From assembly GCA_963662465.1 (NCBI GenBank), contig OY759599.1, forward strand, positions 5,888,001 to 5,952,000: a stretch of DNA of 64,000 nucleotides, in the 5' to 3' direction. Both the position numbers and the translations under genes were made by a program. The notes under the pieces were generated by a model. The model had not been told where the DNA came from, ran no database searches, and saw nothing but the letters and a program-made list of their open reading frames with translations. Each line of letters starts with the position of its first letter. Position 1 is the first letter of the stretch. Below are positions 1 to 64,000 of the stretch, piece by piece. Source of the DNA: Desulfatiglandales bacterium. Lineage in GTDB: Bacteria > Desulfobacterota > DSM-4660 > Desulfatiglandales > Desulfatiglandaceae.

Positions 1-1394
1 CTTGCTACCTTAACAAGAGCGTCATTCCAATCCTTCTCCAATGTAGATGCTACCAAACGATTATCAGGGTCCACTGCATTGTATTGACGTTTTGCCCGTA
101 AAGCTTCATAACGCGCTTGTTCCAACTCCAGTTCCCGTTGCCGTTTCACTGAATCCGATTCATGGTTGATTTTCTTTATCGCCTCTAAAGAAGCTTCTAA
201 TCCTATCGGTGATAATACTTTCAAAAGAAAATCCGTAACAGCCCGGTCAACACGGAATCCACCAAATGATATACACGCCTTTCCTGTCTCGTTACCTCGT
301 TTGCGGCTACACTCATAACGTTTATGAGTTCCATTACGGCCTTGGTATCGTACAATTAACTTTCTACCGCAATGACCGCATCTTAACAAACCTCCAAGCA
401 ATGCCTTTCCTCCGCGAACAGCTCCTCTCACCACCGGCCTTTTCTTATTTGTATTTTGAGTTAGTATCTCCATGTTATACTGGTACTCTTCCCATGTGAT
501 GTAACCTTCATGGTGATCCAATATTAAAACGTCCCAATCCTTTTGTTCCTTACGAATACCCTTCCTCAGTCGCTTGCGCCCATTTTCAAAAGTTACCTCT
601 GTTTTAGTCCGGCCATAGACGTAGGCGCCGGCGTAAATTGGGTTGTTCACTATATGCGACAAGGTATGAGCAGACGGTAGTTTCCACTCTATCCTACGTT
701 CCCCTTTACCGCTGGAAACAACAGCAATCTCAATCTGTTCATCTAAAAACCAATGATACACCCGACGAAGAGTACCATATTCCTTGAATTTCGTGAATAC
801 CAAATCAATGACTTCTTGAATTCGTTTGTCAGGATTCTTTTTCAGCTTATTATCCCTAGTCTTTATATAGGCTGCCGGTACAGTAAGATATAATTCTCCC
901 CGCTTCGCTTTTTGTTGTATTGCCGCCTGAGAACGCTCCTTTAATAGGCTCAATTCCATTGCACTCATTTCTCCCTTTAAGCCCAGGAGCAAACGATCAT
1001 TTGACACGTTTAGGTCATAAACAGCTCCTTGATCTACAAGAACCGTTTTTTTAAGTGCACAGATCTCAAGCAACGTATGCCACTCTCGACCGTTGCGGGC
1101 CAACCTCGATGATTCAATCGAGAAAATACCCCCTATTCTTCCTTCACACACAGATGAAAGAAGATTCTGGAATCCTTTTCTGTCAACGCATCCCGATGCA
1201 GTTATTCCCAAATCACTATCTATCATCCATATGTTTTTCTCGTTCCATCCTAATTCTTTTGCCCTTTCTACCAAGCCATATTGTAAAAGTTGGCTTTCAC
1301 GATGCTGTAGAACTTGGCCCGGTGTTGACTGACGGATATATATACATGCTTCCCGACTAATATGTTCAGCATTGATTTTATTGCTCATGCTCAT
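1..1394 (-). CDS. Large serine recombinase (resolvase, recombinase, zinc ribbon and coiled-coil domains); 3' end runs off the window
   Basis: Absent from the ORF track because there is no stop in the window. Manual translation from ATG 1394 gives MSMSNKINAEHISREACIYIRQST (catalytic YxRxS), then SRLARN, NNPIYAGAY and LLRCGHCGRKL in the same frame. Confidence 0.92.
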   Translation of the reverse strand, partial: MSMSNKINAEHISREACIYIRQSTPGQVLQHRESQLLQYGLVERAKELGWNEKNIWMIDSDLGITASGCVDRKGFQNLLSSVCEGRIGGIFSIESSRLARNGREWHTLLEICALKKTVLVDQGAVYDLNVSNDRLLLGLKGEMSAMELSLLKERSQAAIQQKAKRGELYLTVPAAYIKTRDNKLKKNPDKRIQEVIDLVFTKFKEYGTLRRVYHWFLDEQIEIAVVSSGKGERRIEWKLPSAHTLSHIVNNPIYAGAYVYGRTKTEVTFENGRKRLRKGIRKEQKDWDVLILDHHEGYITWEEYQYNMEILTQNTNKKRPVVRGAVRGGKALLGGLLRCGHCGRKLIVRYQGRNGTHKRYECSRKRGNETGKACISFGGFRVDRAVTDFLLKVLSPIGLEASLEAIKKINHESDSVKRQRELELEQARYEALRAKRQYNAVDPDNRLVASTLEKDWNDALVKVA

Positions 1395-1411
1395 TTCCAC
1401 CTTTCTTTTCT

Positions 1412-1968
1412 CGAAATGTCAACCGAAAATTGACCTCTTGCGACAACCGAATTTTGCCCCCACATGAGTAATTGTAACCTGCGACGCGGTCATAGAAGGC
1501 TCCGGTGGCTCCTGCCGAAATATCCATTAAAAGAGCGACCATAACCGCACCTTAGTCAGCTTCCGACCAGATAATCATCTGGTAAGTCGAGAAAACCCTT
1601 TTTCGTCGCTAATTCGAGTTCAATCAAATACCCTATCTCGCCTTTCATTTTGATCTGTGAAACCATCCACTTCGGTAACCGAATCGTGACGGGGATACGC
1701 CTCAGATGTTCAGGACTCCTTTTTCGACCAGCGCCTTTTCGACTCCCACCTCTCATTTTCATCGCTCCTTTTCACCTTCAAATTCGTCCAATATTTTTGA
1801 ATACCGCGTACGTTTTTCAATTAAACACCTATTTCTATCGGAAAATAAGCTATTTATGATTTATAGTTACGATTTTTCTGAGTCGGATTAAGCTGCTTGC
1901 TTCAACAACTCCAGTCTCTTGACTGCTTCCAATATCAGACCGCGATTTTACGTTAGTGAAACTACTTC
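1412..1968. mobile_element. 557-bp insertion flanked by 8-bp direct repeat TCTTTTCT; IS21-like end repeats at its left side
   Basis: TCTTTTCT at 1404-1411 and 1969-1976. Tandem motifs CAACCGAAAATTGACC and CAACCGAATTTTGCCC at ~1420-1460. Removing the insert restores an ATGA stop/start overlap with the recombinase. Confidence 0.7.
1556..1762 (-). CDS. Small putative DNA-binding protein (RGGxRxGAGR motif plus RHH-like segment); paralog of 4261..4470
   Basis: Manual alignment gives 43/62 identical residues with the ORF downstream of istB. AAGGAG RBS upstream. Confidence 0.75.
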   Translation of the reverse strand: MKMRGGSRKGAGRKRSPEHLRRIPVTIRLPKWMVSQIKMKGEIGYLIELELATKKGFLDLPDDYLVGS

Positions 1969-2123
1969 TCTTTTCTATTTCTGTTACCCTCAGAATTTTG
2001 CCAGAAACCTGACAGAAGCTCTGCAAGGAAATCAATCAATCTATTTCGTGTTTCTATTGGAATTTCGATCGGTGATGGTAAATAATCCCAAAGCCGAAGT
2101 TGATGATATTTTTGTTTCGTCAT
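1962..2123 (-). CDS. Small hypothetical protein of the recombinase element; 3' end altered by the insertion
   Basis: AGGAGG RBS before ATG 2123. It would be translationally coupled to the recombinase if the insertion were absent. Confidence 0.6.
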   Translation of the reverse strand: MTKQKYHQLRLWDYLPSPIEIPIETRNRLIDFLAELLSGFWQNSEGNRNRKEK

Positions 2124-2425
2124 CTTTCCTCCTTGTTTTCGAATTGACTTCATCAGGAGGAAACGGTATTTTTCTATTCACTATTAAGCAATATAAATTC
2201 TTAAGCGCCCTGATTTCGATAGCGGGTTTTGAGCCGAGGGATATCTTTTCATACTTTGGATTGGTCATCCACGCAGGTATCAATTCATGGCGACCATCAG
2301 GTTTCTTTGTTACAAAACAAGTTTCTCCACGATGGTTTCTGGTACCTACCACATAAATTTCTTCACCGGTTCTTGGGTGAAATGGGTAATATACCCAAGT
2401 TATAAACTGGTTTTGATGGGCATTA
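2041..2425 (-). CDS. Y4bD/Y4pK-like (DUF5372-like) accessory protein of the recombinase element, apparently lacking its own 5' end
   Basis: The frame is open upstream of the track start: ...YNAHQNQFITWVYYPFHPRTGEEIYVVG...IPAWMT. These motifs resemble small ORFs I recall preceding such recombinases. Confidence 0.55.
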
Positions 2426-2428
2426 TAT

Positions 2429-2477
2429 AGTGGTTCTGAGGGGGCTCGGGGATGGCAACATCCCCCGGCTACCCGGC
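2429..2477 (+). ncRNA. 3' end of a group II intron (3' half of domain V plus domain VI)
   Basis: GGTTCTGAGGGGGCTCGGGGATG-GCAA-CATCCCCCGGCTACCCGGC: DV 3' strand, DVI hairpin with a GNRA loop, and a bulged branch A in CTACCC. Confidence 0.8.
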
Positions 2478-2701
2478 CGTCGCAATATGAAGGAAGGTGG
2501 TAAAGCGAAATGTGAAAATTAGTGGATTACGAACCAAAGAGGCACGTTTAGCCTTGTTTCAACTACAAGGTCGAACGACAGTCTCATCAGCGCGGGCAAT
2601 GGTCCTACCCAATGTTTTGTGTTTATTTGGAGTTGTGTGAGTGTCCATAAATTTGGATGAAGCTATTTTGGTTCACTTAACCAAGAAAAAGGAGATAATC
2701 G

Positions 2702-2782
2702 ATGCCTGAATTGATCTACGAATCTGTTGTTTCAATCGCCAAAGCAATTCGCAATAAGAAAATCTCGTCTTTTGAGGTAGTA
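2702..2782 (+). pseudogene. N-terminal fragment of the amidase, cut by ISAzo13
   Basis: AGGAG RBS; MPELIYESVVSIAKAIRNKKISSFEVV is a typical amidase-signature family N-terminus. The sequence then switches to the IS end. Confidence 0.8.
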
Positions 2783-4150
2783 AGGGAATTCCCAAGAAAT
2801 AAACTACCCAACTCCAGATTCAATAAGTACATCCCATTTGGGCAGTGTGTCGGAACGTTTAATTCTGTTTTCGTAAGGTTTCATTTCTTTTTTTGTAAGC
2901 CGGATTCCCTTCTTATATGCCTTTTCCACCAACGTGACAATGGGCTTTATCCCTTTCCATGTCATCGTAGATGCCCAATTGACTGCTTTTGATATTGAAT
3001 CCAATATTTCTCCGTTCCAATGTCCCTCCAATATTCCCCAACATCTTTCAACCGGATTGTACTTACTATGATAGGGAGGATAATAAACCAGGCGGATTCG
3101 CAAACCTGTTTTGTCACTGAATTCGGTCATTCTGCGAATGAATTGAGTCCGACCGCTTGCTGAATTCGGACCATTGTCAAGATTGATAACCAACTCGTTT
3201 ATATGAAGATAGGTAATTCTGTTTTTTTCCCACCACATCTCTAAACAGTCAACGATGAAATCACTTGTTTCAAAAGATGTGCCGAAAAAAATAGAAAGCA
3301 TTCCGCTCAAAACGTCAAGAATACCGTACGGAACCAATTTCATTTCGGGATTCATATCATGGTCTTCAGCTTTCTTCGCTTCCCGATCCCGTGACTTTCC
3401 GTTTCTTGAGAACTCGCCTATATTCACTTTTGCCTTGGCATCAATAGAAATCCGATGAGAGTTGGGATTCTCATCAGAGTCACGGTTTGCCTTCCATACA
3501 TTTTCAAATATTTCATCGACCTGTTTTATCTTTTTCGCAGGTTTGGATTTCAGGACTCGTTTCAGGTTGTATCCCATGCGGTTCAACATGTTGATCAGAG
3601 TGTTGTTAGAGGGAAGATCCTCACCGTCGTATCCTTTCTCATCAATCAGTGCCTTTTTGAGAGCTTTTCCTGTAATTCTTGTATATGTGATAGAGCTTTT
3701 CATGGCAGGGTCCGCCTGAGTTTGAGGTTCTGCAAGGGATATTATGTCTGCTTTAATACCGGGAATCGTGTCTTCTGTTTTCTTTTTTCCCCGTCCCTCA
3801 AAATTATCCATGCATCTGATCCCGCTTTCGGCTTCTTTAAGGCCTTTTGTTACACACTCTCTCCCCCATCCCATCTCCCGTTCAGCTTTGTATGCACTCC
3901 CGTTGAAATATTTCCTGGTAATGTCGGCCTGATATGCTCTTCTTTTGTAACCAGTCAGTCGTCTGCATGCATCTTTTATCAGATTTTTTGTTTCTCCGTC
4001 TTGGGCGCTAACCAAAATGGAACCAGTTTTGCTACTCCAAACGGAACCAGATATTGCGCACTGGTCTTTTCCTTTTAGAAGGGTTTTCTTGTAAATTTGT
4101 TAGAGGTTGCATGAAAGAGTATATCAGATGGTATTTTAAAAATGCTGGTG
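2781..4150 (-). mobile_element. ISAzo13-family insertion sequence; upstream terminal repeat appears truncated
   Basis: End TAAGGGAATTCCCAAGAAATAAACTACC at 2781 abuts the transposase stop. No matching full inverted copy found near 4150. Confidence 0.7.
2804..4015 (-). CDS. ISAzo13 family DDE transposase
   Basis: Motifs ISIDAKAKVNIGEFSRNG, INLDNGP, YYPPYHSKYNPVERCWG. Confidence 0.93.
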   Translation of the reverse strand: MVSAQDGETKNLIKDACRRLTGYKRRAYQADITRKYFNGSAYKAEREMGWGRECVTKGLKEAESGIRCMDNFEGRGKKKTEDTIPGIKADIISLAEPQTQADPAMKSSITYTRITGKALKKALIDEKGYDGEDLPSNNTLINMLNRMGYNLKRVLKSKPAKKIKQVDEIFENVWKANRDSDENPNSHRISIDAKAKVNIGEFSRNGKSRDREAKKAEDHDMNPEMKLVPYGILDVLSGMLSIFFGTSFETSDFIVDCLEMWWEKNRITYLHINELVINLDNGPNSASGRTQFIRRMTEFSDKTGLRIRLVYYPPYHSKYNPVERCWGILEGHWNGEILDSISKAVNWASTMTWKGIKPIVTLVEKAYKKGIRLTKKEMKPYENRIKRSDTLPKWDVLIESGVG

Positions 4151-4260
4151 AGACACGTAGCGTTCTGGTTGAAGAATCAGTGATGAGGATACCATCAATA
4201 TGGTGATGGCAGAGAAGAGGGGATTAGATTTTTCGGTTAAGGGCAATGCTTATTGAGGAA

Positions 4261-4470
4261 CTATTTGTCTATGTCATAGTCGTCCGGTAAATTCAGGAGG
4301 CCTCCCTTCGCCAATTGATCCTCAATCAAATATCCAATTTCCCCGTTTTTTTTCAGCTGTAGAATCATCCATTTGGGGAGACGAATGGTGAGCAGTTCAC
4401 GTCTCAAATGTTCCGGTTTCTTTCTTCGGCCGGCGCCTACCCGTTTTCCACCTCTCATTTCAAGCTCCAA
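4261..4470 (-). CDS. Small putative DNA-binding protein (RGGxRxGAGR motif plus RHH-like segment)
   Basis: Paralog of 1556..1762; co-oriented just downstream of istB. Confidence 0.75.
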   Translation of the reverse strand: MELEMRGGKRVGAGRRKKPEHLRRELLTIRLPKWMILQLKKNGEIGYLIEDQLAKGGLLNLPDDYDIDK

Positions 4471-4556
4471 GACAAGGTAATTTCTGATATTCGTGTAACG
4501 AGATTCAAACAGACCGGTGATATTCAGACCTCAAAACCGGCCCTTTGGCGAACATC

Positions 4557-5276
4557 TCATTTTCTGAGGGAAGGACCATCAATATGAATGTTGATGCAGC
4601 GATGGTTGAGACGATCCAGCAAGGCATCGACCATGTCCTTTGGTTCAAGCAGCGAATACCATTGTTCAGGTTGAAGATTGGTCGTAATAATTGTGGACCG
4701 ACCGGCTTCATAGCGATCTTTCATGAGTTTAAAAAAGGCGTTCATCTGCTCTTTTTTGAGGGTCAGGTATCCCAGTTCATCGAGCAGAAGCAGGTCATAT
4801 CTGCAAAGGGCATTGAGGAGTTTCGGGGTGGACCGATCTGCCAAAGACGCATAGAGCTGATCCAGCAAATCCTGAACATTATAAAAACGCCCCCGGTACC
4901 CGGCAATAATGGCTTGACGAAGGATCCCCACGGCCAATCCCGTTTTGCCGACGCCGGTTTTTCCATGGAACACGATGTTTTCTCTTCGGCTGATAAAGTC
5001 AAGGCCGGACAACGTCATGATCCGGCTCTTCTGTATTCCCGGCTGAAGATCAAACGGAAAGGAGTTGAGGGTCCATTCCCATGGAAGCTTTGCAATCTGG
5101 ACCCGATAGATCATGCTGCGCTCCTGCCGGAAACGTAATTCCTCAGCCAGGAGATTGTAGATGACCTCGTGAATGGAAAAACCGTTCTTTTCAGCCGAAG
5201 CCAACTGTTCTTCGAGAGCCTTCAGCATGCCTTTAAACTTCAAATCAATGAGTAACTGTTCAATTTTCTTTTTCAT
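4557..5276 (-). CDS. istB: IS21 helper AAA+ ATPase IstB
   Basis: Walker A GKTGVGKT, Walker B LLLLDELG, STIITTN, ALLDRL, GPSLR. ATGA overlap with istA. Confidence 0.95.
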   Translation of the reverse strand: MKKKIEQLLIDLKFKGMLKALEEQLASAEKNGFSIHEVIYNLLAEELRFRQERSMIYRVQIAKLPWEWTLNSFPFDLQPGIQKSRIMTLSGLDFISRRENIVFHGKTGVGKTGLAVGILRQAIIAGYRGRFYNVQDLLDQLYASLADRSTPKLLNALCRYDLLLLDELGYLTLKKEQMNAFFKLMKDRYEAGRSTIITTNLQPEQWYSLLEPKDMVDALLDRLNHRCINIHIDGPSLRK

Positions 5277-6655
5277 AGATCAAAAAAGTCTCCCGCGATA
5301 TAATCGAGAATAATGTTTTCCAGACGCGACAAATCAAAAAGTCCATATTTAAGCGCCTGTGTTATGGCTTTCAAAAAAGGTTCCCCGGGATAAGTGCGTT
5401 TCAGATGAAGCAACCGACGTAACTTGACCACACCGCGACCGTGACTTCTTTTCTTCAGTTCAGCCACATACTCATCCAGGATGGCATCCTCTCCCGTCAA
5501 CAGCTGTTCTTCTTTTGAAGGGATTCGGGGATCTTTTTTTCTTCGAATGGGAACATGGTGACCGGGCAGGGTTGTTCGGGTGTTGCGTTTATCCAGTATG
5601 CGGTCATGTTCCGCCACTTTTGTGTTTTTGTCGTAAACGATGACCTTGAGCCAATGTTTCTGTACTTCCAGGGAGTTCCCAATCAGCGCTTCAGGGACTG
5701 AATAGCGGTTGGTGTCCAAGTGCACATATCCCTGAACATCGGCTACCCTGTGTTCTGCCACATAGACTGGCGGCTGGTATGCCGGTAAATCAATGAGATA
5801 TGGCTTTTCAATGACATAGGCCTCATCCGGCGTCATCCCTAAAGCCCGTTTAAACTTTTTATCGCTTGTATTCCGGCACCAGTCGATTGCCTGCCGGTTC
5901 AAATCCTGCCAGCTAACAAATGTTCTACCGGGAAGAAAATTGTTTTCCACAAAATGAAAAGGCCTTTCCACACGAGCACTTCGATTGGCGTCTCCTACAG
6001 CATGGGCCTCAAACCGGGTTCCATACATATCGCCGAAGTATTTCATTTCAGGCGCAATCAATGCATCAGGCCCGGTGCCGCCGGCCACAATAACATTGGT
6101 GTTGTCAACCATGCACCGGGAACACACCCCGTCCATAAACTCGAATGCTTTTTTTAGGAAAACCTTGCACTCAAACCGGGTAAAACAGGGGTAATACTGA
6201 ATAAAAATCCTTCGGCAAAAGGCCAGGGTCAGGGACGCGCACTGGGTCGACATTTTTTTCCCATTAATGACAACCAGATGGGGTGACGTATCATGCTGCA
6301 TCTCCTGACCGGGTTTAAAATGGTATTGGCCCGCCCGTCTTTTTTTACGTTCCCGGATCTCGTACTTTCTCATAATCCAGGTCAGACTCTGATAAGGGAT
6401 TTTGATCTGTTGGCGGCTTTCCAGTTCCTCGGCTACTCGCACGGCATTTCCTTTACATTCCTTGAAAAGCTCGCGGATCAACGGGACATGTTCTTCATAC
6501 CGGGAGTTCCTTTGGGGTACCGCCTCTTCGTCATGATCATCTAAAACCTTCGTGACGGTATTGCGACCGGCCTTCAGGGTTTTGGCGATGTCGCGCAAAC
6601 TCATGCCGGTTTTTTTCAATTCCACAATGGCATCTTTTTTGGATTGTCGGATCAT
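5273..6655 (-). CDS. istA: IS21 family transposase IstA
   Basis: N-terminal HTH; DDE motifs PGQEMQHD, VDNT, RVERPF; NRYSVP. Confidence 0.95.
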   Translation of the reverse strand: MIRQSKKDAIVELKKTGMSLRDIAKTLKAGRNTVTKVLDDHDEEAVPQRNSRYEEHVPLIRELFKECKGNAVRVAEELESRQQIKIPYQSLTWIMRKYEIRERKKRRAGQYHFKPGQEMQHDTSPHLVVINGKKMSTQCASLTLAFCRRIFIQYYPCFTRFECKVFLKKAFEFMDGVCSRCMVDNTNVIVAGGTGPDALIAPEMKYFGDMYGTRFEAHAVGDANRSARVERPFHFVENNFLPGRTFVSWQDLNRQAIDWCRNTSDKKFKRALGMTPDEAYVIEKPYLIDLPAYQPPVYVAEHRVADVQGYVHLDTNRYSVPEALIGNSLEVQKHWLKVIVYDKNTKVAEHDRILDKRNTRTTLPGHHVPIRRKKDPRIPSKEEQLLTGEDAILDEYVAELKKRSHGRGVVKLRRLLHLKRTYPGEPFLKAITQALKYGLFDLSRLENIILDYIAGDFFDL

Positions 6656-7536
6656 AATTGGGTCGCTTTCTTGAGTTCCAGTGCTTGTTTTTCTATCTTT
6701 TTCACCCAGGTTTTGAGCGTTTGTTTCTTCAACTGATCGCTTTTTGGGTAATGGACATGCGAAACGGTTTTCACCAGACGTTTGAGAACCGCATATACCA
6801 TTTCAATATCCTTGAACCATTTGCCTTCCGGTCCATCATGAACTTCTTTGGCTTGTTTAGACTGGGTTCTTTGTTCGAGAACTTTTATGAAAAGGGATGG
6901 ATTTTCCAGCATGTGGTCTCGAACAGACCGGTTGCTTTTCTGGTAATGTGCGTAGAAACGGGCCAGTTCCCTTGTGGATAGAGGTTCTTTTTCCAGGTGG
7001 GCCAACAGTTTTTGTGCGTCTTCACCGTTGGCGCGCGCCAACGGCGCCATGACATGGCTGGCAGCCCAGGTTGAAAGTGAGCCTGCAATCACGGTTCTCA
7101 AAATATTTTCCGGCAGGGCTTCAACCAGGTCCAGCCGCCGTTTTACAAAACTCTTGTCGCGCCCTATTCGGGTTGCAATATGGGAGAGGCTGCACCCAAA
7201 ACGCCGATGTAATTCCTGAAGTAAAACAGACTGCTCAATGACTTCCCATTGCCGTTCATTGGCCTTGGTTAAAAGCGAAAACATGGCATTTTGTTCGTTT
7301 TCTTTTGAGAATTGGACACATATCCGGTCCTTTCCACAAGCACAAAGCGCTCGAACACGCAGGTAGCCATCAATCAGAATCAGTTTGTCTTTTTCTTCAA
7401 TAGCCAGGGCCGGAACGATCTGCCCGTAAGTTTCGATGGAATCCCTCAATCGCTTTAAAGCCTGGTGATTCATTATCCGGCAATGAGCGTAACGCAACTC
7501 CAGCAAATGAATATCAACGGTTCGGATGGATTCCAT
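6652..7536 (-). CDS. ParB/RepB/Spo0J-like protein (ParB N-terminal domain plus HTH)
   Basis: LRDSIETYGQIVP...LIDGYLRVRA, then HTH SLSHIATRIGRDKSFVKRRL. Stop overlaps the istA start. Confidence 0.9.
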   Translation of the reverse strand: MESIRTVDIHLLELRYAHCRIMNHQALKRLRDSIETYGQIVPALAIEEKDKLILIDGYLRVRALCACGKDRICVQFSKENEQNAMFSLLTKANERQWEVIEQSVLLQELHRRFGCSLSHIATRIGRDKSFVKRRLDLVEALPENILRTVIAGSLSTWAASHVMAPLARANGEDAQKLLAHLEKEPLSTRELARFYAHYQKSNRSVRDHMLENPSLFIKVLEQRTQSKQAKEVHDGPEGKWFKDIEMVYAVLKRLVKTVSHVHYPKSDQLKKQTLKTWVKKIEKQALELKKATQL

Positions 7537-7933
7537 ACCCAGTCTCCCGAAAGATTTCCTCTATGGTTTCTCCAAGACTGACCCAATTTCCTTGCCGGAT
7601 CTCCTTTACCTGTTTCACAATCACAGGACGTCTGGGAAGCGAAAGAACCTGAAACAGACGGCCATCAAACCCAATCAGATCCTTGTCCAACAAGCCATCG
7701 CGGGCATCGATATATTGATCCAAATGCACCTTTAAAATCCGGCAGATTCTGTCGTAACCATAATAAGAGAGCCCGTTTTTGTCAGATACCAACACCAGAA
7801 AAATGTAGAGCAGCAGCTCATGATGATTCAGGCTCTCCCAAAAGCCGTTTCTCAAAAAACGATGCTCCAGAAAGCCGAAGCTTCCATTGATGACACGCAC
7901 TCTTTCGGGAAAAAGGACTCTTTTTTTGATCAT
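7514..7933 (-). CDS. Winged-helix-like hypothetical protein of the IS21 element
   Basis: ELLLYIFL..SDKNGLSYYGYDRIC..L.......ARDGLLDKDLI resembles a replication-initiator-type wHTH. AGGAG RBS; identical in both copies. Confidence 0.7.
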   Translation of the reverse strand: MIKKRVLFPERVRVINGSFGFLEHRFLRNGFWESLNHHELLLYIFLVLVSDKNGLSYYGYDRICRILKVHLDQYIDARDGLLDKDLIGFDGRLFQVLSLPRRPVIVKQVKEIRQGNWVSLGETIEEIFRETGYGIHPNR

Positions 7934-7945
7934 TTTTTTCTCCTG

Positions 7946-8389
7946 TCATGGATATGGGGTTTTCTCAAAGCCTGTTACATCTGAAAAAACCCTCCCTGCA
8001 TAAGCACGGCGAGGAAAATGGTCCACAACAACCCCGATCGACCCGCAAAAAAGACAGCTGGGTCGGTTCCCCGACCGCTTTTTGGGTTCAATATCACAGT
8101 CTTTTTGAGGTGTTGAACTATCATCACCAGGGTTCAGTCCATTTTTTTTGGATTTTTTTGTTTTTTCGTACAAACGACGGCGCTCTTTCCCTTTTTTCGA
8201 ATTGCGGTATTTCCCCTGAGCTTTCCGGTGCAGCTGTCTTTGGCGTATCCTGCGACATCGTTCCCCACAATAGGCCTGGCCACGCCAACACGACCGACAG
8301 ACGTGAAAAAAGCAACCACAACATCGGCATTGAACCACTCTTAAAAGGACATCTCCCATCATTCCGGCCTTGCAATTGGCCGGAAACAC
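7946..8389 (-). CDS. Cys-rich, basic putative Zn-binding protein of the IS21 element (true start may be the internal MMG)
   Basis: CRCCG...CRSC...YCGERC, a basic region, then CLFCG. Present in both copies. Confidence 0.7.
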   Translation of the reverse strand: MFPANCKAGMMGDVLLRVVQCRCCGCFFHVCRSCWRGQAYCGERCRRIRQRQLHRKAQGKYRNSKKGKERRRLYEKTKKSKKNGLNPGDDSSTPQKDCDIEPKKRSGNRPSCLFCGSIGVVVDHFPRRAYAGRVFSDVTGFEKTPYP

Positions 8390-8438
8390 ACTTATATAAA
8401 ATTGGCGTGTGTGTGGCTTCCGGCTCTATCCGGTGGTC

Positions 8439-8474
8439 AAAAAAGAAGGCCCGAAGCGGCTACTTCGGGCCTTC
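8439..8474 (-). terminator. Intrinsic terminator in the IS21 leader (copy 1)
   Basis: 12-bp stem GAAGGCCCGAAG/CTTCGGGCCTTC followed by T6 on the coding strand. Confidence 0.75.
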
Positions 8475-8725
8475 ACCATCCATTCTACAAAGTAAATCGC
8501 ATTTCCACTTAACCAAGCCTCTGTCTTGGAAGAAGAAAACCAAATCCAAAGAAAATAGATTTTATAAAAATTTATTGAAAAGTAAATCTACATCAACGAC
8601 TCCTTTGCCGCCACTTATGGATCCCTCATCGTCCGCTATACCTGAGGGCCGTACTCACCGGCGGTGACAGCCAATGGTTCAATTTCCATTAGCAAACTTG
8701 GTTCAGTTTTGATTAGCGTTGAAGC

Positions 8726-9946
8726 AAGAAGCTGGATAATGAACTTGCAGGGGGACAAATCCGCGGCTGTCTGCACGGCGTTCCTATGACCATCAAGGAC
8801 AATTTGGATACCCGAGACTTTGTGACCACGGGAGGGACCAAAGGCAGAAAAGATTTTGTCCCCGAAAGGGATGCTACGGTGGTTGCCAGGTTGCGTGCGG
8901 AAGGGGCTGTTTTGATGGGAAAAACCAATACGCCTGAGTTGACCCTGGCTTTTGAAACAGACAATCTCATTTACGGTCGGACCAACAATCCCTATGATCT
9001 TTCACGAACCAGCGGCGGCAGCAGCGGCGGCGCAGCGGCTATTATCGCGGCTGGAGGGTCCCCCTTTGATATCGGCAGCGATACGGGCGGCAGTATCCGT
9101 TTGCCTTCCCATTTTTGCGGCATTACCGGGATTCGGCCAACATCGGGCCGGGTTCCGAGAACGGGTCATATTCTGCCGCCCGGCGGCGTTATGGATGCGT
9201 GGACCCAGATTGGTCCAATGGCGCGATACGTCGAAGACCTGGCCCTGATTCTGCCTGCCATTTCCGGAATCGACTGGCATGATCCCGCAATTGTTCCCAT
9301 GGTCATGGGTGATCCCAACGATGTTGATTTAAAGGGGCTGCGTGTGGCATACCACACGGATAACGGGATCATGAGTCCTACTTCAGAAATCAAATCCGCT
9401 GTGGAATCGGCTGCCAAGGCACTCAACGACGCGGGCGTACACGTTGTTGAAGCGCATCCTTCCGGCATTGACCAAACCTTTGAACTGTTCATGGGATTGA
9501 TGGTAGGCGATGGGGGCGCCGGCATCCAAATGCTCCTTCAGTTGTACGGTACGGATGAACCCCATCCTTGGTTACAGGGGATGATCGCTCAAGCTGAGGA
9601 AAGCCGGATGACAACGGCGGAATATTGCGGATTGCTGTTCAAGCTTGACCTTTTCCGCAGTCAGATGCTCTCATTCATGGAATCCTGGGACGTTATAATC
9701 TGTCCCGTCAATGCTTTAACGGCAATGCCACATGGCACCCTTTCCGAACAATTACCGAGCGTTTCCTATACCTGCACTTATAATCTGACCGGTTGGCCAG
9801 CGGCCGTAGTCCGGGTCGGAGGAACTGCGGAAGGTTTGCCCATCGGGGTACAGGTGGTTGCACGCCCTTGGCGCGAAGATGTTGCATTGAAAGTGGCGCG
9901 ATTCCTGGAAAACCAATTCGGTGGATGGGTAAAACCGGAAATTTAG
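8726..9946 (+). pseudogene. Amidase-signature family enzyme, main body; 5' end separated by IS insertions
   Basis: Frame resumes at the IS end: KKLDNELAGGQIRGCLHGVPMTIKDN, with GGSSGG and GSDTGGSIR. Confidence 0.88.
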
Positions 9947-10124
9947 AGCCTTATCCGTTTCTAAGAATTCTGACGCAAAGAACAAGAAAGCGTTTCTCCA
10001 AACCTGAAGAAGTGCTTCGACTGAGTACCTTGAACGTTTTTTGTGACGGTAGTTTTTCTAAACTTTGGGTTGCGGACATAGCCCACATTAGACATCATTC
10101 TTCAATAGAAAAAGGAGGCATACC

Positions 10125-10547
10125 GTGATTGGTGCATTAATTGCCAAGAAAAAGACTGCTCAGGCATTTGAATATTATAACAAGGGAGATCTCAAGAATT
10201 TCCTCGCTGGCTGGCATGATAAATCAACATGGGTCTATCCCGGAAACCTTTCAGTGAGTGGAGAATACAAAAGCAAAACTGAAGTGGAAAAATGGTTCCA
10301 GCACTATATGGATCATTTTTCAAGCACCAAAATAAGCGTAAAAAGCATAATGGTTCAGAATATTTTTGATTTTGTAGGGACCAATACCGTTTCGGTTATT
10401 TGGGATGAAACAGTGACAACTAAAGGTGGGGAGGTACATGAACTGAGCGGCATTACGGTGATTCATCTGAGGTTTGGCAAAGTCGATTGCGCTAAAGATT
10501 ATGTCTTCAATACGGATGAAGAACTGCGGAAAGCATGGGGGGAATAA
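10125..10547 (+). CDS. SnoaL-like / NTF2 family protein
   Basis: AFEYYNKGD...W.YPG....SGEY pattern; 140 aa; GGAGG RBS. Confidence 0.8.
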   Translation: MIGALIAKKKTAQAFEYYNKGDLKNFLAGWHDKSTWVYPGNLSVSGEYKSKTEVEKWFQHYMDHFSSTKISVKSIMVQNIFDFVGTNTVSVIWDETVTTKGGEVHELSGITVIHLRFGKVDCAKDYVFNTDEELRKAWGE

Positions 10548-10709
10548 ACGTTTCCCCCTGTCTTCTTCTACTGTTGGAAATGATGTTCTGCCACTATGAA
10601 TTTTTTGGCATTAATCCTGCGGCGGTTTCATCAAGGTTGGCGCACAGGGCCACAATTTTTGCCTGATTTTTAAAGGCTTTGTGGTCCGTAGCGCATTTGA
10701 GCGTTTGCG

Positions 10710-10795
10710 GCACAACCAAACGCTGCACCAGACGCCTGATACTTGGGCGGTCCCGGCGGGGGCTGGAGGAGGCGCTGGTGAGCTTGTCGTTAGCC
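10710..10795 (+). repeat. Integron attC site 1 (86 bp)
   Basis: R'' GCACAAC; L'' GCTgCACCAGaCGCC pairs with GGCGCTGGTGAGC leaving two unpaired bases; R' GTTAGCC. Confidence 0.88.
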
Positions 10796-10805
10796 AGAGA
10801 ATCAC

Positions 10806-11252
10806 ATGAAGGAAGATGATTTTTATCTAAAGGTTGCCTATGCGCTGTCAGGTTGCCAGTTGGTAGAACAACAGCTCAAGCTTTACATTACTGAGGCGCT
10901 TGAACTGGTTGCAAAGTGCATTGGTGGGAAAATGCCTTTCAAGATGAAAGGCGATGATTTCGCAGACTCATCTTTAGAGCGCCTCATTCAAACCTTTAAA
11001 AAATTAAGTGATAATGCAGATCTCGTAAGAGATTTGAATAAATTTAAGGATGAAAGAAACTTTCTGAGCCATAAAGGTATAACTCACTGCTTGGATTATG
11101 AGGAAGAGTTGTTTTACACAACTGCTGAAGAAATGCAAGAAAGGCTCGCAGCTATACAAGCGGAGGCAAAACGCCTAAGAACTGCCATACATTTAGAAGC
11201 CAATAAGTTCAGAGCGCACCTTTGGTTTGACGATATCACAACAAATGGCTAA
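10806..11252 (+). CDS. Hypothetical protein, integron cassette 1
   Basis: Fills the cassette; its TAA stop lies within R'' GGCTAAC. Confidence 0.8.
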   Translation: MKEDDFYLKVAYALSGCQLVEQQLKLYITEALELVAKCIGGKMPFKMKGDDFADSSLERLIQTFKKLSDNADLVRDLNKFKDERNFLSHKGITHCLDYEEELFYTTAEEMQERLAAIQAEAKRLRTAIHLEANKFRAHLWFDDITTNG

Positions 11253-11308
11253 CAAGGTTTTTGCAGCGGAGCGCAAAAAGCCGCGCCCGCTGAAAAGCAA
11301 CGTTGGCG
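11247..11308 (+). repeat. Integron attC site 2 (62 bp, different family)
   Basis: GGCTAAC...TTTTgCAGCGGaGCGC / GCGCCCGCTGAAAA...GTTGGCG. Confidence 0.88.
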
Positions 11309-11345
11309 TGCGACGATAGAGCTGCCGTATTGCAAGGAGGTTAGT

Positions 11346-12632
11346 TTGATTATTTCAAGCGAATACACAGTTGTGGATGTAGAAACAACAGGGTTATTTC
11401 CTGGAAGCGGAGATAGGATTGTTGAGATTGCTATTATTCGCCTTGATAAAAACGGCCAGATCGTAGATAGTTATTCGACTTTAATCAACCCCACGAGGGA
11501 TATAGGGGCAACGCATGTTCATGGAATCAGTGCAGTGGATGTAAAAAACGCACCGTTATTTCAGGAAATTGCAGGTGATCTGATTAAACTTATGAGTGGA
11601 GCAGCCCTTGTCGGACATAATATCAGTTTTGATCGACGCTTTTTATATGCCGAATTTGCAAGAATGAATGTGGAGCTACCTGATATTCCATGTTTTTGTA
11701 CTATGCAATTATCTAAGTTAGCTGATCGAGGAGTTCCAAGCAGGAAGCTTGATGTTTTGTGCGAATATTTTGGGATAAACCTTGAAAATGCGCATACTGC
11801 GTATGCCGACGCAAAAGCTACAGCAAAGTTGTTCACCTTGTTTGTAAATCAACTTGGAGGGTGGGAAAGTTTAGGCTCCAAACTCCACTGTATTAAACCT
11901 ATGAGTTCAGATTGTCACTCCTGGCCAGAAATAGAGCCGAGTGGAATCCATTACAACAGAAAGAAGGCTTTTGAAGAAATAAATAGTAAATCAACGTATA
12001 TTGAAAGGCTAATAGCAAGGCTTCCAGTTGGTGCAAGTGATGAGCCTATTACAGAGCAATATTTTGCTCTTCTTGATCGAGTTCTTGAAGATAGGATTGT
12101 TGACGAACACGAGATTTCTCAAATCGAATTATTGGCAAATGAGCTGGAAATGTCTCGAGATCAAGCTATCCTAGCTCATAAGCAATATATGGAGAAATTA
12201 ATCTTAGTAGCTCTAGATGATGGAATAATCTCAAAATCGGAACAATCAGATTTAGATTCGGTGAGAAAATTACTTAATATCACCAAATCACAGTTTGATG
12301 AGTTATTTAAGAATACTATTAATCAATATAAAGAAGATCCCCATTCAAACAAAATTCAACGATCAAATGAAGTTGTGATTGGAAAAACTGTTTGTTTTAC
12401 GGGAACATTAAACTGCACCATAAATGGAAAAATTGCAACGCGCAAGAAAATACAAAATACAGCAAGTGCTTCTGAAATGATTGTTCAAAAAGGAGTAACA
12501 AAGAAGCTTGATATCCTTGTAGCAGCAGATCCGAATAGTATGTCGGGAAAAGCTAGGAAAGCTAGAGAATATGGCGTTCGGATAATTGCTGAACCTGTAT
12601 TCTGGAATATGGTTGGGGTTAATGTTGAATAG
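11346..12632 (+). CDS. DEDDh 3'-5' exonuclease with a central helical (TerB-like) region and C-terminal BRCT domain
   Basis: VVDVETTG, HNISFD, AHTAYADA; C-terminal GKTVCFTG...VTKKLDILV...SGKARKAREYG. Confidence 0.88.
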   Translation: MIISSEYTVVDVETTGLFPGSGDRIVEIAIIRLDKNGQIVDSYSTLINPTRDIGATHVHGISAVDVKNAPLFQEIAGDLIKLMSGAALVGHNISFDRRFLYAEFARMNVELPDIPCFCTMQLSKLADRGVPSRKLDVLCEYFGINLENAHTAYADAKATAKLFTLFVNQLGGWESLGSKLHCIKPMSSDCHSWPEIEPSGIHYNRKKAFEEINSKSTYIERLIARLPVGASDEPITEQYFALLDRVLEDRIVDEHEISQIELLANELEMSRDQAILAHKQYMEKLILVALDDGIISKSEQSDLDSVRKLLNITKSQFDELFKNTINQYKEDPHSNKIQRSNEVVIGKTVCFTGTLNCTINGKIATRKKIQNTASASEMIVQKGVTKKLDILVAADPNSMSGKARKAREYGVRIIAEPVFWNMVGVNVE

Positions 12633-12725
12633 TGATCTTTAGGAATCCTAGACACTGCCCTAACGTGGGCAGGAATGCAGCCTAATCAGTCCACACTTGG
12701 ATTTTTGGACATCTAAAAAAGACAA

Positions 12726-13109
12726 ATGGAGAAGTCAATGGGCAAACGTATTTGGCGATCTTTCCACGAGCCTATAAGGGAAAATCTTTCATTTGAAGAG
12801 CGATGGAGGGGAGCAGACCATGGTCTAATCCTCTGCTGGGAAATTGGGAGAAGAAGAAGCATCGAATCCCCTGAGCTAGCTGAGCAAGCAAAAGATGGAC
12901 AATTGCCGGCACTCGGATGGAAGGGTGGCGTAGCGAAAAAAATCAAACAAAAAGAAAAGTATGGCTGTCTTAATTATTTAGCAGAGTGGCAAGGTCTAAA
13001 GGGTGAAGATTTAGACATTGATTTAACTGAAGAAAGAGAGCTTATCTGCTCGAGAACTGGAATGAAAGTAACATATACAGGCGATTCGGAAAAGTATGCT
13101 AACTCCTGA
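12726..13109 (+). CDS. Hypothetical protein in cassette 2
   Basis: 127-aa ORF co-oriented with the array; no family recognised. Confidence 0.6.
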   Translation: MEKSMGKRIWRSFHEPIRENLSFEERWRGADHGLILCWEIGRRRSIESPELAEQAKDGQLPALGWKGGVAKKIKQKEKYGCLNYLAEWQGLKGEDLDIDLTEERELICSRTGMKVTYTGDSEKYANS

Positions 13110-13481
13110 ATCTAATACGCTTAGGGTTGGTCCGATCAGATTGAGATAAACTCAATAGAATAGCTCAAAAAACAGGATGTTTTCAGTGCTTAGAAACGCC
13201 TTTTACCACCAAAACATACCATTAGCGAATCTTAATGCACGGGCTAGGGTCGGGCCAAAAATACAGCAATGCATTCATTAGGTTAGCGATATATACGGGA
13301 TGGTTTTGGACCTTAGAACCACCTTTTAGGCCCCAAAACAAGCTTTCAAGACAGCGTGGAAAAGAAGGTGTTGGAGAGGGTACTTGAAGCACACCGGAGA
13401 TGATGGCTTACGGCTGTTTATGACTTCAAAGTCGGTTAATGGTGCCGAATAATGCCCGCGCTACTCAAAAACTGCTAGAAT

Positions 13482-13567
13482 CGCCAACCAAACACTCCAC
13501 CAGACGCCTGAAAGTCCTGCGGTCCCAGCGGGGGCCGGTGGAGGGGCCGCTGAGCTTGTCGTTAACC
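13482..13567 (+). repeat. Integron attC site 3 (86 bp, some stem mismatches)
   Basis: CGCCAAC...GTTAACC; homologous to attC 1 and attC 4. Confidence 0.85.
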
Positions 13568-13637
13568 GTAGGGCGTTATGAGCATTGACGAACTTGAATA
13601 AGGCCATTATACGTATATTTATAATAGAGTATAATAA

Positions 13638-13916
13638 ATGGCATTAAGATTTGAATGGGACGAAAATAAGTCCAAGCTTAACTTAAAAAAGCATGGGATT
13701 GATTTTGAGGAAGGGAAAACAGTTTTTAACGACCTTTTCGCTATTACAATTGATGATCCGGATCATTCGGATTTAGAAGAACGGTATATTGATATCGGCA
13801 TCTCGTCGAAGGGACGGATTTTGGTTGTGTGGTATACTGAACGAAATGAGAACATAAGATTAATCGGATGCCGTAAAGCAAACCGAGTTGAGAGAGAGCA
13901 ATATGACGAAGAATAA
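13638..13916 (+). CDS. BrnT family toxin
   Basis: FEWDENK..N.KKHGIDF, DPDHS..EERY..IG, IRLI..RKA. Confidence 0.92.
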   Translation: MALRFEWDENKSKLNLKKHGIDFEEGKTVFNDLFAITIDDPDHSDLEERYIDIGISSKGRILVVWYTERNENIRLIGCRKANRVEREQYDEE

Positions 13917-14160
13917 CAAAGAAGATGGATATACTATGCGGGATGAGTATGATTTTTCAAAAGGTGTTAGGGGAAAGCACTACGTGGCCTATCGTGAAGG
14001 CCATACAGTTGTAATAAACAAAGATGATGGCACTCAATCGATTCAGTATTTTAAAGAGGAAGATGGGGCTGTTATGATTGATCCTGATCTAAAGATCCAC
14101 TTTCCCAATTCTGAATCGGTAAACAAAGCACTCCGTTCCCTCATCCAACAACGAATTTAA
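13888..14160 (+). CDS. BrnA-like antitoxin
   Basis: MRDEYDFSKGVRGKHY...FPNSESVNKALRSL; overlaps the toxin stop. Confidence 0.8.
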   Translation: MRESNMTKNNKEDGYTMRDEYDFSKGVRGKHYVAYREGHTVVINKDDGTQSIQYFKEEDGAVMIDPDLKIHFPNSESVNKALRSLIQQRI

Positions 14161-14763
14161 AGAAAAAGATCATTTTAAAGTTGAGCTATTCAACATCCAT
14201 TTGATCCCATGGCATTGTGTTGAATGCTCGAAATAGGGAACGAAGCTTCAAACGAAAATAATTTCTGGCATATGTGGGAAGGTGCTACGGTGCTTCCCAT
14301 TTCTTTCAGATGTGAGCAATTAGTTCAACACGCGTAAAGCAAGCCGTCGCTCAAAAAAATACGCAGAGTCTTGGGTTCTGGCAACGTTCAGTGCGCAACC
14401 GTGAGTAAGGAGAACCAGAAATAAGGAAAAGGATCATTTTATAATTCAGTTGCGTGACTGTCATTCAATCCCATGACATTCAGCGCAATTGAGGCCTTGA
14501 GAGCGGGTGACAAGTTTGTTCATCAAATCCATAATAGCAATGTGGTTTTATTTAAATTCGGTGCGCAGGCGTCTGGAATGTAAACCATAATAAGGAAGAA
14601 GACTACTTCTAAGGGGCGTTTTGGAAAGTCCTATTTTCGCAATGATATTCCGATGAATGTGCCGATATGTATGGAATCTACAAAGAAAATAAACGCCATG
14701 CTCATATCAGAACATGAGGTATTTTTAACAAGTTATTCCGGGTTCTTAGGTAATCTTCAGAGC

Positions 14764-14849
14764 GGTTAACCAAACGCTGCACCAGACGCCTGGAAGTTCT
14801 GTGGTCCTGGCGGGGGCCGGTGGAGGCGCTGGTGAGCTTAACGTTGGGC
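14764..14849 (+). repeat. Integron attC site 4 (86 bp)
   Basis: GGTTAAC...GCTgCACCAGaCGCC / GGCGCTGGTGAGC...GTTGGGC. Confidence 0.9.
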
Positions 14850-14903
14850 CCTTCAGCGCCAGCATTTTCGTTGTCAATGGGTTGATGGCGACAAATTATC
14901 TTA

Positions 14904-14932
14904 TTGATCAATGTAAACATATTGATTATTTT
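14904..14932 (+). promoter_or_regulatory. Putative promoter/operator of mqsRA
   Basis: Inverted repeat ATCAAT-N8-ATTGAT overlapping a TTGATC...TATTTT promoter-like pair. Confidence 0.5.
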
Positions 14933-14939
14933 ATGAGCT

Positions 14940-15248
14940 ATGGAGAAACGTAAACCGCACTACAAGCTATCCGAAATACAAACCTTAGTGGCCAATCCGG
15001 ATAGTCAGCCATTTACTGTCACAGCTTTGCGGAACGGACTCGCCATGGGCTTGACGGAACCGGAGATGCGGCAGGTGATGCAAAAGCTTTCCCGGGGAGA
15101 TTTCTACAAGGCAATGACTTCATATTCTGATCATCGGATTTGGCAGGATGTTTATCACGGCATTACGGAGGACGGAATTCTTGCTTACATTAAGATCACT
15201 GCTTTTACTGACGGTCGGCCACCAGTCATACAATTTAAAGCGAAGTGA
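14940..15248 (+). CDS. mqsR: MqsR family toxin
   Basis: MEKRKPHY.L, DFYKAMT...DH..WQDVY, YIK, VIQFK.K. Confidence 0.92.
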   Translation: MEKRKPHYKLSEIQTLVANPDSQPFTVTALRNGLAMGLTEPEMRQVMQKLSRGDFYKAMTSYSDHRIWQDVYHGITEDGILAYIKITAFTDGRPPVIQFKAK

Positions 15249-15257
15249 GGTGAGATT

Positions 15258-15653
15258 ATGAAATGCCCAGCCTGCGGCCACTCTAAAATGTTATCTAAAA
15301 CTCAGGATGAAACGCTTTCTTATGGGAGCCAATCACTTACACTTCACGCAATGCATGGTGAATTCTGTTCAGAATGTGGTGAGGGTGTGTGGGATACCGA
15401 GAGCTACCGCCGTTATGCTGAAGCCCAAGCAGTACTATTGCGAGCGGTGAAAGAAGATGTAAGCTGTGAAATCCGGCGCATCCGAAAAAATCTGAAACTT
15501 ACTCAGGCCCAATTGGCTAAAGCCTTCGGCGTAGGCAAAGTGGCGTTCTCTCGTTATGAACGGGGAGAGACTCGTCCACCTACTCCAGTCGTCAAACTCC
15601 TTAAATTGCTGGATCGTCATCCAGATTTACTGAAAGAAATGTACTCCGCGTAA
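15258..15653 (+). CDS. mqsA: MqsA family antitoxin (Zn finger plus HTH)
   Basis: MKCPAC...C.ECGE; IRKNLKLTQ....FG.G..AFSRYERGE; LLDRHP.LL. Confidence 0.93.
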   Translation: MKCPACGHSKMLSKTQDETLSYGSQSLTLHAMHGEFCSECGEGVWDTESYRRYAEAQAVLLRAVKEDVSCEIRRIRKNLKLTQAQLAKAFGVGKVAFSRYERGETRPPTPVVKLLKLLDRHPDLLKEMYSA

Positions 15654-16054
15654 TACCGCTAAGTTTTAAAGCCCAACCCTTTGACACGTACAAAAGAACG
15701 GCCAAAGTTAGACACTGCAATCATAAGATAGCTGAATTCAGTCGAGAAAACCTTATTTGTGCCTAAGGCCATGCCATCTGAGATACAGCTCTGCCCAGCA
15801 TAAACGGAATGCCGCAAAAAACAACGAGGAAGGTTATTCTGTTCTAATTGAGACTACCGGTTTGCCGGCTACGGACACAAAGCGGGACAGCCTGACCAAT
15901 GCCTGACTTTCATCCATCCATCCCCACCAGAGTTTGGAAGGGTGCAATACAAAAAAGTTACCTTGTCGCTTCCTCTATTTCCGGTTGCCCACGCCTGGGT
16001 TGCGTATTATGGGTTGTTTGGGGGGTGGATACGGGACTCGGTAGGCATGGGGAC

Positions 16055-16159
16055 AGGGCAGGCACAGGGGCCTGCCCCTACGGGACATCGAGGTCAATGC
16101 CAATCTGGTTTTACCGGTTATCGCGGTCTCCCGTAGGGGCAACCCCCTGTGGTTGCCCT
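16055..16159. repeat. Pair of GTAG-type REP palindromes
   Basis: AGGGCAGGCACAGGGGCCTGCCCCTAC (16055-16081) and GTAGGGGCAACCCCCTGTGGTTGCCCT (16133-16159). Confidence 0.8.
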
Positions 16160-16507
16160 GGTCGCTGAAATTGCCATTTTATAAATTCGCCTCCCATGGT
16201 TGTTTTTTTTCGGTTGCACTCTTGTTGTTTCCTCAATTTCCGATCAATCATTCAATCTTTTGAATCGTATTCAAACATTTTGTCCCGGCTTGTGGCCGTA
16301 GCCCGTTTTTCTGATAGGAACTATGGAAGACACTCAGAGGTCACAACCCATATCAATGGAAAATCAGGAAATTGCGGAGCAGGTTGCTCGGAAGTCCGAA
16401 GAACCAAGCACACATGGTCTCCCTTGGCGATGATGCTTTCCGGCGCCGACAGCTTAAAACTGCTGAGCCTTCAGTTCCTCATGATGAACGTTGAAAAGCG
16501 TTTTTTC

Positions 16508-16555
16508 TTGACTTATTGCTCTGGAATAGAATATTCCATTGCAAATATTAGTCAA
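16508..16555. promoter_or_regulatory. Nested inverted repeat, putative operator/promoter of the porin-ABC operon
   Basis: TTGACT...TGGAATA-N3-TATTCCA...AGTCAA directly before the GGAGG RBS. Confidence 0.5.
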
Positions 16556-16571
16556 TGATTGGAGGTGCTAA

Positions 16572-17915
16572 ATGGCCAAAGGCCGCCTGTTATTAAATGT
16601 CTTGTTGGTCTCAATGCTTGTCTGGTGTGGGATACCGGTCGCGTATGCGCTTACAGATGAGAAGGAATCCCTGTTTAAGGGAATTGATCTGGGGCCGGGC
16701 AAGTTGGATATGGGGGGAAGCCTGCGTCTTCGATATGAATATTTTGACAACTATAATATCAAAACCTACGGTAACCATAAGGCGGATACAACCCTTCTGA
16801 GCCGCCTGCGAATCAATCTGGGGTACAGGCTTTTGCAGCGGGCAAAGATCTTTATTCAGTTGCAGGATGCTCAGTTTTTTTTCTCAAATCTCGGCATCGA
16901 CGATTTTGGGGCAAGTTGCCCCTATGAAAACCGATTGGATTTGCGGCAGGCCTTTGGAGAAATGAGGAAAATAGCCAACACGCCCCTGGGTTTCAAAATC
17001 GGCAGACAGGTAATAAAATACGGCGACTACCGGATTTTCGGGCCTGGCGACTGGGGAAATGTGGGACGCTATACCTGGGATGCCGGCAAAATTTTATTTG
17101 AGATCCCATCGGTGCGCGTTGATGTTTTTGCCGCCAACAGGGTGCTTTACTTGAAAAACAGTTTTGATGACGAACATTTCCCTTACCATGTGTATGCGGC
17201 TTACGGACGCATCGAATCGATTCCCCGCAACAAGCTGGATCTTTTCTACGTTATTAAGCAAAATTCGGACCGCATTCTCCGGGGCAACGCCGGCGTTGGC
17301 AGCTTGCTGGTACAGACCGTCGGGTTTTACGGTAAGGGGGGGTGGAAACAGTTTGACTATGCAGGCACCTTTGCCTACCAGTTCGGCAATTACAGCCAGA
17401 AAAATATCGGCGCCCTGGGTTTCAATGCGGAGGCGGGATATACGGCGTTTGAAAAATGGAAACCTCGATTGGCCATTTCCCTGAGCTATGCTTCCGGCGA
17501 CGACAACCCTTCCGATAAGACCTATGGCACATTTGACGGGGTTTTCGGAGCGGTTGACAAGTATTACGGTCGTATGAACCTCTTCGCCTGGATGAATTTG
17601 GTGGACATGCAGGTTGGCGTAAGCATCAAACCTTTAAAATTAATGAAGTTTTCCCTTGATTTCCATCGTTTCAAGCTTGCCAGCGCCAAGGACGCCTGGT
17701 ACTACAGCACGGGAACAAAGATGCGCTGGGATCCTACGGGAGCATCGGGCAGGGATCTGGGAGACGAGATTGATCTCATCTGGAAATATGATGTGTGTCG
17801 ACATGTTGCCCTCATGGCCGGATGCTGCGCGTTCTTTCCAGGCGACTTCATACAGACAACCGGTCCGGCTGAAAATGCCTACTGGGCCTTCGGGCAAGTG
17901 GAATTTAAAATCTGA
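16572..17915 (+). CDS. Alginate-export (AlgE-like) family outer-membrane porin
   Basis: Signal peptide; GSLRLRYEY, KIGRQ.I.YG, SYASGD, NL.D, G.EIDL; amphipathic final strand. Confidence 0.85.
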   Translation: MAKGRLLLNVLLVSMLVWCGIPVAYALTDEKESLFKGIDLGPGKLDMGGSLRLRYEYFDNYNIKTYGNHKADTTLLSRLRINLGYRLLQRAKIFIQLQDAQFFFSNLGIDDFGASCPYENRLDLRQAFGEMRKIANTPLGFKIGRQVIKYGDYRIFGPGDWGNVGRYTWDAGKILFEIPSVRVDVFAANRVLYLKNSFDDEHFPYHVYAAYGRIESIPRNKLDLFYVIKQNSDRILRGNAGVGSLLVQTVGFYGKGGWKQFDYAGTFAYQFGNYSQKNIGALGFNAEAGYTAFEKWKPRLAISLSYASGDDNPSDKTYGTFDGVFGAVDKYYGRMNLFAWMNLVDMQVGVSIKPLKLMKFSLDFHRFKLASAKDAWYYSTGTKMRWDPTGASGRDLGDEIDLIWKYDVCRHVALMAGCCAFFPGDFIQTTGPAENAYWAFGQVEFKI

Positions 17916-17981
17916 ACCTTACCTGAACAGACATTTTGGGTGGGGATGAAGTCAGAATGGATTTATTAAAGGAGATCAAAA

Positions 17982-19040
17982 ATGCTGATAAAGAATCGAC
18001 AAAGAAAAATAGGTTCCCCTGTTTTTTCTGGATTTTGGATGAAAACGGCGTCAACCCTGTTTTTGATGGTTTGCCTGATGGCCATTTTTTTTGATGAATG
18101 TATGGGTCAAGAAGAACCTTCCATCGGTATGGCCGTGGAGTTTGTGGACCATGCGGCCAGCGCTCATATTGCAAATCGCAAAGGCTGGTTTGAAAGCGAA
18201 GGGCTAAGGGTATCCTCCTTTGACAGCTACGTCACCGGTATGGCGCTGGCCGCGGCCCTCAGCAGGGGCGACATCCAGGTGGCCTATATCTGCCTGATAC
18301 CAGCCATAAGCGCCTATGCCAATGGAAAGGTGCCCATAAAAATTATTGCCGGAACACATAAATATGGCTACGGATTGCTTGTTGACCCTAAAAAGGTGAA
18401 AACCGTCACTGATTTAGAAAAGCCGGATATTCGCATTGGATGTTCCAGGGAAGGAAGCCCCGTGGATGTGTTGCTGCATAAAACGATAGATCAATATCAT
18501 CTTGATAAAAGCAAAATATTACCAAAAATCAGAAGGATGTCGCCTCCCAAAGTACTCTTGGCCCTCAAAATGGGACAATTGGACGCTGGTTTTTGCTGTG
18601 AGCAATTTCCATCAATGGGCGAAGCCTCAGGGTTCAAGGTCCTCCTCTCTGCAAAGGATCTCTGGCCTCATATGCAGGGAAGCGTTTTGGCCGTGAAAGA
18701 AGATCTGATACGGGACCATCCGGAAACGGTAAAAAAAATAGTCAACATAACCAAGCGCGGCGTCCAATATATCCATGAAAATCCAAAGGACGCATCGATA
18801 ATTACCGCCGGCGCCCTATCGGTTGTCGGAAAGAGAATGCTGCCCCTTAAAATAGAAAAAAACGCCGGCGATTGGGAAATTTCCCCTCAGGTGATATTAA
18901 AGTCGTTAACCACCCGGATGGAATGCACCACCGACATCGATCCTCGCCAGGTCCAGGAAACGATCGATTATATGGCAAAATTAGGATACATAAAAGGGTT
19001 CAGGGCCGAGGACATTCTTGATTTGAGATTTCTCAGATGA
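17982..19040 (+). CDS. ABC transporter substrate-binding protein, NitT/TauT family
   Basis: KGWFESEGL, G..LAAAL..GDI..AY, GS..DV.L, GQLDA. Confidence 0.85.
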   Translation: MLIKNRQRKIGSPVFSGFWMKTASTLFLMVCLMAIFFDECMGQEEPSIGMAVEFVDHAASAHIANRKGWFESEGLRVSSFDSYVTGMALAAALSRGDIQVAYICLIPAISAYANGKVPIKIIAGTHKYGYGLLVDPKKVKTVTDLEKPDIRIGCSREGSPVDVLLHKTIDQYHLDKSKILPKIRRMSPPKVLLALKMGQLDAGFCCEQFPSMGEASGFKVLLSAKDLWPHMQGSVLAVKEDLIRDHPETVKKIVNITKRGVQYIHENPKDASIITAGALSVVGKRMLPLKIEKNAGDWEISPQVILKSLTTRMECTTDIDPRQVQETIDYMAKLGYIKGFRAEDILDLRFLR

Positions 19041-19798
19041 ATCAGCCGAAAAAAAACAGATACTGGTGGGGAATCCTGCCCATCGCCGTATTTCTGGTTG
19101 CCTGGGAAATAGCGGCCCGGTTAAATCTGAGTTCCGGGCGCCTGTTTCTGCCCCCTTTTTCCGCGGTGATGCGGGAATTTTATTGTCTGATCGCCGACGG
19201 AGTGCTGGTTGATAACTTCCTCAGCAGTTTGGTTCGGGTCCTGATCGGCTTTTGCGCCGGTTCCATTGCCGGACTGGCCATCGGGATCTTGATGGGGTGG
19301 AAGGAAGTCATGAACAGGACCTTCAGCCCCATCATGAGTCTGGTCTATCCCATCCCCGCTCTGGGATGGCTTCCGCTCTTGATGCTTTGGATCGGAATAA
19401 ACGAGATGCTGCCGATTGCCATTATCTTTATCTGTTCTTTCTTCCCGGTGCTTTACAACACGATTACAGGCATCAGAGAGGTCAGCAAGGAACTGATCAA
19501 TACGGCAAGGACTCTGGGGGCATCCGAGCGTTGCATATTGCTTCGGGTGGTTTTGCCGTTGGCCCTGCCCAATATTTTTACCGGCCTGCAACTTGAGGCC
19601 GGGATGGCCTGGCGGGTGGTCGTTGCCGCCGAGATGGTGGCGATCCCCACGGGAATCGGCGCGCTGATGATGCGGGCGGAGAGTCTGGTTCGGGTTGACA
19701 TTATCATCGTGTGTTTGATTGTCCTTTCGTTTATGTGCCTTCTCTTTGAGAGATCGCTTGCGTATTTGTGTCAAAGACTCACATCCAAATGGAAATGA
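19037..19798 (+). CDS. ABC transporter permease, NitT/TauT family
   Basis: SL.RV..GF, PIP.L.W.P, EAA-like loop ARTLGAS, W..VVAAEM. Confidence 0.9.
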   Translation: MNQPKKNRYWWGILPIAVFLVAWEIAARLNLSSGRLFLPPFSAVMREFYCLIADGVLVDNFLSSLVRVLIGFCAGSIAGLAIGILMGWKEVMNRTFSPIMSLVYPIPALGWLPLLMLWIGINEMLPIAIIFICSFFPVLYNTITGIREVSKELINTARTLGASERCILLRVVLPLALPNIFTGLQLEAGMAWRVVVAAEMVAIPTGIGALMMRAESLVRVDIIIVCLIVLSFMCLLFERSLAYLCQRLTSKWK

Positions 19799-19799
19799 A

Positions 19800-20870
19800 A
19801 TGCCCTCTGTTGAACTCAAAAATATCTGTAATCATGTATGCCGAAATATCACGTTGTCCATACGCCATGGTGAATTGTTGGCGCTGATGGGTCCGACCGG
19901 CGCGGGGAAAACCACGTTGCTCAATGTTATTGCCGGGTTGGTTCCTTATGAAGGAACGGTGTTGTTTGATGGTGTCCCCGTGGATAGCTTTTCACCCGGC
20001 AATAGGCGGGTGGGATACCTGTTTCAAAATTTTTGCCTTTTCCCTCACATGAATGTCCATGAGAACGTGGCGTTCGGATTGCAGGTGAAAGGGTTGAAAA
20101 AAACGGATATTGACCGAAGAGTGAGCGAAGTGCTGTGCTTGTTCCGGATAGAACATTTATCCGAAAGATATCCCAATAAAGGTCTCAGCGGGGGTGAAAA
20201 GCAACGGGTCGCCCTGGCGCGTGCAGTTGCCCCCTGGCCGACGATTCTCTTACTCGATGAGCCGTTTAACAGCCTTGATGCGCGTACCGCAAAATACCTG
20301 AGGATGGAATTGCGAAAGCTTCAGCGCAGCCTTAAAATCACAACGCTTTATGTTACCCACAACCAGCGAGAGGCCTCCGAGATAGGAGATAGAATCGCCA
20401 TTATACACGAAGGGAGACTGGAACAAACAGGCATTTATTCGGAGGTCTTTTTCGAGCCGAAAAACCGGAAAGTGTCCGATCTCTTAGGTTCGCCTAATCT
20501 CTTTTATTGCAGAGGGTTCTTTCCGTTAATCTCAGGTCTGGCAAAGGTTGAACTCAAGGGCGTTTCCCTTGTGGCGCCTTACGATGGACGTCCTGTGGGG
20601 ATGATCGCCATTTCGCCGGGGGACATCTATATTTCACGGGAAGAACCTCCCGGGCCTCAAATAAACCGTATCAGGGGGGAAATTCTTGAAATAGCGCGCC
20701 GCTTACCCGTGATCAAGGTGGTGGTGGGTTGTGGAGACGAGCGGATAATTGTGGAGGTAGAGGCGGAAATATGGAATGAAACAGGGCTTCGGAAAGGGGA
20801 TAGCGCCTTCCTGATATTGCCTCTCAGGTGGATAAAAGTGAAATATGATGATGGCCCAACGTCATTATGA
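19800..20870 (+). CDS. ABC transporter ATP-binding protein with C-terminal TOBE-like domain
   Basis: GPTGAGKTT, LSGGEKQRVALARA, LLLDEP, VTHN. Start reassigned to ATG 19800. Confidence 0.92.
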   Translation: MPSVELKNICNHVCRNITLSIRHGELLALMGPTGAGKTTLLNVIAGLVPYEGTVLFDGVPVDSFSPGNRRVGYLFQNFCLFPHMNVHENVAFGLQVKGLKKTDIDRRVSEVLCLFRIEHLSERYPNKGLSGGEKQRVALARAVAPWPTILLLDEPFNSLDARTAKYLRMELRKLQRSLKITTLYVTHNQREASEIGDRIAIIHEGRLEQTGIYSEVFFEPKNRKVSDLLGSPNLFYCRGFFPLISGLAKVELKGVSLVAPYDGRPVGMIAISPGDIYISREEPPGPQINRIRGEILEIARRLPVIKVVVGCGDERIIVEVEAEIWNETGLRKGDSAFLILPLRWIKVKYDDGPTSL

Positions 20871-20972
20871 TGGTCGGGGGCATGATTTTTGTTTTTCCCG
20901 AAGACAGCGGCCCCGTTACCGGTTCAGAAGATTCACTTGATTATCCCTGGAATATCAGTTACAAAAATACTT

Positions 20973-21707
20973 ATGCAAAAATCCGCCGACAACCCAATTC
21001 AAAAGATTCCGATCCCCGCTAACGGAAAAGTGTGTCTGGCTTGCGGAAAGGCCGGCATCGGGAATGGCAGACGCTACTGTTCAAAAGCCTGCCGCAGCTA
21101 CATCGAGTGGGTCCTTTCTTTGTCCAAAGGCTTGCTGAGGGCGCTTAATACGCGCTATGCCGCGTTTTCCTTCACCAGCGACCAGGTTATTCTGGACGTA
21201 TTTCCCATCTGGTCCGAGCATATTTCCAGGTTTATGGGCCCTCGAACCCGGGGGAGGAAACCTGCCGAGGATTTGAAACGATTGGTGCTTGAGTTTGGAA
21301 CAGAATGGCACGAGATGGTAAAAAACAATCGAAGTATGAGTTATGCATCCCTTCATCTGGTCAACCGGAACCACGAGAAGTCCATCGCGCCCGATCAGAT
21401 CAAGCCGGACCAAAATTCCCGTCCGAGGCTTTCCAAACATGAAACGGGATGCTTAAGAATCCTGAAACTGAAACGAAATGACTTATCCCGCGATGGGTCA
21501 AAATCAGAGATCAAAACCGCTTACAAAAGGATGGCAAAGGTTTACCACCCCGATGTTGGGGGTGATGAAGATAAGTTTAAAAAATTAAACGATGCCCATG
21601 AGCAGATGCTTTTGTGGGCTGAAAACCCCCAGTATACGACCCGAAAAGCGCTTCAAGACTGTTGGTCCTACGATGGTTTTACCAGCCGGTGGTCCCCGCC
21701 GCTCTGA
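20973..21707 (+). CDS. J-domain protein with N-terminal Zn ribbon
   Basis: CLACG...RRYCSKAC; IKTAYKRMAKVYHPDVGG...FK.LN.A. Confidence 0.85.
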   Translation: MQKSADNPIQKIPIPANGKVCLACGKAGIGNGRRYCSKACRSYIEWVLSLSKGLLRALNTRYAAFSFTSDQVILDVFPIWSEHISRFMGPRTRGRKPAEDLKRLVLEFGTEWHEMVKNNRSMSYASLHLVNRNHEKSIAPDQIKPDQNSRPRLSKHETGCLRILKLKRNDLSRDGSKSEIKTAYKRMAKVYHPDVGGDEDKFKKLNDAHEQMLLWAENPQYTTRKALQDCWSYDGFTSRWSPPL

Positions 21708-23188
21708 TCTGTTTTCCCTTCCGCCAAAAGGCGGGAGATGCCCGAAAAAAGTTGATCCATATTCAGCGGTTTTGTTGTCGTCAGGTCTACCCTTTGGTTT
21801 CTTGAAAATTTCGAATAATCGGTAGTTGAAACATTGAATACGACGATTGGCATATCCGGGTTGATGTCGCTTGCCTTTTTGATGAGCCATGCGGTGTTTC
21901 GAGGGCTTTTGCCTTGATCCAGCAACAACAAATCAAATGAGGCGCTCTTCAGCGTTTTTAAACTTTCACCATAACCGTCAATGTGGGTAATGTTAAAACG
22001 TTTGCTCTTCAGAAAACGGCAAAGCAAATTCATCAAGAGGCTTTGATTTCCAACGAGCAGAACGTGTGCCTCTTTGATGGCCTTCTTATTGACCGAATCG
22101 TTTATTTCAAATGCCTGGTGATCCAGCGGGAGTGTGACATGAACAGTCGTTCCCCCCGCTTCATGGCGGAATATCTTTATTTTTCCCCCATGCCGATCCA
22201 TGACGGCACGCGTCAGGCTCAGTCCCAGGCCCCGGCGCCCATTTTCCTTGGTGGTAAAAAATGGGTCGAAAATTTTACTCAACACACTTTCATGAATTCC
22301 GGTGCCATTTTCCTGCACATAAACGTTGATGGCGCCGGCGTATTCCTCAGTTGTCAGGTAGATCTCTCCTTTGCCCCCCAGGGCCTCCATCGCATTGGCA
22401 AGCAGATTTATAAACGCATTCTGTAAATCTTTTTTACATCCGTGGATGGGGGATAGCCTATTGAGAGCGGTTTTAAAGCGGACCTTATCCGAAGGGTCAT
22501 TACCCTGCAATGGGTTTATTCCCTTTGCTGAACAGTATCGGAGAATGGATGTTTCGATAATCTCATTCAGGTTCAGGAGGGAAATCTCGGATGGATGATA
22601 CGACTCTTTAGCGAAGTCGTTCAAGCATGAGGAAAGGGGGTTCCCTGGTTTGGCGGCGATTTCCGTTTCCCGTACAAAGGCTGCGGCCATTCTTTGAAGC
22701 GCTTTAACCTTTTGCGCTTCTAAAATTTCTGTTTCCTGTTTAATCTTCCGATCTATTTCAATCATGTTTAGCAGCAATGCCTTTCGCCCCTCGTGCCTGA
22801 TTTTTTTGAGGTAAACCGCGCAATAAACCGCTCTGCCTTCACTGTTCTTGAAGCGTAACGCATCCGGCGTCTGGTTCCCCGCCTCATCCTGAATGAATTC
22901 AAGAATAGATCGAACACCTTCCGGATCGATGACATCTGAAAGGTTTTTTCCGGTAAGTTGTCCCAATCTGCACCCCAGCCACTCGCAGGCCGTTTGGTTG
23001 GCATAGAGGATCGTCTCCTGCCGTAACAGAAAGAGCCCGCCTGGAACATGGGCCACCAGGTCCCATGTTTTTTCCAGGTCTTTTTTCAACCGATCATTTT
23101 CTTTGGTTAAAATCGAGATTTTTTCTCTGAGACCGCTGTTTTCTTCTCTGAGCCGGTGACCCCAGCTCATCGTTTTTTCTGCCGCCAT
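21668..23188 (-). CDS. PAS-HATPase-receiver hybrid sensor with a degenerate phosphoacceptor region
   Basis: NLLANAMEA, ENGTGI, FDPFFTTK, GLGL; C-terminal receiver-like domain; no recognisable H-box. Confidence 0.8.
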   Translation of the reverse strand: MAAEKTMSWGHRLREENSGLREKISILTKENDRLKKDLEKTWDLVAHVPGGLFLLRQETILYANQTACEWLGCRLGQLTGKNLSDVIDPEGVRSILEFIQDEAGNQTPDALRFKNSEGRAVYCAVYLKKIRHEGRKALLLNMIEIDRKIKQETEILEAQKVKALQRMAAAFVRETEIAAKPGNPLSSCLNDFAKESYHPSEISLLNLNEIIETSILRYCSAKGINPLQGNDPSDKVRFKTALNRLSPIHGCKKDLQNAFINLLANAMEALGGKGEIYLTTEEYAGAINVYVQENGTGIHESVLSKIFDPFFTTKENGRRGLGLSLTRAVMDRHGGKIKIFRHEAGGTTVHVTLPLDHQAFEINDSVNKKAIKEAHVLLVGNQSLLMNLLCRFLKSKRFNITHIDGYGESLKTLKSASFDLLLLDQGKSPRNTAWLIKKASDINPDMPIVVFNVSTTDYSKFSRNQRVDLTTTKPLNMDQLFSGISRLLAEGKTDQSGGDHRLVKPS

Positions 23189-23330
23189 GTCTATTCCGCT
23201 ATTGCGTCTTTGGGATTTCTTGAAACGTTCTTGATGATTTTTGGAATATACCGTATCATATTTATTCTTGATCTTACAATGGATTCGTGTTTTGCATTCG
23301 CTTTACGGCATGCCTCAAGGAGAAGAGCGC

Positions 23331-26300
23331 GTGACATCACCCTTTGTTCACCTTCATGTACACACGGAATACAGCCTGTTGGACGGCGCCATTCGGATTG
23401 ATCGGATGCTGGATAAATGCAATGCGCTGGGAATGGATTCCGTGGCCATCACCGATCATGGGAACATGTTCGGAGTGGTCCAGTTTTACGGCCAGGCGGT
23501 CAAGGCCGGCATTAAGCCCATTATCGGGTGTGAAGTCTATGTGGCGCCGGAAGATCGGAGGGATCGTTCTCCCGCCCCTAATGGCAGGTCCTATGCCTAC
23601 CATCTGGTTTTGCTGGTCATGAATGACCAGGGGTATAAGAACCTGAGTACCCTGGTGACCCTGGGTCACCTGGAAGGATTCTATTATCGCCCGCGGGTGG
23701 ATATGGCCCTTTTGAAAGAATACAATCAGGGGCTCGTCGCCCTTTCAGCCTGCCTTGCCGGGAATATTCCCTATCTCATCAATGTGGGCCAAATGGAAGC
23801 CGCCAGGGAAAAAACCATTGAAATGGCGTCCATTTTTGATCAGGATCGGTTTTTTCTCGAACTCCAGGCCAACAAGATGGTGGAACAGCGGAAGGTTAAC
23901 CGGGGGCTCAGGGAACTTTCCAGGGATCTCTCCATTCCCATGGTGGCCACCAATGACTGTCATTACCTGAACCGCGAAGATGCCGAAGCCCATGACATCC
24001 TGCTCTGCATTCAGACGGGAAAAAGTGTCGACGAGGTAAAACGGCTCAGGTTTTCTTCAGACGAATTTTACTTTAAAACCAGGGCTGAGATGGCGGAAGC
24101 CCTTCCGGAGTACACCGAAGCCCTGGACAATACGGCTCATGTCGCGGCCCTTTGTCAATATGAAATGCGGTTTGGCGAGTATAAATTTCCGGTGTTCCCG
24201 GCGAAGGGAAAGCAAAGCCTGGATGAGATGTTGATTGAGGCGGCCCGGGAGGGGCTTGTAACGCGGCTGGTCCGGAAAGCAGAGGATGAAGGTCCTATCA
24301 GCCCTGAGGTAAGACACGAGTATGAAGAACGGCTGGCATATGAACTCAAAATTATTCTGAAAATGGGCTTTGCCGGGTATTTTCTGATTGTGGCCGATTT
24401 TATCGATTATGCCCTGCATCACGACATTGCCGTGGGTCCCGGACGGGGTTCCGCCGCCGGTTCGCTGGTGGCATTCTGTTTGAATATCACCAATATTGAA
24501 CCCATCAAATACGGGCTTATCTTTGAACGGTTTCTAAATCCTTCGCGCATCAGCATGCCCGATATTGATATTGATTTCTGCATCCATGGCAGGGATCAGG
24601 TGATTCAGTATGTGGCGGACAAATACGGTCGGAACAATGTGAGTCAGATCATTACCTTCGGCACCATGAAGGCCAGGGGCGTCATTCGGGACGTGGGCAG
24701 AACCCTCAACGTGCCCTTGAGCGAAGTGGACCGAATTGCCAAGCTGGTTCCGGAGGGTCCCGGCGTTACACTGGACAGCGCGATCCGGGACGAGCCGGAA
24801 CTCAGGCGGCTTGAGCAGGGCGATGGAACATCGAGAAAACTGCTGACCATCTCCCGCGCCCTTGAAGGACTGGCCCGGCACGCATCCACCCACGCATGCG
24901 GGGTGGTCATTTCCGATCGGCCGCTTACGGAATACCTGCCCCTTTATAAAGGGAGCAAGGGTGAAATCATGGCCCAGTTTACCATGGACAAGGTGGAACA
25001 GCTGGGATTGATCAAGTTTGACTTTCTGGGGTTAAAGACCCTGACGGTCCTGAAGGAAGCCCTTCGGCTCATCGATGCCTCCACCGGTCAAAAAATCGAT
25101 CTGGATCGAATTTCCCTGGAGGATAAGGCCACCTACCAGTTATGCGCGGACGGCAAAACAACCGGCGTATTTCAGTTGGAAAGTTCGGGGATCAAAGAGC
25201 TTTTGAGGAAGCTCAATCCCGAAGTTTTTGAGGACCTCATTGCCCTGGTAGCCCTCTACCGGCCGGGCCCCCTGGGTAGCAATATGGTGGATGATTTCAT
25301 CAATGGAAAGCATGGAAGGATCAAAGTTTCCTATTTCCTGCCGCAACTGAAGCCGATTTTGAAAGAAACCTATGGGGTTATCCTGTACCAGGAACAGGTC
25401 ATGAAAATCGCCCAGATTCTGGCCAAATACACCATGGCGGAAGCCGATGAGCTTAGAAAGGCGGTGGGAAAGAAAAAACCCGAGGTGATGGCGAAGCACC
25501 GGGCCCGGTTTATTGAGGGCGCCAAGGAGAATGACGTTAAGGCTGCAATTGCCGAAAAGCTGTTCGGGTTGATCGAGAAGTTTGGAGGTTATGGGTTCAA
25601 TAAATCCCATTCCGCCGCCTACGCCATGATTTCTTATCACACCGCCTACCTCAAAGCCCACTATCCGGTACAGTTTATGTGCGCCCTGTTGACTCAGGAT
25701 ATGGGCAACCAGGACAAAACCATCAAGAATATTGCCGAGTGCCGCACCATGGGCATCGAGATCCTGCCCCCCGACGTCAACCAGAGCCAGGCGGATTTTT
25801 CGGTGGTGGAAGACCGAATCCGGTTTGGACTGGCTGCGGTCAAGAACGTCGGGTTAAAAGCCGTGGAAGTGGTGATTGAGGAAAGAAACACCCATGGCCC
25901 TTTCAGCGGTCTGTTGGATTTCTGCCGGCGAATGGAAGGGAGTAAGGTCAACCGCAGGGTCATTGAAGGGTTGATTCAGTGCGGGGCATTCGATTTCACC
26001 CATGCTTTTCGTTCCAGGCTTTTTGCGGGTCTGGATGACGCCCTCAGGCTTTGCGGCGCCAAACATGATCCCAACCAGCTCAATATGTTTGGGTCCATCG
26101 ATCTGGGCGAGGGCCAGGCCGGCGGGCTTCTTGAATTGCCGGATGTGGCGGAATGGGACGAAAAAGAAAAACTCAAGCGGGAAAAGGAGGCCCTGGGGTT
26201 TTATATTACAGGACACCCCCTGGAGGGTTTTCACAAGGCCATTAAACGGTTTTCAACCTGCCTGGTCCATGACCTTCCCACGCAGAAGGATAAAGATCAG

Positions 26301-26795
26301 ATTAAGCTGGCGGGGGTGGTGGAGAGCATCAAGATCAAGCGGACCAGGAAGGGCGATAAAATGGCCATCATGCAGCTGGAAGATTTGACCGGCTCCACGG
26401 AAGTGGTTATATTTCCGGACGTTTTCAGCGCTTCGGCGGTCCTGTTAAAGGGAGATGAACCCCTGCTGGTTATGGGAACCGTTGAAATCGGCGACAATTC
26501 CGCGAAGGTGATTGCCAAGGAAATTCAATCCCTCCACGGGCTCGAACTCAAATCCGCCAGGGCCGTCATTATTTCCCTTGAAAACGGAAGATCTTCAAAA
26601 GAGATGCTGGAAGACTTAAAGAATGCGGTCTTCAAATATCCCGGAGAGTGCAAGCTCATGTTCAGGGTGGGGTCGCCTGAAGGTGAACCGGTCATGATTT
26701 CCGCCCATTTCCGGTACAGAATTTCACCATGCCCTCGGTTTTTTGAAGAGGTGGAAGATCTTTTAGGGGGGAATGTCTGGGAGGTGGTTTCTTGA
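23331..26795 (+). CDS. dnaE: DNA polymerase III alpha subunit
   Basis: FVHLHVHTEYSLLDG, GPGRGSAAGS, MPDIDIDF, YGFNKSH. GTG start after AAGGAG. Confidence 0.98.
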   Translation: MTSPFVHLHVHTEYSLLDGAIRIDRMLDKCNALGMDSVAITDHGNMFGVVQFYGQAVKAGIKPIIGCEVYVAPEDRRDRSPAPNGRSYAYHLVLLVMNDQGYKNLSTLVTLGHLEGFYYRPRVDMALLKEYNQGLVALSACLAGNIPYLINVGQMEAAREKTIEMASIFDQDRFFLELQANKMVEQRKVNRGLRELSRDLSIPMVATNDCHYLNREDAEAHDILLCIQTGKSVDEVKRLRFSSDEFYFKTRAEMAEALPEYTEALDNTAHVAALCQYEMRFGEYKFPVFPAKGKQSLDEMLIEAAREGLVTRLVRKAEDEGPISPEVRHEYEERLAYELKIILKMGFAGYFLIVADFIDYALHHDIAVGPGRGSAAGSLVAFCLNITNIEPIKYGLIFERFLNPSRISMPDIDIDFCIHGRDQVIQYVADKYGRNNVSQIITFGTMKARGVIRDVGRTLNVPLSEVDRIAKLVPEGPGVTLDSAIRDEPELRRLEQGDGTSRKLLTISRALEGLARHASTHACGVVISDRPLTEYLPLYKGSKGEIMAQFTMDKVEQLGLIKFDFLGLKTLTVLKEALRLIDASTGQKIDLDRISLEDKATYQLCADGKTTGVFQLESSGIKELLRKLNPEVFEDLIALVALYRPGPLGSNMVDDFINGKHGRIKVSYFLPQLKPILKETYGVILYQEQVMKIAQILAKYTMAEADELRKAVGKKKPEVMAKHRARFIEGAKENDVKAAIAEKLFGLIEKFGGYGFNKSHSAAYAMISYHTAYLKAHYPVQFMCALLTQDMGNQDKTIKNIAECRTMGIEILPPDVNQSQADFSVVEDRIRFGLAAVKNVGLKAVEVVIEERNTHGPFSGLLDFCRRMEGSKVNRRVIEGLIQCGAFDFTHAFRSRLFAGLDDALRLCGAKHDPNQLNMFGSIDLGEGQAGGLLELPDVAEWDEKEKLKREKEALGFYITGHPLEGFHKAIKRFSTCLVHDLPTQKDKDQIKLAGVVESIKIKRTRKGDKMAIMQLEDLTGSTEVVIFPDVFSASAVLLKGDEPLLVMGTVEIGDNSAKVIAKEIQSLHGLELKSARAVIISLENGRSSKEMLEDLKNAVFKYPGECKLMFRVGSPEGEPVMISAHFRYRISPCPRFFEEVEDLLGGNVWEVVS

Positions 26796-27784
26796 AACAG
26801 GGCTTATTACAGATGTTTCATTTGTGTTCACCAGGCGCGGGCATAAGATCCATGCTGCTGTTTACCTTGTGTATGAATCTGCTGGTGGCGCCATCGCATT
26901 CTTTTGGCTGGGAGGATCGGAAAATGACAAAGACTTCTGAAATCGTAACCCGTCAAGCCTACGGTTCCGGACGGTGGTTTCCGGGAAACAGGCAGGAATT
27001 GAAAGGAATGGTTGAGGCATATATGGAGAATGCCCGATTCGACCCTGTCAAGGGGCGGATTGTGGGCGCCATAGCCCCTCATGCCGGATATGTTTATTCC
27101 GGCAAAGTGGCGGGCTTTACTTTTCAGGCCATCCGGGACAACGCCCGACATGCGGGAGCGCCGGAAACGGTGGTGGTGCTGGGGTTGAGCCATTCAGGCG
27201 CTTTCCCCGGGGTAGCCCTCATGGATGGGGATGTCATTGAAACCCCTTTGGGAAAATCCGCCCTTGATGGGGAAGCGGCGGAGATGCTGGCGGCGGAAAG
27301 TTCCCGAATATTTTTCAACTATGGCCCGCACCAGGGTGAACATTCGGCTGAGAATGAAATTCCCTTTGTACAGGCGGCATTGCCGGGTGTAAAAATGGTG
27401 GTAGGGCTCATGGGGGACCATGACCCCGAAACCCTGGATGACCTGGTGGCGGCGCTGGGAGCACTTGCCGAAAAAAAGCGCATTCTGGTCATTGCCAGTA
27501 CCGACATGCTGCACGACCCCAGCTATGATCGGGTCAGGGAAACGGATTTAAAGACCCTGGAAAAGCTGAAGCGGATGGATTTCAAAGGGATTCAAAAAGC
27601 ATGGGGATACGATAAACAGATTTTTTGTGGTATCGGACCCGTTCTGGCCGTCATGAAATTTGCCGAAGCCCTTGGGTGCAAAAAAGGGTCGGTGCTGCAT
27701 TACCGCAACAGCGGGGATGATTTCCCGGAAGGCCGCGGCAGTTGGGTCGTGGGCTACGGATCAGCGGTTTTTGCCGTGGATTAG
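26792..27784 (+). CDS. amrB: AmmeMemoRadiSam system protein B (MEMO1 family); start uncertain
   Basis: IAPHAGYVYSG, EHSAE, ASTD..H, CG..P, Y.NSGD, VVGY. Confidence 0.9.
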   Translation: MKQGLLQMFHLCSPGAGIRSMLLFTLCMNLLVAPSHSFGWEDRKMTKTSEIVTRQAYGSGRWFPGNRQELKGMVEAYMENARFDPVKGRIVGAIAPHAGYVYSGKVAGFTFQAIRDNARHAGAPETVVVLGLSHSGAFPGVALMDGDVIETPLGKSALDGEAAEMLAAESSRIFFNYGPHQGEHSAENEIPFVQAALPGVKMVVGLMGDHDPETLDDLVAALGALAEKKRILVIASTDMLHDPSYDRVRETDLKTLEKLKRMDFKGIQKAWGYDKQIFCGIGPVLAVMKFAEALGCKKGSVLHYRNSGDDFPEGRGSWVVGYGSAVFAVD

Positions 27785-27788
27785 ACCG

Positions 27789-28709
27789 TCAGGAAACAAA
27801 ATGGTCTAAAATACCGGCGGCCCCATACATTTTGTTTTCCGCCTGCTGCCAGACGATGGATTGCGGTCCCTCGATGACGTCATTCGTGATCTCCAGACCT
27901 CTGTGAGCGGGAAGACAGTGCATTATGTGGGCGTCTTTGGCCGCTACCTTGAGAAGATCGGCGTTGATCTGGTAGCCTTTAAAGATCTCCAATTTTGTTT
28001 TTTCTTCCTCTTCCTCTCCCATGCTGACCCATACATCGGTATAGAGGATATGGGCGCCCAGGGCTGCTTCTTCGGGACTTTCAAAGACCGCCAGTCGGGC
28101 GCCGGTCTTTGCCGCGATGCCGTCGGCTTTGTCAAGGATCTTCGGATCGGGGCAATATCCCTTCGGGCACGCCACGTTCATATGCATCCCCGCCAGGGCG
28201 CAAACCACCAGCAATGAGTGGCACACATTGTTGCCGTCGCCGATATAGGCCAGTTTCAATCCTTGAACGCGTCCCTTAACTTCCAGAACCGTGAAGAGAT
28301 CGCAAACGGCCTGGGTCGGGTGCGCCATATCGCTCAGGCCGTTAATGACCGGGATGCCGGAGTAGCGAGAAAGGTCTTCAACGGTTTGCTGATCATAGAC
28401 GCGCGCGATCAGACCGTCCAGGTAGCTTCCGAACATGCGGCTCGTATCCGCGATGGGTTCCCCGCGTTTGATTTGAAGATCCCCTACCGGCAGGTTTATG
28501 GTGGCGCCGCCCAGCCTGAGGATGGCCGACTCGAAACTGGTCCGGGTGCGAGTGGATGGCTTTTCAAAAAGGATGCCGATCACTTTGTTTCGAAGCACAT
28601 CAAGGATTTTTCCCTGCTTCATGTCATGTTTTAAAACCTTGATCCGGTCAAAGATTTCAAAGAGTTGTTCTGATGAAAGCCCCTGTGCCGTAAGGAATGA
28701 CCCTGCCAT
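27789..28709 (-). CDS. argF: Ornithine carbamoyltransferase
   Basis: FEKPSTRTR, HPTQ, DVWVSMG, HCLP. Confidence 0.95.
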   Translation of the reverse strand: MAGSFLTAQGLSSEQLFEIFDRIKVLKHDMKQGKILDVLRNKVIGILFEKPSTRTRTSFESAILRLGGATINLPVGDLQIKRGEPIADTSRMFGSYLDGLIARVYDQQTVEDLSRYSGIPVINGLSDMAHPTQAVCDLFTVLEVKGRVQGLKLAYIGDGNNVCHSLLVVCALAGMHMNVACPKGYCPDPKILDKADGIAAKTGARLAVFESPEEAALGAHILYTDVWVSMGEEEEEKTKLEIFKGYQINADLLKVAAKDAHIMHCLPAHRGLEITNDVIEGPQSIVWQQAENKMYGAAGILDHFVS

Positions 28710-28805
28710 TTCAATGCTCCCGTAAGTTGTCGGAAAAAAGTTTTATAACTACCAGTAGGAGAAAAAAAGGTCAAGAACTTTCCGGCGCCGTGTCGGCAAG
28801 GGGGG

Positions 28806-29540
28806 TCAGGCGTATAAAGCCGTTTTCAGATAGGAAAAGCCCAGATCCAGAAGTGCCGTGTCGCTGGTCTTGACTTTTAGGGCCGTATTCTCATCAATCC
28901 CGAATTGTTTCAGGAAGGGGGTCTCAAAGACAAATTCTCGAAACAGGTCCAAGTTGTAGCAGGCCACCATCACCTTTTGCTGTTGGGATTCTTTGATTGG
29001 CGCCTCGGGATTTCTCCGGGGATGGAACAGGATGTTCAGCATCTTGTCGTTCATGGGGATATAAGGCAAAAGGCCCTGGTCATGCACCCATTCGGCCACG
29101 GTCCACGCTTTCTTTTCTGAAAGGCCGCGGCAGTGGGTGATATGAAGAAATGAGAAATATGCATTCGGTTTGTCCCCGTTCGGGTCAATGCCCGAAGATC
29201 GCCCCAAAGGGTATAGGCGGCATGCCGTGGGTCGGTCGTGGTAGATGCCGCATCCTTTGGGTGTTACAAAGGGACATTCGGCATCAGGATCGCCCATCTT
29301 TATGGAGAGGATGGGAAAACCGGATTCCGGGTCCGGTCGATAGACCACATATTGCGAAAGAAAATCATCGGAATGGATGCCGAGATTCGTTTTGATTCTC
29401 AGAATATCATAGGGGGTCAAAGGAAGATGCTTGTTGCGACAGCAAGTGTTGAAGCAGGAAAGCCCTTCATGACATGAGAAATGAAACGCATCCTCAGGTT
29501 TCAATCGTTCTTCCATGGGTGGGGGAGATTCTAAAAACAT
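28806..29540 (-). CDS. YkgJ family cysteine-cluster protein
   Basis: C..CC, LTPYDILR, CPF....C.IY..RP.ACR.YP. Confidence 0.9.
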   Translation of the reverse strand: MFLESPPPMEERLKPEDAFHFSCHEGLSCFNTCCRNKHLPLTPYDILRIKTNLGIHSDDFLSQYVVYRPDPESGFPILSIKMGDPDAECPFVTPKGCGIYHDRPTACRLYPLGRSSGIDPNGDKPNAYFSFLHITHCRGLSEKKAWTVAEWVHDQGLLPYIPMNDKMLNILFHPRRNPEAPIKESQQQKVMVACYNLDLFREFVFETPFLKQFGIDENTALKVKTSDTALLDLGFSYLKTALYA

Positions 29541-29642
29541 GATTATTTCCTGTTTTATATGAAGTTGAAATTAAAGTGACCGCTTTTTTCCCGATTAGGG
29601 CGATTGAATTTTGATAATGGCGCCATCTTTCGCGTCAAAAAG

Positions 29643-32090
29643 TCACTTATCCTCTATGGCTTTAATGGTTACTGTGGCGCCATTTTTAATGGTGACGCCA
29701 TTTTTAATGGTCAGGGTTCCCTTAAAATATAATGGGCAATTGGCGGTTGATGGAAATACGAAGTCCTCAAGGAGGCCATTGGAGATGTCCGGGCAGGAGA
29801 ACTCCGCGGATCCACCCGGCGGCGGTGGCGGTTCTTCTTCGTCGCCTGTTGAGCCTCTCTCCCCCCGCCGAAAGGAACTTGCATCGCTTTTGGGCGGTAT
29901 GATGATGGTGACATTTTTAGTTGAAATGACCTTGAAAAAATAGCCGGCGCCGCACTGAAGGTTGTCGGTGCTGAGATCCTGTTTTTCATAGCCGTTAAAG
30001 GGGCCGATTCCCGTATAATCCCAAACACATCGTTGTGTCAGTGTGTTTTCGGAACTGGTGACGGCATAGGTGTTGATACCATCGGTGACTTTAATGCTGC
30101 CCAAATTCATATTTTCGCTGACCCATGGCAGAGCTATTATATGCCATCCGGGAGAGAGTCCTTTTTCGTAATCGACGCCGTCGGGCGCGGTCTCGCCCTC
30201 AAATGGAATGGTATCCGTTCGAAGGCTGATCATCCAGAAACCCATGCCGGGAATGATGGGGAGTGTTTGAAAGCTTCCGTCATTGAATTCCAGATAATTT
30301 CCGCTCACCGAGGCGAATCCTCGCCAGCCTGTATTGTTGTAGGGGCCCAGTACGTTTTCCATGGCGGCCAGTATTTGGGCGCCGGTCATGTAAAAGGGGA
30401 CGGTGAAAATCCGGTAATCTGTGATCTGCCCGGTGCCGCCTGGAAGGAGGTAATTATAAACCTGTGTCCCCGCATATTCGTAGGCCCCCATGTCAAAGCC
30501 GGCGCCTTTGGGCCTTTTAAAGCCCTGATAATCCAAGGTAACCGGATCGCCTGCATCTAGGCTGATGGCATCGATGCACGGGGAAGTGCTTTTCAGTTCG
30601 TAACTTCCATAGAGGGGGGGCTTATGGATGTCGTTGGCGCCGGCTGAACAGCCCTCATAATTACCGCCGGCATTGTTCCAAACATCGTTGTAATCAATGA
30701 TTGGGTTGCCCCCCTGGTTTTGTATGCCGTATACACCAAAGTTGCTGATGATATTGTATTTGATCAAAGGGGAAGCGGAACTGGTACTGTCGCTCTCAAG
30801 AATAATGCCGTTAAGTGTCCCGCCATCAATGGTATTGTGATATATCTCAGGGTTGACTGTGGATTGGTTATTGGTTCGCATAAAAATACCAAAAGACATG
30901 GCGCCGGATACAGTTTGGTAAATTACATTATTTTTGATGGTGGGAGAAGCGGAATCGTTGTTAAACGCCTCTATCAGGATGCCGATGGTGTTGTCGAAAA
31001 TAAGGTTCCTGCTGATGATCGGACTGGATTCCGCACGGATGCCGTACTCAAAATTGCGATAGATTTTGCTTTGTTTCACGACTGTATTGTTGCTCCAGAT
31101 GATATCAATGCCATGGGTCAAATTATCAAAAATATCGCACCTATCAATAATGCTGTCGGTAGCATGGCTGACCCTGATTCCCCAATTGTTTCCATAAGCA
31201 CTACAACCGTAGATTCGGTTTTCCGCCCCGTTGGTAATCCGAATGCCTTCTTCATCGACATCAGAGAACCCAGTAACATGCAAGCTTTTGACGGTAACGC
31301 TTGACCCGGTGATTTCCAGACCCCTGGTCCAGTTCTGTGCATTTGCTCCGTCAATAATCGGTATTGTCCCGGCTTCAGCGACGACGGTAACAGTGTCCTG
31401 AGAGATGATCAGTTCCGTATCCGCTTCCCCGTCGGCTACCCTGTAGTAGGTGCTGGAGCCCCCCGGCGCCACATATAAGGTGTATGTTCCCGTACTCCCC
31501 CCGTTTATCTGAGCAATGGCAAAGTGCAGGGTTTTCCAGGGTGCGCCTGAGCTGCCGTCATCGGAGTCGCTGCCGCTTTCAATATTCACGTAGTAAGTCC
31601 CGGCGCCGATAGTAGCCAGCTTCACGTTATAGGTAGGATCATCTTTGAAATGGATCCACCCGACATTCTCCGACCAGGCATACCCGTCAAAAGAACCGGT
31701 AGCAGGGTCAATGATCACCTGGCTGTTTGAAGAATTGAAGTTGATCCAGCCTGCGATTTCACTCCATGCATAGCCTGAAAGTCCGCCCGTACCGCTGTCC
31801 CGGTTTACGCCCCAGTTGGAACTGGTGGTGTTACCATAAGGTCCTGTCCCCGAACCTAACTTTACCCAGCCGATATTCTCGGCCCAGGCGTAGCCGGAAA
31901 GATAGGCGTCATAGACCGTGACCCCTGCGTCGGTGGGGCGGAAATTGAACCAGCCTGCGTTTTCCAACCAGGCGTATTTATTGGTGGTATCGATGTTCCC
32001 TTCGCCGGCCCAGGTGGTTGTGGGTTTGAAAAGGCCGCAGAATATGCAGACCATGCAGAATATCGTGACGTTTCTAATGAATGACTTCAT
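29643..32090 (-). CDS. Secreted protein with GYAWxEN.GW repeats and a right-handed parallel beta-helix
   Basis: Signal peptide; four (Y)AW.E..GW repeats; PWKTL..A; N...GI beta-helix repeats; SPCIDA...DMGAYE. Confidence 0.8.
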   Translation of the reverse strand: MKSFIRNVTIFCMVCIFCGLFKPTTTWAGEGNIDTTNKYAWLENAGWFNFRPTDAGVTVYDAYLSGYAWAENIGWVKLGSGTGPYGNTTSSNWGVNRDSGTGGLSGYAWSEIAGWINFNSSNSQVIIDPATGSFDGYAWSENVGWIHFKDDPTYNVKLATIGAGTYYVNIESGSDSDDGSSGAPWKTLHFAIAQINGGSTGTYTLYVAPGGSSTYYRVADGEADTELIISQDTVTVVAEAGTIPIIDGANAQNWTRGLEITGSSVTVKSLHVTGFSDVDEEGIRITNGAENRIYGCSAYGNNWGIRVSHATDSIIDRCDIFDNLTHGIDIIWSNNTVVKQSKIYRNFEYGIRAESSPIISRNLIFDNTIGILIEAFNNDSASPTIKNNVIYQTVSGAMSFGIFMRTNNQSTVNPEIYHNTIDGGTLNGIILESDSTSSASPLIKYNIISNFGVYGIQNQGGNPIIDYNDVWNNAGGNYEGCSAGANDIHKPPLYGSYELKSTSPCIDAISLDAGDPVTLDYQGFKRPKGAGFDMGAYEYAGTQVYNYLLPGGTGQITDYRIFTVPFYMTGAQILAAMENVLGPYNNTGWRGFASVSGNYLEFNDGSFQTLPIIPGMGFWMISLRTDTIPFEGETAPDGVDYEKGLSPGWHIIALPWVSENMNLGSIKVTDGINTYAVTSSENTLTQRCVWDYTGIGPFNGYEKQDLSTDNLQCGAGYFFKVISTKNVTIIIPPKSDASSFRRGERGSTGDEEEPPPPPGGSAEFSCPDISNGLLEDFVFPSTANCPLYFKGTLTIKNGVTIKNGATVTIKAIEDK

Positions 32091-32196
32091 TTTGATCCTC
32101 GCGGCTTATCGATGTAAGATCCTTTGACAGGATGAGCAAGATAAGAATTACGAATATTCGGGCTGAAAAACTTGAACTTAAATTCGGACAAATATA

Positions 32197-32322
32197 AGGG
32201 ACGACGCGGGCATCCTCCTCCATGACCTGTATAAACGGGCCCACCTGCATGAGTAGGATGCAATCAACCGCCTGATGCTTCAGCTCACGGTAGTGGGATA
32301 CCAGTTTTTGGGAAAATACCAT
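32197..32322 (-). pseudogene. Truncated MutS domain I-like small protein
   Basis: KLVSHYRELKHQAVDCILLMQVGPFIQVMEEDARVV resembles the MutS-I pattern Y..LK....D.ILL..VG.FY....EDA. Similarity stops near 32197. Confidence 0.7.
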
Positions 32323-32401
32323 GTTTCACCTTAAAAAAAATCGCGTACAGTGTCATAAATTCCCCTGTACCCCCTGCAAAAAACCCAAGGAATCAAAGCT
32401 T

Positions 32402-34030
32402 CTATTGTCCGGTGCGGACCGGCCACACGTAATGGCTGTAGAACTTATCGTTGTAGTTATTAACGCTGCCATTGTACAGATCTACATTCCACGCGGAGGT
32501 CGTCTGCTCCGCGTTCGAAGTACTCGACCAGTAGAAGCCCGAATTGACGTCCGTGAAGGGATGATTGGAAGGAAGGGCAGGGTTAAATTGAGACATATCC
32601 AACAAGCTTTCCAGTTCGAAACGGTTGGGTAGGCGCCAGTCGTTATATGTCCCCAGCATCAGGGTATTGCAATAGGTCAAAGCCTCTGTCCAGCTGGCTG
32701 TTTTTACTCCTGTTCCACCAGCCTCCGGGCTGGCGTTTTTGGACCACATTAACCCTGTCAGATTATCCGTTACCGTCTCGTTTCCGTTATCTGTAAATCG
32801 CGGGTTCGGCCAAGCGACACCCTTTTTCAGATCACCATCATCCCCTGTTTGATCCGACGTGATTTGCCCGGTCTTGGCAACTTCGGCACACCCCGTTCCC
32901 GTTATTTCGCCACCGCCCACCCAGGCTTTTTTGCCTGTTCGGATATCCCCAACCGCTGCATTGCCGCTGCTGGTATTCACCACGTTGCTGTTGCCTAGAA
33001 AACCAAAAATGGTTTTTCCTGACATTATATTGGCAGAGGCCAGATCCGAGTCCACAGCGCTGAGGGTCGTTGCCGCATAATAACCTGCTGAGACCGTATC
33101 GTTAGCAGGCGACAGGGTATTGGTAGGTATCGTTCCGGTCAGACCCGCCGAACTCGAATTGCTGAAGGTCTTGGTCGCTAAAACATCACCGACAACGGCA
33201 GTCCCGGTTGCCGCAATGGCTGAACCCGCTTTTCCGAATATGGTCTTGCCTGAAACAATGTTTGCCCCGGTCAGATCCGAATCCACAGCGCTGAGGGTCG
33301 TTGCCGCATAATAACCTGCTGAGACCGTATCGTTAGCAGGCGACAGGGTATTGGTAGGTATCGTTCCGGTCAGACCCGCCGAACTCGAATTGCTGAAGGT
33401 CTTGGTCGCCAAAACATCACCGACAACGGCAGTCCCGGTTGCCGCAATGGCTGAACCCGCTTTTCCGAATATGGTCTTGCCTGAAACAATGTTTGCCCCG
33501 GTCAGATCCGAATCCACAGCGCTGAGGGTCGTTGCCGCATAATAACCTGCTGAGACCGTATCGTTAGCAGGCGACAGGGTATTGGTAGGTATCGTTCCGG
33601 TCAGACCCGCCGAACTCGAATTGCTGAAGGTCTTGGTTGCCAAAACATCACCGACAACGGCAGTCCCGGAAGATATCAGCCCACTGCCTGTCTCCACTCC
33701 CCAGTTCCCTGACGCCGGGTTAAAGAACTTTTTGCCTGTTGCGACATCGGATGCTTGTGCATCGCACTGGTCGAATTTAGCCTTAGTGTCGTCATAGATA
33801 TTTTTTGTTGTTTTCATGGTGGAGCCGGGTCCGCCCGAAGGCTCCTGGAATGACGTGATAATTGAGGGCACGGTTCCGGAATTTAAATAGTTGTAAAGCT
33901 GCAGAAGCGTATACATTCCGCTGCCTGCTGAAGGATTGCCCGGCGAATCAATATTGCCCGCAAAACCCAGGGCAGGGATGCATACTATCATTATTAAAAA
34001 AGCTACAAGGGCCAATTTTCTCATCTTCAT
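32402..34030 (-). CDS. Secreted DUF1566 (Lcl C-terminal, C-type-lectin-like) protein with internal 77-aa repeats; probable DGR target
   Basis: Signal peptide; RFTDNG..TVTDNLTGLMW, DWRLPN..EL.SL, YWSST...AW.V...G...YVWPVR. Confidence 0.88.
   Translation of the reverse strand: MKMRKLALVAFLIMIVCIPALGFAGNIDSPGNPSAGSGMYTLLQLYNYLNSGTVPSIITSFQEPSGGPGSTMKTTKNIYDDTKAKFDQCDAQASDVATGKKFFNPASGNWGVETGSGLISSGTAVVGDVLATKTFSNSSSAGLTGTIPTNTLSPANDTVSAGYYAATTLSAVDSDLTGANIVSGKTIFGKAGSAIAATGTAVVGDVLATKTFSNSSSAGLTGTIPTNTLSPANDTVSAGYYAATTLSAVDSDLTGANIVSGKTIFGKAGSAIAATGTAVVGDVLATKTFSNSSSAGLTGTIPTNTLSPANDTVSAGYYAATTLSAVDSDLASANIMSGKTIFGFLGNSNVVNTSSGNAAVGDIRTGKKAWVGGGEITGTGCAEVAKTGQITSDQTGDDGDLKKGVAWPNPRFTDNGNETVTDNLTGLMWSKNASPEAGGTGVKTASWTEALTYCNTLMLGTYNDWRLPNRFELESLLDMSQFNPALPSNHPFTDVNSGFYWSSTSNAEQTTSAWNVDLYNGSVNNYNDKFYSHYVWPVRTGQ
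33041..33669. repeat. 231-bp tandem repeat, ~2.7 near-identical copies
   Basis: Same sequence at 33120, 33351 and 33582. Confidence 0.95.
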
Positions 34031-34202
34031 TTCCTCCTATAGCAAAGACGCATTTTTTAAGAGAACAATAAGAACACCTGATCCCAGTTTCGTTTCTCTG
34101 TACCCTGCTTTTTATTCGGGTTTTATCAAAGGCAGGAAAATTTTGAAAGATGAAACAGTCAATGGGGATGGTTACAGGGAATCCAAAAATAAACATCATC
34201 GA

Positions 34203-34232
34203 ATTGTCCTACATCAAACTCTATGCTGTCAA
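34203..34232 (-). promoter_or_regulatory. Putative sigma70 promoter of the DUF1566 gene
   Basis: TTGACA-N18-GACAAT on the minus strand. Confidence 0.5.
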
Positions 34233-34370
34233 GCAGCTTTTTGGGGTCGAGAAATGCTTGCCGCCCAAAAGGAGGGGCCATTCTTTTGGGGGGGGGGGGG
34301 TAGCCCCAATACACTTTTTCGCAAATAAACCTGACGTTTCGTTTTTCTAAAAGATGCTAGGATTTATCTT

Positions 34371-34535
34371 TAAAGGTTCATCGCGGATTAACGTGAAATC
34401 GCGCTTTGAGATTGTTTCGGTTCGGGCTGTAGGTGCGACTTCAGTCGCACAGGGTCGGCTTAATGTGCGACTGAAGTCGCACCTACAATCGGCTCAGAAG
34501 CCAAATCTCACGCGAATCCACGATGAGCCTCTTTA
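34371..34535. repeat. REP doublet nested in a longer imperfect inverted repeat (REPIN/MITE-like)
   Basis: GTAGGTGCGACTTCAGTCGCAC (34429-34450) and its exact reverse complement (34465-34486). Outer arms AGGTTCATCGCGGATTAACGTGA / TCACGCGAATCCACGATGAGCCT. Confidence 0.8.
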
Positions 34536-34666
34536 AATTCTTCAGCTTGGAGAGGGACTCCGGTACCGGATGATTCCCCGGCTTATTCTGGAAGCACCTG
34601 GGATAACGTCTTTGTGATTATCCAGGTGGTTTATGTGCTTGAATCGGACCATTAATGCCACCAAAA

Positions 34667-36040
34667 TTAAGGCGGAGATGGTGGCCCGGGAAGGGGAGGC
34701 ATAGTCGTTGACGTCGTAGGCGCAAAAGTCGTGCTGGTGGTCGTTGTAGTCGTCGTGGTGGTTGTGGGTGCTGTAGTTGTTGTGGTGCTGGTAGGCCTGG
34801 TGGTGCTGGTAGGCCTGGTGGTGCTGGTAGGCCTGGTGGTGCTGGTAGGCCTGGTGGTGCTGGTAGGCCTGGTGGTAGTTGTAGTGGTTGTAGTGGTGGA
34901 AGCTCTGGTAGTGGTAGTTGTAGTGGTTGTAGTGGTGGAAGCTCTGGTGGTAGTCGTAGTTGTAGTGGTTGTAGTGGTGGAAGCTTTGGTGGTAGTCGTA
35001 GTTGTAGTGGTGGAAGCTTTGGTGGTAGTTGTAGTTGTAGTGGTGGTGGTAGTTGTGGTTGTTGTAGTGGTAGTAGTTGTAGTGGTCGTAGTGGTCGTAG
35101 TGGTCGTGGTCGTGGAAGGCGTTGTGGCTGTTGAGGATGTTGATGTGGTGGTCGTGCTGGAAAGCGTTCCCATAACCTTCAGCGGTGCCTGAGTTGTGGT
35201 GGTTGTTTCCGGTATCGTCGTGCTCGACAGCGTTGTCGTTGAAGGAACTGTTGTGGTGGTTGTTTCCGGTATCGTTGTGCTCGACAGCGTTGTCGTTGAA
35301 GGAACCGTTGTGGTGGCTTCAGTTGTTGTGGTGGTTTCCTGGATGCTCTCGGTGGTTTGGGTTTCCCCAAGCGATTCCAGGAGTTCCTGCATCTGTTCCT
35401 CATTCAGAAGGACGGGTGTTGAAGGTGGCAGGTTATTTATCACATCAGTAGCCAAGCCATTGGTCAGATTCACATATTGAGATGGATCAAACTGATTGCC
35501 GACTTCAACCATGCCTTCAAAGCAAACAACCTTTGTAATGGCTTGGTCCACCACCCAGACCATATAGATGGTGCCGCGAACACCGATAACAGCAGTGGGG
35601 GTTTTTACCTGAAAGCCTCGCTCCTTGAACTTCATCAGGTCTTTTGCAAAGACCTTGAATTTACCCACCATTATCCTGAATTCAGCGTTTCGTTTCTTTT
35701 TCCCGACGTCAAATTCAAATTTGTCCAGATGAAGATTCGCTTTTTCACCCATGGCCATGAAGCTGCCGTCCTTGAACGTCAACCGCAGTCTCGAATTTGT
35801 CTCGGTTTTGAGCTGGTCATGGAGATAGAGTGCCATGCCCAGGGTTACCTTGATGGGTTTCGTTATCCCTTTTCTGGAAACAGTGGCCGATCCTTTCACC
35901 CGGGTGATTTCTCCGATCACATCTGCCCCATGGGCGCCCAACGGCGAAAGGATAAACAGCATCGCCACGATCAGAAGAAACCAACCCCTGTGTTTATCCC
36001 GTGTCGGGTTTGACCCCGGTATCAAATTGTTTTTCTCCAT
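34667..36040 (-). CDS. FecR domain protein with a long Thr-rich low-complexity tail
   Basis: L.F.DGS, VKTPTAVIGVRGT, V.C.EG.VEV; poly-Thr and RPTSTT repeats; Pro-rich end. Confidence 0.88.
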   Translation of the reverse strand: MEKNNLIPGSNPTRDKHRGWFLLIVAMLFILSPLGAHGADVIGEITRVKGSATVSRKGITKPIKVTLGMALYLHDQLKTETNSRLRLTFKDGSFMAMGEKANLHLDKFEFDVGKKKRNAEFRIMVGKFKVFAKDLMKFKERGFQVKTPTAVIGVRGTIYMVWVVDQAITKVVCFEGMVEVGNQFDPSQYVNLTNGLATDVINNLPPSTPVLLNEEQMQELLESLGETQTTESIQETTTTTEATTTVPSTTTLSSTTIPETTTTTVPSTTTLSSTTIPETTTTTQAPLKVMGTLSSTTTTSTSSTATTPSTTTTTTTTTTTTTTTTTTTTTTTTTTTTTTTKASTTTTTTTTKASTTTTTTTTTTTRASTTTTTTTTTTRASTTTTTTTTTRPTSTTRPTSTTRPTSTTRPTSTTRPTSTTTTTAPTTTTTTTTTTSTTFAPTTSTTMPPLPGPPSPP

Positions 36041-36110
36041 GGTGACTCACCTGTGTGGTAAAGGTTTTTAATGCCTTATTTCCAAAGAACTTGAACTTGC
36101 AATTTGTAGC

Positions 36111-37889
36111 TCAGAAGGAATAGGTCAATTCCAGCATATAAACGTTTTTCTTGAAAGAATAGAGGTTGGCGCCATTCGCCAAATAATCGGAATCATTTTT
36201 AATGTGCAGGTATGAAAACGAAAGCAGAAGCCGCTCCAGAAAATTACGCTTGAGGGAAAATGTGGTGGTGTAGGTACTATCCCTGCGGCCGCCGCTGGTA
36301 GTGAAATCGGGATAATGCGTTCGCATGTAGGAAAAAGAGAGATCTCCCCATATGCCCCAATAGATGGAAGACGCAACCCCGGCCATTAATTCGTGGTAGC
36401 TGTAAGTGGAAGGATTATCGCCCGACTTCTCGTAAGCGGTTCGGTATCCAATTCTGGGAAGAATTTGGGTATCGGGAATTTTGTAGGATTGGGTAATATC
36501 CGCGCCATAGCGGGAAGAATCCCCGGTGACGCCATCCAGGTAATCCTTGAGCTGGTATATCAGGTTAATATCGGTCCTCAGATCATAGGGCTCGAGGATG
36601 CTGATGGTGGGCATAAAGCTGTGCATGCGGAGCCGGGCATAAGAATTGTTGGCAAAGGTTATGTAAACAGGAGGATTGATGCCCTGTTTTTTTCCGCCGG
36701 AATAAAAATAGCTGAAATCATACTGAAAACGAAAAAAAACAGGATCCCAGTTTGCCTGAACATACACATGGGGGCTGTGGGATGTCACATTGCTGTCTGT
36801 CCAGTCCCGGTAGCCGAGGGAAAAAAGGGTGTAGCCCACACCCGCTTCCAGGTCTTTCAGATTCAGGAATTTATATCCGCCCCTCAAGAAAAAGGTTTGG
36901 TATTGATCCCCTTGCCCTGTGCCGCCGGTGACAGGGCCCCCTGTAACTTCTTCCAGGGGATCACGGGCCACATTGTCGTCATAGCCCCAGTTGAAGGAGG
37001 TGATCAAATACCACGGCTTGCGGGCCCAGGCAGCGTCCTCAACCCGGGGAATGGTTTGCCGCGCGCTTTCAGCCAATGGGTTTTTTGGATCCAGTTTAAC
37101 CGCTTTTTTAAACATCAGGGCTGCCTGATCAAATTTTTCTTCCTCAAGGTAGGTGGCGCCGGTCATGTAAACGGATATCTGGTTCAACTGAGGTTCCAGT
37201 TTCCTTGCACGGCTGAAGCATTTTACGGCATCAACGTAATTCCCGGAATCCTTATAGGCATAGCCCAAATCGAGAAATACGCGACCGCTGCCGGGATCTA
37301 TTTTTTCAGCCGTGCGCAGGGTTTCAATGGCTTTGTCATATTTTTTTTGGCTGCTGTAAATGGCGGCGACATCAAAATAGGCCTTGAAAAAAAGCTTCGG
37401 TTCCTTCACTATCAGAGATTCAAATATTTCAAGGGCTTCATGGCTTTTTTTGATTCGCACATAAGCCACCGCAAGGTAGTATTGATATTCCAGGTTCCCG
37501 GGTTCCAGGGCGACCGCTTTTTTAAAGAGCCTGGCAGCTTCCTCGAAGTTTTCCATATCCAGCGCATCAACCCCATCCATGAAAAAATCCATGGCCCCGG
37601 ATTTGGTTTCAGATGTCGTGATCGTCGGGGGTTGGGACGTGACTGCAGGAGGGGGCTCTGCCTTGGCGATAGCATTAGAGATTATCAATGATTTTTTCAA
37701 CTCGATATGTCCGCCTTTGTCCGGCTGCAGAGACGTCTGGGTTCCGGTGTCAGCGCCAAAAACCTGAGGAATTATGCCAAAAAAGGCAAGAATCGCAACA
37801 GACAAAAAGATTCGAAAGCTGCGACGAGGTCGGACATGGGGTCTCCACGTGCAAGACAAACCCACATTCCAGAGCTTAGAAATTTTCAC
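36111..37889 (-). CDS. TPR-repeat protein with C-terminal outer-membrane beta-barrel
   Basis: Multiple TPRs, GYDDNV barrel start, C-terminal LELTYSF. Confidence 0.85.
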   Translation of the reverse strand: MKISKLWNVGLSCTWRPHVRPRRSFRIFLSVAILAFFGIIPQVFGADTGTQTSLQPDKGGHIELKKSLIISNAIAKAEPPPAVTSQPPTITTSETKSGAMDFFMDGVDALDMENFEEAARLFKKAVALEPGNLEYQYYLAVAYVRIKKSHEALEIFESLIVKEPKLFFKAYFDVAAIYSSQKKYDKAIETLRTAEKIDPGSGRVFLDLGYAYKDSGNYVDAVKCFSRARKLEPQLNQISVYMTGATYLEEEKFDQAALMFKKAVKLDPKNPLAESARQTIPRVEDAAWARKPWYLITSFNWGYDDNVARDPLEEVTGGPVTGGTGQGDQYQTFFLRGGYKFLNLKDLEAGVGYTLFSLGYRDWTDSNVTSHSPHVYVQANWDPVFFRFQYDFSYFYSGGKKQGINPPVYITFANNSYARLRMHSFMPTISILEPYDLRTDINLIYQLKDYLDGVTGDSSRYGADITQSYKIPDTQILPRIGYRTAYEKSGDNPSTYSYHELMAGVASSIYWGIWGDLSFSYMRTHYPDFTTSGGRRDSTYTTTFSLKRNFLERLLLSFSYLHIKNDSDYLANGANLYSFKKNVYMLELTYSF

Positions 37890-38208
37890 ATTTTCACCTT
37901 AAAAATCATTACCATACAATTGGGCAATGAGGTTTTTTTATGTGTTTGAAGAACCGAAAAACGGAAAAAAATAAGCAATCATACTTAAAAAGCATATTAG
38001 ATGGTAATGGGGTAGTTCGTGTCAAGATTTTTTTAAAAAATCTTGAAAGCCATACGGCGCCATTTTCCGCCTGAATGGGTGTGCCTTGATTCAGAAAATG
38101 ATGAATCTTAGAACGATTTTATGGTATAGAACGCTGTGAGGATCTCCAAAGGATAAAGAAGCTGCCGATTTTTATAAAATTTCAATAACCATACCGGAGA
38201 TATTGAAT

Positions 38209-39318
38209 ATGAAAGTGGATGGAAAAGAGATGCGGCCCATTTGGTTTGATACGACTTCAAAAACCGTCCGGGTCATTGACCAGCGCTTCCTTCCCCATGA
38301 ACTGATCATTGAAACGCTCGACACTGTGGATGACGTGATTTGCGCCATTAAAGAGATGTGGGTTCGGGGCGCCCCCCTCATCGGGGCCGCCGGCGCTCTG
38401 GGCGTTTATGTCAGTCTGGTCCGGGAAACCGGTAAGGACGCGGACAATGAATACCTCGAGGCTGAATGCAACCGACTCAAGGATGCGCGGCCCACGGCCA
38501 TGAACCTGTTCTGGGGCGTGGACCGGGTTCGGGATGCGGCTCTGAAAGAGAGCGCCCGCGGCGATCGCGTAAACGCCGCTCTGGCTGAGGCCCTGGCAGT
38601 GTTGGAAGAAGAAGCGGTCAATTGTCAAAAGATCGGCCGACACGGCCTCCCCATCATCGAAGAAATCAGCCGAAAGAAAAACGGAAAGTCGGTCAATATT
38701 CTGACCCACTGTAATGCCGGCTGGCTGGCCTGCATAGAATACGGCACTGCCACCGCCCCTATCTATACCGCCTTTGACCATCATATTGACGTCCATGTCT
38801 GGGTGGACGAAACAAGACCCTTGAACCAGGGCGCCCGCTTGACTGCCTGGGAACTGGGCAAACACGGGATCCCTCACACCGTGATTACGGACAATGCCGG
38901 CGGTCATCTCATGCAGCACGGTATGGTGGATCTGGTCATTGTGGGCACGGACCGAACCACGCGGGCCGGAGATGTGGCCAATAAGATCGGCACCTATTTG
39001 AAGGCCCTGGCCGCCAGGGACAACAACATTCCCTTTTATGTGGCTCTGCCCTCCTCCACCTTTGACTGGGGGATCACCGACGGCATCAAAGATATTCCCA
39101 TTGAGGAACGGGACCCCGATGAAGTCCGATATGTTCGGGGGCTTTGCCATGGTAAAACCGAAACCGTGCTGGTGCCGCCTGAAGACAGCCCTGCCGCCAA
39201 TTACGCCTTTGACGTGACCCCCTCACGCCTGGTGACGGGTTTTATTACGGAAAGGGGCTTCTGTAACGCCGCAGAAGCGGATATTATGGACCTGTTCCCG
39301 GAAAAAAAGACCGTCTAA
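38209..39318 (+). CDS. mtnA: S-methyl-5-thioribose-1-phosphate isomerase
   Basis: VRGAPLIG, RPTA.NL, LTHCNAG.LA, DETRP..QG.RLT.WEL, NKIGTY. Confidence 0.96.
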   Translation: MKVDGKEMRPIWFDTTSKTVRVIDQRFLPHELIIETLDTVDDVICAIKEMWVRGAPLIGAAGALGVYVSLVRETGKDADNEYLEAECNRLKDARPTAMNLFWGVDRVRDAALKESARGDRVNAALAEALAVLEEEAVNCQKIGRHGLPIIEEISRKKNGKSVNILTHCNAGWLACIEYGTATAPIYTAFDHHIDVHVWVDETRPLNQGARLTAWELGKHGIPHTVITDNAGGHLMQHGMVDLVIVGTDRTTRAGDVANKIGTYLKALAARDNNIPFYVALPSSTFDWGITDGIKDIPIEERDPDEVRYVRGLCHGKTETVLVPPEDSPAANYAFDVTPSRLVTGFITERGFCNAAEADIMDLFPEKKTV

Positions 39319-39336
39319 AGGCTTTGGGGTTGCGCC

Positions 39337-40860
39337 GTGAAAAACATCATCCGGAAAATTGAAAGGACCATTGCCCGACACAACATGCTCGACCATGGGG
39401 CCCGGGTTCTGGTGGCTGTATCGGGCGGACCGGATTCCGTGGTGTTGCTGGATGTGCTGGATGGGTTGAAAGCGGCATTCTCGCTGAACCTGGTGGTGGC
39501 CCATTTTGACCACGGTCTCAGGCCGAAGGATGATGAAAGCGAAACCCGGTTTGTGGCATCTCTGGCGGCGTCAAAAAACCTGCTGTTTGTTACGGAAAAG
39601 GCGATATCGCCCATGGGGAAGAGCGGCATGTCCCTTGAAGAAGAAGCCCGAAACCGGCGGTATGAATTCCTCGAACATGCCAAAAAGAAGTCCGTCGCCC
39701 AAAAAATCGCACTGGGGCATACCCTTGACGATCAGGCGGAAACCGTCATTATGAGGCTTTTGCGCGGCAGCGGGTCCGCCGGCCTTTCCGGGATTCCGCC
39801 GGTTCGGGATCATACCATCATCCGGCCCCTCATTGAAATCACCCGCGAGGAAATCCTGAGAGTCCTTGCCCTCCGAAAGCTCCGGTATATCACCGATCCC
39901 TCCAACTTTGAAAAACACCATTTGAGAAACAGAATTCGCCTGGATCTTATGCCCCAGCTGAAGCGCTATCAACCCGAAATCGTTCAGCTGCTGGGTCAAA
40001 CCGCCGGCATTATGCGGGAGGAAAGCCGGTGGCTGGAAAAGGAAGCGGATCGCTGGATTAAAGGGACGGCGCAGGTCCGCGAAACGGGAGTCCATCTGAT
40101 TTCCATCCAAGGGTTTGCGGAACTTGAACCGGCGCTTCAAAGCCGGGTCATTCGACAAATTATCAAGCGTGTCCAAGGAGACCTTCGCCGCATCAGCCTG
40201 CGGCACATCGAGGCGGTAAAAGGATTGGTGCGGGGACGACCCCAGGGGAGGCTAAACCTTCCCAACGGTATTTTCGTCAAAAAAACATATAAAACACTGA
40301 TTATTGGCAAAAAAGAAGAAAAAACGGCCAACGAAAACATTGAGGGATTTCACTATGTGCTGGATGGACCGGGCGCATTCCATCTGGATGCCATCGCCTG
40401 CACCATTGCCATCGAGGAAATCAAAGGGAAAGGGGTTTTTCCAGGGGGCAACCCGTCGCCATGGGTTGCCTACCTGAACCGAGACCATATCCAGTACCCA
40501 TTGATTGTTCGAAGTTTTCTGCCCGGCGACCGGTTTGTTCCCCTGGGCATGCGGGGCCACAAAAAGCTCAAGGATTTCTTCGTGGATAAGAAAGTGCCGA
40601 CCGACATCAGAAGACGTCTTCCCCTGTTGTGCCGGGGAGACGATCTTATCTGGGTATGCGGCCTGAGACTGGACGATCGTTTCAAGGTTCTTCCGGAAAC
40701 AGAGAGGGTCCTGCGGGTTTCCTTTATTTATGGCGAAATTACGGCAGCTTTTCCCCTATGGCCTCATGGACGTCATCCATCAAACGCTGAATGTCCCGCT
40801 TGCCATAGCCCGAAAGGGCAATGGGTTCTCCAATGTGAAGGCTGTAAGAACCCCTATTGA
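39337..40860 (+). CDS. tilS: tRNA(Ile)-lysidine synthetase
   Basis: VAVSGGPDS, GH..DDQAET, IRPL, DPSN...RNRIR, KKLKDFF. Confidence 0.95.
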   Translation: MKNIIRKIERTIARHNMLDHGARVLVAVSGGPDSVVLLDVLDGLKAAFSLNLVVAHFDHGLRPKDDESETRFVASLAASKNLLFVTEKAISPMGKSGMSLEEEARNRRYEFLEHAKKKSVAQKIALGHTLDDQAETVIMRLLRGSGSAGLSGIPPVRDHTIIRPLIEITREEILRVLALRKLRYITDPSNFEKHHLRNRIRLDLMPQLKRYQPEIVQLLGQTAGIMREESRWLEKEADRWIKGTAQVRETGVHLISIQGFAELEPALQSRVIRQIIKRVQGDLRRISLRHIEAVKGLVRGRPQGRLNLPNGIFVKKTYKTLIIGKKEEKTANENIEGFHYVLDGPGAFHLDAIACTIAIEEIKGKGVFPGGNPSPWVAYLNRDHIQYPLIVRSFLPGDRFVPLGMRGHKKLKDFFVDKKVPTDIRRRLPLLCRGDDLIWVCGLRLDDRFKVLPETERVLRVSFIYGEITAAFPLWPHGRHPSNAECPACHSPKGQWVLQCEGCKNPY

Positions 40861-41449
40861 TGCGAAGACTCCCCTTTTTGGCAATCCGATGGCTGCCGTT
40901 GATGGCAACCGGCACGATATCGCAACCGGATTTGAAGGCCAGGTTAAACCCGCCCCGTTTGAAAGATTGCAGCCGACCGTCCGGACTTCGGGTGCCTTCC
41001 GGGAAAATCAGCACCGAGGCCCCCTCCCTGATCCGTTTCGCCGCCAGGGCGATACTTTTGACCGCTTTCCTGGGGTCTTTTCTTTCAACCCCGATATAAC
41101 CCGCGCCCCTCATGGCGGGTCCGAGGAGCGGAATATTCATGAGTTCCTGTTTTAAAATGAACTTGAAGTCTACCGGCAGAAAGGCCAGCAGGGTCCAGAT
41201 GTCAAAAAAGCTCTGATGGTTGCACATGTAGATACGCGGAATATTCGGGTTTACATTTTCCCTGCCCCGAACCGTTACCCGAATGCCGCAGACGCGCAAA
41301 ATGACTTTGGCCCAGGGCACGGCGCAACGAAAGTGAACCGCCCGACCCGACCCCCAAAAGATGGGGATCACCAATGCCCATAGACACATGATAACGGAAA
41401 AAAGACCAATAAAAGCGTTTAACGCAATATATCTCAACATGTTTAGCAT
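40739..41449 (-). CDS. plsC: 1-acyl-sn-glycerol-3-phosphate acyltransferase
   Basis: NHQSFFD, IFPEGTRS, FK.G.F. Confidence 0.9.
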   Translation of the reverse strand: MLNMLRYIALNAFIGLFSVIMCLWALVIPIFWGSGRAVHFRCAVPWAKVILRVCGIRVTVRGRENVNPNIPRIYMCNHQSFFDIWTLLAFLPVDFKFILKQELMNIPLLGPAMRGAGYIGVERKDPRKAVKSIALAAKRIREGASVLIFPEGTRSPDGRLQSFKRGGFNLAFKSGCDIVPVAINGSHRIAKKGSLRINRGSYSLHIGEPIALSGYGKRDIQRLMDDVHEAIGEKLP

Positions 41450-41466
41450 CCTCTCCCTGATTCAAA

Positions 41467-43676
41467 TCAAACCGGCTGTGTTGTCGGCAGCTCAATCCTC
41501 AAAACAACATCCTCCCCGTCCCGAAAAACATCCACTTTTCCCCCATGCCGGTTGATGACCACCTTGGCCAGGGGCAAATCGTGAATGGTGGTTTCCGCCT
41601 TGCCGGTAAAACGGGGGAAAAAAAACTGGCTCAGATCATCTTCGGCCAGACCTTTTGCATTATGCCGGATGGTGACCGCCACATTTTCGGCTTCCATGGC
41701 CGTTTGAAGGAAAAGTTTTTCCCCTTCCGGCATGTTAATGACTTCATTTTTTAAGATACCGCCAAAGGCCCGTTTCAGGAAAGCGCCGTCACCCTGAATC
41801 CGTGGGATGGACGGGGAAAGCAGGGTTTCAAGGGCGATTTTTTTGACGGCGATTCGTTCGGCCTCTTCATCGAGGGAACTCAGGAGGATCTCATTGATGT
41901 CCACGGTGACGATGTTGAGTGAAAAAGGCTTTATGGACGCCAGGATGCTTTTCAGGATATCTTCCAGTTTGCTCACTTCGTCAACGATGATTTTGGCAAA
42001 CATTTTCTCCCGTTCATTTTCCGTAAGGGCATCCTGCAGCCGACGGGCAAAACCGCCCACAGTGGCCAGAGGATTTCTCATTTCGTGAGCGAAACGTGCG
42101 GATATTTCCCCCAGAAGCCGAACTTCTTCCGTACGCAATGCCTTTTCCTGAAGCTGTTTAAGCTCGGTGATATCCACCATGATGCCCTCGAACCAGCGGA
42201 GGTTGCCGGAGTCGTCCCAGGAGGGAATGGCGTCATCCATAAACACGTGTTTGCGGTCCTGCCGGTCTTTGACCACCCGTTCCACGCGGAACCCTTTGGC
42301 ATCTTTTTTCATGGCCGCCATGAGCGTTTCACTTTGATCCCTGTCGCATCCCCAGACCCTTTTCTGCCAGAAAAACCGGCGCCCCACCATATCATCGGGA
42401 TCAAACCCCAAGGTATTGATCAGGTAGGGATTGATAAACTCGATGGTGCCGTCACTCAAAATCCGATATACTCCCAAGGGCAGATTATCCACCAGGGTTC
42501 GGTATTTCTCTTCTGAAGAAACCAGGTCCGCGGTCCGCTCCTGAACCCGTCTCTCAAGGGTTTTGGCATAATTTTCAACCTGCAATCGCCGTGCCTTGAG
42601 AGAGTTGAGCATGGTGTTGAGCGAATGGCCCAGGACCCCGATCTCATCATTGGGACCGGGCTTCAGCCGGGTTTCCCTTTTTCCCTGGGCAATCTCCTGA
42701 GCGCCGGCCACCATTTTCTTAATGGGGCGGATAAAGAGAACCGCCACAACCCATACCAGAAAGAAAGAGATACAAATGCCGATAAGCCCCATAACGATCA
42801 TCAGGGTTCTTGTTCGGGACAACCGGGCCATAATGGCCGAACGATTATTTCGATCTCCACCATGGCCACTACCTCTCCCCGGTAATCTCTGATGGGGCCC
42901 ACCAGCAGGGCGATGTTTGGAAATTGAGACGGCGCAATCAAAATCCGGATTTGTTTTATGGCGCCGGGAACGAGGGATTTTGTTAAAGAAAAGGTCTTTC
43001 CCGGACCATTGGTGGATGCCAGCAGGGGATAAGCGGTTGGACTCTTTTTTTCGTAAACGGCAAAATCGGGCCCCCAACGCTCCTTGAGATGTTGCAAGAA
43101 AAGGCGGCCAAAGGGATACCCGATTTCCAGGCTTCCCACCAGTTCGTTGTTCAGGGATACCGGCGCGACCCCCCGAATGCCCAGGCCCGTCATCCCCCAT
43201 TCAAGGCCCATTTTGCCCTTGCCGCTTTTCAATGCGTCCATGATGCTGGTTCGGTAGGCAATCATTTCACCCCATTGCTCCGGCATGTGAACCCGTAGAT
43301 AGGATTTCCCGGGCAAAACGTGAAAATGCAGTTGGCGAATGCCGAAATCTTTTTTGAGTTCCTCATACAAGGGGGATGCATAATCCAGAAGCCCTTTTCG
43401 GTCTTGTTCCGACAACAGCTTTTGAATCATGGGATTTTCAGAAATAATGGTCGCCATGGAAAGCGCCTGCTCTCCTTTCTGGCGAACCGACGCCAGAAAA
43501 AGCTGATAAATACGAAACAGCTCTTTTTTTTCCTCTTCCTTGATAATTTCCTGCTGTGAATGCAGACTGATGTAAACCAGGGAGGTCGTTCCGGCGAAAG
43601 AAAAAAACAGAAAGGGAATCAGAAGCTTCCACTTCAAACTGATACCCTGTACGCGATTTATGAAATCAGAAAACAT
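41467..43676 (-). pseudogene. Cache-HAMP-PAS sensor histidine kinase split by a 1-bp frameshift near 42846
   Basis: ORF 42801..43676 encodes TM plus Cache up to VAMVEIEI. ORF 41467..43200 carries NRSAIMARL, TM2, HAMP, PAS and AHEMRNPL. One extra A in GAAATAATCGT would join them. Confidence 0.8.
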
Positions 43677-43680
43677 AGGC

Positions 43681-43900
43681 TTATCGGTTTACGGTTGCCG
43701 GTTTACAGTTTACGGTTGCTTCCCGCTCCCACGCTCTAGCGTGGGAACCCGTTGGCATCTTGATATATTATCTAACAGCTGTCATTAGGCCTTATTCCCA
43801 GAAACCTGTCACAAAAAACAAGAAATTTATTCCTGGGAAAACTGGTAAGAAAACCCATAATTCATTGAAAAACCGTAAACCGGCAACCGTAAACGGTTAC
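43681..43900. mobile_element. Miniature heptamer-repeat inverted element A
   Basis: Left GGTTTAC-GGTTGCC-GGTTTAC-AGTTTAC; right AACCGTA-AACCGGC-AACCGTAAACGGTTAC. Shares AACCCATAATTCATTGAAAAACC with element B (inverted). Confidence 0.7.
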
Positions 43901-44637
43901 TTTTTTTCAGGCAAGGCCATTTGGTTCATATCGTTCAGTATCCTTTTCTGCCGTTTCAGCACCCGAACATTGGGTTTTATGGGGGACCAGCGATGGGGGC
44001 TGGGCAGTATGGCGGCTAGAAGCGCCGCCTGTGTTCGGGAGACGCGGCTTGCGGAAACATGGAAATATGCACTTGCCGCCGCTTCAATGCCCCTGATTCC
44101 TTTTCCCCAATCCACGGTGTTGAGATAAATTTCCAAAATCCGCTTTTTAGAGAGAAAAATCTCAAGCAATACCGTGTAATATGCCTCAAACCCTTTTCGT
44201 ATCCAGGTCCTGGAAGGCCAGAGGAATACCGTTCTGGCCACCTGCATGGTAAGGGTGCTGGCCCCCCTGAAACCCTTTCCCATGGCGAGGTCTTTGATGG
44301 CTTCGTTAAGCTCAATAAGATCGAAGCCGTTGTGGGTTAAAAACCGCTGATCTTCAGCCGCAAGGACCGCTTTTTTGACGGACGACGATATTTGTTCCGA
44401 TGAAAGCCAGCGTAAGGATGGTCCTGTCGACCGGATGTGAAATCCTTCGATCATGGATTTTAACGGCGTTATCAGGAACGAAGGAGGATTAATGTATCGC
44501 AAAAAGACCACCTGGAGGATGCTGATGCAAACCACCACCGCGACAAAACCACATCCCCACTTTATGGCCCAATGAAAGCGCTTTCTTTCCTTTTTTTTGA
44601 CCGTTTTTCCTACGCCTGCTTTTTTACCGCTTCCCAT
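43897..44637 (-). CDS. mtgA: Monofunctional peptidoglycan transglycosylase
   Basis: AAEDQRF..H.GFD, GASTLTMQVA, RK..E, K.RILEIYLN. Confidence 0.93.
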   Translation of the reverse strand: MGSGKKAGVGKTVKKKERKRFHWAIKWGCGFVAVVVCISILQVVFLRYINPPSFLITPLKSMIEGFHIRSTGPSLRWLSSEQISSSVKKAVLAAEDQRFLTHNGFDLIELNEAIKDLAMGKGFRGASTLTMQVARTVFLWPSRTWIRKGFEAYYTVLLEIFLSKKRILEIYLNTVDWGKGIRGIEAAASAYFHVSASRVSRTQAALLAAILPSPHRWSPIKPNVRVLKRQKRILNDMNQMALPEKK

Positions 44638-45413
44638 GCCCTATTCATTTGATCGACGGTTGCCTCTTCCATGGAGACGCCCCTTTGATCTAAAAGTTTT
44701 TCCATTTGCTCAAAACGGTTCAGAAATTTTCGGTTTGCCGATCTTAAAAGATCCTCCGCGTTTCTCCCCCAGTGTCTGCTCATATTGACCAGGCTGAACA
44801 AAAGGTCCCCCATTTCCTCGATAACCGCCGTTTCATCGTCGTCGCTCACCGCCGTTTTCAGTTCCGCCACTTCCTCCAGAACCTTTTCCCAGACCTCTTC
44901 TCTGCCGGCCCAGTCGAAACCTGTTTTGGCGGCCCTTTCACTTAATCGGTGGGCTCTCAAAAGGGCGGGCAGTCCATCCGGCACATTTTTCAATGAAAAA
45001 GAAACCGGCTCGACCGCACCCGCTTCTTCCCGTTTGATCCTGGCCCAGTTGACGGCCACTTGTTCGGCTGAGGTTACCTTTTCATCCGAAAAAACATGGG
45101 GATGTCGGTGAATCATTTTCGCCGTAATTTTTTCTACCACTTCGGCAAAATCAAACTCCCCCTTTTCCGCTGCCAGCTCAGCCAGGAAAACAATTTGAAA
45201 CAGCAGGTCTCCCAGTTCCCCGCGGGTTTCCGCGGGCGATCCATTTTCGATGGCGTCCAACACCTCATAGGCTTCTTCAATGAGATAGATTTTAATGGTG
45301 GCATCGGTCTGTTTGGCATCCCAGGGACAGCCTCCCGGTCCGCGAAGTCGCCTCACCAGCGTCAACAGATCGCCCATGGCTTTACCCAGCTTATCAGTGT
45401 CGATTTTTTTCAT
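44610..45413 (-). CDS. mazG: Nucleoside triphosphate pyrophosphohydrolase
   Basis: LR.P.GCPWD..QT, EEAYE, ELGDLLFQ, RHPHVF, GFDW, EEMGDLLF. Confidence 0.96.
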   Translation of the reverse strand: MKKIDTDKLGKAMGDLLTLVRRLRGPGGCPWDAKQTDATIKIYLIEEAYEVLDAIENGSPAETRGELGDLLFQIVFLAELAAEKGEFDFAEVVEKITAKMIHRHPHVFSDEKVTSAEQVAVNWARIKREEAGAVEPVSFSLKNVPDGLPALLRAHRLSERAAKTGFDWAGREEVWEKVLEEVAELKTAVSDDDETAVIEEMGDLLFSLVNMSRHWGRNAEDLLRSANRKFLNRFEQMEKLLDQRGVSMEEATVDQMNRAWEAVKKQA

Positions 45414-45420
45414 TTAAAGC

Positions 45421-45960
45421 TCAAATCTTTCCTTTAAAAACCTCTTGGAGATTCTTTTTTTGTTGATCAAATGACTTTTTCAGCTTTTGGTGGGAATCCG
45501 AAGGGATGAACCCGACCATGGTCTGATAAGCGGCGACAACGACCGGCGTGAGCCGTGATTGTGCCATAAGGGGCGACGTTGCCGGCACAAAAAATGTCGC
45601 CACAACAATGATGACATAGCTTAGAATAACGCCTTTCACCAGCGCCAGGCCGGCTCCCAGCATCCGGTCCACCCATCCCAGGAATATTTTTTGAAACAGC
45701 TTCTTTAAAGCCCAGCCGGCCAGGTTACACAACACCAGGACCATCAGGAAAATAAGGGCAAATGCCATCAAAGACAGAAATTTTTCCGAAACAATAAATC
45801 TTTTTAGAAAATCCGTCATCTGCACATGGTAAACATTGGCCAGCCAAATCCCCAGAACAACGCCTGCCAGGGAAGCGATTTCTCGAATAAACCCCCGAAA
45901 AACACCTCGAATGAGAAAAAAAATCGTTGCCGCAATGATGATAATATCCAGAATGTTCAT
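45421..45960 (-). CDS. cvpA: CvpA family membrane protein
   Basis: LDIII.......RG..RGFIRE, DR.LG..L...KG. Start reassigned to ATG 45960. Confidence 0.88.
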   Translation of the reverse strand: MNILDIIIIAATIFFLIRGVFRGFIREIASLAGVVLGIWLANVYHVQMTDFLKRFIVSEKFLSLMAFALIFLMVLVLCNLAGWALKKLFQKIFLGWVDRMLGAGLALVKGVILSYVIIVVATFFVPATSPLMAQSRLTPVVVAAYQTMVGFIPSDSHQKLKKSFDQQKKNLQEVFKGKI

Positions 45961-45966
45961 GGTCTC

Positions 45967-46173
45967 GTAACCGTTCACAGGGTGCAGTTGTCAGGGTGCA
46001 GAAAAATCAGCTTCGATTCAGATTTAAACAAATTGCCTTGATCTAATGACGCCAAATAGCATAATTGGCAAATCCTTTTCAATATTGATGCTTAATCATG
46101 CATCCCTTTTCCAATCACCTAAGTCTTCGAATTTTATCCTGCCCCCTGTCCCCTGTCCCCTGTGAACGGCTGA
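45967..46173. mobile_element. Miniature heptamer-repeat inverted element C
   Basis: Ends GTAACCGTTCACAGGG ... CCCTGTGAACGGCTGA with CCCTGTC heptamers. Confidence 0.65.
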
Positions 46174-47735
46174 TGTTCTTTCCTGAGCAGGTCATTGACG
46201 GTTTTTACGGGATTAAACGTCATAATCGGCACTTCAACAAAAAGTGTAATCCAGTGCGCCATGCTGCCATTCCAGAGTCCCGGATGTTCCAAGGCCTTGA
46301 GTTCTTTTCCGTCCTTGGATTTCAGGGAAATAAAAACCGTATCCGGGTCCACAAAATCCCTTAAATCAAATGGGTTACCCCGCCAGTCCCGAACCCCGCA
46401 TACCAGGTCCACGGGATTGAAATGGGTGGCGCCGGCCAGAATGGCCTGCTGGGCCTCGTCATCCGGGTCGATCTGGGCCGTCTCAACAATCTGGCGTGAT
46501 TTTCCGCTCGATGTCTCTTTTACCCAGAAAGGTCCGCCGCCTGGCTCCCCCGTATTTTTGACCATGCCGCAGACACGGACTGGCCGGTCGAGTCGCTCCA
46601 TGAGATAACGCCTTCTTTCTTCTGAATTTGCGTTTTTCATGGCAGAGGGCATTGCAATCAAAAGATCTTTTTCCAAAAATTCCGCTGTTTCATCCAAAAG
46701 TCGGCCTGATGCTGATCCAGAGGTCAGTTCTTCCATGTAGCGGGCGATTCGATTTTGGATGGAGATCAGATACCCTCCCATGACTTTTTTCCATAGGATG
46801 GTCACTCCCTTGAGATAATCGGGAACCACATTGTCAATATTTTTGACGAAAACAATATCGCCCTGAAGGTCGTTTATATTTTCAAGCAGTGCCCCATGCC
46901 CTCCCGGCCGAAACAGCAACTGACCGTTTCCCAAACGAAAAGGCCGATTTTCCAAATCCACCGCAAGGGTATCTGTGGCGGCTTTCTGTGTGGAAAAAGC
47001 CACATGGTAATGCACCTGGTATCTTTTTTCAAGGATAGGTTCAATTCCATGAAAATAGGCTTCAAACCGTTTTAGATGTTCAGGGGAAACAGTAAAATGC
47101 ATGGGACAACGGCCCGCGGCGTCACAGGTGTAAGTTACCGCCTCCACCAGGTGCTCCTCAAAGGCGGTACGATTCCCTTCCGGATACCCATGGAACATGA
47201 GCAGTCCTTTGGGTAACCCGGCATAATTCAGGCCCTCTTCCTTCAACAACAACCGGATAATGTCCCTGAACCTGCCCTGATTCAAGAATTCTCCCATGGA
47301 CAGCCCTTTTTCGGAAAGCGCCGAAGATAAGTCCTGAAAAAAAGCAAACCTGGAAATGCCTTCCATGAAAACCAACAACTGTTCGGCATCGGCCTTACCG
47401 GCAGCGGCTTCCCTGGAAACCGCATCCCGTTCAATTTCCCCGGCCTGATTCAAATACGCCGACAGGACCTTGAACATTCTGGAAGCCGCTCCCGAAGCGG
47501 GAACAAACTTGAGGCAGAAACGCTTGTGCCTTTCCCTTTCGTAAAGCGCCGTCAATGCTTTTTGCTCTTCACGGCTGAAAACAGCGATCCCTTCCCCGGG
47601 AACGCATGGGCCCACAAGTTTGAGATAGGGTCTGGCTGTTTTAAACAAGTCAACTTGTCGTTCCGCCTCCTTCGAGGTAATTCCGTGTGCGGTCATCTGG
47701 GCCGTATCATCGTCATTGAACATTTCTCCGTCCAT
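46134..47735 (-). CDS. DUF4301 family protein
   Basis: KFVPASGAASRMFK, FRPGGHGAL, KNIDNV, GEPGGGPFW, THFNPVD, PGLWNGSM. Start reassigned to ATG 47735. Confidence 0.9.
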   Translation of the reverse strand: MDGEMFNDDDTAQMTAHGITSKEAERQVDLFKTARPYLKLVGPCVPGEGIAVFSREEQKALTALYERERHKRFCLKFVPASGAASRMFKVLSAYLNQAGEIERDAVSREAAAGKADAEQLLVFMEGISRFAFFQDLSSALSEKGLSMGEFLNQGRFRDIIRLLLKEEGLNYAGLPKGLLMFHGYPEGNRTAFEEHLVEAVTYTCDAAGRCPMHFTVSPEHLKRFEAYFHGIEPILEKRYQVHYHVAFSTQKAATDTLAVDLENRPFRLGNGQLLFRPGGHGALLENINDLQGDIVFVKNIDNVVPDYLKGVTILWKKVMGGYLISIQNRIARYMEELTSGSASGRLLDETAEFLEKDLLIAMPSAMKNANSEERRRYLMERLDRPVRVCGMVKNTGEPGGGPFWVKETSSGKSRQIVETAQIDPDDEAQQAILAGATHFNPVDLVCGVRDWRGNPFDLRDFVDPDTVFISLKSKDGKELKALEHPGLWNGSMAHWITLFVEVPIMTFNPVKTVNDLLRKEHQPFTGDRGQGAG

Positions 47736-48044
47736 ACCATCTCCCTCCTGCTTGTCATTTGCATCAAAATGCTGTGGGATGAGGCCGAATGTCAACAAAA
47801 AAAACAAGGCCCGGACACCCGGTAATCAAGGCAAAGAGACCCTTTTACGAAATGGATTTACAAATTTCTATGGAATTTGGGAAAATTGTAACTATAATGT
47901 TAAGATTGTGCATCCAGGGCGCAGGTTTTTCCTTGTGGAAACATTTCAGAAACCCTGCGCTGTGTTCAAAAAGGCGATCATGACCGGCGCTTTGGATGGA
48001 AATTTTCAAATGACCGACAGTCTCTTCATGGAGGTGACAGACCG

Positions 48045-49901
48045 TTGAACCCTTTCTATAAAAATCTCGCCCTGTGGCTCGTCATCAGTTTAATGATGGT
48101 CATGCTGTTTCAAATGTTTAAACACCCTGACAGGAGCAATGTCAAGATCAGTTACAGCGATTTCCTGAACATGGTGGAAAGCGGCGGCGTCAATCAGGTA
48201 ATCATTCAAGGGGAAAACATTTCGGGCATGTCCGGCCAGGGGCCATTTCGGACCTATGCCCCGAAAGATCCTGAACTTATCGGCATGCTCAGAAGCAAGG
48301 GCGTTGCCATCACCGCCAAACCCATGGAAGAATCACCCTGGTTCCAGGTATTTTTATCCTGGGTTCCCATGCTGCTGCTCATCGGCGTATGGATATTTTT
48401 CATGAAACAGATGCAGGCGGGCGGCGGAAAAGCCATGTCGTTTGGAAAAAGTCGCGCCAGGCTCATGACGGATGCTCAGGAGAAGGTCACTTTTGAAGAT
48501 GTGGCGGGCATTGACGAAGCCAAGGATGAGCTGGGGGAAATCGTGGACTTTCTCAGCGATCCCAAGAAATTTACCCGACTGGGAGGCCGAATCCCCAAGG
48601 GCGTCCTTCTGGTGGGAAGCCCGGGCACGGGAAAAACCCTTCTGGCCCGCGCCATTGCGGGAGAAGCGGGGGTTCCCTTTTTTACCATCAGCGGTTCCGA
48701 TTTCGTGGAAATGTTTGTGGGCGTCGGCGCAAGCCGGGTCAGGGATCTTTTCAACCAGGGGAAAAAGAACGCGCCCTGCATTATTTTCATCGATGAAATT
48801 GACGCCGTGGGACGGCATCGGGGCGCGGGATTGGGCGGCGGCCACGACGAACGGGAACAGACCCTGAATCAACTCCTGGTGGAAATGGACGGTTTTGAGT
48901 CCAATGAGGGGGTCATTCTCATCTCGGCCACAAACAGGCCGGACGTGTTGGACCCGGCCCTTTTGAGACCGGGCCGTTTTGACCGGCAGGTGGTGGTTCC
49001 GGTGCCGGATCTGACGGGGCGCGAGGGTATTTTGAAAGTACACCTCAGAAAAAAAATGGTCGCTGAAAATCTGGATACGTCCATCCTGGCCAGGGGAACC
49101 CCGGGGTTTACCGGCGCCGACATCGAAAATATGGTCAACGAAGCCGCGCTCATGGCCGCAAGGCGCGGCAAAGATAAAATTGAAATGGCCGATTTTGAGG
49201 ATGCCAAAGACAAGGTCCTCATGGGAACCGAGCGGAAAAGCATGATTATCAGCGAAAGCGAAAAAAAGATCACCGCCTACCATGAGTCCGGGCACACCCT
49301 GGTGGCCCGGTTGCTTCCCGGTACGGACCCCATTCACAAGGTAACGATTATCCCCAGGGGGAGGGCACTGGGCTTGACCCTGCAACTGCCGACCGATGAA
49401 AAACACACCTATCCGAAGGAACACCTGCTCAGTAATATTGCCATATTGATGGGGGGGCGTGCCGCCGAAAAAATTGTTTTGAATACGGAAACCACCGGCG
49501 CGGGAAACGATATTGAGCGAGCCTCGGACCTGGCCCGAAAAATGGTCTGTTCTTTCGGCATGAGCGAAGAACTGGGTCCCTTGAGTTTTGGAAAGAAAGA
49601 CGAACAGATTTTTCTGGGCAGAGAGCTTTCACAACATAGGGATTATGGTGAAGATACCGCTAAAAAGATTGATGAGGAAGTCAGGAGAATTGTTACAAAC
49701 GCCTATGACGACTCCTGTCAGCTTATCAAAGACCATCTGAACACCATACACAACATGGCCAACGCGCTGCTGGAAAAGGAAACCTTAAACAACAAGGATA
49801 TTGAGGAAATCATGGCCGGAGATAAGAAATGGGACCGGAAAAGCACTCCTGACCCGAAATCCGCTGATGACCCGGAAGCATCAACAATCTCACAGGGCTA
49901 G
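48045..49901 (+). CDS. ftsH: ATP-dependent zinc metalloprotease FtsH
   Basis: Two TM segments, [26 protein letters not shown]. Confidence 0.98.
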
Positions 49902-49909
49902 AATTTTAC

Positions 49910-50800
49910 ATGAACTACCATCTGAACTGGAATAACCATCACCTGAAACTGGGAACCAGAACCCACCTCATGGGCGTTCTGAATGTGACTCCCGATTCAT
50001 TTTCAGACGGCGGCATGCATTTTTCCGTGACCGACGCCGTGGATCACGGTATCGCTATGGCGCGAGACGGCGCTGACATTATCGACATCGGGGGCGAATC
50101 GACCCGCCCCTATTCCAGGAGAGTCCCCGCGGATGAGGAAATGGCGCGCGTCATACCGATCATTCGCCAATTGAGCCGGGAGGTTTCCATTCCCATCAGT
50201 ATCGATACTTACAAGGCGGCGGTAGCCGAGGCAGCGCTGAATGCCGGTGCTTCCATTATTAACGATATCAGCGCCCTGCGGTTGGATCCGGATATGGGGA
50301 GGGTGGCCGCTGAAGCCGGCGTCCCCCTGATCCTGATGCACATGAAGGGCACGCCCGAGAGCATGCAGCGCCACCCCGAATATGATGATCTGATCCGGGA
50401 AATCCTGGATTTTCTGAAAGAGGCTGTACAACGTTCTGAATCCGCCGGGATTAAAAAGGATATGATGATTCTGGATCCCGGGATCGGATTTGGGAAAACC
50501 TTTGAGCACAATCTGAAGGTCATCCATCATCTTGCAGAATTTCAAACCCTTGAAATGCCGCTTTTGCTGGGACCTTCGAATAAAGCCTTTATCGGTCATA
50601 TCCTGGGTAAAGAGGCCCATGAGAGAGATACGGGTACCATGGCCGCGGTGGCGGCCTGCGTCATGAACGGTGCCCATATCATCAGGGCGCACAACGTCAA
50701 AATGGCCGTGGAAACCATCAAAATCATTGACGCCATCAGAAGAGAGCGAATAGACGATGAAAACCACACCGAGGCAACATCACATGCTGTTCTGCATTGA
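49910..50800 (+). CDS. folP: Dihydropteroate synthase
   Basis: [36 protein letters not shown]. Confidence 0.97.
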
Positions 50801-51554
50801 CATCGGAAATACCAACATCGTCCTGGGGGTAACCCGGGATAATAAGATTCTTCATCACTGGAGAATTCGCACTGAAAAAGAGATCACGGCCGATGAATTG
50901 GGCATCCTGGTGGGAAATTTTTTCCAGTGGGAAGGCTTTGGCTTCAAGGATATCAAAAATACCATTGTCTCTTGCGTGGTTCCCCCTTTGCTGAATACGG
51001 TGGTGGATTTTTCACGCCGGTATTTTGGCGTGGAACCGGTCATTGTGGGGCCGGGCCTTAAAACCGGCATGCCCATCAAATACGATAATCCCAGAGAGGT
51101 CGGCGCCGACAGAATCGTAAATGCGGTTGCCGCTTACGAAAAATATAAGACCGCCTTGATTGTAGTGGACTTTGGAACCGCCACCACCTTTGACTATATT
51201 TCCGGCGGCGGGGACTATATGGGCGGCGCCATCGCCCCGGGCATCATCATCTCCTGCGAAGCGCTCTTCCAGGAGGCCTCGAAGCTGCCAAGGGTTGAAA
51301 TTTTTTCACGGCCGACCTCCGTCATTGCCAAAGATACCATCAGCAGCATGAATGCCGGCATTATTTACGGTTATGCCGGATTGGTGGACGGTATCGTAAA
51401 CCGCATGGTAAAAGAGTCAGGCGAAGATCCCCAAATCATCGCCACAGGAGGCCTGGCGCCCCTGATCTCCGAGGTTTCCGAGACGATCCAGGGTGTTGAA
51501 GAATTTTTAACCCTGCATGGCTTGATCCTCCTCTTCAACAAAAACGCCAAATAA
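50784..51554 (+). CDS. coaX: Type III pantothenate kinase
   Basis: [25 protein letters not shown]. Confidence 0.96.
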
Positions 51555-51599
51555 GCCCTGTTGCGCCAAAGCAAAAGGCCTTGCCGAGATGTTCATTTG

Positions 51600-52496
51600 A
51601 TGCTTAAACCATCAAAATTAAACCGCGGCGATTTTGTGGGAGTTGTTTCCCCGGCGGGTCCCGTCGATGAATCCGACCTGGAAGCGGACCTTCATTTGCT
51701 GAAAACCAAAGGGTTTTCCGTCCATGTGGCGCCCCATGCCCATGATCGGCTGGGATACCTGGCCGGGAAAGATGAAGACCGCCTTGCGGATCTTCACTAC
51801 ATGTTCCGAAATACCGATATCAAAGCCGTTTTCTGTACGCGCGGTGGGTATGGCAGCCTGAGATTACTGGAGCGAATCGATTACGATCTCATCCGGAAAA
51901 ACCCGAAAATCATTGTGGGGTACAGCGACATCACGGCCCTTTTGATGGCCATCTTCAAAAAAACCGGTCTGATGACGTTTCACGGTCCCATGGTGAGGGG
52001 GCTTTCATCCCTTCCCGAAAAGGTCCTGGAAAACCTGTTTGAAATCCTTTCTTCCGAACAACCGGCTTCATTTAGCTCCTTGGAAGGCCGGCCCCTTTGC
52101 CGGGGCAAAGCCACAGGCCCCCTCATGGGCGGCAATCTGTCCCTCATCTGTCATCTGCTGGGCACCCCTTTCATGCCAAGTCTCGACGGTTGCATCCTGT
52201 TTCTGGAAGACAGGGGGGAAGCGCCCTATCGGGTGGATCGAATGCTCACCCACCTGAAACTCACGGGCAGCCTGAAAGGGATTGCGGGCCTGATCACGGG
52301 CCAATTTGTGGACTGTGGAGATCCCACTGCCATCGATCGCCTGGTAAGAGAGCAGTTTGCGCCCATGAATATTCCCATTTTAACCGGTTTTCCCCTGGGA
52401 CACGGTCCGGATAATACGACCCTCCCCTTAGGGATCCCGGCCGAACTGGATACCGACGCCATGACATTGACTCGTTTGGAATCAGCCGTTGTTTGA
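51600..52496 (+). CDS. LD-carboxypeptidase (peptidase S66)
   Basis: RGGYG, GYSDIT, GGNL, LFLED, GHG. Confidence 0.93.
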   Translation: MLKPSKLNRGDFVGVVSPAGPVDESDLEADLHLLKTKGFSVHVAPHAHDRLGYLAGKDEDRLADLHYMFRNTDIKAVFCTRGGYGSLRLLERIDYDLIRKNPKIIVGYSDITALLMAIFKKTGLMTFHGPMVRGLSSLPEKVLENLFEILSSEQPASFSSLEGRPLCRGKATGPLMGGNLSLICHLLGTPFMPSLDGCILFLEDRGEAPYRVDRMLTHLKLTGSLKGIAGLITGQFVDCGDPTAIDRLVREQFAPMNIPILTGFPLGHGPDNTTLPLGIPAELDTDAMTLTRLESAVV

Positions 52497-52507
52497 TTAG
52501 CTTTCAC

Positions 52508-52533
52508 TTGACAATGTAATGCAATTGCATTAC
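52508..52533 (+). promoter_or_regulatory. prlF-yhaV promoter/operator
   Basis: TTGACA followed by the perfect 18-bp palindrome GTAATGCAATTGCATTAC (52516-52533). Confidence 0.7.
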
Positions 52534-52575
52534 TTCATGGTGAATAAAGAGTACTCCCGTTTTGGAGGTATGGTG

Positions 52576-52902
52576 ATGTCCCCATTATTAACCATCGATT
52601 CTACGCTGACAAACCGATATCAAACAACGATCCCAAATATGATCAGAAAAGCGCTGGGGTTAGAAAAACAAGACAAGATACGGTATACCGTTCAGCCGGA
52701 TGGAAGCGTCATGATGTCGCGTGCAAACCGGACTGAAGAAGATCCTGTATTGGCTAAATTCTTAACTTTTTTAGCGAATGACATGGATCAAAACCCTCAG
52801 AATGTTCGTGCCATAGATTCTAACTTACTTGACCGTGTCCGGCCACTGGTGATGAATGTTGAAATTGATTTGGATCGCCCACTTTCCGATGAGGACGAGT
52901 AA
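52576..52902 (+). CDS. prlF: PrlF (SohA) family antitoxin
   Basis: STLT.RYQTTIP..IR.AL.L...DKI.Y, DP....FL.FLA.D. Confidence 0.92.
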   Translation: MSPLLTIDSTLTNRYQTTIPNMIRKALGLEKQDKIRYTVQPDGSVMMSRANRTEEDPVLAKFLTFLANDMDQNPQNVRAIDSNLLDRVRPLVMNVEIDLDRPLSDEDE

Positions 52903-52904
52903 GG

Positions 52905-53405
52905 TTGTCAAAATCAACGTTTTTAATCATTAACGGATGGAAAATATTCGGTCATTCTTTATTCTTGGACCAGGTTGAAGCGCTAATCACACAGGTTGAG
53001 TTTCTGCGCCGGAATACCGCTGATTACACAAAAAAGAATGCGGCAAAACGATTAGCGGCAATTGTGAAACTCTCTTTTGAAATTATTCCACAAGATCCGA
53101 CACTTGCTGTTTATCGTCAAGGGTCGACCCTCGGCGACCATCGCAAACACTGGTTTCGCGCGAAGTTTTTCCAACAATATCGTCTGTTCTTTCGATATCA
53201 CTTGGAAAGTAAGATAATCGTTTTTGCCTGGGTCAATGATAAGGGCACAAAACGTGCCTATAAGAGCAAAACGGATGCTTATCAGGTATTTAAAAAAATG
53301 TTGAAGAGTGGGCATTCTCCTGATGATTGGGATGAACTGCTCAAACAATCAAAATCAGACGCAGACCGTCTCAAAAAAATATTTTCCGATCACGCCCAAG
53401 GCTAA
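52905..53405 (+). CDS. yhaV: YhaV family toxin
   Basis: IPQDP....YRQG.TLG...KHWFRAKF.QQYRLFFRY, AWVND..TKR.Y.S.TDAY.VF.KML. Confidence 0.94.
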   Translation: MSKSTFLIINGWKIFGHSLFLDQVEALITQVEFLRRNTADYTKKNAAKRLAAIVKLSFEIIPQDPTLAVYRQGSTLGDHRKHWFRAKFFQQYRLFFRYHLESKIIVFAWVNDKGTKRAYKSKTDAYQVFKKMLKSGHSPDDWDELLKQSKSDADRLKKIFSDHAQG

Positions 53406-53466
53406 CCCATTAGGGACTTGTTTCCTTAAAACTTAAATCTTAAAACTTAAAACTAAAAAAAACCCA

Positions 53467-56400
53467 TTGGAATCAAAAAACTATCAAAACAGCCCCCTGG
53501 CACAGCTAAACCACTGGATCGAGGACGGGTGTGAAACCATGCGGGTCGTGGGCCTTTCCGGCCCTGCCCGCGCCTATTTTCTGGCCCGCGTTCTGGACCC
53601 CCTCAATACTCCCTGTCTGATCATTCTCCCGGAAAAAAAAAGCGCCGAACGGTTTTTCCGTGAACTCCGGTTTTTCATGGGGTCTTCGAAAAACGGAAAG
53701 GACGGCGCTGCCACACGGCTGCACCAATTCCCTCCCTATGACATGTCGCCCCTGACCGGCCTCAGTCCCCACCGGCAACTGATCACGGAGCGAATCAACG
53801 CGCTTTACGCACTGATCACGGACCCGAATCCGGTGGTGGTCACCTGTCCGGAAGCGCTTTGTTTCAGGGTTTTGCCCAAGGCATCGCTCATTGACGCCCT
53901 GGAATATCTGGAAGAGGGAGAGGCCGTTGACCGGGAAGACCTCATTAAAACCCTTGAAACGAATGGGTACCAGCGCAGTTCCATGGTGGAAGAGAGAGGC
54001 GACTATTCAGTCAGGGGGGGCGTTATCGATATCTTTTCCCCCCTGTATCCGTTGCCGGTGCGTCTTGAGTTCTGGGGAGACCAGTTGGAATCCATCCGTC
54101 AATTTGACCCTCTCAGCCAACGGTCGGAAAAAAGCCTGCATGAGTTGATCCTCCTGCCCGCCTGCGAGATCATCATGGGCCAAAATAACGTCAAGCGGGC
54201 CAGGTCCATGGGGCGGCTCCCGGGGGGGTCCGATGCACGCACCGGTTTTCCCGGACAGGAAGCCTGGCTTAACCACTTCTATGCCCACCCGGACACCTTA
54301 ATTCACTATTTGCCGAAACAGAGCCTGCTGACCCTGGTGGACCCCATCTCGGCTGCACCTAACGGCCGAAAAATTGAAAAAAAATTCCAAAAAGACATGG
54401 AAAAATATCGGGAGGAATCGGCCGCCAGGGCTGAACCCTTTCCGGATATTGAAGGTGTTTTTGTCCCGTTCATGAAAATTGAAGCGTACATGGAAACGCA
54501 TCGGCAACTCCTGTTCTCCGCGCTGAATGTGGGCCATGAAAACACCGACGAGAAAACCCTGGAAATCGCGGGGCGCTTTGAAATTGAAGAGGACCTGGAA
54601 CTCCGGCGACTGGCCAAAGGCAGGGTTTCCATGGCGCCTTTTGCTCAGAAAATAGATGCCTGGATCTCTTCGGGCGCACAGGTCGTGATGACTTGCAGCA
54701 CCCTGCAGCAGGCCAACCGGTTGAAGGAGATCCTCGGCAACTATGATGTCGTTGTGGACGCTGTGGTGCATCATTGGCATGAAGTGGAAAAGCACCGGGG
54801 GCTCATTGTATGTCTGGATCGTCTGGCAAGGGGCTTTGCCTGGCCGGATCTGGGCCTTTATGTGGTGAGCGAAGACGAGATTTTCGGTACAAGACGCGCC
54901 GGTTTGCGACACAACCGGAAAAAACGCCGGCGGGGACTGTCCTGGTCAGCTTTCAGCCAACTGAAGGCAGGGGATCTGGTGGTTCACGAGGAACACGGCA
55001 TTGGTCGCTATATGGGCCTTTCCACCCTGGAGATTGCGCAGCGTATCCATGATTTTGTGATTGTGGAATACGCAGGGCAATCCAAGCTGTATCTTCCGGC
55101 CGACCGGGTCAGCATTTTACAGAAATACGCGGGGAGTGAGGAAAAGAGCCCGAAACTGGACCAGTTGGGGGGACACGCGTGGGCCCTGACCAAGCAAAAA
55201 ACCAGGAATTCCGTCAAAAAAATTGCTAAACAACTGGTAGAATTGTACGCCCTCAGAAAATACCGGAAAGGATTTCGGTTTTCGCCGCCCGACCCCTATT
55301 TCCGAGAATTCGAAGCGACCTTTGAACATGAGGAAACCGATGATCAGAGCAAGGCCATCGATGATGTTTTAGCGGATCTTGCCTCCGACAAAACCATGGA
55401 CCGCCTCATCTGCGGCGACGTGGGCTTCGGCAAAACGGAAATCGCCATTCGGGCCGCCTTCAAGGCCGTATCCGATGGAAAACAGGTGGCTTTTCTGGTG
55501 CCCACCACGGTTCTGGCGGAGCAGCATTTTGAAACCTTTAAAAAGCGCATGGCGCCCCATGCGGTCAGCTTGGGCGTTCTCAGCCGGTTTAAAACCAAGT
55601 CGGAACAAACCCGGATTGTCGGCGAAGCAAGGTCCGGCAAGATCAATATTCTTATCGGTACCCACCGAATGCTTCAGAAGGATGTGGGGTTCGCCGATCT
55701 GGGACTGGTGATCATCGATGAAGAGCAGCGCTTCGGCGTCAAACAGAAAGAAGCGCTCAAAAAATATCGCGCCCTGGTGGATGTGCTGGCCATTACCGCC
55801 ACCCCGGTTCCCAGAACCCTCCAGATGTCCATGATGGGCGTGAGAGACCTGAGCATCATCGAAACGCCGCCCGTAGACCGGTTGTCCATCGAAACCTATC
55901 TCTCTCCCTATGACGACGCCACCATTAAAAGAGCGATCGATAATGAATTGAAAAGGGGGGGGCAAACTTTTTTTGTTCACAACAAAGTTAAAAGCATCGA
56001 CCACATGGCAACCCAGTTGCAAAAGCTGGTCCCGAACGCGAAGCTTGAAATAGCCCACGGCCAGATGAAGCCCAAGGAACTCGAAGACGCCATGATGCGA
56101 TTCCTTAAAAAAGAAATTGATGTTCTGGTCTGCACCACCATCATCGAATCGGGCCTCGACATCCCTTCCGCCAATACCATTATCATCAATGAAGCGGACC
56201 GTCTGGGTCTGGCTCAGATTTACCAGCTGCGGGGCCGGGTGGGACGCGCCAAAGAAAAGGCTTACGCCTATTTGTTGATCTCCAAGGATTCCACGCTCTC
56301 AAGAGATGCGGAAAAACGCCTGAAGGCCCTCATGGATTTTTCCAACCTTGGCGCCGGTCTGCACCTTGCCATGCATGACCTGAAAATCAGGGGGGGCGGC

Positions 56401-56952
56401 AATATCCTCGGGTTTTCCCAGTCAGGGCATATTTCGGCGGTGGGATACGAACTCTATCTGAAACTGATTGAACGAACCGTCACGGAACTCAAAGGTGAAC
56501 AATGGCAGGACGAGGTAAATCCGGAAATCAATATCGATATCCCCGCATTTCTGCCCGGCGACTATATGATGGACACGGATGTGAGGCTAAATCTGTATCG
56601 CCGGCTTTCTTCCCTCATCGATCAGTCCGAGCTTTCTGAAATGATTGAGGAAATCCGCGATCGTTTTGGAAGTCCGCCTCCGGAGGTGCAAAACCTGCTG
56701 GCGTTGATGTCCATCCGTTTGCGCCTGAAGCAGCTTTGCATTACCAAGTTGGATATGGGAAAAAACCAACTGACGCTCACGTTCCTGGAGGGGAGGATCC
56801 GGAACCGGGACCATCTGGTAAAGCTGGCGCATGCGCGACCCAAGCGGTTTCGATTTCTCCCCAACAATAAGCTCAGCATTTACACGGGATTGATGGCCCT
56901 TCCGAAAGATCTCCAAAAAATTGAACAAATTCTGGACCAGCTCAATCCTTGA
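53467..56952 (+). CDS. mfd: Transcription-repair coupling factor
   Basis: UvrB-like module, VVH..HGIGRY, GDVGFGKT, DEEQRFG, QLRGRVGR, TRCF domain. Confidence 0.97.
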   Translation: MESKNYQNSPLAQLNHWIEDGCETMRVVGLSGPARAYFLARVLDPLNTPCLIILPEKKSAERFFRELRFFMGSSKNGKDGAATRLHQFPPYDMSPLTGLSPHRQLITERINALYALITDPNPVVVTCPEALCFRVLPKASLIDALEYLEEGEAVDREDLIKTLETNGYQRSSMVEERGDYSVRGGVIDIFSPLYPLPVRLEFWGDQLESIRQFDPLSQRSEKSLHELILLPACEIIMGQNNVKRARSMGRLPGGSDARTGFPGQEAWLNHFYAHPDTLIHYLPKQSLLTLVDPISAAPNGRKIEKKFQKDMEKYREESAARAEPFPDIEGVFVPFMKIEAYMETHRQLLFSALNVGHENTDEKTLEIAGRFEIEEDLELRRLAKGRVSMAPFAQKIDAWISSGAQVVMTCSTLQQANRLKEILGNYDVVVDAVVHHWHEVEKHRGLIVCLDRLARGFAWPDLGLYVVSEDEIFGTRRAGLRHNRKKRRRGLSWSAFSQLKAGDLVVHEEHGIGRYMGLSTLEIAQRIHDFVIVEYAGQSKLYLPADRVSILQKYAGSEEKSPKLDQLGGHAWALTKQKTRNSVKKIAKQLVELYALRKYRKGFRFSPPDPYFREFEATFEHEETDDQSKAIDDVLADLASDKTMDRLICGDVGFGKTEIAIRAAFKAVSDGKQVAFLVPTTVLAEQHFETFKKRMAPHAVSLGVLSRFKTKSEQTRIVGEARSGKINILIGTHRMLQKDVGFADLGLVIIDEEQRFGVKQKEALKKYRALVDVLAITATPVPRTLQMSMMGVRDLSIIETPPVDRLSIETYLSPYDDATIKRAIDNELKRGGQTFFVHNKVKSIDHMATQLQKLVPNAKLEIAHGQMKPKELEDAMMRFLKKEIDVLVCTTIIESGLDIPSANTIIINEADRLGLAQIYQLRGRVGRAKEKAYAYLLISKDSTLSRDAEKRLKALMDFSNLGAGLHLAMHDLKIRGGGNILGFSQSGHISAVGYELYLKLIERTVTELKGEQWQDEVNPEINIDIPAFLPGDYMMDTDVRLNLYRRLSSLIDQSELSEMIEEIRDRFGSPPPEVQNLLALMSIRLRLKQLCITKLDMGKNQLTLTFLEGRIRNRDHLVKLAHARPKRFRFLPNNKLSIYTGLMALPKDLQKIEQILDQLNP

Positions 56953-57037
56953 CGGCCGCGGCCGGTAAAATCGTTGCTATTCTACTTTACTCATGAGTAA
57001 AGTCGTGCTATCGCTATTAGGGAAGCTTTCAGAAACT

Positions 57038-57279
57038 GTAGCCGTTCACGGTTGCCGGTTTACAGTTGCCGGTTCACGGTTTTTCAATGAATTATGGGTT
57101 TCCTTCATACAGATTTACACTTTCTTGATGAATTGTTTTTTCAATTTTAATGAAGGATGCCGAATTATGTTGGGATTGATAACCGTGATTTTTTAAATCT
57201 TCACAAGAGGACCCCATAATCTTCCGTTATCCTCTGTTTTTCAACCGAAAACCGGCAACCGTAAACCGTGAACGGTTAC
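57038..57279. mobile_element. Miniature heptamer-repeat inverted element B
   Basis: Ends GTAGCCGTTCACGGTT ... AACCGTGAACGGTTAC with tandem heptamers inside both ends and an AT-rich core. Confidence 0.75.
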
Positions 57280-57308
57280 CAGCAACTATACCTGGAGTTT
57301 TTTAACCG

Positions 57309-59573
57309 ATGAATTCGAAATATGTGCAAAAGATTGCGAAGGAAATGGACCTTCGCCCAAAACAGGTGGAGGCCGTACTGGACCTTCTGTCGCAAAGTGC
57401 GACCATCCCCTTTATTGCCCGGTACCGAAAGGAAGCAACCGATTCCCTGGATGAGGTTGTCATCTCCGATATCCGTGACCGGTCCGCTCAGCTGGAAGAA
57501 TTGGATCGAAGGCGAGAGGCCATCCTTAAGTCTTTGCGTGACCAGGAAAAACTGACCGATGATCTGGCAGCCAAAATTCAGGGCGCCGAAACCCTTGCGG
57601 TCCTTGAAGACATTTACCTGCCTTTTAAACCCAAACGGCGAACCCGGGCGAGTATCGCCAGGGAACGGGGACTTGAGCCCCTGGCCCATGTTTTATTTCA
57701 GCAGGAAGATCTCGATCCGTTTGGGGTTGCGGCCCCTTTTGTGGATCTTGAAAAAGAGATTGAAACCATTGAAGAGGCACTGGCCGGCGCAAGGGACATC
57801 ATCGCTGAATGGATTACGGAAAACCAGGAAGCTCGGGCATTGGTACGGTCTCTTTTTTTACAAAAAGGCGTTGTTATTTCAAAAGTCGATGCCTCAAAAG
57901 AAGAAGAAGGGGCAAAATATAGAGATTATTTTGATTGGGAAGAACCGCTTACAAAAGCGCCGTCACACCGGATATTAGCCATGCGACGGGGTGAAAACGA
58001 GGGCATCCTGACCCTCCGCATTGCGCCGGAAGAGACCGAGGTCCTTGCCCTGCTTGAATCTCTGTTCATCACCGGTCGTTTTTCCACATCCGAGCAGGTG
58101 CGGATGGCCATTTACGATAGCTATAAAAGGCTCCTGAGCCATTCCATGGAAACCGAGGTCCGGATGACCTCAAAAAAAGCGGCGGATGAAGAGGCCATTC
58201 GAATATTTGCCGGCAACCTTCGTCAACTGCTTCTGGCAGCCCCTCTTGGGCAGAGAAATATTCTGGCCATTGACCCCGGATTTCGCACCGGTTGTAAAGT
58301 GGTCTGTTTGGATTCCCAGGGAAAACTGCTGCACGCAGATGCCATTTTTCCTCATTTTGGAGATTCAAAAGCCGTGCAGGCCGGACAAAAAATACGGGAT
58401 TTTTGTGATCGTTTTCATGTGGATGCCATTGCCATTGGAAACGGCACCGCCGGAAGGGAAACCGAGACCTTCATAAGAGGGCTATCCCTTGAAAAAAAGA
58501 TTCAGGTGATCATGGTCAACGAAAGCGGCGCCTCCATTTACTCCGCCTCCGAAGTGGGCCGCGAAGAATTTCCGGATCAGGACATTACCGTGAGAGGGGC
58601 CGTCTCCATCGGAAGGAGACTCATGGATCCCCTTGCCGAGCTGGTCAAGATTGACCCGAAATCCATAGGGGTCGGACAGTACCAGCACGACGTGGATCAG
58701 AAAGCATTACGACAAAGTCTTGACGACGTGGTCATGAGCTGTGTCAACAGGGTTGGCGTGGAGGTCAACACCGCAAGCCGACAGTTATTGACCTATGTGT
58801 CGGGGTTGGGGCCTCAACTGGCCAAAAATATTGTCCGCCACCGTGAGGAGAACGGGCCCTTTGCCTCTCGAAAAGCGCTCATGGACGTTCGCCGCCTTGG
58901 CGCCAAAGCCTTTGAACAGGCCGGCGGATTTTTGCGTATCCGGGGTGCTTTACACCCGTTGGATGCAAGTGCCGTCCACCCTGAAAGCTACCCCATTGTA
59001 GAAGCCATGGCCAAAGACCTTCATTGTTCCATCCAGGATCTCATGGAAAATGAGACCCTTCGCAAACAAATTAAAAAGGAGGCATATGTCACCGAAACCG
59101 TAGGTCTGCCCACTTTAAATGATATCCTGGAGGAGCTGGCCAAACCCGGGCGCGACCCGCGTAAACAATTTGAAAATATCGCGTTTAAAGAAGGGGTTGA
59201 AAAAATGGAAGACCTCGAGCCGGGGATGAATCTGCCCGGGGTGGTCACCAATATTACGGCCTTTGGCGCTTTTGTGGATATCGGCGTTCATCAGGACGGC
59301 CTTATCCATGTGAGCCAGATGGCAGATCGCTTTGTAAAAGATCCCAACGAGGTGGTCAAGGTGCAGCAGAAGGTCAATGTCCGGGTTTTGGATGTGGATA
59401 TTAAGAGAAAGCGGATTTCCCTTTCATTAAAAGCCAAAGGGAACGGTTCCGACAAAATCGTCCCGCCAACCGTTCATCAAAAACCTAAACCAAAGGCAAA
59501 AAGTCATTCGAAGCAAGCTGAAAAAAGCCCTTTTAATAACCCGTTCTCCGATGCTTTGGGAAAAATCTCCTGA
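57309..59573 (+). CDS. tex: Tex family RNA-binding transcriptional accessory protein
   Basis: TIPFIARYRKE, DPGFRTGCK, E.GASIYSAS, IGVGQYQHDV, S1 domain. Confidence 0.96.
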   Translation: MNSKYVQKIAKEMDLRPKQVEAVLDLLSQSATIPFIARYRKEATDSLDEVVISDIRDRSAQLEELDRRREAILKSLRDQEKLTDDLAAKIQGAETLAVLEDIYLPFKPKRRTRASIARERGLEPLAHVLFQQEDLDPFGVAAPFVDLEKEIETIEEALAGARDIIAEWITENQEARALVRSLFLQKGVVISKVDASKEEEGAKYRDYFDWEEPLTKAPSHRILAMRRGENEGILTLRIAPEETEVLALLESLFITGRFSTSEQVRMAIYDSYKRLLSHSMETEVRMTSKKAADEEAIRIFAGNLRQLLLAAPLGQRNILAIDPGFRTGCKVVCLDSQGKLLHADAIFPHFGDSKAVQAGQKIRDFCDRFHVDAIAIGNGTAGRETETFIRGLSLEKKIQVIMVNESGASIYSASEVGREEFPDQDITVRGAVSIGRRLMDPLAELVKIDPKSIGVGQYQHDVDQKALRQSLDDVVMSCVNRVGVEVNTASRQLLTYVSGLGPQLAKNIVRHREENGPFASRKALMDVRRLGAKAFEQAGGFLRIRGALHPLDASAVHPESYPIVEAMAKDLHCSIQDLMENETLRKQIKKEAYVTETVGLPTLNDILEELAKPGRDPRKQFENIAFKEGVEKMEDLEPGMNLPGVVTNITAFGAFVDIGVHQDGLIHVSQMADRFVKDPNEVVKVQQKVNVRVLDVDIKRKRISLSLKAKGNGSDKIVPPTVHQKPKPKAKSHSKQAEKSPFNNPFSDALGKIS

Positions 59574-59638
59574 AAACGGAATTTTTAGCAGCAATTTTCT
59601 TGAGCAAAGCCAACCCTCTTACTGAATAGGAGAAAACC

Positions 59639-61252
59639 ATGCCCATCACCACTGATTACCTCGTCATCGGCAGCGGCATCGCCGGACTGCGATTTGCCCT
59701 TGATGCCGCCAAAACCGGTAGCGTGGCCATTGTGACCAAAAAAGAAAAAACGGAAGGCTCAACCAACTATGCACAGGGCGGCATTGCTTCGGTTCTGGAT
59801 CCCGATGACAGTTTTGATCTCCATATCAAGGATACCCTGACTTCGGGCGACGGCATCTGCCATGAAGATATCGTCAGGATTGTGGTAGAGGAAGGTCCCC
59901 AGCGGATTCACGAACTGGTGTCCATGGGCGTTCAGTTTTCTCAGCAGGATGGGCATAAAAACACATTTGATCTGGGTCGTGAAGGTGGACACTCCAAACG
60001 CCGAATCGTCCATACCAGGGATTTGACCGGTCGGGAGGTTGAAAAGCGTCTTCTCGAAAGAGCGGCGGATGCCGAGAACATTCAGATTTATGAAAACCAC
60101 ATGGCCATTGATTTGATCACCAAATCCACCCTGGTTCGCCGTGGCATCGTTTCAAAGCAAACGGATCAAAGCTGCTGGGGGGCCTACGTTCTGGATGTGG
60201 AAACAGGCGATATCCTGACATTCCTTTCAAGGATTACGGTCCTGTGTTCCGGCGGCGCTGGCAAGGTATACCGCTATACCAGCAACCCTGATATCGCTAC
60301 CGGGGACGGGGTCGCCATCGGGTACCGCGCCGGCGTAAAAGTGGCCAACATGGAATTCGTTCAGTTTCACCCCACTTCCCTTTATCATCCTCTGGCAAAG
60401 AATTTTCTCATCTCCGAAGCCGTGAGGGGAGAGGGGGGAATCCTTTTGGACAAAAAAGGGAAACGCTTCATGGAAGCCTACCATTCCCTAAAGGATCTGG
60501 CTTTCAGAGATGTCGTGGCCCGCTCCATTGACATGGAGCTTAAAAAAAGCGGCGATCACTGCGTTTATCTGGATATCAGCCACAAAGACAAAGATTTTAT
60601 CATCCATCGTTTTCCCCACATTTATAAAACCTGCCTGGCCTATCACATCGATATCACGGAGGAGGCGATTCCCGTAGTTCCCGCCGCCCACTATATGTGC
60701 GGCGGCCTTTTGACCGATGAACACGGGCGGACCAATATGGAGAACCTCTTTGCCATCGGTGAAGTGGCCTGCACCGGATTGCACGGCGCAAACCGGCTCG
60801 CCAGCAATTCACTCATCGAGGCCCTTGTCTTTGCCAGGCGCGCGGCTTTAAAATCCGCACGGGAATTAGCCGACAAAAAGCAGGAAGCATTTCCACGGGC
60901 CCCCGAATGGGACCCCGGCACCGCAACGGACAGCGAAGAGCTGGTGGTGGTATCCCACAACTGGGATGAGATCAGAAGGTTTATGTGGAATTATGTGGGC
61001 ATTGTAAGGACCAACAAACGTCTGGCCCGGGCTAAAAGACGAGTGGACATTATTCAGGAAGAAATTAAGGAATACTATTGGGACTTCCTCATCAGTCAGG
61101 ATCTTCTTGAGCTCCGAAATCTCGCCCTTGTAGCGGAACTCATTATCACCTGCGCCTCCCTCAGGAAAGAGAGCCGCGGGCTTCATTTCAACCTCGATTA
61201 TCCCTCCAAGGATAATAAGTTCTGGCAACAGGATACGGTTATCTGGAAATAG
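59639..61252 (+). CDS. nadB: L-aspartate oxidase
   Basis: GSGIAG, YAQGGIA, REGGHS, QFHPT, SEAVRGEG, HGANRLASNSL, ESRG.H. Confidence 0.97.
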   Translation: MPITTDYLVIGSGIAGLRFALDAAKTGSVAIVTKKEKTEGSTNYAQGGIASVLDPDDSFDLHIKDTLTSGDGICHEDIVRIVVEEGPQRIHELVSMGVQFSQQDGHKNTFDLGREGGHSKRRIVHTRDLTGREVEKRLLERAADAENIQIYENHMAIDLITKSTLVRRGIVSKQTDQSCWGAYVLDVETGDILTFLSRITVLCSGGAGKVYRYTSNPDIATGDGVAIGYRAGVKVANMEFVQFHPTSLYHPLAKNFLISEAVRGEGGILLDKKGKRFMEAYHSLKDLAFRDVVARSIDMELKKSGDHCVYLDISHKDKDFIIHRFPHIYKTCLAYHIDITEEAIPVVPAAHYMCGGLLTDEHGRTNMENLFAIGEVACTGLHGANRLASNSLIEALVFARRAALKSARELADKKQEAFPRAPEWDPGTATDSEELVVVSHNWDEIRRFMWNYVGIVRTNKRLARAKRRVDIIQEEIKEYYWDFLISQDLLELRNLALVAELIITCASLRKESRGLHFNLDYPSKDNKFWQQDTVIWK

Positions 61253-61332
61253 AACGGCAGGTCAAGACGGCAACGCTTATGGTCGTTGTTCACACAAGGC
61301 TTTTGTGTAGGTGTATACCCGTTCCCATTTAT

Positions 61333-61503
61333 CAGAACCTGAGGCGGGATTTAACGTCAGGGGCGAGGTTTTCGAGGGCAAGGAAGGGATAAAAATGGGG
61401 CTGAAAGCGTAGTCAAGCTACGGTGAAGAACCCATTTTTGTCGCTGACGCAGCCATCGGAAGCCGCAGCCGACCGCAGCAGGGATAATTTTTAAACAAGC
61501 TCT
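61333..61503. repeat. Structured intergenic element (MITE-like)
   Basis: Nested stems AAAAATGGG..GAA..CGTAG/CTACG..GAA..CCCATTTTT; imperfect ends AGAACCTG / CAAGCTCT. Confidence 0.45.
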
Positions 61504-62040
61504 AAGGTCGCAAGCCAGTTCAAATGGGTCGCAAATAGGTCGCAAATGATCCACCACGCATTTTTCCAGGAAGATCGTCAGCCAAACGTCAAAATTAGTC
61601 TTTCCAAGGGACCACCACGGCACGTTCAGTCTTGAAACGGGGCAAGGTCGCGAGGGGAAAAATCCTGTCCAAGTTTCAGATTACGCTTCAAACCATTTCA
61701 TATCTTCGGGGGAATTCCGATCTGACCAGAGCGCTATATGGGATGGCATCGCTGAAAAAGCGACCAGGATGAGCGCTTCGTCTCCCACCGCTTCAACGCT
61801 AATCAAAACTGAACCAAGTTTGCTAATGGAAATTGAACCATTGGCTGTCACCGCCGGTGAGTACGGCCCTCAGGTATAGCGGACGATGAGGGATCCATAA
61901 GTGGCGGCAAAGGAGTCGTTGATGTAGATTTACTTTTCAATAAATTTTTATAAAATCTATTTTCTTTGGATTTGGTTTTCTTCTTCCAAGACAGAGGCTT
62001 GGTTAAGTGGAAATGCGATTTACTTTGTAGAATGGATGGT

Positions 62041-62076
62041 GAAGGCCCGAAGTAGCCGCTTCGGGCCTTCTTTTTT
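62041..62076 (+). terminator. Intrinsic terminator in the IS21 leader (copy 2)
   Basis: GAAGGCCCGAAG-TAGCCG-CTTCGGGCCTTC-TTTTTT. Confidence 0.75.
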
Positions 62077-62125
62077 GACCACCGGATAGAGCCGGAAGCC
62101 ACACACACGCCAATTTTATATAAGT

Positions 62126-62569
62126 GTGTTTCCGGCCAATTGCAAGGCTGGAATGATGGGAGATGTCCTTTTAAGAGTGGTTCAATGCCGATGTTGTGGT
62201 TGCTTTTTTCACGTCTGTCGGTCGTGTTGGCGTGGCCAGGCCTATTGTGGGGAACGATGTCGCAGGATACGCCAAAGACAGCTGCACCGGAAAGCTCAGG
62301 GGAAATACCGCAATTCGAAAAAAGGGAAAGAGCGCCGTCGTTTGTACGAAAAAACAAAAAAATCCAAAAAAAATGGACTGAACCCTGGTGATGATAGTTC
62401 AACACCTCAAAAAGACTGTGATATTGAACCCAAAAAGCGGTCGGGGAACCGACCCAGCTGTCTTTTTTGCGGGTCGATCGGGGTTGTTGTGGACCATTTT
62501 CCTCGCCGTGCTTATGCAGGGAGGGTTTTTTCAGATGTAACAGGCTTTGAGAAAACCCCATATCCATGA
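62126..62569 (+). CDS. Cys-rich putative Zn-binding protein (IS21 copy 2)
   Basis: Protein identical to 7946..8389. Confidence 0.7.
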   Translation: MFPANCKAGMMGDVLLRVVQCRCCGCFFHVCRSCWRGQAYCGERCRRIRQRQLHRKAQGKYRNSKKGKERRRLYEKTKKSKKNGLNPGDDSSTPQKDCDIEPKKRSGNRPSCLFCGSIGVVVDHFPRRAYAGRVFSDVTGFEKTPYP

Positions 62570-62581
62570 CAGGAGAAAAAA

Positions 62582-63001
62582 ATGATCAAAAAAAGAGTCC
62601 TTTTTCCCGAAAGAGTGCGTGTCATCAATGGAAGCTTCGGCTTTCTGGAGCATCGTTTTTTGAGAAACGGCTTTTGGGAGAGCCTGAATCATCATGAGCT
62701 GCTGCTCTACATTTTTCTGGTGTTGGTATCTGACAAAAACGGGCTCTCTTATTATGGTTACGACAGAATCTGCCGGATTTTAAAGGTGCATTTGGATCAA
62801 TATATCGATGCCCGCGATGGCTTGTTGGACAAGGATCTGATTGGGTTTGATGGCCGTCTGTTTCAGGTTCTTTCGCTTCCCAGACGTCCTGTGATTGTGA
62901 AACAGGTAAAGGAGATCCGGCAAGGAAATTGGGTCAGTCTTGGAGAAACCATAGAGGAAATCTTTCGGGAGACTGGGTATGGAATCCATCCGAACCGTTG
63001 A
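62582..63001 (+). CDS. Winged-helix-like hypothetical protein (IS21 copy 2)
   Basis: Protein identical to 7514..7933. Confidence 0.7.
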   Translation: MIKKRVLFPERVRVINGSFGFLEHRFLRNGFWESLNHHELLLYIFLVLVSDKNGLSYYGYDRICRILKVHLDQYIDARDGLLDKDLIGFDGRLFQVLSLPRRPVIVKQVKEIRQGNWVSLGETIEEIFRETGYGIHPNR

Positions 63002-63863
63002 TATTCATTTGCTGGAGTTGCGTTACGCTCATTGCCGGATAATGAATCACCAGGCTTTAAAGCGATTGAGGGATTCCATCGAAACTTACGGGCAGATCGT
63101 TCCGGCCCTGGCTATTGAAGAAAAAGACAAACTGATTCTGATTGATGGCTACCTGCGTGTTCGAGCGCTTTGTGCTTGTGGAAAGGACCGGATATGTGTC
63201 CAATTCTCAAAAGAAAACGAACAAAATGCCATGTTTTCGCTTTTAACCAAGGCCAATGAACGGCAATGGGAAGTCATTGAGCAGTCTGTTTTACTTCAGG
63301 AATTACATCGGCGTTTTGGGTGCAGCCTCTCCCATATTGCAACCCGAATAGGGCGCGACAAGAGTTTTGTAAAACGGCGGCTGGACCTGGTTGAAGCCCT
63401 GCCGGAAAATATTTTGAGAACCGTGATTGCAGGCTCACTTTCAACCTGGGCTGCCAGCCGTGTCATGGCGCCGTTGGCGCGCGCCAACGGTGAAGACGCA
63501 CAAAAACTGTTGGCCCACCTGGAAAAAGAACCTCTATCCACAAGGGAACTGGCCCGTTTCTACGCACATTACCAGAAAAGCAACCGGTCTGTTCGAGACC
63601 ACATGCTGGAAAATCCATCCCTTTTCATAAAAGTTCTCGAACAAAGAACCCAGTCTAAACAAGCCAAAGAAGTTCATGATGGACCGGAAGGCAAATGGTT
63701 CAAGGATATTGAAATGGCATATGCGGTTCTCAAACGTCTGGTGAAAACCGTTTCGCATGTCCATTACCCAAAAAGCGATCAGTTGAAGAAACAAACGCTC
63801 AAAACCTGGGTGAAAAAGATAGAAAAACAAGCACTGGAACTCAAGAAAGCGACCCAATTATGA
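62979..63863 (+). CDS. ParB-like protein (IS21 copy 2)
   Basis: Differs from copy 1 at two residues (ASHVM/ASRVM, EMVYA/EMAYA). Confidence 0.9.
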   Translation: MESIRTVDIHLLELRYAHCRIMNHQALKRLRDSIETYGQIVPALAIEEKDKLILIDGYLRVRALCACGKDRICVQFSKENEQNAMFSLLTKANERQWEVIEQSVLLQELHRRFGCSLSHIATRIGRDKSFVKRRLDLVEALPENILRTVIAGSLSTWAASRVMAPLARANGEDAQKLLAHLEKEPLSTRELARFYAHYQKSNRSVRDHMLENPSLFIKVLEQRTQSKQAKEVHDGPEGKWFKDIEMAYAVLKRLVKTVSHVHYPKSDQLKKQTLKTWVKKIEKQALELKKATQL

Positions 63864-64000
63864 TCCGACAATCCAAAAAAGATGCCATTGTGGAATTGAA
63901 AAAAACCGGCATGAGTTTGCGCGACATCGCCAAAACCCTGAAGGCCGGTCGCAATACCGTCACGAAGGTTTTAGATGATCATGACGAAGAGGCGGTACCC
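63860..64000 (+). CDS. istA: IstA N-terminus (partial, window edge)
   Basis: MIRQSKKDAIVELKKTGMSLRDIAK..., as in copy 1. Confidence 0.92.
   Translation, partial: MIRQSKKDAIVELKKTGMSLRDIAKTLKAGRNTVTKVLDDHDEEAVP

What the first reader, a model, noticed from the sequence alone, without database searches (positions are those of the whole stretch)
1..2477. Serine-recombinase element apparently integrated into catalytic domain V of a group II intron
Seen: the recombinase module ends at ...GGGCATTATAT and is followed at once by AGTGGTTCTGAGGGGGCTCGGGGATGGCAACATCCCCCGGCTACCCGGC. That is the 3' half of DV plus an intact DVI with the bulged A; the 5' half of DV (catalytic triad) is missing. Known: DV is the most conserved intron sequence and is essential for splicing; large serine recombinases integrate site-specifically. 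Inference: the element uses intron DV as attB, a parasite of a retroelement that inactivates it and whose excision would restore it.
Basis: partly seen in the sequence, partly recalled or inferred. Interest (0 to 1): 0.78.

Follow-up and report, generated by a model that had tools for sequence, protein, structure and literature searches.

The report
Recombinase element targeting group II introns
A small jumping DNA element driven by a large serine recombinase has inserted itself between the two catalytic hairpins (domains V and VI) of another selfish element, a group II intron, and it carries a gene whose start codon is joined to its body only when the element is cut out as a circle.

Summary
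The quoted sequence is at window 2418-2477 and its intron nature is confirmed, but DV is not split. A complete DV lies 3.17 kb upstream, just left of the window. Window 1-2442 is the right-hand three quarters of a 3,166-bp element inside an 824-nt ORF-less group II intron. The genome holds 7 element copies (98.8-99.8% alike) in at least 3 intron types, and 2 empty introns. The crossover maps to the DV/linker boundary (GGTTC-TG-AGGG).

Host intron parts are more diverged than the inserts in 10 of 10 pairs, so the copies integrated independently. Relatives (at least 70% identity) in other organisms show the same: a DV-only model found DV in 19 of 24 eligible loci, always 35 nt past the recombinase gene on the opposite strand; 16 of 22 right flanks are DVI-like (controls 40 of 1000).

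The element encodes orfA (distant DUF5372), orfB and a 697-aa recombinase. orfA is split by integration: virtual circles rebuild it in frame in 19 of 19 loci and 6 of 6 local copies. orfB is predicted to bind the coiled-coil base (0.76, control 0.00), as directionality factors do.

Seven literature searches found no description. This scan noted the same element on other copies in this genome; I reached the same reading independently.

The parts
1..1400 (-). First 466 codons of the 697-aa large serine recombinase gene. The gene runs on to 690 nt left of window base 1 (whole gene = L001:810-2900, minus strand).
   Evidence: ORF. Pfam Resolvase 68.8 bits (res 19-169), Recombinase 47.3 (195-315), Zn_ribbon_recom 34.4 (334-378), HTH_17 30.9 (624-668). 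R23 and S25 invariant in 17 sequences; long helices 401-442 and 448-476 = coiled-coil.
1404..1976 (-). Extra module of about 570 bp found only in this genome's copies. It holds ORF68 (1556-1762, no family; a paralogue of a gene present in about 40 places in the genome) and a 54-aa ORF. It is a secondary insertion between orfB and the recombinase gene.
   Evidence: relatives L034-L037 align to window 1976-2445 and again from about 1404 leftwards, and lack the part between; element length 2600-2608 bp in relatives, 3166-3167 here; many 72-73% matches to 1620-1761; no family.
1965..2123 (-). orfB, 53 aa (60-64 aa in relatives): candidate recombination directionality factor.
   Evidence: conserved in 14 sequences (10 invariant columns); in relatives it overlaps orfA and the recombinase start; predicted to bind recombinase residues 391-411 and 486-543 (score 0.76, best control 0.00); no Pfam family.
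2044..2430 (-). Body of orfA (129 codons, open up to the element's right end, with no start codon before the conserved YP[YF]HPR block). Distant DUF5372 relative with an SH3-like N-terminal domain. Its Shine-Dalgarno, ATG and first few codons (about 5-9, depending on the exact crossover) lie at the element's other end, 699-714 nt left of window base 1.
   Evidence: DUF5372 20.6-20.7 bits, below the cut-off of 25; orfA-like ORF of a distant relative scores 53.9 bits; fold.
2413..2436 (+). Right-end recombinase arm (P arm): conserved TTGATGGGCATTAT plus 10 nt that partly mimic the DV 3' strand. It also encodes residues H/Y-N-A-H-Q of orfA on the other strand.
   Evidence: anchor found in 24 relatives (a 25th, L076, is a spurious match)..
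2430..2442 (+). 13-nt GTGGTTCTGAGGG present at both junctions and once in empty introns. The inferred crossover dinucleotide TG is at 2437-2438.
   Evidence: all junctions; all 13 genomic copies = 5 left junctions + 6 right junctions + 2 empty introns; limits of identity in c3, c7 and relatives.
2439..2477 (+). Intron domain VI (hairpin with GCAA loop and bulged A) and the intron's 3' end at 2477; the 3' exon starts at 2478.
   Evidence: hairpin 2440-2474 with one unpaired A on the 3' side; same DVI in the empty intron 3334730-3334806, Rfam 57.2 bits; flanks diverge after 2477 in all copies.

Best explanation
Window 1-2442 is the right-hand part of a 3,166-bp IS-like integrative element whose only enzyme is a 697-aa large serine recombinase (LSR). 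The element entered an 824-nt ORF-less group II intron by conservative site-specific recombination between its own attP and an attB made of the DNA for the DV 3' strand, the 3-nt DV-DVI linker and the DVI 5' strand. The crossover lies at, or next to, the TG that follows GGTTC. DV stays whole at the left junction, and DVI is moved 3.17 kb away. Because DV is the most conserved part of group II introns, the element finds sites in many intron lineages and genomes, which makes it a parasite of a retroelement. The core element (2,600 bp in relatives) is a three-gene operon, orfA-orfB-LSR. The attP site lies inside the 5' end of orfA, so integration separates the ribosome-binding site, ATG and first few codons (left end, right after the LSR stop codon) from the body (right end). 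Full-length orfA can be made only from the excised circle or a tandem copy. orfB stays whole in the integrated state and is the likely directionality factor that lets the LSR excise the element, which would restore the intron exactly. Shown here: the anatomy, the copies, the empty sites, independent integration, conservation of the target in other organisms, and the split-gene geometry. Inferred: the recombination chemistry, the exact crossover, loss of splicing, the roles of orfA and orfB, and present-day activity.
For: Copies and limits: 7 copies of the 3,153-bp insert, pairwise 98.8-99.8% identical. The host intron hits Rfam D1D4-7 at 78.1 bits, and the empty copies hit Intron_gpII at 57.2 and 67.5 bits. 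Junctions: 5 copies sit in one intron type. c3's left flank is a different DV, and c7's right flank is a third type of DVI. The repeated 13-mer is not a true duplication (ACGG... at the left against GTGG... at the right in c3), as expected for attL/attR and not for a target-site duplication. All 13 genomic 13-mers are accounted for. Independent integration: the intron 5' parts differ by 1.6-4.2% and the inserts by 0.2-1.2%, intron greater than insert in 10 of 10 pairs, with discordant order (c5/c6: 0.22% against 3.73%). Other organisms: 4 MAG contigs and 35 metagenome loci at 70% identity or more. The DV-only model R1, built from this genome's own DVs, found a full DV in 19 of 24 eligible loci, all on the opposite strand and exactly 35 nt past the LSR match, with no hit anywhere else in 174 kb except one cut hit (L060) and one inverted DV, both at element ends. 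Rfam found intron domains beyond the LSR 3' end in 12 of 20 loci, from families D1D4-2, -6 and -7. 16 of 22 right flanks are DVI-like against 40 of 1000 random stretches. LSR: all three defining domains plus HTH_17, with R23 and S25 invariant. Split orfA: the virtual circle gives SD (GGAGG, or AGAGG in 4 loci) + 8 nt + ATG in frame with orfA in 19 of 19 loci holding both ends and in 6 of 6 local copies tested. 16 of 20 distinct orfA bodies have no in-frame ATG/GTG/TTG before the invariant YP[YF]HPR block, yet codons 1-38 have dN/dS 0.26. orfB: complex score 0.76, best of 3 controls 0.00. That mark was reached by 116 of 157 solved complexes and 2 of 215 mismatched pairs; the runs share at least 91% of contacts and the partner's pLDDT is at least 64 (my own alignments were used, so the counts hold only roughly). 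The contacts at 391-411 and 486-543 flank the coiled-coil helices 401-476, which is the place where verified RDFs dock (PMC12286644, passages read).
Against: No circle or attP junction was seen, so excision and present activity are unproven. 5 of 24 eligible relatives lack a DV at the left end (L046/47/48 share one flank; L058 has a degenerate 5' half; L068), and so does local copy c7, whose left end abuts a broken IS91-family transposase gene. 6 of 22 right flanks failed the DVI test. c3's two flanks do not match the one native copy of its intron type, so some flanks have been exchanged after integration. The two junctions of single relatives do not all share the same dinucleotide (L042 and L058), so the crossover is placed only to within about 1-2 nt. 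The filled introns are somewhat closer to each other (1.6-4.2%) than to the empty ones (3.3-5.5%), so some copying of the composite, or a subfamily preference, is not excluded. The in-frame geometry of orfA is inherited from one ancestor and the arm spacing is also fixed by recombinase binding, so 19 of 19 is not 19 independent events; dS is lower in codons 1-38 (0.52) than in 39-80 (1.07), which shows DNA-level constraint too. 4 of 20 orfA bodies have a GVG-type start (GTG) before the conserved block. A solved LSR-RDF complex exists (SPbeta, per PMC12286644), so the orfB pass could partly reflect likeness. The LSR model is poor (mean pLDDT 56.5).
Confidence: 0.85

Rival explanations
1. The element entered one intron once, and the composite (intron plus insert) was then copied as a unit, by retrohoming with a reverse transcriptase supplied in trans or by segmental duplication. 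On this view the element does not target introns itself.
For: Five of the seven copies lie in one intron type with the same DVI. Filled introns are slightly closer to each other than to empty ones. c1 and c2 lie only about 0.8 kb apart.
Against: Intron parts are more diverged than inserts in 10 of 10 pairs, and the orders disagree. c3 and c7 have other intron types at a junction. Relatives elsewhere sit in introns of three Rfam D1-D4 families with many different DV sequences, always at the same position. The host intron has no RT gene, and its DV and DVI are 3.17 kb apart.
Confidence: 0.05
2. The 13-nt repeat is a target-site duplication made by a transposase of another kind, and the serine recombinase is a passenger or resolvase.
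For: A 13-nt direct repeat flanks five copies.
Against: No other transposase is encoded; the accessory ORFs have no family. The repeat is not identical in c3 (ACGG against GTGG) and shrinks to 4-8 shared nt in relatives. The element's arms carry the repeat letters themselves.
Confidence: 0.02
3. It is a host-tamed switch: a gene-intervening element, like skin in sigK or the fdxN element, whose programmed excision turns the intron or a downstream gene on.
For: The best NCBIfam match is XisF (114.3 bits, far below its cut-off of 375). Excision would restore the intron.
Against: There are seven copies in non-coding, repeat-rich surroundings. The hosts are ORF-less introns of several lineages. The element is spread across organisms and samples. 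All of this is the pattern of a selfish element.
Confidence: 0.05
4. The split of orfA is an accident of where attP lies. orfA is translated in the integrated state from a non-standard or flank-borne start, and the conserved left-end GGAGG-N8-ATG is only part of the recombinase's binding arm.
For: Arm spacing is fixed by recombinase geometry and is inherited. 4 of 20 bodies have a GTG before the conserved block. dS is reduced near the arm. L073 keeps the motif although its target differs, which fits either view.
Against: 16 of 20 bodies have no internal start before residues that are invariant and under purifying selection. The flank upstream of the body is a variable host DVI. An SD at 8 nt from an in-frame ATG occurs in 25 of 25 cases. 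orfA, orfB and the LSR gene overlap like an operon.
Confidence: 0.25

Closest known systems
Serine integrases of phages and islands with small directionality factors (phiC31, Bxb1, TP901-1, A118, SPbeta SprA/SprB)
   Same: The same three-domain enzyme with a coiled-coil inserted in the zinc domain. Short attP/attB sites with a central crossover. A small partner protein is predicted at the DBD2/coiled-coil junction, as for verified RDFs (PMC12286644, passages read).
   Different: The element is 2.6-3.2 kb and has no phage, transfer or cargo genes. It is multi-copy (7 in one genome). Its attB is the DNA of a ribozyme core in another mobile element. It has an extra C-terminal HTH_17 domain, and a gene is split by attP. 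The names of the individual phage systems are recalled, not from a call.
Gene-intervening elements excised by large serine recombinases (skin/SpoIVCA, fdxN/XisF, gin in gerE)
   Same: A small, partly non-phage element interrupts a functional sequence and precise excision restores it. XisF is the best NCBIfam match (114.3 bits, cut-off 375). For gin I saw the search listing and abstract of PMC5595907.
   Different: Those are single-copy, host-timed and sit in host genes. This one is multi-copy, sits in selfish introns of several lineages and shows no sign of host control. It fails the XisF equivalog cut-off.
Serine-recombinase transposons Tn4451/Tn5397 (TnpX, TndX) (recalled, not from a call)
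   Same: The large serine recombinase is the only mobility enzyme, a circular intermediate is expected, and there are several insertions per genome.
   Different: Those carry resistance or conjugation cargo and use loosely defined sites centred on GA. Here the site is a specific conserved RNA-gene sequence and the inferred core is TG.
Integration-dependent immunity of mycobacteriophages such as BPs (recalled, not from a call), and circularisation-dependent expression in Tn916-type elements and IS junction promoters (recalled)
   Same: attP, or the element joint, lies inside or in front of a gene, so the integrated and the free form express different products.
   Different: There a tyrosine integrase cuts off a 3' degradation tag, or a promoter is brought to a gene. 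Here a serine recombinase site separates the ribosome-binding site and start codon from the gene body.
Other recombinase elements that parasitise group II introns, seen in this scan (e1-753213, e1-5056763) and in the genus-mate G007 (L017)
   Same: They are relatives of the same enzyme family. L017 carries DUF5372 (53.9 bits) + DUF6788 + LSR (36% identity) and also sits in a group II intron on the opposite strand.
   Different: They split the reverse-transcriptase gene (in L017 at ...RPIGIPT | FEDKVLQ...) and not the DV/DVI junction. No DV stands at their ends.

Membership tests
Large serine recombinases (serine integrases) | N-terminal resolvase-type catalytic domain with the nucleophilic serine in a Y-x-R-x-S context | tested here: met
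   Pfam Resolvase 68.8 bits, residues 19-169. Y21, R23, Q24 and S25 are invariant in 17 sequences. The motif wording is recalled.
Large serine recombinases (serine integrases) | Recombinase domain (DBD1), then a zinc-ribbon domain (DBD2) with a coiled-coil inserted | tested here: met
   PF07508 47.3 bits and PF13408 34.4 bits. C341, C344, C364 and C376 are invariant. Helices 401-442 and 448-476 (the model has low overall confidence).
Large serine recombinases (serine integrases) | Conservative attP x attB recombination at a 2-bp core, without target duplication | tested here: inconclusive
   The junction comparison fits: arms plus a short shared core around TG, and the repeat is not identical in c3. 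The chemistry and the exact core were not tested.
Large serine recombinases (serine integrases) | Excision depends on a directionality factor that binds the DBD2/coiled-coil junction | tested here: inconclusive
   A prediction only: orfB scores 0.76 against 0.00 for the controls, with contacts at 391-411 and 486-543. There is no binding or activity assay.
Group II intron (the host of the element) | 34-nt DV with the catalytic triad and a 2-nt bulge, followed by DVI with a bulged A | tested here: met
   Rfam RF00029 57.2 and 67.5 bits on the empty copies, and 45.8 bits across the left junction. Sequences.
Group II intron (the host of the element) | Domains I-IV of the ribozyme | tested here: met
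   RF02012 (D1D4-7) 78.1 bits, 1321-1461 nt left of window base 1.
Group II intron (the host of the element) | Intron-encoded reverse transcriptase in DIV | tested here: not met
   The empty copies are about 825 nt long and the ORF listing of the element shows no RT gene, so this is an ORF-less derivative. Its 5' end reads TTGCG rather than the usual GTGCG (the usual form is recalled).
XisF-type fdxN-element recombinase (NCBIfam NF041201) | Score at or above the equivalog cut-off | tested here: not met
   114.3 bits against a cut-off of 375.
DUF5372 (Pfam PF17342), for orfA | Score at or above Pfam's gathering cut-off of 25 bits | tested here: not met
   The window's orfA scores 20.6-20.7 bits. 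7 of 16 members reach E up to 0.01. The orfA-like ORF of the distant relative L017 scores 53.9 bits, so distant kinship is likely but membership is not shown.
Serine-recombinase transposons of the TnpX/TndX type | GA dinucleotide at the crossover and at both element ends (recalled) | tested here: not met
   The inferred core here is TG or its neighbours within GGTTCTG.

The most novel reading that the evidence does not exclude
A whole branch of large serine recombinase elements has specialised on the DNA of the group II intron ribozyme core, and it sets its own direction with a physical gene switch. In the free circle the left-end ribosome-binding site and ATG are joined to orfA. Ribosomes then read through the overlapping orfB start, so little directionality factor is made and the recombinase integrates. 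Once integrated, orfA has lost its start, orfB is translated freely, and excision becomes possible. Sister branches use the same DUF5372-plus-recombinase module against other conserved intron sequences (the RT gene), so the family as a whole would be a dedicated hyperparasite of retroelements.
Probability: 0.2. Interest if true: 0.85.

Novelty: new variant of a known kind. Interest (0 to 1): 0.72.

Why it matters
It is a clear case of one selfish element using the most conserved sequence of another as its landing pad. That explains how a site-specific recombinase can be multi-copy and can move between distant hosts. It probably disables the intron by pulling DV and DVI apart, so it may limit intron spread. 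It may also shuffle DV and DVI between introns: mosaic DV/DVI pairs, one inverted DV and chimeric flanks were seen. For engineering, the family offers dozens of natural attP/attL/attR sets with readable arms, a compact 2.6-kb unit, a candidate small directionality factor, and a natural design in which integration switches a gene off by removing its start codon.

Tried and rejected
- Rfam on the window alone: 0 hits at gathering level, and only chance-level snoRNA-like rows in 1800-3000. The fold of 2400-2500 is no better than shuffles.
- A simple DV regular expression on distant homologues found nothing useful. Rfam at E up to 0.5 found no DV beside the 29-44% homologues. They turned out to sit elsewhere: L017 is in an RT gene.
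- L073 (50% identity) has no DV at its ends.
- The promoter/terminator scan of the element found 6 promoter-like sites against 6.0 expected and 3 terminators against 3.2, so it is uninformative.
- Laying contigs of 4 runs showed joints that skip 3,165-3,168 bp in X1 and X4. These may simply be the paralogous empty introns, so they are no proof of excision. There was no 'go back' (circle) joint. All runs were contigs, which cannot show rare forms, transcript ends or expression; the RNA-library contigs (X6) may be DNA.
- Search for an attP junction: 0 in the 93 sequences held and 0 in viral contigs.
- Search for the reciprocal product of c7's odd left junction: none. All 16 other copies of the distal half of that IS91-family gene are joined to their own proximal half.
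- Fold search with orfA gave only generic SH3/KOW/Tudor-like barrels, best Z 5.4, and Foldseek found no match at E 0.001 or better, so no function can be read from the fold.
- The LSR fold has low confidence (pLDDT 56.5) and I used it only for secondary structure.
- The literature holds nothing on DUF5372.
- I rejected the idea that the right-junction GTGGTTC is a piece of a split DV, because DV is whole at the left junction.
Full report
**Coordinates.** The window is G000:C1:5888001-5952000. Positions left of window base 1 are given as 'nt left of the window'. Locus L001 covers them (L001 position = window position + 1500).

**1. The observation.**
- The quoted letters stand at window 2418-2477. 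Taken alone they cannot be told from chance. Rfam finds nothing in the whole window at gathering level and nothing intron-like at E up to 10 in 1800-3000. The stretch 2400-2500 folds no better than shuffles (z 0.02).
- The proof comes from comparison. Window 1-2477 is one of 7 near-identical stretches in an 8.16-Mb one-contig genome, and the likeness ends at 2477/2478, not at 2428. Extending the query leftwards shows a unit from about 1,520 nt left of the window to 2477.
- Some loci match only the first 790 nt or so of that unit. At genome 3333981-3334806 this part runs straight into a 48-nt match to window 2430-2477. That is an empty site.

**2. The host is a group II intron.**
- Rfam finds group-II-D1D4-7 at 78.1 bits in the left part of the window's unit (L014:1540-1680).
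- It finds Intron_gpII (DV+DVI) at 57.2 and 67.5 bits in two uninterrupted copies.
- The intron begins TTGCGAC..., 1,513 nt left of the window. It ends at 2477 and is about 825 nt long when empty, so it has no RT gene.
- The genome is full of introns: 42 of 49 listed RF00029 matches pass the cut-off.

**3. Junctions.**
- The left junction reads ...GAGCCACGTGAGGTGAAAGTCTCATGCGTGGTTC TGAGGG | TAATAGCGGCATAATACACACC... DV is therefore complete there.
- The right junction reads ...GGGCATTATATA | GTGGTTCTGAGGG GGCTCGGGG... (DVI).
- The 13-mer GTGGTTCTGAGGG stands at both junctions and once in the empty introns. All 13 copies of it in the genome are 5 left junctions, 6 right junctions and 2 empty introns.
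- It is not a target duplication. In copy c3 the left junction has the target's ACGGTTCTGAGGG while the right keeps GTGGTTCTGAGGG. In c7 the right flank departs after GTGGTTCTG, and the left flank joins at AGGG.
- Together these place the crossover in GGTTCTG, best at the TG that follows DV's last base. Relatives narrow it to the same 1-3 nt but do not all agree on one dinucleotide (L042, L058).

**4. Independent integrations.**
- The insert (3,153 bp between the repeats) occurs 7 times. One copy (c1) is itself interrupted by 2.85 kb.
- Among the five copies in the main intron type, the intron 5' parts differ by 1.57-4.24% and the inserts by 0.22-1.17%. Intron exceeds insert in 10 of 10 pairs, and the orders disagree (c5/c6 0.22% against 3.73%; c1/c4 0.22% against 2.69%).
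- c3's DV belongs to another intron type, whose native copy at 3307323 has a different DVI. c7's DVI belongs to a third type. The 3' exons all differ.
- Against this reading: filled introns are a little closer to each other than to the three empty or partial ones (3.3-5.5%).
- c7's left end abuts an IS91-family transposase gene (Y2_Tnp 144.7 bits, Zn_Tnp_IS91 86.3 bits) broken in mid-ORF exactly at the element's end. No reciprocal junction exists in the genome. I read this as a later one-sided rearrangement that started at the crossover point, but that is not shown.

**5. Other organisms.**
- Distant homologues in related genomes (29-44% identity; one 79% fragment) gave intron D1-D4 hits nearby but no DV.
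- Closer relatives came from the species collection (4 contigs at 71-82%; the titles name Deltaproteobacteria/Thermodesulfobacteriota MAGs and one 'Dojkabacteria' MAG) and from metagenomes (39 loci, 35 of them at 70% or more).
- Using the two conserved arm motifs as anchors, the left ends abut many different canonical DVs, and the right ends abut hairpins with a bulged A.
- Formal tests:
  - A DV-only covariance model built from 12 DVs of this genome found a full DV in 19 of the 24 loci that hold the recombinase C-terminus plus at least 75 nt. Every hit is on the opposite strand and exactly 35 nt past the match. The misses are L046/47/48 (one shared flank, with D1D4-6 nearby), L058 and L068.
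  - All 21 hits in 174 kb lie at element ends. These include one cut by a contig end (L060) and one inverted DV at the right end of L053.
  - Rfam found intron domains beyond the recombinase gene in 12 of 20 loci, from D1D4-2, -6 and -7.
  - A strict DVI-like test passed 16 of 22 right flanks, against 40 of 1000 random genomic stretches.
- At 50% identity (L073) the gene order is kept but the flank is not an intron. At 36% (L017, a genus-mate) a DUF5372 + DUF6788 + recombinase element splits an intron RT gene.

**6. Genes of the element.**
- *The recombinase.* It has 697 aa: Resolvase, Recombinase and Zn_ribbon_recom domains plus a C-terminal excisionase-type HTH_17. R23 and S25 and four cysteines are invariant. 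The coiled-coil helices are at 401-476 (a low-confidence model).
- *Length and the extra module.* Relatives are 2,600 bp long (15 loci), 2,603 (4) or 2,608 (1). The local copies are 3,166-3,167 bp because of an extra module of about 570 bp (window about 1404-1976) with ORF68, a member of a gene family found in about 40 places in the genome.
- *Two small conserved ORFs.* orfA and orfB precede the recombinase gene and overlap end to end.
- *orfA.* Its body is open up to the element's right end and lacks a start. 16 of 20 distinct bodies have no in-frame ATG/GTG/TTG before the invariant YP[YF]HPR block, although codons 1-38 have dN/dS 0.26 (0.29 for codons 39-80).
  - The left end, directly after the recombinase stop codon, reads (recombinase sense) GGAGG, 8 nt, ATG.
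  - Joining the ends as a circle puts this ATG in frame with orfA in 19 of 19 loci holding both ends and in 6 of 6 local copies tested. The junction peptide is conserved.
  - orfA is a weak DUF5372 match (20.7 bits, cut-off 25). Its N-terminal 55 residues fold with pLDDT above 90 into a generic SH3-like barrel.
- *orfB.* It has no family. It is predicted to bind the recombinase at 391-411 and 486-543. The score is 0.76 and the best of 3 controls is 0.00. That mark was reached by 116 of 157 solved complexes and 2 of 215 mismatches. The runs share at least 91% of contacts and the partner's pLDDT is at least 64. My own alignments were used, so the counts hold only roughly. This is the DBD2/coiled-coil junction where verified directionality factors dock (PMC12286644, passages read). 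A solved complex of that kind exists, so part of the score may be likeness.

**7. Mechanism proposed.**
- Shown: the anatomy, the target, independent spread and the split geometry.
- Inferred from the established mechanism of serine integrases: dimers on attP and attB synapse, cut at a 2-bp core, rotate and religate, giving the hybrid junctions seen. orfB would redirect the coiled-coils to allow attL x attR.
- Inferred from the geometry: full-length orfA is made only from the circle. A further guess is that its translation across the overlapping orfB start lowers orfB in the circle and so favours integration.
- Splicing is probably lost because DVI is 3.17 kb away from DV. This was not tested.

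**8. Physical evidence sought.**
- Contigs of 4 runs show the element in two metagenomes and in an RNA library, and joints that skip 3,165-3,168 bp. These may be paralogous empty introns, and no circle joint was seen.
- No attP junction stands in the 93 sequences held, nor in viral contigs.

**9. Print and earlier notes.**
- Seven full-text searches, and passages of PMC9203015 and PMC6907783, gave no description of a serine recombinase element that targets group II introns, and nothing on DUF5372. Subscription journals are not covered by that library.
- Within this scan, earlier agents described the same element on other copies in this genome (e1-7817194, e1-7687113), including a helper gene that is whole only in the circle. 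They are not independent evidence.

**10. Verdict.** The kind (a serine-integrase element) is known. The target, the IS-like multi-copy lifestyle and the attP-split gene make it a new variant.

Noticed in passing
window 4000-8724: A repeat of about 4.7 kb with roughly 25 long copies in the genome. All its genes are on the minus strand: a 69-aa ORF (paralogue of ORF68 in the recombinase element, no family), IstB_IS21 (200.6 bits), an IstA-like protein (Mu-transpos_C_2, 60.9 bits), a ParB-HTH protein, an HTH_36-like protein (23.3 bits, below its cut-off) and a Cys-rich 147-aa ORF. This is an unusually gene-rich IS21-type element.
   Followed up: partly
window 2780-3999: An ISAzo13-type DDE transposase element (276.3 bits) with a few copies elsewhere. 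Its end at about 3999 abuts the 4.7-kb repeat, and it cuts a short ORF that starts at 2702.
   Followed up: partly
genome 4412618-4425056 (outside the window): Eight tandem copies, period 1,609 bp, of an IS91-family (Y2 transposase) gene segment. It is related to the gene that forms the left flank of copy c7.
   Followed up: no
genome 3333905-3334806 (locus L009): Two introns stand head to tail: the empty host-type intron starts at the very base after the 3' end of another intron's DVI. Several other introns are followed directly by GTGCGAC..., a new intron 5' end. Earlier notes of this scan say the introns of this region home to integron attC sites. I only saw that the 5' flanks of c1, c2, c5, c6, e2 and e3 share a conserved sequence.
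   Followed up: partly
genome 2366487-2366562 and copy c3 (4984107-4987350): Mosaic DV/DVI pairs. One intron joins the DV of the 3299317 type to the DVI of the 3216933 type. c3 joins the DV of the 3307323 type to a main-type DVI. This could be a footprint of recombination between element copies or att sites in different introns.
   Followed up: partly
L053:418-456 (metagenome contig): The right flank of this relative is an inverted DV instead of a DVI. That suggests an inversion between two copies or sites.
   Followed up: no
L017 (genus-mate G007, contig C735): A DUF5372 (53.9 bits) + DUF6788 (100.5 bits) + recombinase (36% identity) element splits a group II intron RT gene (RVT_1, 108.3 bits) at ...RPIGIPT | FEDKVLQ.... 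Here too the DUF5372 gene's conserved block starts right at the element's edge.
   Followed up: partly
L073 (metagenome contig, recombinase 50% identical): It has the same orfA-orfB-recombinase order and an SD-ATG right after the recombinase stop codon. However, the element is not next to a DV: an ORF that looks HNH-endonuclease-like to my eye lies at its right end. No family search was run on it.
   Followed up: partly
genome 3315895-3318746 (copy c1): Copy c1 of the recombinase element is itself interrupted by an insertion of about 2.85 kb inside the recombinase gene. I did not look at what it is.
   Followed up: no

What the first reader, a model, noticed from the sequence alone, without database searches (positions are those of the whole stretch)
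4150..8726. IS21-family transposon with a translationally coupled Zn-finger / wHTH / ParB module inside its ends
Seen: three extra genes (Cys-rich, wHTH-like, ParB-like with HTH) lie between the left end (TG...GCTAAT..AA.TGAACC x2) and istA. They form one operon: wHTH overlaps parB, parB overlaps istA by ATGA, and istA overlaps istB by ATGA. The same block, starting at the same end, recurs at 61789, so these genes move with the element. Known: canonical IS21 elements encode only IstA and IstB and can form circular intermediates; ParB-family proteins are CTP-dependent DNA clamps. Inference: the coupling suggests a functional module rather than passive cargo. It could act in target selection or immunity, in transpososome loading, or in maintaining the excised circle via a Rep-like wHTH plus ParB. 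I do not know of a characterised example.
Basis: partly seen in the sequence, partly recalled or inferred. Interest (0 to 1): 0.85.

Follow-up and report, generated by a model that had tools for sequence, protein, structure and literature searches.

The report
Transposon with built-in ParB loading site
This is an active, many-copy jumping gene of the IS21 type that carries its own ParB DNA-clamp protein and, hidden inside that gene, a short palindrome that even gene-less miniature copies keep, which suggests the clamp is part of how the element jumps rather than cargo.

Summary
The element is 4,725 bp (8724-4000), ends CT...AG rather than TG...CA, makes 5-8 bp (mostly 7-8) target duplications, and has 25 paired copies in the genome. 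The stable core in relatives is Zn-finger, ParB, IstA, IstB; the wHTH gene is optional (12 of 73). ParB is confined to one IstA clade and co-diverges with it.

New here: a 16-bp perfect palindrome inside parB (7027-7042). It is the only stretch of parB/istA/istB with frozen synonymous sites. It sits at the same place in 74 of 75 relatives and is replaced by another palindrome in a divergent subclade. Three 257-386 bp MITEs keep both ends and this site but no recognisable element gene. ParB keeps most nucleotide-binding residues but lacks the hydrolysis glutamates and a ParA partner.

Best reading (0.55): a private ParB/parS-like pair acting in cis to license or assemble the transpososome. A covarying leader suggests antisense control. 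Binding is not shown. No published description was found in ten searches, and ISfinder could not be searched. The scan noted the gene layout before in other genomes; a search of its notes for the palindrome or MITEs returned nothing.

The parts
4000..8724 (-). Whole element, 4,725 bp, termini 5'-CTT...AAG-3'; 25 paired copies in the genome, target duplication 5-8 bp (17 of 19 are 7-8 bp)
8675..8724 (-). Left terminal inverted repeat with two direct repeats 24 bp apart (L1/L2; IstA sites by analogy to IS21)
   Evidence: L1/L2 role from PMC10122671
8445..8474 (-). Conserved GC-rich hairpin followed by a U run in the leader (terminator/attenuator-like; usable from both strands in relatives)
   Evidence: 4 of 11 pairs change on both sides
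8370..8398 (+). Putative antisense sigma70-like promoter (-35 at 8370-8375, 17-bp spacer, weak -10 in this copy; good -10 in 8 of 11 leaders)
   Evidence: not listed by the consensus scan
8405..8480 (+). Putative small antisense RNA ending at the leader hairpin (inferred, not observed)
   Evidence: no Rfam match
8362..8385 (-). Hairpin that covers the ribosome-binding region and first base of the probable orfZ start; its 5' arm can instead pair upstream (switch-like)
   Evidence: 5 of 8 pairs change on both sides
7946..8362 (-). orfZ: Cys-rich zinc-finger plus basic helix protein, subtype Z1 (open frame extends to 8389); family of no Pfam name, 1,742 cluster representatives at E<=1e-10
7514..7933 (-). 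Winged-helix protein (HTH_36-like); nearest solved folds are plasmid RepA_N and DnaB N-terminal domains, tied with generic wHTH; optional in relatives
6652..7536 (-). Orphan ParB: N-terminal ParB fold, HTH, helical C-terminus; no ParA-binding motif; hydrolysis glutamates replaced
7027..7042 (.). 16-bp perfect palindrome GTTGGCGCGCGCCAAC inside parB (20 bp perfect in this copy, 7025-7044): parS-like cis site, also kept in MITEs
5273..6655 (-). IstA DDE transposase (D122, D184, E230 invariant in 33 relatives)
4557..5276 (-). IstB AAA+ helper ATPase
4261..4470 (-). orf69: small basic protein, sporadic passenger shared with other elements in this genome
4000..4050 (+). Right terminal inverted repeat with two direct repeats 24 bp apart (R1/R2)
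61791..64000 (+). Second copy (runs off the window); 7-bp target duplication, left copy at 61784-61790

Best explanation
An IS21-type transposon (IstA + IstB) of a distinct CT...AG-ended clade that has domesticated a ParB together with its own parS-like loading site.

Shown: the element moves, and ParB is a fixed, co-evolving partner of this IstA clade. A 16-bp palindrome inside parB is under DNA-level selection, and non-autonomous derivatives keep it.

Inferred: the ParB dimer binds the palindrome through its HTH, probably closes as a nucleotide-gated, slowly or non-hydrolysing clamp, and acts in cis on the donor element. It marks the donor and helps IstA find or pair the two ends (1.7 and 3.0 kb away) or licenses the transpososome, much as Mu uses an internal enhancer (recalled).

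Also inferred: the Zn-finger (with or without wHTH) is an exchangeable regulatory head. In this subtype a leader with a terminator, a start-codon hairpin and a probable antisense RNA throttles the translationally coupled operon as copy number rises.
For: ParB partner of IstA: IstA lies directly downstream in 61 of 63 ParB loci. In the IstA tree, 41 of 42 tips of one clade (support 0.93) carry ParB, and the 42nd has 2 bp of upstream DNA; 0 of 16 tips outside the clade carry it. The trees are congruent (19 of 22 strong splits, 0 conflicts) and parB overlaps istA in 38 of 40.

The site in autonomous elements: excess synonymous identity is 0.87 at parB codons 165-170, against next-best windows of 0.23 (parB), 0.35 (istA) and 0.20 (istB). 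The palindrome centre is the same in 74 of 75 distinct parB segments. There are two-sided variants in L118 and L129, and a different perfect 16-mer at the same place in the 31%-identical subclade L042/L148, whose HTH also differs. A perfect 16-mer occurs in 25 of 39 ParB elements and 1 of 15 ParB-less IS21 elements.

The site outside parB: it lies within 350 bp of a family end in 4 of 6 cellular and 1 of 22 viral-contig hits, against a background of 2e-4 per window. Three of these are MITEs of 257, 278 and 386 bp with 5-6 bp target duplications. One of them was also recovered by an end-first scan.

The protein: the model matches ParB/Noc/Spo0J structures (E 3e-10). It keeps equivalents of S74, G79, R104 and R139 but not E102 or E135. 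In Caulobacter, loss of E102 leaves a clamp that binds CTP but does not hydrolyse it (PMC8367383).
Against: No binding or transposition experiment exists, and the binder of the site is inferred from position and co-occurrence. Two of the three MITEs were found through the site itself, so site-less MITEs were barely sampled. Two weak short end-pairs without target duplication lack the site, and one right end in G450 (L275) has none nearby. In both G099 MITEs the palindrome is extended to 42 bp, which could reflect hairpin selection or an inverted-duplication origin. The R103 equivalent is lost (L59) and N136 is kept in only 85 of 161, so CTP binding may have decayed; nucleotide specificity cannot be predicted from sequence (bioRxiv 10.1101/2025.10.10.680097). 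Most ParB-clade loci were ascertained with a ParB query. The 31-36% IstA hits L154 (broken) and L133 lack ParB, and a distant ParB (L183) lacks the palindrome. Canonical IS21 integrates with IstA and IstB alone (PMC10122671).
Confidence: 0.55

Rival explanations
1. ParB and its site are only an autoregulatory device. ParB loads inside its own gene and spreads to repress or roadblock the operon (KorB/VirB-like, recalled), limiting transposition at high copy number.
For: The site lies just upstream of istA in a coupled operon. Orphan ParBs without a ParA motif are common on mobile elements. There are 25 copies to control.
Against: MITEs of 257-386 bp have no recognisable element gene to regulate, yet keep the site between their ends. 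The leader already offers a separate control device.
Confidence: 0.14
2. Target immunity or self-marking: ParB clamps spreading from the site keep IstB off the element and its neighbourhood.
For: IS21 immunity is suggested but unexplained (PMC11208146). No copy is inserted in another, and the smallest gap between copies is 24.8 kb.
Against: The spacing is not significant (P=0.11), and self-insertions are too rare by chance among 25 copies to be informative. A 260-bp MITE is a negligible target and gains little from immunity.
Confidence: 0.11
3. Mini-replicon: the excised circle is replicated by the RepA_N/DnaD-like wHTH with IstB as loader (primase domains in relatives) and kept or segregated by ParB on the site.
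For: The best wHTH structural hits are the staphylococcal RepA N-terminal domain (Z 8.3, rmsd 3.6, 86 aligned) and the DnaB N-terminal domain (Z 7.4, 90 aligned). Related elements carry CHC2 or full primase domains. Z2 genes carry iteron-like repeats 81 bp apart. One Zn-finger gene precedes a TrfA initiator. The leader resembles plasmid counter-transcript control (recalled).
Against: wHTH is absent from 61 of 73 ParB loci, and generic wHTH proteins score within 1 Z unit. There is no ParA in the element and no ParA-binding motif in 161 ParBs. The window's subtype has no iteron array. ParB has no hit in PLSDB at 1e-8.
Confidence: 0.1
4. The palindrome is real but is read by something else (IstA, IstB, the Zn-finger, a host factor) or as an RNA hairpin, and ParB has a separate role.
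For: It can fold as a 6-bp stem with a 4-nt loop, and it is extended to 42 bp in two MITEs. The binder has not been shown.
Against: The central bases are as invariant as the arms. ParB-less elements with the same Zn-finger/wHTH head lack the site. Its length and symmetry match ParB-family operators (recalled), and it changes together with the ParB HTH in one independent contrast.
Confidence: 0.08
5. Passive cargo captured once by an ordinary IS21.
For: orf69 and wHTH are sporadic.
Against: Purifying selection, tree congruence and conserved overlap, and a conserved cis site kept in MITEs.
Confidence: 0.02

Closest known systems
IS21 family (IS21, IS5376): IstA + IstB
   Same: DDE IstA (profile hit to IS5376 IstA, PDB 8b4h, E 3.9e-31), IstB above the curated cut-off, two direct repeats in each terminal repeat, istA/istB coupling, short target duplications.
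   Different: Described as two ORFs with a terminal CA (PMC10122671 passages). Here there are 4-6 ORFs, terminal AG (or GG), an IstA below the NCBIfam IS21 cut-off (129 versus 160 bits), a dedicated ParB and an internal palindromic cis site.
ParABS partition systems (Spo0J/ParB-parS) and orphan ParBs (Noc, KorB, VirB, PadC)
   Same: ParB fold plus HTH, GxxR motif invariant in 161 sequences, and a cognate-looking 16-bp palindrome.
   Different: No ParA and no ParA-binding motif; catalytic glutamates E102/E135 replaced; a single site inside the parB gene; lives in a transposon. The 2025 survey of the ParB-CTPase fold has no occurrence of 'transpos' or 'IS21' in its main text (supplements closed).
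Phage Mu (MuA/MuB with internal enhancer and strong gyrase site)
   Same: Homologous transposase/AAA+ pair. An internal cis site that helps pair distant ends is the closest working analogy (recalled, not tested).
   Different: Mu's enhancer is read by MuA's own N-terminal domain and its central site by host gyrase (recalled). Here the candidate reader is an element-encoded ParB clamp.
Tn7-like elements with target selectors (TnsD/TniQ, TnsE, TnsF, CAST)
   Same: Extra element-encoded DNA-binding proteins in one operon with transposase and AAA+ ATPase. PMC10293859 states IS21 has not been reported with a target selector (passage).
   Different: No target specificity seen: no consensus at 19 sites, no replication-strand bias (16 of 27), no proximity to site-like sequences.
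Antisense-controlled leaders (IS10 RNA-OUT; repABC and IncI/IncB counter-transcripts)
   Same: Outward promoter overlapping the start region of the first gene, a short RNA ending in a terminator, and an alternative hairpin over the start; the comparison is recalled.
   Different: No Rfam match. It controls a Zn-finger gene at the head of a coupled operon, is found only in the Z1 subtype, and the RNA has not been observed.

Membership tests
IS21 family (canonical) | DDE transposase IstA | tested here: met
   D122/D184/E230 invariant in 33; NF033546 E 1.9e-37 but 129 bits, under the 160 cut-off; IS5376 IstA E 3.9e-31
IS21 family (canonical) | AAA+ helper IstB directly downstream | tested here: met
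   PF01695 200.6 bits; NF038214 225 bits, over the 200 cut-off
IS21 family (canonical) | Terminal inverted repeats with two internal direct repeats | tested here: met
   24-bp-spaced pairs at both ends
IS21 family (canonical) | Terminal CA dinucleotide | tested here: not met
   All 26+26 ends read CTT/AAG; relatives CT..AG or CC..GG, fixed by target duplications in L008, L033, L058, L124, L043. Filed as an IS21-type subgroup, not canonical IS21.
IS21 family (canonical) | Only two ORFs | tested here: not met
   Six ORFs here; four-gene core in relatives
IS21 family (canonical) | Short target-site duplication | tested here: met
   19 of 25 paired copies: 9x7, 8x8, 1x6, 1x5 bp
IS21 family (canonical) | Circular or tandem intermediate with abutted ends | tested here: inconclusive
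   No junction in 270 loci plus the genome or in contigs of four runs; contigs drop rare forms
ParABS partition system | ParB N-terminal fold plus HTH | tested here: met
   AF2 model pLDDT 85.9; Foldseek E 3e-10 to Myxococcus ParB, Noc, Spo0J; profile E 7.7e-15 to 6sdk
ParABS partition system | CTP-binding residues (Caulobacter R60, S74, G79, R103, R104, N136, R139) | tested here: inconclusive
   S33 157/161, G38 157/161, R60 161/161, R95 155/161, R20 160/161 (one residue off the QPR arginine in the alignment); R103 equivalent lost; N136 equivalent 85/161 and Ala here
ParABS partition system | CTP-hydrolysis residues (E102, E135) | tested here: not met
   E102 position Y/F/H in 161 of 161; E135 position E in 5 of 161
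ParABS partition system | Palindromic parS-type site | tested here: met
   Conserved 16-bp palindrome by sequence criteria; binding itself untested
ParABS partition system | ParA partner and ParA-binding motif | tested here: not met
   No ParA ORF in the element; motif in 0 of 161 N-termini
ParABS partition system | Nucleotide-gated loading and sliding | not testable with these tools
   Needs biochemistry
Plasmid/phage replicon (RepA_N or DnaD-type initiator with iterons) | Initiator-type winged helix | tested here: inconclusive
   Top hit 4pta Z 8.3, tied within 1 with CRP/MarR-type wHTH; Foldseek E 0.017
Plasmid/phage replicon (RepA_N or DnaD-type initiator with iterons) | Iteron array in this element | tested here: not met
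   No array in 4000-8724 beyond the terminal repeats; the Z2 repeat is absent at up to 3 mismatches
Tn7-like target-selecting transposons | Specific or replication-linked target choice | tested here: not met
   No target consensus, 16 of 27 co-oriented (p=0.44), no proximity to degenerate sites (P 0.35-0.43)

The most novel reading that the evidence does not exclude
A class of DDE transposons in which an element-encoded ParB clamp, loaded at a parS-like site hidden in its own gene, is a required fourth component of transposition (with IstA, IstB and the ends). It slides or bridges from the site to license and pair only those ends that lie on the same molecule, so that any DNA with two ends plus the 16-mer becomes mobilisable. 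This would be a use of the ParB/CTP switch in DNA recombination rather than segregation or transcription.
Probability: 0.42. Interest if true: 0.93.

Novelty: new variant of a known kind. Interest (0 to 1): 0.82.

Why it matters
IS21 is the minimal model for AAA+-assisted transposition (IstA + IstB), and how such elements choose and pair cognate ends, act in cis, or gain immunity is open (PMC11208146). A natural clade with a dedicated ParB, a defined 16-bp site and 260-bp MITEs gives a ready-made, small test system. It would extend ParB-type nucleotide clamps to a new job, and it offers an orthogonal ParB/site pair (two specificities seen) and a compact cargo-delivery design. The element also matters locally: 25 copies, about 120 kb, with signs of recombination between copies in this genome.

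Tried and rejected
Complex prediction of ParB with IstA+IstB: no verdict (score 0.15, mark 0.32); not used either way.

Circle or tandem junction: none in contigs of runs X1, X3, X7, X8 or in 270 loci plus the genome; contigs cannot show absence. RNA run X7 covers 28 of 30 bins, but contigs cannot show strand, starts or expression, so the antisense RNA stays unobserved.

Target immunity from spacing: not significant.

Library searches: Rfam gave nothing near a gathering score. PHROGs, Pfam and NCBIfam name neither orfZ nor orf69; the ESM Atlas gives only unnamed or HTH_36 clusters for orfZ and wHTH. ParB has no hit in PLSDB. The sigma70 scan did not list the antisense promoter. 21 of 22 viral-contig hits and 2 of 6 cellular non-parB hits of the 16-mer (L205, L260) have no family end nearby and are treated as chance.

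Rejected readings: TG...CA ends (flank); the three genes as one fixed module (wHTH optional, Zn-finger subtype swaps); the Z2 81-bp repeats as part of this element (absent). No left end was found for the lone right end at G000:3733252.

Literature: ten searches found no description. Two candidate papers used ParB and IS21 in unrelated contexts (passages). ISfinder/TnCentral and most subscription papers could not be searched.

Full report
Observation. The five ORFs and their junctions are as described, but the borders differ. Comparing all copies in the single-contig 8.16-Mb genome gives a 4,725-bp element, window 8724-4000, starting CTT and ending AAG. There are 26 left and 26 right ends, 25 of them paired. 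Nineteen of the 25 have target duplications (9 of 7 bp, 8 of 8 bp, one each of 6 and 5). Copies without indels differ by 0-7 SNPs, and one run shows depth 1143 on the element against 48 on a flank, so it is recently active. A sixth, 69-aa ORF lies inside the right end. IstA and IstB are IS21-type, but IstA is under the curated IS21 cut-off, and the terminal dinucleotide is AG, not the CA described for IS21 (PMC10122671, passages seen). CT..AG or CC..GG ends with 7-8 bp duplications recur in relatives, including a 5,028-bp second element in this genome whose IstA is only 31% identical.

What is conserved. ParB has 956 homologues at E<=0.001, and most of the 120 listed sit on 1-5 kb contigs. Of the best 80 metagenome loci kept from 516, IstA follows directly in 61 of 63 with at least 400 bp downstream. 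A Zn-finger gene precedes ParB in 67 of 73 loci with enough upstream DNA, and a wHTH gene in only 12 of 73. Searching from IstA instead, all six genomes returned by the species collection have ParB upstream in at least one locus; the planctomycete and archaeal MAG hits are on 3-4 kb contigs and may be misbinned. In 401 genomes of the phylum, IstA hits at 50-55% and two loci at 31% carry ParB. L154 (32%, broken) and L133 do not, L132 has no upstream DNA, and none of 14 hits at 22-27% does, although 9 of those 14 carry the Zn-finger and/or wHTH gene. In a tree of 58 IstA sequences, ParB is confined to one clade (41 of 42 tips, support 0.93; 0 of 16 outside); most of these tips were found with ParB. 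The ParB and IstA trees share 19 of 22 strong splits with no conflict. parB overlaps istA in 38 of 40 elements (17 by ATGA), and dN/dS against close relatives is 0.14-0.33 for orfZ, wHTH and parB. So ParB is the fixed partner, and the Zn-finger/wHTH head is exchangeable. It comes in several subtypes and also precedes an integrase-core transposase, a Y1 transposase and a TrfA initiator, in line with an earlier scan note.

The hidden site. A scan for frozen synonymous positions over 38 parB, 39 istA and 31 istB genes gave one outlier: parB codons 165-170, with excess identity 0.87 against next-best windows of 0.23, 0.35 and 0.20 (the wHTH set was too small to score). It is the palindrome GTTGGCGCGCGCCAAC at 7027-7042. 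The best palindrome centre falls on the same base in 74 of 75 distinct parB segments; the distant ParB of L183 is the exception and the broken L131 could not be scored. L118 and L129 change it on both sides. The divergent subclade has other perfect 16-mers at the same place (L042, L148), along with a changed recognition helix. A perfect 16-mer is present in 25 of 39 ParB elements and 1 of 15 ParB-less ones. The genome has 26 exact copies, 25 in elements and one alone, where 0.001 is expected; the lone one is non-coding and 256 bp inside a family-type right end.

Miniature copies keep the site. Pattern searches of 401 and 209 genomes and of the viral contigs gave 6 cellular and 22 viral-contig sites outside parB among the loci fetched. 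An end profile trained only on autonomous elements finds a family end within 350 bp for 4 of the 6 and 1 of the 22, against 2 in 10,000 random windows. Three are complete MITEs with both ends, target duplications and no recognisable element gene: L207 (257 bp, 6 bp), L210 (278 bp, 6 bp; weak left end) and L238 (386 bp, 5 bp). The host of the first two also holds a broken Zn-finger-ParB element. In the full element the site is 1.7 and 3.0 kb from the ends, so keeping it in a MITE needs selection. Against this: two of the three MITEs were found through the site. The end-first scans were small, with 2 viral hits, one being the same MITE, and no new MITE in 209 genomes. Two weak end-pairs without duplications lack the site, and the two G099 MITEs extend it to 42 bp.

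The proteins. The ParB model (pLDDT 85.9) matches Myxococcus ParB, Noc, Spo0J and KorB. On an alignment of 161 sequences mapped through Bacillus and Myxococcus ParB, it keeps the equivalents of Caulobacter S74, G79, R104 and R139, and probably R60. It loses R103 and both hydrolysis glutamates, E102 and E135, and has no ParA-binding motif. PMC8367383 (passages seen) shows that E102A binds CTP and clamps DNA without hydrolysing it, so a long-lived clamp is plausible. The 2025 survey (passages and section 6 seen, supplements closed) warns that nucleotide specificity cannot be read from sequence. The wHTH model's best matches are plasmid RepA_N and DnaB N-terminal domains, tied with generic winged helices. 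orfZ is a four-cysteine zinc finger with a basic helix, a large family without a Pfam name; its likeness to treble-clef DNA-binding fingers is recalled, not tested.

The leader. Ten Z1-type leaders share a GC-rich hairpin and a second hairpin over the start region. Nine of 19 pairs change on both sides, 0 of 500 shuffles reach this, and slid controls are lower; the structure was chosen by eye from these sequences. On the other strand a TTG(C/A)AA box is followed by a good -10 in 8 of 11 leaders, weak in this copy, which would give a 70-90 nt antisense RNA ending at the hairpin. This is inference: Rfam has no match and no raw RNA reads were available. The commoner Z2 subtype has instead two direct repeats 81 bp apart inside the gene (39 of 48 spacings), absent from this element.

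Mechanism. Shown: mobility, the fixed ParB-IstA link, selection on a DNA palindrome, and its retention in gene-less derivatives. Inferred (0.55): ParB binds the site and acts on the donor in cis to license or pair the ends for IstA/IstB, with the head cassette setting expression. Autoregulation (0.14) and immunity (0.11) do not explain the MITEs. A circle replicon (0.10) lacks ParA, iterons and, usually, the wHTH. Target selection has no support from 19-27 insertion sites. The Mu enhancer, IS10 RNA-OUT, counter-transcript and KorB/VirB comparisons are recalled.

Novelty. Papers describe IS21 as two ORFs without a target selector (PMC10293859, passage) and leave its immunity open (PMC11208146, passages). 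Ten searches found no account of this layout; ISfinder and most subscription journals were out of reach. Earlier scan notes report the four- and five-gene layouts in other genomes. These are not independent support; a search of the notes for the palindrome or MITEs returned nothing. Verdict: a real, undescribed variant of IS21-type transposition with a specific, testable mechanism; interest 0.82.

Noticed in passing
window 2804-3999 and 8725-9946: This copy has no target duplication: its right end truncates an ISAzo13 transposase (intact flank seen at four other places) and its left end truncates an amidase gene, so it marks a deletion or rearrangement.
   Followed up: partly
G000:C1:5347739 and 6067428: The left flank of one copy matches the right flank of another by 7 bp, as expected after recombination between oppositely oriented copies.
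   Followed up: no
L043:2974-8001 (G000:8094473-8099500) and L042: Second, divergent element (5,028 bp, 7-bp duplication, CT..AG ends): Zn-finger, ParB, IstA, IstB, CHC2 primase zinc domain, orf69, with its own 16-bp palindrome; two copies.
   Followed up: yes
L042:7738-11777; L047; G000:7836042: A third IS21-type element has IstA fused to a CHC2+Toprim primase (901 aa), followed by two orf69 genes and IstB; three copies, one inserted in the second element.
   Followed up: partly
Z2-type genes, e.g. L089:519-965, L134:413-850: Two direct DNA repeats exactly 81 bp apart with fixed synonymous positions inside the Zn-finger gene; other subtypes (L135, L150) have different triple repeats.
   Followed up: partly
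L195, L201/L202, L204: The Zn-finger gene also precedes an excisionase-like HTH plus TrfA initiator, an integrase-core transposase and a Y1 transposase.
   Followed up: partly
L217:5982-6253 (G000:3732981-3733252): A lone right end with the palindrome lies next to a very large DEAD-box/PD-(D/E)XK/AAA helicase-nuclease gene; no left end was found.
   Followed up: partly
G000:C1:3458440-3458702 and 1868081-1868172: Orphan pieces of the leader (76% and 94% identical), the first with the terminator hairpin but without the element's end or genes.
   Followed up: no
L044:3145-3528, L045:3664-4056: Two stand-alone wHTH homologues (58-63%) elsewhere in the genome without ParB or IstA nearby.
   Followed up: no
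G000:C1:1533098, 5974616, 6833271: Two copies carry the same 1.9-kb insertion at the orfZ start and one carries a 1.8-kb insertion in parB; the inserted elements were not identified.
   Followed up: no
L009:4446-6440: The right-end 522 bp of a relative is repeated three times in tandem.
   Followed up: no
window 4261-4470: orf69 homologues (65-79%) occur at about 15 other places in the genome, several in other mobile elements, including window ~1570-1760; no family name.
   Followed up: no
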